This document shows positions 1-27,143 of a DNA stretch of 27,143 nt, piece by piece. This stretch comes from an uncultured archaeon (GTDB lineage: Archaea; Asgardarchaeota; Thorarchaeia; Thorarchaeales; Thorarchaeaceae): contig CAZSWP010000024.1 in assembly GCA_964610875.1 (NCBI GenBank), positions 31,170 through 58,312 of the forward strand. The letters are read 5' to 3'. The notes below the pieces were generated by a model. That model saw only the letters and a program-made list of their open reading frames with translations, had not been told where the DNA came from and made no database searches. The position numbers and the translations under genes were made by a program. The stretch's first letter is position 1, and the number at the start of each line of letters is the position of its first letter.

Positions 1-1272
1 AACACCTACCAGAAAAACAGTTGGATTGCCGATATGCTGGTCCAAATATCAAATGATTTTGGATATAATGTTCTTAGGACATCAGGACATATATCAGCAG
101 TCATGAACTCGTCTGCATATTATTTATGGCAAAAGAATATTCCCGCTCTCCATTTAATTCAAGGTTTCATACCGGATGATGTGAGTGCCACTGAAGAAGA
201 CACATGGGACAATGCCAACTATAACTACACTAAGCTAATGGATATAGTAGCCACAATAAGCTGTACCTTTGCTTATGTCGGATCGCTTTCAACAGGTGCC
301 TTTCCAGTCTTCCATAGTTCGGGTAGATTGAACTCATCCGAGTATGTAATTCAGAACTTTACTGTCACGGGATTAGAATACATCAATACAAGTCTCGAAT
401 GGGAAGGATCAACAGAAATCTTTGCAGGCATAATAGATGGTGAGGGTGAATATGTCTATAGTCGTATCGAGAATGACGGGAATATTATTATGAAATATCT
501 ACCCGATTCTTTGGGAGATTATAGCGTAATTTACTACAATTTGGGAATTAATGAGATTAATTTCACCCATAGACATACTCTCATCAATGATTGCGATGGT
601 GACTCGCTCTCTGATAACTATGAGATATCTCTTGGTACAAGTATCTATTCTCAAGATACTGATCAAGATGGACTTACAGATGACCTTGAGGTTGAATATG
701 GTACAGACCCTAATGATGTCGATTCGGACTCTGATGGGGCGTATGATGGTCTTGAGTATTCCCTTGGTTCAAACCCACATCTAAACGACTCTGACGAGGA
801 TGGACTCACGGATGGTTTTGAAATAACCAAAGGGACAAGTCCGATACTTGTTGATACTGATCAAGATGGACTTACAGATTATCAAGAACTAATGGAATTT
901 TTCACAGATCCATTGAACGCGGATAGTGATTCTGACGGACTTGAGGACGGTTTTGAAGTTGCCAACGGACTTGACCCACTCTCGCCTGATAGTGATGGAG
1001 ACGGCCTTGGAGACCTCTTTGAGATTCTCAACAATCTGAATCCGTTATCAATCGATACGGATGGAGATGGCTGGAGTGACGCATATGAGGTGGAATATTG
1101 CCTCTCGCCCACAAATGTGGACACCGATGAAGATGGTATTCCGGACACCTACGACTGGGACCCAAGAAACCACTGGATCTCAGTGGTTGCACCAATTGCA
1201 GTGCTTTGTGTGTTGATTCTAGTCATAATATTTAGCTATATGAAACATAGAGCGTATTCTGCGGGAACATAA
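1..1272 (+). CDS. Membrane-anchored surface protein with thrombospondin type 3-like (DxDxDG) Ca-binding repeats; 5' end lies outside the window
   Basis: The frame is open from base 1, upstream of the ATG at 34. It has nine 22-23 aa repeats of type D(T/S)DxDGLxDxxExxxGxxPxxx, then a C-terminal hydrophobic helix ([23 protein letters not shown]) and a short basic tail. Confidence 0.8.
589..1161 (+). repeat. Intragenic tandem repeat, nine units of about 66 bp
   Basis: Protein-level periodicity is visible. An identical 27-mer GATACTGATCAAGATGGACTTACAGAT occurs at 655-681 and 853-879, 198 bp (3 units) apart. Confidence 0.85.
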
Positions 1273-1415
1273 AACAAGGGCGGTTCAGATACCCCTTGGG
1301 TCGATCATATGTTCATAATCACTCAATGTGGATAATCATCATCACCGCTAGTGTAATCTAAATGGATGATTGTCTTTTATCTTTTTGATTACAGAGGAGT
1401 ATAGGATTATAACGG

Positions 1416-2312
1416 ATGAGAGATTCGAACAGAGCTAGTGATTACATGAAGACCTATAGTGTTAGCGAGAGAGGGCACATCTTTGAGTTTGATGACCCGT
1501 TCATGGCTAATGTCTATGTCATTCTTGGCGATACAACTGTGTTCATTTGTGATACATATTGTGGGCCCGAATCAATGGTTTCAGTTGCAGATCATATCAA
1601 CAAACAAGGACATGCAGAGAAACCAAAAGTCATTTTTATCTCGCATGCAGATTACGACCATTATTGGGGTAACTGTCATTTTCCGAATGCAGTCATACTC
1701 GGTCACATGTTAGCATATGATAGAGTCCTGAGAGAAGGAACGAACACTCTCGAAAAGTACCATAATCATGCAAAGGGCGATGTGATTATAGTTCCACCTA
1801 ATACTTTGTTTGAAACGCGATTACTATTTGTTGATGAGGGAATCGAGTTCTTTCACACTCCAGGTCATACTATGGACTCATGTTCATGCTATGATAGAAG
1901 AGACAAAGTCTTGTTTGTAGGAGATAATGTAGAGGCACCACTGCCATATGTAAACCATCTCGATATTGACAAATACATCGATACATTGGAACATTATCTT
2001 GAACTGCAATGGAAAGCATTCGTAGCAGGTCATGACCCAGTTCAACGAGATGCTGAACTGATCAAGCAAAATATTGTATACTTGAAAAAAATGAGAGATT
2101 GGTCAGTGGATTTAGAAGATCTTCCTGAAAAAGCAGTGGGCGTTCATCTGATTAGCTTGGAGAGTCTTATACCGGAACTCAAGATGGCAAACATTCCGGA
2201 GAGAGCCTTTACTCACTATAAAGAAGCACTGGACATGATCAGACTGATGGAGAAGACAGAGAGAGTCAGAGAGATAGAAGACAAATTCACAGAGTTCCTT
2301 AAGGATCATTGA
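1416..2312 (+). CDS. MBL-fold metallo-hydrolase
   Basis: Motifs SHADYDHYWGN (HxHxDH variant), HTPGHT, LFVGD and VAGHD. The start could be the ATG at 1446. Confidence 0.85.
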   Translation: MRDSNRASDYMKTYSVSERGHIFEFDDPFMANVYVILGDTTVFICDTYCGPESMVSVADHINKQGHAEKPKVIFISHADYDHYWGNCHFPNAVILGHMLAYDRVLREGTNTLEKYHNHAKGDVIIVPPNTLFETRLLFVDEGIEFFHTPGHTMDSCSCYDRRDKVLFVGDNVEAPLPYVNHLDIDKYIDTLEHYLELQWKAFVAGHDPVQRDAELIKQNIVYLKKMRDWSVDLEDLPEKAVGVHLISLESLIPELKMANIPERAFTHYKEALDMIRLMEKTERVREIEDKFTEFLKDH

Positions 2313-2360
2313 CATTGCGCTATCAAAATCCTCTTGAAGTGGTAATCAAACGACTACGAG

Positions 2361-3206
2361 ATGAATAAGCTTCAGATAAGTGACTTCAGCTTGAAGGACA
2401 CACTTGAATGTGGGCAGACCTTTTGTTGGGTGAGAGAAGGAGAGGGTTATATCAATACAGATATTGATGGAATCGTCTATGTTGAGCAAACGGGAGATAC
2501 GTTATTCTGGGAGGCTTCTAACAATGACATCGACATTGAAGAACTTCTACGCCTAAAAGACCCAATTGATGAGATAAAGAGTGCAATTGCAAAGGACACA
2601 TTCATGAAAGAGAGTATATCATTTGCTTCAGGATTACGAGTGGTGAATGACTCATTCTATCCATGTCTTATTTCGTTTTTATGCTCGGTATGGAGTAATA
2701 TTCCAAAAATACGTGGAATGGTTCGTTTAATTAGACAGAATTATGGTCCGGTCTATAAGTTCAGAGGTAAGGAATTTCATGGGATGCCTAATCCAGAAGC
2801 ACTGAGTCAAGCTTCAGCCAATGACCTTCGGAAGTTGGGTCTTGGCTGGCGTGCAGATTTTGTTGTACAGAGCACAGAAGCTTTATTGAACAAGGAGATC
2901 GTCCCTGAAAGATTGACCAGACTGGAATATGAGGAAGCAAGATACCAGATAATGGAACTTCATGGTGTAGGCAATAAAGTTGCAGATTGTGTTCTGTTGT
3001 TCTCTTTAGGTTTTCTTGAGGCGTTTCCAATTGATGTGTGGATTGAAAGAGTAATCAAACAGAAGTATGGACTTTTTACAGAAGCTGGTAAATCTTATGT
3101 CAGGAAATCAAAAGCTGCACGAGAATATTTTGGTCGATACGCGGGATATGCACAACAGTACCTCTATCATTATTCGCGATCAACATTCAATCATACGCTA
3201 TGTTAG
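2361..3206 (+). CDS. ogg1: 8-oxoguanine DNA glycosylase/AP lyase (Ogg1 type, OGG_N + HhH-GPD)
   Basis: TLECGQTFCW at the N-terminus. HhH motif LHGVGNKVADCVLLF with the catalytic Lys, AFPIDVWI with the catalytic Asp, and FGRYAGYAQQYLY. Confidence 0.9.
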   Translation: MNKLQISDFSLKDTLECGQTFCWVREGEGYINTDIDGIVYVEQTGDTLFWEASNNDIDIEELLRLKDPIDEIKSAIAKDTFMKESISFASGLRVVNDSFYPCLISFLCSVWSNIPKIRGMVRLIRQNYGPVYKFRGKEFHGMPNPEALSQASANDLRKLGLGWRADFVVQSTEALLNKEIVPERLTRLEYEEARYQIMELHGVGNKVADCVLLFSLGFLEAFPIDVWIERVIKQKYGLFTEAGKSYVRKSKAAREYFGRYAGYAQQYLYHYSRSTFNHTLC

Positions 3207-3216
3207 CATGTAGAGT

Positions 3217-4359
3217 CTAAAAATTCTGTTTCTTTTTTCGACCCTTTCGCCCATACCATGAATGGTTTGTTATGTCTTTAGAGTGTTCCCATGCACGAGT
3301 TTCATAGAACTGTAAAGGATGAAGAACATATTCACATAAGGGGTCAAAGATAGCTCCTAGATACACAGGACAGAGACCATTACTCTGAAGTTTCTTACAA
3401 CCAGGGGGTGTGTAACCTTCGCCATCACCACGTCGAGCGATATGATGAACTTGATATTGCGCTAGTTGTCCTCGGAAATCGGGAGCTGGACGAAATACAC
3501 CTAGGACCTCATCTTCAGACATACCTATTTTCAAAAGAAAGGCGGCTAATGCGAAACGTGCTTCATGTGAGAGATTCTTTCCTTCTATCGAGTCAGAATA
3601 CATCATGGAGATGCATGGAGGAAATGCTCCAACAACAGTTCCAGTTATTTTTGTAGGAGCTCGTGATTTGAATTTGGATCTGATTTCAGATTCTATCCTC
3701 TGGACTGCTTCAGTCAAACGACTCGGAAGTGTTGGAAGCTTTAGTTCTGAGTTAAGAATCATGTCTTTGAACTTACCTGAAATCAGTCGGTCGAGCTCAG
3801 ACCTTCGAATCGGGACCCAACCATCATCCAAATATCGATTTACTAATTTCCATTCATCTGCATGAAAGCTCGGTGCAACTTCTAGAAAGTTATCGAATCG
3901 TAACTTGAAATCAAAATTTCTAAGGAAGTGAGGAAGGTTAGCACGGTTTCCAAATGTGCCAATAGGTTCAACTTCCCATTTGAAAGAGGTACTAGCTAAA
4001 TCAACCACAAATTCAGCATTTTCTTTACTTAGATGCTTGTTAGCTGCTTTAGATTCCCCTTCAGCCTGAATTGCCTTGAGTCGGGGATTATTTAACTTCT
4101 CAACTATTATGCGAGCAGTAGTGTAAATCAATAGGTCTCTGTCATCGTTAGTATTTACTGTCTTTATCTCAGTGTTATCTATTGCAGAGATGATTCTTTC
4201 AGTTGCTTCTTCAATGACATAATTACCATCCTTCTCCTCTACGACCTCAATCAATTTGTTTATGTCATGTGCAACCTTCTGTGAGGCTTTTCGGGCTTCA
4301 AGTGAGAAGGGGTATCTGAGGAGTTGAAGACGTGTCACCAAGAGAGTCACTCCTTGCAT
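3217..4359 (-). CDS. priL: DNA primase large subunit
   Basis: RYPF near the N-terminus, WKLVNRYLDDGWV, and an Fe-S domain with FPPCI, HEARFALAAFL, YQVHHI, YTPPGCKKL..NGLC and CEYVLHPLQFY. Confidence 0.92.
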   Translation of the reverse strand: MQGVTLLVTRLQLLRYPFSLEARKASQKVAHDINKLIEVVEEKDGNYVIEEATERIISAIDNTEIKTVNTNDDRDLLIYTTARIIVEKLNNPRLKAIQAEGESKAANKHLSKENAEFVVDLASTSFKWEVEPIGTFGNRANLPHFLRNFDFKLRFDNFLEVAPSFHADEWKLVNRYLDDGWVPIRRSELDRLISGKFKDMILNSELKLPTLPSRLTEAVQRIESEIRSKFKSRAPTKITGTVVGAFPPCISMMYSDSIEGKNLSHEARFALAAFLLKIGMSEDEVLGVFRPAPDFRGQLAQYQVHHIARRGDGEGYTPPGCKKLQSNGLCPVYLGAIFDPLCEYVLHPLQFYETRAWEHSKDITNHSWYGRKGRKKKQNF

Positions 4360-4381
4360 TCAATAGTGGGTATTTGTTTTC

Positions 4382-4594
4382 CTAAGTCCTGAAAATTGGT
4401 TCGTAATCGTCATAACCACGGTCATAGAATCTTCGACCACATGATGAGCATTTAAAGGTCTGAATACCTCTACAAAGAGCCCAACGATCCAATACACGGT
4501 ATATCTTTTTACTCCCGCATTTTGGACATTGGATCTCTGCGTCATCAAAAGCCCATGGTGAGTTCTGACGTTTAGACGACATGATGTACACCAT
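4382..4594 (-). CDS. Small zinc-ribbon protein (CPKC...CSSC)
   Basis: Two CxxCG knuckles. It fits between co-oriented genes with 15- and 22-nt gaps. The start may be the ATG at 4582. Confidence 0.7.
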   Translation of the reverse strand: MVYIMSSKRQNSPWAFDDAEIQCPKCGSKKIYRVLDRWALCRGIQTFKCSSCGRRFYDRGYDDYEPIFRT

Positions 4595-4609
4595 CTGTTC
4601 TAGACATGA

Positions 4610-5248
4610 CTATTTCTCTCCTACTACTATTCCTCTTATCTCTTCAATCTTTTCAAAAGTGATGCTGGAAAATCCAACACGCTCTAACATAGATTGAATG
4701 TCCTCAATTGAGTGGCGACACATATGAGAGTATTTGGATTCTGCACGTTCTTGGTCCCAACCTTGCTCGGTAGTCATTTTCGTAATGAAAGCTTCTTTAT
4801 TTCCAGAGATATAGTCGAAGACAACGCATAATCCAGATGTCTTTACAACCTCGAACTGCTTTCTTATGAAATCAGGGGGTTCATCTACCTCATGTAGGAC
4901 ATATCCTGAGAATGCCAAATCGAGGGAATTATGTGGTATTTGAGGTGTGGAAGTGTTGAAATCTATCTCGTAGAGTTCGAAACCGCATTCATCTAGCTCT
5001 GCTTGTAACAACTGTTTGGCATATTCTAACATTGCAGCACTAGCATCGAGCCCAATGGCTAGTTTTGAATTATACTTCTTTGTGGCATCAAGTAACCATA
5101 ATCCCGGACCACAACCAAAATCTGCGATGATCTCTCTCCCATCATCTCCAGTCACTCTTAGGATCGATTCCCAGATTTTATTGGTATATCGTCTACTATA
5201 TGACTTGGCAAATCTTTTGACTCTGTCTGGGTCTGACCAGCTACTCAT
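4610..5248 (-). CDS. Class I SAM-dependent methyltransferase
   Basis: Motifs IADFGCGPG, GLDASAAML and VLHEV. Start moved to the ATG at 5248 (MSSWSD), which follows the upstream stop by 1 nt. The ORF-track start at 5368 overlaps the upstream gene. Confidence 0.85.
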   Translation of the reverse strand: MSSWSDPDRVKRFAKSYSRRYTNKIWESILRVTGDDGREIIADFGCGPGLWLLDATKKYNSKLAIGLDASAAMLEYAKQLLQAELDECGFELYEIDFNTSTPQIPHNSLDLAFSGYVLHEVDEPPDFIRKQFEVVKTSGLCVVFDYISGNKEAFITKMTTEQGWDQERAESKYSHMCRHSIEDIQSMLERVGFSSITFEKIEEIRGIVVGEK

Positions 5249-5249
5249 G

Positions 5250-5786
5250 TCATTTACGACCCAAAACAAAGTCAGCCCTAAGGAGGAGTTCAATAAGTTC
5301 ACCAAGACTCTGACGTTGAATCTCTGAATCACTGTAAAGTTTTCGTAGTTGTGCCCTTCTCTCATCAATTCCTGCTGATTTCTCGTTCACCAGTCTGTAT
5401 ACAGCGTTTGGTCGTTCGACCCAGCGGCAAAGCTCGAAGAGCTCTTCACTTAGGAAAAGCACTACAGGACTCTTTCGCTTTCCATTAACACGAAATTCTT
5501 GATGAAATCGTGCATGTTTGTCGCTATCAAGAATGCGTAGATTTACCTTAGGTGAAAGGGATGCAATCCTCGCAAGTACGGGGAGATTTCCAGCGGTATC
5601 ATTACAGCGGTCAGTTCCAATGACTAGTATGTTGATTGTATTTTGAATGCTTTTGATTAGTTCTTCATCTTCTTCAATAATTGGCAAGTCGTTATATCTT
5701 GCTTTCATCAGCTCGATATTCTCTCGTGCTGCCTTCAAAAATGCACTATACTCAACTGCATCATTCCACTCTGAAATCTCACTCAT
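5250..5786 (-). CDS. Thioredoxin-fold protein (Thioredoxin_9-like) with CxxT site
   Basis: ILVIGTDRCNDTAGNLPVL, NGKRKSPVVLFL (cis-Pro loop) and WVERP. Start taken as the ATG at 5786, which is preceded by GAAGGGA. Confidence 0.7.
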   Translation of the reverse strand: MSEISEWNDAVEYSAFLKAARENIELMKARYNDLPIIEEDEELIKSIQNTINILVIGTDRCNDTAGNLPVLARIASLSPKVNLRILDSDKHARFHQEFRVNGKRKSPVVLFLSEELFELCRWVERPNAVYRLVNEKSAGIDERRAQLRKLYSDSEIQRQSLGELIELLLRADFVLGRK

Positions 5787-5894
5787 ATGTATCCCTTCAA
5801 ATTTAGGAAGAATTCTACCAAATTTACTTGGTACTTTATTATTCACGTCGATAGAATAAAAGGATTGCTTGATGTACATGGATTTGTGGTCTTG

Positions 5895-6248
5895 ATGAGC
5901 TCTGACATTGCAAAGAGAATTGTGATCGATTTGAAAAAATAGGGAGATTTAGATTAAGCTGAGAAGGTTTCGGGATGCTTCAAAACATCAAGTCTGAGTA
6001 ATTTTGGTGCAAGACTTCCTGATATTGTTAAAACAGTCAAAAAACACATCAAAGGGACTTCAATAGAAGAGCTATTACGAATAATGAAGGAGCTGTGGAC
6101 GAGTGAGATATTCGTAACTAGACGAGCCGCTATTGATGTAATGATGGAATACGCAAAGAAGGAAAATATTGAAACAGCACTGGGAATTATTGATGCATGG
6201 ATTGATGATATCGACATCTAGCGCACTATGGACCCACTGTGTCTGTGA
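5895..6248 (+). pseudogene. Degraded AlkD-like DNA alkylation repair (HEAT-like repeat) gene
   Basis: Manual translation from ATG 5895: MSSDIAKRIVIDLKK*GDLD*AEKVSGCFKTSSLSNFGARLPDIVKTVKK...ELWTSEIFVTRRAAID...DAWIDDIDI*RTMDPLCL*. Stops at 5940, 5955, 6219 and 6246. The pattern fits the G.R.P / LW.S..E.R / W...I..W...D..C signature of the family. Confidence 0.65.
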
Positions 6249-6314
6249 CATCTACAAAAATCTTAGATAAAGGTGGACATCTCTTAGATGAATACTTTCG
6301 GCATACTGTTGAGC

Positions 6315-6349
6315 TTATAATATCTTAACTTAACTAGCATAATTGAGGT
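6315..6349 (+). promoter_or_regulatory. Putative TATA box and SD for the DUF763 gene
   Basis: TTATAA at 6315-6320. GAGGT at 6345-6349, 7 nt before the TTG at 6357. Confidence 0.45.
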
Positions 6350-6356
6350 AGGCTTA

Positions 6357-7475
6357 TTGAAGCGAGCTGGAGTAGCTGACCTGAAACTCCATCCTGGAAA
6401 GGCACCACATTGGCTAGTCAAAAGGATGATTCCTATGGCCAGTGCAATTTGTGAGTTTGTCGTAGATGAGCATGGCACACAGGAGTTGCTCAGTCGTTTA
6501 GCAGACCCAGTATGGTTTCAAGCACTCTCAAATGCGCTAGGCTATGACTGGGACTCAAGTGGAAGCACAACTGTAACCTGTGGTGTTCTTAGGTCAGCAC
6601 TCACTTTTGATAAGCATGGAATGATAGGAGCTGGTGGTAAGGGTCTTGCTTCGATGAAGACTCCAGAACAGCTCAAAGCTCTTACAGACTATGGTCTTGA
6701 TGGATATAGACTCGCAAGCATAAGTAGAGCTGTCGCAAAAGTGGATAATGCAGCTGTTCAAGATGGATACTCCCTCTATCAACACCTGTTTTTTGTTGAT
6801 CAGGACGAGAACTGGACTGTTGTACAACAGGGTATGGATAGCGATACAGATGATGCTCGCCGATACCACTGGACGTCGCAGACCGTGGATTGCTTCGTTG
6901 AAAAGCCACACTCGGGTATGATTTCCGGGTTTGTAAAACGTGGCACACTTGATATGACAGCAACAGAGTCCAAAGATTGCCAGAAGACATCTGTTGACAT
7001 TGTAAAGGAACCACCAATCAAGGTAAAACGCATGTTTGAAGACCTCAGAGTATATGGTGAAACAACGCTTATTCCATGGTTGGAGGGAGAATCGCAGCCA
7101 AGTCATCTTCCATCATACAAGGTCATACCAAGGAGGATGGATTGGAATGCAGTACGGAGAGCATATGAGATACAACCCTCGGATTATGAGGAACTTCTGT
7201 TCATTGACGGAATTGGTCCAGCTGCAGTGAGAGGGTTATCGCTCATCTCAGAACTAATATATGGTTCAGAGCCATCCTGGTCAGACCCGGTAAGAATGAC
7301 ATTTGCTTTTGGGGGGAAAGATGGTGTACCATATCCAGTTCCGAGAAAAGCATACGATGAAGCCATAACTTTCATGGAGAACGCTTTGAATGAAGCAAAG
7401 ATAGGACGAAGGGACCAAGTTCATGGATTGAAAAGACTTAGAAAATTCGCATCGCCCGTAGTAAGAAGCAAATGA
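6357..7475 (+). CDS. DUF763 domain-containing protein
   Basis: GVADLKLHPGKAPHWL, DPVWFQAL..ALGYDWDSSGSTT, AKVDNAAVQDGYSLY, VVQQGM, ARRYHW and FAFGGKDGVPYPV are hallmark motifs. Confidence 0.9.
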   Translation: MKRAGVADLKLHPGKAPHWLVKRMIPMASAICEFVVDEHGTQELLSRLADPVWFQALSNALGYDWDSSGSTTVTCGVLRSALTFDKHGMIGAGGKGLASMKTPEQLKALTDYGLDGYRLASISRAVAKVDNAAVQDGYSLYQHLFFVDQDENWTVVQQGMDSDTDDARRYHWTSQTVDCFVEKPHSGMISGFVKRGTLDMTATESKDCQKTSVDIVKEPPIKVKRMFEDLRVYGETTLIPWLEGESQPSHLPSYKVIPRRMDWNAVRRAYEIQPSDYEELLFIDGIGPAAVRGLSLISELIYGSEPSWSDPVRMTFAFGGKDGVPYPVPRKAYDEAITFMENALNEAKIGRRDQVHGLKRLRKFASPVVRSK

Positions 7476-7482
7476 AATAGAT

Positions 7483-8382
7483 TCAGAGTGGTGGGCGCTT
7501 TGAAAGAGAGATCTCCTCCTTTTTAGACAGTTCCTTACCTGTTACATCAGTTCGTCCTACAGCTCGTAGACGAACCAGTGCATGTGGATATGGGTCAAGA
7601 TATTCTTCTTCAACACTCTTTTTGACGGATGGATGTATATTATGAAGTCGTTCATAAATTGCGTGCTTCTCTTCTGCTGGAGTGAATCGTTCATCGACAA
7701 CTACTGCTACATGGAATGACACTCCAGCATCCCAAAGTTTCTCAGCTGCGATAAAGGGAAGCTCCATGAACTCGCGACTGCATCCAGTCTTTTCTTCAAA
7801 ATACTCAGGCAGGCCCCCACGTATAGACAATCGAACATGGCCAACAGTAGCACGATTCTTGCGTGATGCATACTCTTCGAGTTTAGCAGCAAGACCATCT
7901 TCTTGTGACAAAACGACACCATTTGTTTCAATTACAAAGAGATCAAAATCTTCTTTGTCGTTATGTACTAGATCAAGAACATCAGTCAGATGGTCAGGAC
8001 AAAGAGTTGGTTCCGCACCACTTATTCTGGCTCTACTAAATCCTCGGTCATCCATGACTTTCCTAAGTTTTTGATACACTTGAGTGGGAGAGAAAAATTC
8101 ACCATATCTCTCAGGCCAGTCCCTACTCCAGTCTACCCAACAGAAAGTACATCGGAAATTGCATCCTACGGAGTATGCTGTTGCAATCCCACCATAGACA
8201 CCAACACCGTAGAAACTGGTATACTTCCTCAGAGGTACTCCATTCTCCTTCTTACATACAAAAGCACGTGTGTCATCAGTCAGCTTTACTGGATCAACTG
8301 GGAACGGAGGCAAGAACTCACCTGATTTATCTTTCATAGCATAGCGAGGATATTCTTTATCTGTGGTAGACATGATATCCAT
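7483..8382 (-). CDS. Radical SAM protein (COG5014-like, function unknown)
   Basis: YGGIATAYSVGCNFRCTFCW (CxxxCxxC), RISGAEP and FVIETNG. Confidence 0.85.
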   Translation of the reverse strand: MDIMSTTDKEYPRYAMKDKSGEFLPPFPVDPVKLTDDTRAFVCKKENGVPLRKYTSFYGVGVYGGIATAYSVGCNFRCTFCWVDWSRDWPERYGEFFSPTQVYQKLRKVMDDRGFSRARISGAEPTLCPDHLTDVLDLVHNDKEDFDLFVIETNGVVLSQEDGLAAKLEEYASRKNRATVGHVRLSIRGGLPEYFEEKTGCSREFMELPFIAAEKLWDAGVSFHVAVVVDERFTPAEEKHAIYERLHNIHPSVKKSVEEEYLDPYPHALVRLRAVGRTDVTGKELSKKEEISLSKRPPL

Positions 8383-8444
8383 CGTTGTACATGAAAGGGT
8401 TTCAACTTTTGCCTATTCTATGACCGAAGGATACAATTCATGCT

Positions 8445-9272
8445 ATGTATATTCTCTCAATAATGTTTGACACATTCACTTTCGATGATACAGTCATCTG
8501 TATCAAAACAGCTACAGAGTATCAAGGAGATGCTATCATGTGGGCTTATGCCTATCAGATAGAGGATGTCCTATTTGACACGGGATGTGCGAATGCACAA
8601 GCAGAGTTTGCAACGTATAAGGATACAACAAAGATCAACCGGGTCTATGTCACACACTCACATGAAGATCATGTTGGTTGTCTTTCATTGTTTAACGATA
8701 CAGAAATCTATGCTATGGACTCGATACATCACCTCTTAATGACTCCTCCACAAATTGTTGAGTTCTTTCAGTTTGTATGGGGTCAGCCAGGAGCCGTAGA
8801 CAATGTTGAATCGATGCCATCTGAGTTTGTTATTGGAGACCTCCAATTCAAAGTGATTGATTTGAGCGGACACTTTGCGGGAATGATAGGTTTTCATGAA
8901 GAAGAGAAAGGATGGCTATTTTCAGCTGATGCAGTTCCACTGCCCTCGCGGAAACAAATAGCGATGCCTGAAGAGAACCTGCCAAAGATGATAGACACCA
9001 TGAAGAAAATTTTGACTCTTAATCTCAATGTCTTGTTTGACGGTCACAAAGGCCCTATAGAGAATCCAAGAGAGCATATAGAAAAACGTGTAAATTATCT
9101 TAGAGAGATTGACAAGCGCATTCATGAATTGAATAATGAAGGAAAGTCAATCGAACAGATTGAGGAAATACTGGAATTCAAGAGACCTTGGTACATGGAG
9201 ATGACAGAAGGGCGATTCGCTTTCAAATTCCTAATCAAGTCGTTTTTGAGAGATACTGTTGAAGAGGACTAG
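8445..9272 (+). CDS. MBL-fold metallo-hydrolase
   Basis: LFDTG, VTHSHEDHVG, SGH, LFSAD and LFDGHKG. The start may be the ATG at 8463. Confidence 0.85.
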   Translation: MYILSIMFDTFTFDDTVICIKTATEYQGDAIMWAYAYQIEDVLFDTGCANAQAEFATYKDTTKINRVYVTHSHEDHVGCLSLFNDTEIYAMDSIHHLLMTPPQIVEFFQFVWGQPGAVDNVESMPSEFVIGDLQFKVIDLSGHFAGMIGFHEEEKGWLFSADAVPLPSRKQIAMPEENLPKMIDTMKKILTLNLNVLFDGHKGPIENPREHIEKRVNYLREIDKRIHELNNEGKSIEQIEEILEFKRPWYMEMTEGRFAFKFLIKSFLRDTVEED

Positions 9273-10411
9273 CGTTTCTTTCGGCGGATTCTTCGTCTAT
9301 CAGAGAAGGTTCTTGTCGCTTTCTCATGTTCCTTTCGAGCTTTTTCGGCTTTTTTCTGGCGTCCACAATTAATGCGAGCTGCACGACCTAATTCAGTGAC
9401 TCGAGATGCTTCCTTTTTGTTCTTCTTTTTCTTGTATAACTTCCGTGCTTTCTCCCAAGCTTCATGGGCACTGCAGAAGTCTTCCAGTCTGGACAGAGTT
9501 GTTGCATATGCATCATACGCATTTGGGTCATCCTTTACTAATGATGTAAATCGGTTCCATGCCTTCGCAGCGTCTTCCCATTCTTCGAGTTCCATGCTGA
9601 CAAAACCCAAATTACGCATAGCGCGAACATATTTCTTATCACGGATAATCGCACGCTTGAAATGCCGAGCTGCATCCTTTAGTCTTCCAGAACGATGTTC
9701 GATCATGCCCATTGTGTTTTCTACATCAGCATTATGTGGGTCAGCTTTTGCTGCTTTCTTCAACGCCCTCATAGCGGATTTCAATTTATCAGCCCTCAAA
9801 TTCGCATCAGCAAGAACCCGCCACACTTCAGGATCCTCAGGTGCAAGCTTACTTGCTCTCTTTGCAGACCTGATGGCTTCCTTATCTTGTTTTGATATTG
9901 AATAAGCAACAGCAAGATGAACTAGTGCAGGAACATTATCCTCATTTAGTTCAAGAGTGCGTTCATAGCTCTTTATCGCAGCTTTGTAGTTTCCAATCTC
10001 TAGGTTCAGATCACCAATTCTAATCCAAAGTTGCCATTCATCTTTGACTGATTTTACAAGAGAGTGTAGACAGGACATCTCCTCAGATACTTCTCCAAGT
10101 ATTCTGTGGGCGACTGCTTTGTCCCTCAAAGCTGCAGGGTTTTCAGGAGAGAAACGCAGTGCTGTTCTGAACGAGTCTAACGCTTCTCTGGCATTTTCTG
10201 GACTGATAGAGATTAGAACATGACCTCTATTAGTATATGCTTGAGCAAGCTTGGAATCCAAACGAATTGCACGATTGAGTGCACGTAATGCAGCCCCAAA
10301 ATCCTCCAGATTGGCAAGAAGTACACCCTTTGTGTTCCAAGCTGATGCATCATCTGGATGCTCTTCAAGATGCTTTTCTATTGATTGTAGTGCTTCTTCA
10401 GGAGAACTCAT
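9269..10411 (-). CDS. Tetratricopeptide repeat protein with a highly basic C-terminus
   Basis: About 9-10 TPR units (e.g. AWNTKGVLLANLEDFGAALRALNRAIRLDS). Start taken as the ATG at 10411 (MSSPEE). Its stop overlaps the convergent gene's stop in CTAG 9269-9272. Confidence 0.85.
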   Translation of the reverse strand: MSSPEEALQSIEKHLEEHPDDASAWNTKGVLLANLEDFGAALRALNRAIRLDSKLAQAYTNRGHVLISISPENAREALDSFRTALRFSPENPAALRDKAVAHRILGEVSEEMSCLHSLVKSVKDEWQLWIRIGDLNLEIGNYKAAIKSYERTLELNEDNVPALVHLAVAYSISKQDKEAIRSAKRASKLAPEDPEVWRVLADANLRADKLKSAMRALKKAAKADPHNADVENTMGMIEHRSGRLKDAARHFKRAIIRDKKYVRAMRNLGFVSMELEEWEDAAKAWNRFTSLVKDDPNAYDAYATTLSRLEDFCSAHEAWEKARKLYKKKKNKKEASRVTELGRAARINCGRQKKAEKARKEHEKATRTFSDRRRIRRKKR

Positions 10412-10511
10412 TCGTACATCAAATGGAGAAACTAAAATCAATACAGAAAAGGCTTCGGTTGCCGGTGCGATAGATACAATACATAAAGATTAGGGGAGAA
10501 ACTGAATTTCG

Positions 10512-11249
10512 ATGAGTCTTGATGGTATTGCTGCGTTCATATTCGACCTTGGTGGAACACTCTATAGACCAGACAGCACACTCGGACACCTAGCCAGACA
10601 AAACTTGATAGAGGCGGGAATTGAACAGTGTGAGAGTCTTACTGATGAGGATATTGAACGAGCATTAAATGAACAACGTGACAACATGCTAGTCAATCTC
10701 ATGCTTGAGAGAAATGTTGACCCTCACTGGGAACCAACTCGTGATGATTGGATTGCATATGACAGGGGTATGTTGGAAATTCTCTGTATTGATGGTGACC
10801 TTGAAACTCTAGCCGAGAAATATCAAGACAAATGGGACGAATACATTAGCAGCTATAAACCAAATTTGATTGACGGTTGTAAAGAGGCACTATTGACACT
10901 GAAAGAAATGGGATACCAACTGGGAATTGCCTCAAACAGATTTGGAAACCCTACAAAATATCTGAAGACCGATGGAATCCTGGATCTCTTTGAAATGGTA
11001 GAATACACAGCAGTCCCCGGATACGCGAAACCATCACCCTACATGTTGTTCAGAGTTTCTACAGCAATGGGTCTCAATCCCAAGAAATGTGCCTATGTGG
11101 GAAACATTGTCGAGTATGATGTGATTGCAGCACAGAACGCAGGAATGACTCCAATCCTTCTGACATGGTGTGATTCAGAACAAGCAGAGCTTGCACCTGA
11201 CGGGACTATTAGCTGTGAAGATATCAGAGAACTCTTTTCATATCTATAG
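10512..11249 (+). CDS. HAD-superfamily hydrolase
   Basis: Motif I FIFDLGGTL, motif II GIASN, motif III KPSP and motif IV YVGNIVEYDV.AAQNAGM. Confidence 0.85.
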   Translation: MSLDGIAAFIFDLGGTLYRPDSTLGHLARQNLIEAGIEQCESLTDEDIERALNEQRDNMLVNLMLERNVDPHWEPTRDDWIAYDRGMLEILCIDGDLETLAEKYQDKWDEYISSYKPNLIDGCKEALLTLKEMGYQLGIASNRFGNPTKYLKTDGILDLFEMVEYTAVPGYAKPSPYMLFRVSTAMGLNPKKCAYVGNIVEYDVIAAQNAGMTPILLTWCDSEQAELAPDGTISCEDIRELFSYL

Positions 11250-11326
11250 ATGTGATATCGCCCAAAGGGGTACCTTCAATTAGCTCATTGATACTCAAAA
11301 AAACAACATCGAGGAAGGTTCATCCA

Positions 11327-12082
11327 GTGAAACGCAAGAGTGCAATAACCCTAAGCATCTTGATAATCATACTTACTCCGTTTCTTCTCATGCCTATGAT
11401 CTCTGCTCAATCACATGGACTTGAATGGAATGTCGAAGAGGAGGATGTATATCCCTATGTTCTACAACGGAAACTACTTGATTCATCAGCTGTTGGTGTG
11501 GTTCCCTACTGGATGCGTTTTGTCAGTTCACTAGATGAAGGACAGAAGTTCAATATTGTGATAACCTATCTTGATGATCTCCCTGAGGACTTAGAGCCTT
11601 CTGATGATACAGGATTTTCATACGTATCTCTGGTCAGAACAAATGATTCTGAAACCATAAGAATCAACTCGACTGCGTTCGTTCTGCCTATCGGGAACTG
11701 GACATTTCAGACCGAACGCTTGGGTGGTACTCCTGGTGTTGATTTCACACTCACAGATAATGCAGAAGAGTGGGGAATTGTTCAAGAGGGTAGCTTCCTG
11801 TCTGGTAGCACAACGGTTAGCTACTACTTGGAATGGCGCTATGAAAAAGAGAATGGAACCCTGAGTTATGCACGATACAAAGCAAGTGCACTAGGTACAG
11901 ACCTCGTTGACATTATATTTGCACATTGGTATGAAGGAATGCCCACTATACTTCCGCCAGATATACAATTGGCCACAGTGCTTTTCATTATTGTAGGAAT
12001 ACTGATGGCAGTTATTATTGGATTCTCTGCATACAAATGGCAAAAATCGAAGAAATCCCTTGTAAGAAGACTTGGAGAGTGA
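11327..12082 (+). CDS. Exported, C-terminally membrane-anchored hypothetical protein
   Basis: GTG at 11327 is preceded by GAGGAAGG. It has a signal peptide (KRK plus a hydrophobic stretch ending ISAQ), an acidic beta-rich ectodomain, a C-terminal TM helix and a basic tail. Confidence 0.7.
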   Translation: MKRKSAITLSILIIILTPFLLMPMISAQSHGLEWNVEEEDVYPYVLQRKLLDSSAVGVVPYWMRFVSSLDEGQKFNIVITYLDDLPEDLEPSDDTGFSYVSLVRTNDSETIRINSTAFVLPIGNWTFQTERLGGTPGVDFTLTDNAEEWGIVQEGSFLSGSTTVSYYLEWRYEKENGTLSYARYKASALGTDLVDIIFAHWYEGMPTILPPDIQLATVLFIIVGILMAVIIGFSAYKWQKSKKSLVRRLGE

Positions 12083-12431
12083 AACATTGAAACCACCTGA
12101 AGAAATTCCTGAAGTGGACTGGAGAAAGGAGAATGTTCATGAAACATTCTCAGTTGGTCAAAAATTCAGAATGCGTTTTCATAGACATGGTTCTGTGGGT
12201 GAAGATGCTGAGTTTGAGATTGAAGACGAAACGATTGTAAATCATGTGGCTTCTGAATCGGAGTATCTACATCCCGAGCATATGAAGAAACCTGGTTGGA
12301 CAGGTGGGGATGCTGAACGAGCTTATTGGTTATTTGAAACGCAAAGTACGGGTTCAACCAAGATTGTAGTACGGGTCCTCTTTAGATTCAAGGTTGAGAG
12401 TGAACACATTGTCATAATTGAAGTAAAATAA
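12072..12431 (+). CDS. Hypothetical protein, possibly chagasin/I42 inhibitor-like Ig fold
   Basis: VGQKFRMRF..HGSVG and PGWTGGDAERAYWLFETQSTGSTKIVV resemble the I42 family pattern. It overlaps the upstream stop by 11 nt. Confidence 0.5.
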   Translation: MESETLKPPEEIPEVDWRKENVHETFSVGQKFRMRFHRHGSVGEDAEFEIEDETIVNHVASESEYLHPEHMKKPGWTGGDAERAYWLFETQSTGSTKIVVRVLFRFKVESEHIVIIEVK

Positions 12432-12440
12432 GCCTTCTAA

Positions 12441-13181
12441 TTAGACATACCCCCATACAAATGTGTAACTAGCCTCATAGTCAAGTCGTTCTCCATCAGA
12501 CATTGCTTGACGAATCTTTTCAAAGCCAGCCTTGTATGTATCATCAGATATCTTGTGTAGCATTGAAAATCCTCTTTTTTCAACAGTCACTAGAAACTCA
12601 TCGCCCAGACGGATGGGTTCAAAGACATAGCTCTTAGAAATAATGTCGATGAATCCCACACTCTCTAGAATTTGTTCTATATGAGAGATAGTAGGATAAC
12701 GAGCTTGATCAATTGCAATGGTATCAGGAAAGAATCTCGATGTTGTTCTATTTTCTATTTGCTCATGAGACTGTGTGACAATGCAGACTCCTCCATCTTC
12801 AGTAAGCACCCTGCGAATCTCGGAGCAGACTGCAGAAGCATCAGGAAGATGATGTAGTACTTCGGTCATGAATACAAAATCAAAAGAAGCTTCTGCGAAG
12901 GGTAGTTTGTCAGCAGGGCATTGTATAAAACTCAGCGATGGTACTTTTGCCAGTGCTTTTCTAAGCATGCCACCTGAGAGGTCTACTCCAACTATCCTAC
13001 TGTTTGTGAGCTTCTCAAAGAGATATGTATTGTTCCCAGTGCCGCATCCGATATCAAGTGCATTTGTGATTTTCTTATCTAAGTTAATGACAATCTGGGT
13101 GACCATCTCCTCATCCCCAGTTCGAATTTGGTCATAAACTTGGGAAACAGAGTCATAGTCTATGTTCTTGTGATGTGGCAT
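12441..13181 (-). CDS. Class I SAM-dependent methyltransferase (Methyltransf_11-like)
   Basis: ALDIGCGTG, GVDLSGGML, LPFAEASFDFV, VLHHL and EIRRVL..DG. SD GGAGT upstream. Confidence 0.9.
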   Translation of the reverse strand: MPHHKNIDYDSVSQVYDQIRTGDEEMVTQIVINLDKKITNALDIGCGTGNNTYLFEKLTNSRIVGVDLSGGMLRKALAKVPSLSFIQCPADKLPFAEASFDFVFMTEVLHHLPDASAVCSEIRRVLTEDGGVCIVTQSHEQIENRTTSRFFPDTIAIDQARYPTISHIEQILESVGFIDIISKSYVFEPIRLGDEFLVTVEKRGFSMLHKISDDTYKAGFEKIRQAMSDGERLDYEASYTFVWGYV

Positions 13182-13282
13182 TATAGATACTCCTAGTATT
13201 GACCAACATAAAAGCTAAACTGAGAAAATGTTAGTCTTCTGGGGAGAAATGTAGAAAGAAGAGGTAGGGGGATATAGTCACA

Positions 13283-14674
13283 CTAGCCCCTACCAAAGAA
13301 TTGCCTGTGTACTGCTTTCACTGCTTTCTCTACAGCATCATTATCGACAATGAAGTAGTAGGCAACTTCTGATGCACCTGCAGAGAACATCTCTACATTT
13401 ATTCCAGCATTAGCAACAGCTGAGAAGACTTTAGCAGCAAGACCTTTCGTAGTCAAGAGACCCTCACCTACGACTGCAATGAGGGCAAAATCATCTCGCG
13501 GTTGGATTCGCTCAATCACTCCACCAGTCAGGTCTTTCAGTGTTGTTTCTGCCCTTCTAAGGTCTTCTTTTGCCAATAATAGATTGATACAGGTCTGAGC
13601 TGTTATTACCGAGAAAATATTGATTTTTGCGTCGGACAACCTTCGACCAATATCTCCAATTATTCCTGGTTTATAACCAACACCTGCACCATGGATTCTC
13701 AGCACTGCTACAGATTTATTGAATGTCACACTCTTTATGACATCTCGTTTAGTATGACCATTCTCCTGTACAACTGTGACACTATCTGGTTGGTCTAGGT
13801 TCTTTACAAAGATCTTGATGGCTGTGCTAATCAAGGGCTCAACTGTTCTTGGATGAAATACTCTTGCACCAAAATATGACAGTTCAGCTGCCTCAAGATA
13901 AGAAAGAGTTTCGACCGTCTTAGCTGAATTGATGACCTCAGGGTCAGCAGTCATGAAACCGTCAACATCTTTCCATATGTGAATCTCTTCAACATCAAGT
14001 ATTCGAGCTATGGCAGCAGCACTATAGTCAGACCCATTCCTACCGAAGGATGTTGTCTTGCCATCGGATGCACACCCGATGAATCCGGTGATGATCGGGA
14101 TTGTTCCTTGTTGCAACAGAGGTAGCAAATGTTGTTTGATATTTTCAGTTGCCATAGAAAAATCGACTGCTGCATTTGAACAGACCGAATCGGTGACAAG
14201 ACCAATCTTATCTGCATCCAAAGATTTTGCTTTTAAACCATTACTGATCAGCACACCAGTCAACAACAGGGATGCTAGTCGTTCACCATAACTGAGAACG
14301 AGCACATGTATTGTTTCAGTCACTTCACCAGTATATGCAATTCCGTAGAGTAGACGTTTCATTTTCTCAAGTCTTGCATCAAGTCCTGTCAAAACCTTTT
14401 GTCGAACTTGAAAATCAGTCACCGTCTTCATTAATATGGTAAGATGGAGATTACGAATACCTTCGAGTATTGGTTCTATCTTTTCATCCGAGTCAAGAGC
14501 TGAGTTGATTGCGGACTCTAGAATATCAGTCACTCCGTTGATTGCTGAAACAACCACAACAGGAGGAACAGGATAACTCTCTCTGAGAATCTCTGTGACT
14601 CTGAGAAAGGCATCCTCAGACTTGAGGCAGCCACCTCCGAATTTCATTACAACAGGCTTGGAAATCTGACTCAT
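13283..14674 (-). CDS. lysC: Aspartate kinase with two ACT domains
   Basis: VMKFGG, VVVVSA..GVTD, SYGERL, GFIG...GRNGSDYSA, WKDVDGFMTADP, EAAELSYFGARVFHP and C-terminal ACT repeats. Its ATG overlaps the asd stop (TAATG). Confidence 0.93.
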   Translation of the reverse strand: MSQISKPVVMKFGGGCLKSEDAFLRVTEILRESYPVPPVVVVSAINGVTDILESAINSALDSDEKIEPILEGIRNLHLTILMKTVTDFQVRQKVLTGLDARLEKMKRLLYGIAYTGEVTETIHVLVLSYGERLASLLLTGVLISNGLKAKSLDADKIGLVTDSVCSNAAVDFSMATENIKQHLLPLLQQGTIPIITGFIGCASDGKTTSFGRNGSDYSAAAIARILDVEEIHIWKDVDGFMTADPEVINSAKTVETLSYLEAAELSYFGARVFHPRTVEPLISTAIKIFVKNLDQPDSVTVVQENGHTKRDVIKSVTFNKSVAVLRIHGAGVGYKPGIIGDIGRRLSDAKINIFSVITAQTCINLLLAKEDLRRAETTLKDLTGGVIERIQPRDDFALIAVVGEGLLTTKGLAAKVFSAVANAGINVEMFSAGASEVAYYFIVDNDAVEKAVKAVHRQFFGRG

Positions 14675-15726
14675 TATAGTACCTCCTTTGCTTGTGCAAA
14701 TTCAGCATTCAGCATAGAAGCTCCTGCAGCACCACGAATGGTATTATGAACAAGCAGAAAGAAACTCAAACGGCGTCCTGATTTTCGCAAACGCCCAATC
14801 TGTATACCCATCCCAACATCTTTAGAATCTATAATGAGGTCTCTTGTAGGTTGTGGTCGGTCATCTTCTAGATGGACAATGATGGGCTTAGCAGGAGCGG
14901 TTGGAAGCTCTAATTCTTGAGGTTCACCGGAAAAGTTACTAAATTCATCTTTAATCTCATCGATAGAAAATTTCTTTTCCAGCTCTACAACCACACTCTC
15001 AAGATGGCCATTTACCACAGGCACTCGTGCACAACTTGCTGTTACTTGAAATTTTGCAGGTGAGATTCGATTGTCTTCCGCCACTCCAAGTATCTTTCGA
15101 GTTTCGGATTCAATCTTTTCTTCCTCTCCAGATATGTATGGAATCACATTGCCAAGAATGTCTAGTGATGCTACTCCACGACGACCAGCACCAGATATCG
15201 CTTGATACGTTGATACAGTCACATGTTTTATGCCAAATGACATCAATGGCTTCAAACCGAAGACTAGACCTGAAGTTGTACAATTGGAATTCGTAACAAT
15301 GAAGGCATCATCATATTCTTGGTTGTGAACCAGATCAAGATGTTCAGGATTGATATCCGGAATAAGGATAGGTACATTCTCTCTCATCCGATGGGCACTA
15401 GCATTTGAGAATACTGGAATGCCAAACTCTGCAAAATCAGATTCGATTTCTGAAGCTATTCCACCAGGGAGAGCACTGAATACGAAATCAATCTCATTTT
15501 CCAATGCAGTTTCCACAGAAGAGTGCACTAATTCAAAGGAACAGATTTCTTCAGGAACCCTATCGGACACAATCCAATCTGTGGCATTCTCATACTTCAT
15601 CCCGATGGAATGTTCAGATGCCATGAGAAGCGAGGTTTCAAAATATGGATGGTTCTCGAGTAATCGTATGAACTGCTGACCCACCATTCCTGTGGCACCA
15701 AGTATTCCAACTCGCAGTTTACCCAA
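14674..15726 (-). CDS. asd: Aspartate-semialdehyde dehydrogenase (archaeal/fungal type)
   Basis: ILGATGMVGQ, SNASAHRM, catalytic NSNCTT, TYQAISGAG, CARVPVVNGH, DRPQP and HNTIRGAAG. The TTG at 15726 lies 7 nt after GGGGGT. Confidence 0.95.
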   Translation of the reverse strand: MGKLRVGILGATGMVGQQFIRLLENHPYFETSLLMASEHSIGMKYENATDWIVSDRVPEEICSFELVHSSVETALENEIDFVFSALPGGIASEIESDFAEFGIPVFSNASAHRMRENVPILIPDINPEHLDLVHNQEYDDAFIVTNSNCTTSGLVFGLKPLMSFGIKHVTVSTYQAISGAGRRGVASLDILGNVIPYISGEEEKIESETRKILGVAEDNRISPAKFQVTASCARVPVVNGHLESVVVELEKKFSIDEIKDEFSNFSGEPQELELPTAPAKPIIVHLEDDRPQPTRDLIIDSKDVGMGIQIGRLRKSGRRLSFFLLVHNTIRGAAGASMLNAEFAQAKEVL

Positions 15727-16453
15727 ATACAATACCCCCTTCTATTTTTGATATCAAATCATAGTCGACTCGTGCACGAACAATATTTGGCATATCACCA
15801 TAAATCCCAATTGTTTCTCCAATAATTACCATCATGCCCTCAACTTCTATTGTCTGCAATTCTCTCAAAGCAGCATCAACATGTTCAGAATCAACTTCAA
15901 CCACTGCATTTCCAAGAGCCGTAGCAGCTGCATCTGCTAGAGCTACATCTGTTGCATAGACAGTCGCAGCGTCTGCAAACCCCATACTCATTGAGTGCCC
16001 TACAATACCCGATGACGTACAGATTCCAAAGGTTTTACCAAGTCGCTCCACTCGGAGACCTAGATTCTTGAGACCTTTCTGTCCCGTGTAGATACCCACT
16101 GTTATTGGGTGTGTCAAATGCATTGCAATATCACCACCATTATCAAACACGACATGCTCAGCACCAGCATCAAGTGCATCTTCAACGACTTGTTGAGCTA
16201 TGGCACCAGCTACAGCAGCCATAGGACCAACCCCAACCCGAGCTGCTGCCATCGTCATTCGTTTCACGATGTCAGGAGAACTCTCTGCTATATCAGTTGG
16301 GCAGAGTGTTGATTTGAAGAAGGAATCAGAATTAATATACTGAATCAGGTCATCATGTGCCCTCTTCACAGAGTCCTCAATTACTGGTAGAAACTCCTTG
16401 TCCACAATGACGTTCGCTATTGTTTCACCTATATTTAGAGAATATCGTTCCAT
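15719..16453 (-). CDS. UPF0280 / ApbE-like protein (Methanosarcina MA1715 homologue, sulfide assimilation)
   Basis: GVGPMAAVAGAIA, DNGGDIA, GICTSSG.VGHS.S.G.ADA and LADAAATA. The ATG at 16453 follows GAGGTG; alternative starts are 16459 and 16462. Confidence 0.88.
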   Translation of the reverse strand: MERYSLNIGETIANVIVDKEFLPVIEDSVKRAHDDLIQYINSDSFFKSTLCPTDIAESSPDIVKRMTMAAARVGVGPMAAVAGAIAQQVVEDALDAGAEHVVFDNGGDIAMHLTHPITVGIYTGQKGLKNLGLRVERLGKTFGICTSSGIVGHSMSMGFADAATVYATDVALADAAATALGNAVVEVDSEHVDAALRELQTIEVEGMMVIIGETIGIYGDMPNIVRARVDYDLISKIEGGIVFG

Positions 16454-16463
16454 TTGCATCACC

Positions 16464-17816
16464 TCAGCTCCTTACTACAATAGCCCGATGGGGACATATG
16501 TCACGACACTCACCGCAACGCACACATAATCGGGGATCATCAATCACTCGCCAATGTGCATCCCGTGTGAATACTCCTGCTGAGCAGTAAGATATACAGA
16601 GACCGCAATGCACACATCGTTCAGTTGCTCTGTAGACAAACTGTCCATTTGGTACAGTAAGCTGGGCTTTGGGACCTGCAAAGGTGCTTTGTGGTTCTCT
16701 TTGTACCATTGTCTTTGCAGATTCAGAGGCACTAATTCGTTCTACCGCTTCTGTAAGTTTGAATGCTCCTTTGGAAATCTTCTGTTTCAACTCATTTGCA
16801 ATCTTTTCTGCAACCCGAAAACTTGACACTGGAGCAACAGGTACCTCTGTATTCTGAATCTCAATGACCCCGGACTTCAATTTTGCATAGGTTGTGTCTG
16901 CAAGTGCAGGACGTTCTCTTGAGAGTAAGCTGTAATCAAAGACCTTTGTCTTTATTTCTGCATCTGTGATTGCGGTGGACTTGGCTATATCAGCATTCAA
17001 AACGGGGATTGGAACTCCAACACCCACAAAGAGTGTGCATCCATATCCAGTCATGGTAGCACCTTTGAGATACTCTGAACTCATCCTCTTCAGATTTCCT
17101 TGGACCATTAGTGTTCCAAAACCAGTAGCAGGACTATGTTGAGTGCCACTACCAACAATGAAACCTTCCCCACCACCAAGGAAAATTCTTGTGCCAATAC
17201 CAATTGTACGAAATGTAGGGTCGTTTATGATAGGGGAGAGTTCCCCAGCTCCTGAAAAAGTTGCATTCCCTTTGTCCGCGAGAAGTTTTCCCATGTAGGT
17301 GTAGAGAGTCTTTCCAGTAGTATTGGTAGCAACTCCATAACGCTCGTAACAATTTCGAGGGTTAGCTAGGATGGCTTGGTTTAGCTCATCCATTCTAATC
17401 TCTACATCGAGTTCTTTTCGGGGATAGCAGTCAGTACCGTATGCTTCTGCTTTAAGATGCACGGACTTTCCACTTACAAGATCTTCAATGACATGTCCAC
17501 CTCCATATTCGAACTCATAGGATTCTGAGAGTTGAGTTGCACCTAGATATGCGTCAACAGCCGCCACTGCTGCGTAAGCCTCTACATCGTTCAACCAAAC
17601 ACGTGACATCTTCATAGGAGGTTCACTATGTCCAAAGTTCATCCAGACTCCGGACGAGCACATAGCACCAAAAGTACCGGTAGTGACAACGTCTACTTCT
17701 ACAGCAGCTTTGTCGGCACCCAGTTCTGCAACAATTTCACTCATCTCCGCAGCAGTCACAACGCGAACACTGCCGTCCGATATCTTCTCGTTAATCTCAT
17801 TCACTGTCTTGTTCAT
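16464..17816 (-). CDS. L-aspartate semialdehyde sulfurtransferase (DUF39 homocysteine synthase, MA1821/MJ0100 family) fused to a C-terminal 2x[4Fe-4S] ferredoxin
   Basis: EINEKI, VVTAAEM, VDVVTTGTFGAMCSSG, YGGGHVIEDL, GTDCYPR, NPRNCY, SGAGELSP and TIGIGTRIFLGG. The C-terminus has CVHCGLCISYC and CVRCGECRDICP. No CBS pair. Confidence 0.9.
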   Translation of the reverse strand: MNKTVNEINEKISDGSVRVVTAAEMSEIVAELGADKAAVEVDVVTTGTFGAMCSSGVWMNFGHSEPPMKMSRVWLNDVEAYAAVAAVDAYLGATQLSESYEFEYGGGHVIEDLVSGKSVHLKAEAYGTDCYPRKELDVEIRMDELNQAILANPRNCYERYGVATNTTGKTLYTYMGKLLADKGNATFSGAGELSPIINDPTFRTIGIGTRIFLGGGEGFIVGSGTQHSPATGFGTLMVQGNLKRMSSEYLKGATMTGYGCTLFVGVGVPIPVLNADIAKSTAITDAEIKTKVFDYSLLSRERPALADTTYAKLKSGVIEIQNTEVPVAPVSSFRVAEKIANELKQKISKGAFKLTEAVERISASESAKTMVQREPQSTFAGPKAQLTVPNGQFVYRATERCVHCGLCISYCSAGVFTRDAHWRVIDDPRLCVRCGECRDICPHRAIVVRS

Positions 17817-18064
17817 TTGAAAACCTCCTAGTCCATCGAACGAGATACGAAAGTGACCCCCTACGGTCTATAGGTGGAGTGTCCCTTCTATCCACTAGAT
17901 CTAGTATCCACTAGTTAGATAGAGAGCCTTTGTCTGCTTCACGCAAGTCATCTAGAGTATGATAGATATAGTACACCCGAACCAGCCACGATGGTGGCAA
18001 CGACTCATGTCGTCGGCCTTCGCGACTTGCCTATGTTTAGAATTCGTATCTCGGTTCGTATGGC
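17817..18064 (-). ncRNA. Candidate structured cis-regulatory 5' leader RNA (riboswitch-like, class unrecognised)
   Basis: Closing stem 18063-18043 / 17851-17833 (19 bp, two 1-nt bulges). Inner stem 18030-18024 / 17949-17943. Tetraloop hairpins at 17999-18014 and 17985-17998. Further hairpins at 17887-17923 and about 17854-17883. It is bounded by the TATA box and the SD. Confidence 0.6.
17824..17828 (-). promoter_or_regulatory. Shine-Dalgarno GGAGG of the homocysteine synthase gene
   Basis: The minus strand reads TAGGAGGTTTTCAAATG. Confidence 0.8.
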
Positions 18065-18086
18065 AAGTATCAGGGCGGAGAATTAT

Positions 18087-18094
18087 GTATATAA
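18087..18094 (-). promoter_or_regulatory. TATA box of the homocysteine operon
   Basis: TTATATAC on the minus strand, with purine-rich GGGAATAGG upstream (BRE-like). Standard spacing predicts a start near G18064, in a pyrimidine-purine step. Confidence 0.6.
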
Positions 18095-18180
18095 CCTATT
18101 CCCGAAGCTTCCGAGTATGACAACTCTGTTGCAAAATGAACAAACACTGGGCAATGAGGTCATAGTTCACTACAGCTAAA

Positions 18181-18205
18181 ATGTTTGATTTCGAACATCT
18201 TTTTT
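18181..18205. terminator. Hairpin plus T-tract, putative terminator
   Basis: ATGTTTG-ATTT-CGAACAT followed by CTTTTTT on the + strand. It also lies 66 nt downstream of the beta-galactosidase stop on the minus strand. Confidence 0.45.
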
Positions 18206-18271
18206 AGAAATCTTGATTGATTACGTGCATGAGATGATACATTTCATAACATAATATCGTCATTCAGAGAA

Positions 18272-21412
<3,141 letters not shown>

Positions 21413-21573
21413 TCAAATGGTCTACAAAGGTGTTTATCAAGATGATTGCATGAGAGGTTATTCATTTCAGACTACAAAAAAGACTGCGTTCAACTTATTA
21501 GAAACCTCACAGGATAGGTGGTTTTTGAAAAGCACATGTTTCTATTTGGCAAGTGTACCTGGGAGAAGTAAAA

Positions 21574-22653
21574 ATGGCTCTGAATTGGACTATTGGCGCA
21601 TATGTCGATCTCATTTCGGTATTCATAATTACAGTTCAATTGATAGTGATGACATATCACAACTCCACAGTGAAACATCGACATGTGGTCTTCCTTCTGG
21701 GTGTATATGTGTCGTTGACGATAGCAGCATCTCTACGCTTCATTGCAACTCTGTATCTGATCCCTGTAGTGATGATTATTGGATACTATCTGATTCCGAT
21801 AATCGGTATTTTCACATGTCTTCTCGCAGATTCGTTTACACGCGACTCTATCGATCCCGCAAAACTATCACTTCTTGCCATTCTCTCCACAATAGCCGTC
21901 ATGTTTTCTTTGGAACCTGATGCTGCAGTTGTAGGCACGTTCGCTACTGGAGACCCCGGAGTGATTTTGAGTAGCAATTTTACAATAGCTATCGGGATTC
22001 TGACTCTCATGATATGTAGCGTCTTTGCGTACTATACACCACTCATGCATCGAGCTGCGTCTCCAGCATTCAAACGGTACACCTTGCTTTGTATGCTGAG
22101 TGGATTCATGTTTGCAGTTGTCGTACCATTTTCACTACTGGTAAGAGCGTCCAATGTTTTACCTCGGGTGGAAACACTTCTGACCACACTTGCGATTGTT
22201 CCATGGACCATAGCACTTGTAAAAGAACCAAGACTTGCATTTGTGCTGCCATTCAAGGTCGCCAGATTGACAGTTTTTGAAACAGAAGGAGGGATACCTA
22301 TCTACAATAAGACCTGGGCCAGTTGGGACTCCAGTAATATGACTCATGAGGGTCTATTCACAGGAATGCTACAGGGCATTGGTATGATTCTCATTGAAGC
22401 AATGGATAAGGGTGATGTGAGAGAGATCCAGATGTCAGATGCAATCCTTCTGTTGAATCACAGTACTGAGTTTCCTATTGCTTGTGTTCTCGTCACCACT
22501 GAGTCAACTCAAACACTGCGGCATGCTCTAAGTAAATTCGCAGAAGACTTCTATGAGCGGTTTGCAGATGAGTTTCATGACACTGTAAAGATGGACAGAT
22601 TCACTGGTGCATCAGAGCTTGTAGATGAGCACTTTGCATTTGTTCCTGAGTGA
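21574..22653 (+). CDS. Seven-TM membrane protein with a C-terminal longin-like cytoplasmic domain
   Basis: Seven hydrophobic segments in the first ~220 aa, then LTVFETEGGIPIYNKTW...GLFTGMLQGIGMIL...VREIQM..AILLL...IACVLVT...LRHALSKFAEDFYERF. The ATG at 21574 follows GGGAG. Confidence 0.65.
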   Translation: MALNWTIGAYVDLISVFIITVQLIVMTYHNSTVKHRHVVFLLGVYVSLTIAASLRFIATLYLIPVVMIIGYYLIPIIGIFTCLLADSFTRDSIDPAKLSLLAILSTIAVMFSLEPDAAVVGTFATGDPGVILSSNFTIAIGILTLMICSVFAYYTPLMHRAASPAFKRYTLLCMLSGFMFAVVVPFSLLVRASNVLPRVETLLTTLAIVPWTIALVKEPRLAFVLPFKVARLTVFETEGGIPIYNKTWASWDSSNMTHEGLFTGMLQGIGMILIEAMDKGDVREIQMSDAILLLNHSTEFPIACVLVTTESTQTLRHALSKFAEDFYERFADEFHDTVKMDRFTGASELVDEHFAFVPE

Positions 22654-22814
22654 TTGTGTTTCTATAAGAGTGTAATAATCCAAGAGAGAAATGACGAATG
22701 AAATCTGTGTGCACATAATGAATTCACTCCAAAGAATCATAGCAGTTATGCATTATTCATTCTGTACATTAAAATACTAATCCAGAACTATGCTATTTTG
22801 GGGATGATCGTAAA

Positions 22815-23669
22815 TTGACGTATCATACAACCAAAAATAATCAGTCTGCAGTGCTTTTCTTCTTATTGACCTTTCTGATATCCTGGTTGATTTGGCTGCC
22901 AGGGGTCCTAGTAGTGTTTGGGATACTAGATATTCAATTTGATAATCTATCTTATGCGATATTGAACATTGCAGGAGGTTTCGGACCTACCATAGCAGGT
23001 CTTCTTCTCTTCTACAGAGAGAGTGGTATGCCTGCCATAAAGAGCATATTGAAGAGCTGTGTTGATATTCGGCGAGTTGGTAGAGTCTGGTGGATACCTC
23101 TCCTTCTTCTTATGCCAATAATCAGTCTTTTAGCCTTAGCCCTTGGAGTATTATTTGGGGGAGTAGTACCAGAATTGTCTTTGCTTCAACAATGGTGGAT
23201 GATACCTGTCCTCTTCATCGGAGGGTTCCTTCCTATTTCCAATGCATTTCGTGAGGAGATTGGATGGAGAGGTTACGCCATAGAGAGTCTGCAGTCGAAA
23301 CATAATGCTTTGATTAGTTCCGTCATAATTGGAATCGCTTGGGGAGTGTGGCATTTTCCATTGATGTTATTTCCTATTGCAACCGAGGTTTACAGTTCTA
23401 CACCTCTCTGGGTCTTTATGACTAATACAATCATGTTGTCAATCATAATGACTTGGTTATACAACAGCAATTCAAAATCAATATTCACAGCACTTGCATT
23501 TCATGTCGTAGCAAACCTTTCTCCAACTATCTTCCCATTCGTTAAAACTGAATTCGGTGTCTACTTCAATATGATTCTCTTGATTGTGACCGCAGTCGTC
23601 ATTGTGGCTATCAATGGGTATGAAAACTTGACAAAAGAACCTCCTATAGAAGAATCACCTTTCTCCTGA
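22815..23669 (+). CDS. CPBP family (CAAX/Abi) intramembrane metalloprotease
   Basis: REEIGWRGY (EExxxR), WGVWHFP and FHVVAN, with multiple TM helices. Confidence 0.9.
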   Translation: MTYHTTKNNQSAVLFFLLTFLISWLIWLPGVLVVFGILDIQFDNLSYAILNIAGGFGPTIAGLLLFYRESGMPAIKSILKSCVDIRRVGRVWWIPLLLLMPIISLLALALGVLFGGVVPELSLLQQWWMIPVLFIGGFLPISNAFREEIGWRGYAIESLQSKHNALISSVIIGIAWGVWHFPLMLFPIATEVYSSTPLWVFMTNTIMLSIIMTWLYNSNSKSIFTALAFHVVANLSPTIFPFVKTEFGVYFNMILLIVTAVVIVAINGYENLTKEPPIEESPFS

Positions 23670-23724
23670 GGTATTCACCTCAAATCCATGCACACTGCAG
23701 TTACTGCTGATTAGAGAGTGCTTT

Positions 23725-23871
23725 TCAGGAAGAATAGTAACTCTCGGAAACCAAGTCTTTCAATCCGTCAATTTCCTCTTCAGGCGTCTGATCAAAAACA
23801 TCACAGGCTCTCTCAAGGTAGGGAGCTTCATCGATATAGAGCCCAATGTAATTGACGATTCTCATAATCAT
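23725..23871 (-). CDS. Putative 48-aa acidic microprotein
   Basis: MIMRIVNYIGLYIDEAPYLERACDVFDQTPEEEIDGLKDLVSESYYSS. SD-like GGGGT just upstream and TATA-like CTTATATT at 23957-23950. It is below the ORF-track size cutoff. Confidence 0.4.
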   Translation of the reverse strand: MIMRIVNYIGLYIDEAPYLERACDVFDQTPEEEIDGLKDLVSESYYSS

Positions 23872-24086
23872 TGACTACCCCATTCACGTAAATGGAGTGA
23901 CGGCGACGATTTCAGAAGACCCGCCTGATGAAGGAAATGCAATTAGTAGAATATAAGGTTCATTACGGATTAATTACAGGTAAGACCATTTCTTCTATCA
24001 CTATTAGGTATGACTTAATCTCATGAGCAGTCAATTCCTGTAAAGATTTGGCACAGCTGTATGCAAAGAGGTTGTTTCATGTGAAT

Positions 24087-25490
24087 CTAAGTGGGATGAA
24101 CTGAAAGCGTCATTGCTAATTCTTTCTTCTTCGCCGCCTCAATCTTTGCTACCGCGGACCTGAGTGTAAGTACCGCAAGAATACCAGAGATTAGTGCTGC
24201 TATCAGAATCCCTGCTTTCGCTGATTCCAATAGAATCCCAGGCACAAAAGACAACCCAGAGATGAATAGGGAAATTGTGAAGCCAATTCCAGTCAATAAA
24301 GATATCCCAACAAGAAGGTCTCTATTGAAAGCATCAGAAATCTGTATTCGACCTGTCTTCTCAACTAGCCATACGCTTGAAATAACACCGAAAGGTTTGC
24401 CAACGACCAAGCCAAAGATGATTCCTAATGTCACAGGTTGAGAGAAGAGTTCAATTATATTCAGTTCAAGCCTGACACCAGCATTTGCAAGCACAAAGAG
24501 TGGAACAATTAGAAAAGCAATCCATGGTGTAAGAAGGATCTCAGTACGCTGGAGGGGTGCCTCAGCATCTCGACAAGCCTGTTCAAGAGTGTTGGTAGTA
24601 TTCAGGAATGCCTTTGTGTCCACATCCTCGGGTTCGCAGCTGACTATTTTATTAAGCCGGCTAGATAATTGGTCATTTATCTCCTTGAACTCATCATAAT
24701 CAATTTTTGTCGTCGCAGGAATATTAGCAGCTAAAAGAACACCTGCAAGTGTGGGATGAATGCCTCCAAACAGCATGGCTATCCAAAGCCCAAGTCCTAT
24801 GATAATGTATGGGATGAGTTTGCGAACGCCCAAACGATTCAAAGCTAGAAGGACTATAACTAACACTACACTGAGAACCAGATACTCAATATGGAAACCA
24901 TGTGAATAGAAAATGGCTATTACTATTATACCTGCCAGATCGTCTACTATTGCTATGGTAGTCAAAAATACCTTTGTTGGAGTGGGAATCTTGTTTCCAA
25001 AGAGATTCAGTATACCCAAACAGATAGCAATGTCAGTGGCCATCGGAATTGCCCAACCAACTGCACCAGGACTGCCAGGCGGATTGAAGAGGAAATAGAT
25101 GAACGCCGGAACTATCATGGCACCGACTGCTGCGACGACTGGAAGAATAGCCTGTTCAATTGAACACAACCAACCAATGAGAAATTCTCGTTTGATCTCA
25201 AGTCCTATGAGGAAGAAGAAGATGGCCATGAGAAAGTCATTGACCCAGAAACCCAGAGACTCATCAATAGTGAGAGTACCAATAGATACTGCTAATCGCG
25301 TCCCCCAGAATAAGTCATATGTTGAACCAAAGGGTAGATTGACCCAGACCAATGCGATGAGCAGGCAAACGATTACTACTATACCACCTGAAGCTTCAAT
25401 TCGCATGAATTCTCTGAATGGTCGAATAGTCCTGTATACTACTGGATGAACTTGCTTTCCTTTTTTGAATCGTTTCAAGCTCTCTCTCAT
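24087..25490 (-). CDS. nhaA: Na+/H+ antiporter NhaA
   Basis: EASGG, WVNDFLMAIFFFLIGLEIKRE, GWAIPMATDIA, AIVDDL, IHPTLAGV, PLFVLANAGV, GLVVGKPFG and GIGFTISLFI. Confidence 0.93.
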   Translation of the reverse strand: MRESLKRFKKGKQVHPVVYRTIRPFREFMRIEASGGIVVIVCLLIALVWVNLPFGSTYDLFWGTRLAVSIGTLTIDESLGFWVNDFLMAIFFFLIGLEIKREFLIGWLCSIEQAILPVVAAVGAMIVPAFIYFLFNPPGSPGAVGWAIPMATDIAICLGILNLFGNKIPTPTKVFLTTIAIVDDLAGIIVIAIFYSHGFHIEYLVLSVVLVIVLLALNRLGVRKLIPYIIIGLGLWIAMLFGGIHPTLAGVLLAANIPATTKIDYDEFKEINDQLSSRLNKIVSCEPEDVDTKAFLNTTNTLEQACRDAEAPLQRTEILLTPWIAFLIVPLFVLANAGVRLELNIIELFSQPVTLGIIFGLVVGKPFGVISSVWLVEKTGRIQISDAFNRDLLVGISLLTGIGFTISLFISGLSFVPGILLESAKAGILIAALISGILAVLTLRSAVAKIEAAKKKELAMTLSVHPT

Positions 25491-25861
25491 ATCTACAACT
25501 CCGTCGTCTGAATAATCCTAGTATGAGTTCTTTTTGGATGGATGAAATGGGGCTACTTAAAATGAATAGCCTATTATCCCATTCGATATGGAACTATCAA
25601 GAAATGAGAGACCAAGTTATTTTATTCTAGTGTTGGGACGGTATTTTGTATCTAATTGGAGAGCTAATAATCAGTTTGTAAACTATTGATGGACAGCTTC
25701 AAGGGATGGTCTATTTAGAAAGTAGATCACATGCAAAATGAAATTTAGCTTTCAATGAAAACTCTATACGCATAATAGGCCTCTTACGAAGGAACTATAA
25801 GCAAGGTGCAATCCTTCCGCCCTCGCAAGCATGGCATATAACATGCAAGAGGTAGTTCATT

Positions 25862-27100
25862 ATGCACTTTGAAGAGTCAGATGAGGAAAAGATGTTCCGC
25901 GAGGCAGTGCGCGAATTCGCTCAGAAATACGTCGCACCGGCCTGGCAGGACTATGACAAGAATCATGAGATTCCTCGCGACATTATTAAGAAGATGGCAG
26001 ACCAGATGCTCTGGGCTCCAACCGTAGCTGAGGAATACGGTGGTGCCAACCTATCATGGGTCATGGCATGTATCGCAGCTGAGGAGCTTGCACGCGCAGA
26101 CCTCTCAATCGCTTTACCAGTCATGTATCTTGTTGAGGCATCATGGGCATTCATCTTCGATCGTTATGGTACAGATGAAGCAAAAGCTGAGATTCTGCCA
26201 AAGGTGACCAGTGGAGACCTGTTCTTCGGTATTGCCACAACTGAGCCCACCGGTGGTTCAGACCTTGTTAACTCAACCAAGACGACCATCAAGGAAAAAG
26301 GTGATGGATTTGTCATCAACGGTGAGAAGGTATACATCAGTGGAGTTGCAGAGTCAGAGAAGTATGGCGGTGTCTATTGGACACTTGCCAAGTCAGACCC
26401 CAAGGGTGACCACAAAGCATTCGATGCATTCATTCTTCCATTGAACTGGGGAGATGGTGTGATCGATGGTATAACGACCACACTGTTCGAGGACATGGGC
26501 AGAATGGGTGTTTCATGTGGTGGTTTTGCAATCGACAATGTAGAGATTCCAAAACACTACCTTATCGGTGAACGTGGTCGCGGTTTCTATCACGCTATGG
26601 AAGGATTCTCCGCAGCACGTGTCTTGATTGGTGCTACTTGCCTTGGTTCAGCTCAGGGTTGCTTTGACATCGGTGTAGATTATGTCAAGCAGCGCAGGCA
26701 ATTCAACAGACCACTTGCCGCTTTCGAAGGCATTCAATTCGAGGCTGTTGACTCATGGATGGCACTCCAGTCTGACAGACATCTTGTCTATCACGCTGCT
26801 TGGGTCATGGATGAGGTCTATGGTAAGGACAACAAGAATTACAACAAACTCGACATTGCCAAGTTGACCGCTGCCGCCAAGTACAAGGCGCCACACGATG
26901 CTCTTGACATCATCACTCGCGCTATGACCTGGCACGGCGCTTTCGGGTACACCAAGGAGTGTCCTCTCGAAGCAGCCTACAGGGGCGTTCGCTCCTACAC
27001 CGTCGGTGCTGAGGGTGGTGCGCATGTGCAAAAAATTGTTATGGCTAGAGAGATATTTGGCCCCGAGTATCTTCCATACCGTCAAGAGAAGCAAATGTAG
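25862..27100 (+). CDS. Acyl-CoA dehydrogenase
   Basis: EEYGG, EELARAD, ATTEPTGGSD, INGEKVYIS, LIGERGRGF, YVKQRRQFNRPL..FEGIQF, HGAFGY and catalytic-Glu region GAEGG. SD GAGGT upstream. Codons are visibly C-ending biased. Confidence 0.93.
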   Translation: MHFEESDEEKMFREAVREFAQKYVAPAWQDYDKNHEIPRDIIKKMADQMLWAPTVAEEYGGANLSWVMACIAAEELARADLSIALPVMYLVEASWAFIFDRYGTDEAKAEILPKVTSGDLFFGIATTEPTGGSDLVNSTKTTIKEKGDGFVINGEKVYISGVAESEKYGGVYWTLAKSDPKGDHKAFDAFILPLNWGDGVIDGITTTLFEDMGRMGVSCGGFAIDNVEIPKHYLIGERGRGFYHAMEGFSAARVLIGATCLGSAQGCFDIGVDYVKQRRQFNRPLAAFEGIQFEAVDSWMALQSDRHLVYHAAWVMDEVYGKDNKNYNKLDIAKLTAAAKYKAPHDALDIITRAMTWHGAFGYTKECPLEAAYRGVRSYTVGAEGGAHVQKIVMAREIFGPEYLPYRQEKQM

Positions 27101-27116
27101 ATTTATTTTTAGAAGT

Positions 27117-27143
27117 GAGGGCCTATGAGCCCTCTTTTTCTTT
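27117..27143 (+). terminator. Hairpin plus T-tract terminator after the acyl-CoA dehydrogenase
   Basis: GAGGGC-CTATGA-GCCCTC followed by TTTTTCTTT, 16 nt after the stop. Confidence 0.7.

Follow-up and report, generated by a model that had tools for sequence, protein, structure and literature searches.

A 5' leader RNA with two competing, co-evolving pairings upstream of the homocysteine operon of Thorarchaeia: a candidate translational switch

The window, by which we mean the whole stretch of 27,143 nucleotides that was analysed, comes from a Thorarchaeota metagenome-assembled genome. The archaeal host proposed from the letters alone is borne out by the closest loci, which are those of Thorarchaeota, and by an archaeo-eukaryotic primase large subunit encoded in the window. 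The leader considered here stands before an operon on the minus strand (Table 1), the first gene of which encodes a HcyBio (DUF39) protein fused to a ferredoxin domain. This HcyBio has no CBS pair, and HcyBio with CBS is found in relatives elsewhere in the phylum. The second gene encodes a 247-aa protein that is matched in NCBIfam solely by 'hypothetical' models, and its orthologues are recorded as PF27030 AbpE_bact, ApbE-like. The gene set of the operon fits the route from aspartate semialdehyde to homocysteine via DUF39, ferredoxin and COG2122 (PMC5764234), and the assignment of the leader to a DUF39/HcyBio-asd-lysC operon, made by an earlier sequence-only reading of this DNA, was confirmed by the Pfam and NCBIfam gene content. 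The HcyBio-ferredoxin operon is present in 15 of the 87 Thorarchaeia genomes searched. Directly upstream of it in the window, on the same strand, lies a full-length LacZ-type GH2 beta-galactosidase gene (1045 aa, 18272-21409), the linkage of which to the operon is not conserved in other genomes.

Table 1. Features of the homocysteine operon, its promoter and its leader (positions are those of the window)
Feature	Position	Strand	Basis
Operator-like block CATACTCGGAAGCTTCGGGAAT	18098..18119	-	directly upstream of TATA; kept in 14/16 orthologous loci
TATA box TTATATAC	18087..18094	-	sequence; fixed spacing in aligned promoters
Inferred 5' untranslated leader of 248 nt, start G18064 through the last base ahead of ATG	17817..18064	-	fold z -3.71, conservation
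Arm A, 5'-terminal GCCAUACGAACCGAGAUACGAA, strand pairing with X or Y	18043..18064	-	GCCA invariant in all leaders
Arm X AUCGUGGCUGGUUCGGGUGU, candidate internal partner of A, weak in own copy	17973..17992	-	duplex and family permutation
Arm Y UUCGUAUCUCGUUCGAUGG, partner of A	17833..17851	-	ends 4 nt (ACUA) before GGAGG; co-variation
Shine-Dalgarno GGAGG	17824..17828	-	GGAG(G) conserved in aligned leaders
Coding stretch +14..+33 UGAAUGAGAUUAACGAGAAG, codons 5-11, pairable by released own arm Y	17784..17803	-	duplex energy
Operon gene 1, HcyBio (DUF39) fused to 2x[4Fe-4S] ferredoxin domain	16464..17816	-	Pfam PF01837 at 2.5e-141 and Fer4 families
Remaining operon: 247-aa ApbE-like (COG2122-type) protein, asd, lysC	13283..16462	-	Pfam, NCBIfam

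Reading along the minus strand, an operator block is followed by the TATA box, a 22-nt spacer, TGCCA (the G of which is 18064), an untranslated stretch of 248 nt, GGAGG and the ATG; GCCA occupies 18064-18061 and the ATG 17816-17814. In archaeal promoters the TATA box is centred about 26 nt upstream of the start, with a pyrimidine at -1 and a purine at +1. Here T18065 and G18064 lie about 30 nt after the first T of TATA, and the distance from that T to the G of GCCA is constant in the aligned promoters of 16 loci. TGCCA stands at the inferred start in all 16 loci first collected. This conservation of the promoter supports G18064 as the presumed transcription start, and with it the earlier prediction, correct in its coordinates, of a start near 18064 from a TATA box at 18094-18087. 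The sequencing runs listed for this stretch are DNA runs from microbial-mat and sediment metagenomes, with no RNA run among them.

What had been missed in the earlier reading is the conserved operator upstream of the TATA box. Operator, TATA and a spacer of about 22 nt before TGCCA are common to 14 of the 16 loci, while the other two (L034 and L035) have no operator, keep the leader, and carry a TATA-like box at equal distance from TGCCA, so that the transcriptional layer and the RNA layer are separable. The operator pattern occurs at one to three sites per genome in 51 of the 87 Thorarchaeia genomes, and the reversed pattern, used as a control, at 0. Thirty operator sites were fetched as loci, and the downstream gene was Tes, a radical-SAM tetraether lipid synthase, at 15 of them, HcyBio at nine, and a 79-aa ORF followed by asd (L111) at one, with the remaining five having no assignment. 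A metagenome scan with the promoter pattern gave mostly Tes loci and only one further homocysteine leader. Because the same operator stands before the Tes gene, a DNA-binding regulator probably acts at this block as well, adding transcriptional control, and the operator common to Tes and the homocysteine operon points to a small undescribed regulon. In the Tes genes of Thorarchaeia (in the window's own genome L082:1501-1640, G000:C1:128495 onward; also L090-L102 and L103-L132) the same operator and TATA block is followed by a leader of about 70 nt with a conserved hairpin, AAUACCACCCUGUUCAGUGGUGGUA. Within the window's own leader, AUCAUACUCUAGA (17955-17968, minus strand) agrees in 9 of 11 letters with the operator's first half, CATACTCGGAA; this repeat is absent from the other 15 leaders and may be due to chance.

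Folded as RNA, the 248-nt leader has a minimum free energy (MFE) of -83.6 kcal/mol, compared with -67.4 +/- 4.4 kcal/mol in 200 dinucleotide shuffles (z -3.71; one shuffle was as good), which agrees with the highly base-paired RNA that had been read by eye. All energies given here are nearest-neighbour predictions. The sequence-only reading had placed its elements correctly throughout, namely the TATA box, CCAUACGAACCGAGAUACGAA at 18063-18043, UUCGUAUCUCGUUCGAUGG at 17851-17833 and GGAGG at 17828-17824, all on the minus strand, and the near-perfect 19-bp terminal stem that it had proposed, enclosing about 190 nt and ending 4 nt before the Shine-Dalgarno sequence (SD), appears in both the MFE and the centroid folds. 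Its inner helices fared less evenly. GCAAGUC (18030-18024) and GACUUGC (17949-17943), and the hairpins GACGAC-AUGA-GUCGUU (18014-17999) and GCCAC-CAUC-GUGGC (17998-17985), again on the minus strand, are rightly located, and the pairings of GCAAGUC with GACUUGC, of the GCCAC hairpin and of CCUA with UAGG are possible, but some of the inner helices are replaced in the MFE fold.

A search of Rfam 15 gave 0 matches in the window at gathering score, and only chance-level snoRNA matches between 17600 and 18400 at E<=10; nine orthologous loci gave no match at E<=1, and SAM-I (RF00162) has no match anywhere in the window's own genome. The earlier statement that no SAM-I, SAH, lysine, TPP, cobalamin or T-box consensus could be recognised by eye holds, and the absence of a match extends to the Rfam families as a whole, including SAM-I to SAM-VI and SAM/SAH. 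The leader is present once in the 3.75-Mb genome, and a search for relatives at the DNA level in 40 related genomes turned up nothing beyond short, chance-level matches (14-44 nt). A MITE or other dispersed repeat, which had been named as a possible alternative, was rejected on these grounds. An internal TATA-like box was found in none of 16 leaders, and a run of at least five T in only three of the 16, the window's own leader not being one of them, so that neither a second promoter nor an oligo-T attenuator is a feature of the family; a transcription attenuator or an archaeal oligo-T terminator was accordingly rejected. A leader peptide was also rejected, the mini-ORF AUG-AAN-UAG at the 5' end being seen by eye in clade A only and not conserved.

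The comparative analysis is based on 16 distinct upstream regions that were collected first and three that were added later (L111, L135 and L137), giving 19 leaders, and most of the statistics refer to the 16. These orthologous leaders, found upstream of the HcyBio/asd operon in Thorarchaeia, are 185-304 nt long and share one design. A structured 5' leader is conserved before metabolically coherent genes in the 19 cases, and the long-range stem is kept, with changed sequence, in the 19 orthologous leaders. One of the later loci (L111:1500-2100, G007:C16) has the same promoter and a leader with two partners for its 5' arm, and in its operon a 79-aa ORF that belongs to no known family comes first and asd next, with no HcyBio gene. 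At the HcyBio-Fer4 loci of Hermod- and Promethearchaeota, the upstream regions are short and different, and the leader therefore seems to be specific to Thorarchaeia.

Within clades, identity between leaders is 0.73-0.93 in arm A, 0.60-0.90 in the apical domain and 0.60-0.80 in the 3' arm. The 4-fold sites of HcyBio within clades are only 0.31-0.51 identical, which is near saturation, compared with 0.60-0.93 for the leader. Identity so far above that of the 4-fold sites indicates that the whole leader is constrained, though different between lineages, and judged against these sites the apical domain and the leader are under purifying selection. Between lineages, conservation is limited to the 5' GCCAAnGAA, a CUUCUCUG-like motif (12 of 16) and the SD, and CAAGRGA-like and YAUCRA-like internal motifs are found in some clades only. 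One genome (G085) contains two copies of the operon with leader (L077 and L080), between which the coding 4-fold identity is 0.80 and that of the apical leader domain 0.72.

The sense strand folds better than the antisense strand in 13 of the 16 leaders, and the family rods, with 31-41 predicted pairs in each of the 16, contain 62 G-U pairs. These two observations suggest that the structure acts as RNA, and they sustain the preference of the sequence-only reading for RNA structure over a DNA palindrome. It is hardly credible that no RNA element is present and that the complementarity reflects a DNA palindrome, a mobile repeat or chance. The window's own leader would suit such an explanation, with sense and antisense arms about equal (-32.8 versus -34.5) and only 2 G-U pairs in its rod; against it, the element is single-copy and stands at a constant position with respect to promoter and SD at 19 loci, the family shows the G-U pairs and the greater stability of the sense strand, and the co-variation described below is significant.

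MAFFT and RNAalifold applied to all 16 leaders gave 0 pairs, the sequences being too divergent, and ungapped, anchored alignments of the arms gave no conserved pairs. Because plain alignment fails, pairing was tested by cross-pairing and permutation. For the window's own leader, the A:Y duplex (first 30 nt versus the 40 nt before the SD) is predicted at -26.3 kcal/mol, compared with -14.4 +/- 2.9 kcal/mol in shuffles (z -4.0, p about 0.002), and A:Y reaches p<0.05 in 14 of the 16 leaders, with a mean z of -3.1 against dinucleotide shuffles. When the first 50 nt were paired with the 62 nt before the SD, cognate A:Y duplexes had a mean of -32 kcal/mol and between-clade non-cognates one of -20.1 +/- 4.1 kcal/mol, the cognate duplex being the best of its row among between-clade non-cognates in 14 of 16 leaders. 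Permutation across nine lineages, with one leader each, gave p about 4e-5. The 3' end of Y lies 0-5 nt before GGAG in all 16 leaders. Sequence conservation is confined to the base of the helix (GCCAAnGAA with UUCnUUGGY), and the remainder varies. The predicted long-range A:Y helix is, by this measure of co-variation, conserved. In the closest relatives of the window's HcyBio (71% identity; L135:1108-1330 and L137:38-260), there are three successive copies of GGUUCU-N-UGGY, each of them complementary to the 5' end GCCAAAAGAACC.

A second candidate partner of arm A, which we call X, lies inside the leader. Across the family, A:X (first 30 nt) has a mean z of -2.1 against shuffles and reaches p<=0.03 in five of nine lineages, and the permutation over the nine lineages gave p values of 4e-5 to 5e-4. 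An earlier cross-test of A against internal sequence had given a mean z of -0.3 with a partition that cut the X site in several clades, as against -2.1 with better bounds. In the three leaders added later, X is found at p<=0.007 and both pairings at p<=0.02. The X site is located 64-164 nt before the SD, and 68-109 nt before it in every leader except the window's own, where X is weak (-17.6 kcal/mol, z -1.4, p about 0.09). In most lineages X co-evolves with A, unlike a by-product. Compensatory change within clades is nearly absent: the 30 pairs predicted in clade A show none, and each fold of clade B shows a single such pair. For clade B, which is represented by three close sequences, 93-94% of cells are paired in either fold, compared with 30-47% when the partners are slid.

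Of the A nucleotides that pair in the smaller of the two duplexes, 79% on average also pair in the other, and A:X and A:Y therefore exclude each other. The constrained A:X and A:Y ensembles differ by at most 5.1 kcal/mol in eight of the 16 leaders; the strongest bias in the family is that of the window's own leader, which favours A:Y by about 10 kcal/mol. In folds of the growing transcript, A is on X before Y exists in all 16 leaders (with only 6 pairs in the window's own) and then on Y. Once the SD and early coding sequence have been added, A returns to X in seven of the 16; at that stage six of the seven have the SD mostly paired, and L065 has it open.

The predicted consequence for the ribosome-binding site was examined by forcing either pairing in 16 leaders. 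The mean probability that the SD is unpaired was 0.71 with A:Y forced and 0.38 with A:X forced; accessibility was higher in A:Y in 11 leaders, with no gain in the other five. In the clade consensus folds with A on X, ACUUCU pairs with GGAGGU (clade A) and CUCY with GGAG (clade B). At the family level the exclusive pairings do change the predicted access to the SD, while the window's own copy, in addition to its non-significant X, has the SD predicted open in both folds (0.64 against 0.73). Controls with non-cognate pairing of the anti-SD were uninformative, the SD being the same everywhere. In-silico deletion of arm A gave an SD accessibility of 0.32 versus 0.26 in shuffles, with no drop beyond base composition. 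We also considered whether a released Y might pair with early coding sequence. This duplex is predicted at -33.1 kcal/mol with z -3.0 in the window's own leader only, the mean z across 16 orthologs being 0.0, and Y:early-coding pairing was rejected as a family feature.

These leaders thus contain two mutually exclusive pairings that both co-evolve with arm A and that alter how accessible the SD is predicted to be. This arrangement resembles an expression platform, and to that extent the riboswitch-like architecture put forward by the sequence-only reading stands. Our preferred reading, to which we give an even chance, is that the leader is a two-state RNA switch acting on the translation of the Thorarchaeota homocysteine operon; the start site, the formation of both folds in the cell and translation as the output are what we infer from the models. 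According to this scheme, transcription would begin at G18064 from a promoter made up of the operator block and TATA, and arm A (about 25 nt), being made first, would pair with X once X has been transcribed. When Y is transcribed, A would shift to Y and form the long rod. With A on Y the SD would be free and translation ON, and with A held on X the pyrimidine-rich Y would be free to cover the SD, giving the OFF state. A would be the anti-anti-SD, Y the anti-SD and A:X a P1-like closing helix, following the logic of a translational OFF riboswitch. In the window's own copy, a freed Y would cover codons 5-11 in place of the SD. This copy is the weakest case of the family, with its weak X, its bias towards A:Y and an OFF-type pairing limited to the non-conserved one between Y and codons 5-11.

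The one-sidedness of the window's own leader is what a static rod would lead one to expect. A:Y would in that case bury the 5' end, shield the mRNA from 5'-end-dependent decay and keep the SD clear, with X only transient and regulation taking place at the operator. Besides the preference of this leader for A:Y by about 10 kcal/mol and its open SD in both folds, the conserved operator is consistent with such a rod, as is the SD accessibility of native leaders (0.45, compared with 0.29 when the upstream part is shuffled); it is also general knowledge that 5'-terminal helices stabilise bacterial mRNAs, the ompA leader being an example. However, in most lineages X has changed together with A, many leaders are bistable or have two folds of nearly equal energy, purifying selection acts on the apical domain, the leader persists at L034 and L035 where the operator is missing, and 185-304 nt would be a costly 5' cap. 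We consider the static rod fairly unlikely. Compared with ompA-type stabilisers, the leader is similar in that a helix takes in its 5' end, starting at about nucleotide 2. It differs in that those stabilisers are short local hairpins, whereas the partner in the leader is about 200 nt away, adjoins the SD and competes with a second co-evolving partner.

The length of the rods also raises the question of processing, in which an imperfect rod of about 35 bp would be cut by a double-strand-specific nuclease to give an mRNA with a short leader or a stable RNA of about 200 nt. Rods of the predicted size are present in all 16 leaders, and an RNase III-domain protein is encoded in the window's own genome and in 79 of the 87 Thorarchaeia genomes and is absent from four archaeal control genomes. 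The nuclease is, however, near-universal in the class and the leader is found on this operon only, so that the link between the two is merely permissive. A role as a processing site would moreover leave arm X unexplained, and no bulge-helix-bulge motif was seen in the rods when they were inspected by eye. We regard processing as highly improbable. The RNase III-domain protein of the window's genome has 229 aa (L133:1120-1809; G000:C13:36218-36904), with C-terminal PF00636/PF14622 above cut-off.

Returning to the two-state switch, what might hold A on X has to be considered. In a metabolite riboswitch, the domain closed by A:X would be the aptamer, binding SAM, methionine, homocysteine or another end product of this kind, and the ligand would lock A on X and turn translation off. 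Translational OFF riboswitches are built in the way seen here, with a P1-like closing helix (A:X), an anti-SD strand (Y) and the SD, and the product of the operon is a methionine precursor. The HcyBio has no CBS pair, so feedback might have moved to the RNA, and we may speculate that GCCAAnGAA and UUCnUUGGY, the most conserved nucleotides, which flank a small bulge or internal loop, form a pocket. Known aptamers are recognisable across phyla. Here, by contrast, the enclosed domain is conserved neither in sequence nor in shape between lineages of a single class, and its fold z-scores scatter around -1, not consistently better than shuffles, which tells against a metabolite-binding aptamer, one of the options left by the sequence-only reading. 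Further points against it are that no Rfam aptamer was found in the leader or its orthologs, that the genome has no SAM-I element, and that the leader is found on one type of operon only, it being the operator and not the RNA that recurs at a second gene. A metabolite riboswitch seems to us very doubtful. Because the enclosed domain is constrained within lineages and not between them, we lean towards A being held on X by a co-evolving partner (a protein, possibly a tRNA) or by kinetic control rather than by a universal small-molecule pocket.

T-box leaders are recognised by a specifier loop, by the T-box sequence itself, which is conserved, and by a UGGN bulge, the pairing partner of the tRNA's NCCA end. 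There is no match to T-box RF00230 in the window or the orthologous leaders, and the UGGY motifs in X and Y pair with the leader's own 5' GCCA. That the leader is a true sensor RNA, in which a ligand, either a small molecule or an uncharged tRNA, would set A on X or on Y, is quite unlikely in our opinion. The same low expectation attaches to a form of sensing in which the NCCA end of the uncharged tRNA would compete with the 5' GCCA for the UGGY boxes in X and Y. Were the leader a sensor after all, an outcome to which we again give little chance, it would be the first riboswitch-class element of the Asgard archaea and, among archaea in general, the first to serve the methionine/SAM branch.

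The proposed switch may be compared with several known systems. In the thiM TPP riboswitch of E. coli, a strand of the closing helix serves as anti-anti-SD, the anti-SD pairs either with it or with the SD, and the output is translation initiation. By analogy, the leader would follow the same three-strand logic with translation initiation as its output. It differs from thiM in having no conserved aptamer and no TPP match, in using the very 5' terminus of the transcript as its switching strand, in an ON helix that takes in the entire leader of about 200 nt, and in its host, an Asgard archaeon. The hok mRNA of plasmid R1 (tac/fbi and ucb/dcb elements) is a toxin mRNA in which the switch is triggered by 3' trimming and is read by an antisense RNA. 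There, as is predicted for the leader, a 5'-terminal element pairs with a distant downstream element, metastable folds occur during transcription, and re-pairing of the 5' end decides access to the SD; in the leader, however, the operon is a biosynthetic one and the distant partner belongs to its 5' UTR, next to the SD. The SAM-I and T-box families terminate transcription or sequester the SD through conserved cores, and the cores of SAM-I (RF00162) and the Met T-box (RF00230) are absent from the window and the orthologous leaders.

To our knowledge, few RNA-based regulators are known in archaea. Among the papers listed by a full-text literature search, none concerned an Asgard riboswitch, as judged from titles and the openings of abstracts, and no published description of such a leader element was found in the literature search. 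The leader RNA family of Thorarchaeia is real, conserved and apparently undescribed, and it provides unusually clear comparative evidence in which one 5' arm has two co-evolving and mutually exclusive partners, one of them abutting the ribosome-binding site. If the switch is true, it would make post-transcriptional control open to testing in the prokaryotes most closely related to eukaryotes, and would offer a handle on the feedback of methionine synthesis where the CBS pair has been lost from the enzyme.

Operons with the same gene order are also found in bacteria (Aminicenantes and Clostridiales; L066:2880-3003, L067:2880-3003 and L069:2875-3003), with HcyBio proteins that are 57-59% identical. 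Their leaders have no Rfam match and are a candidate undescribed motif. All three have in common a 5' hairpin, GCCCGAAUA...UAUUCGGGA, located directly after a TGnTAtAAT-like -10 box, and this hairpin is followed by a C-rich stretch that pairs with the SD in the MFE folds of L066 and L069, and not in that of L067.
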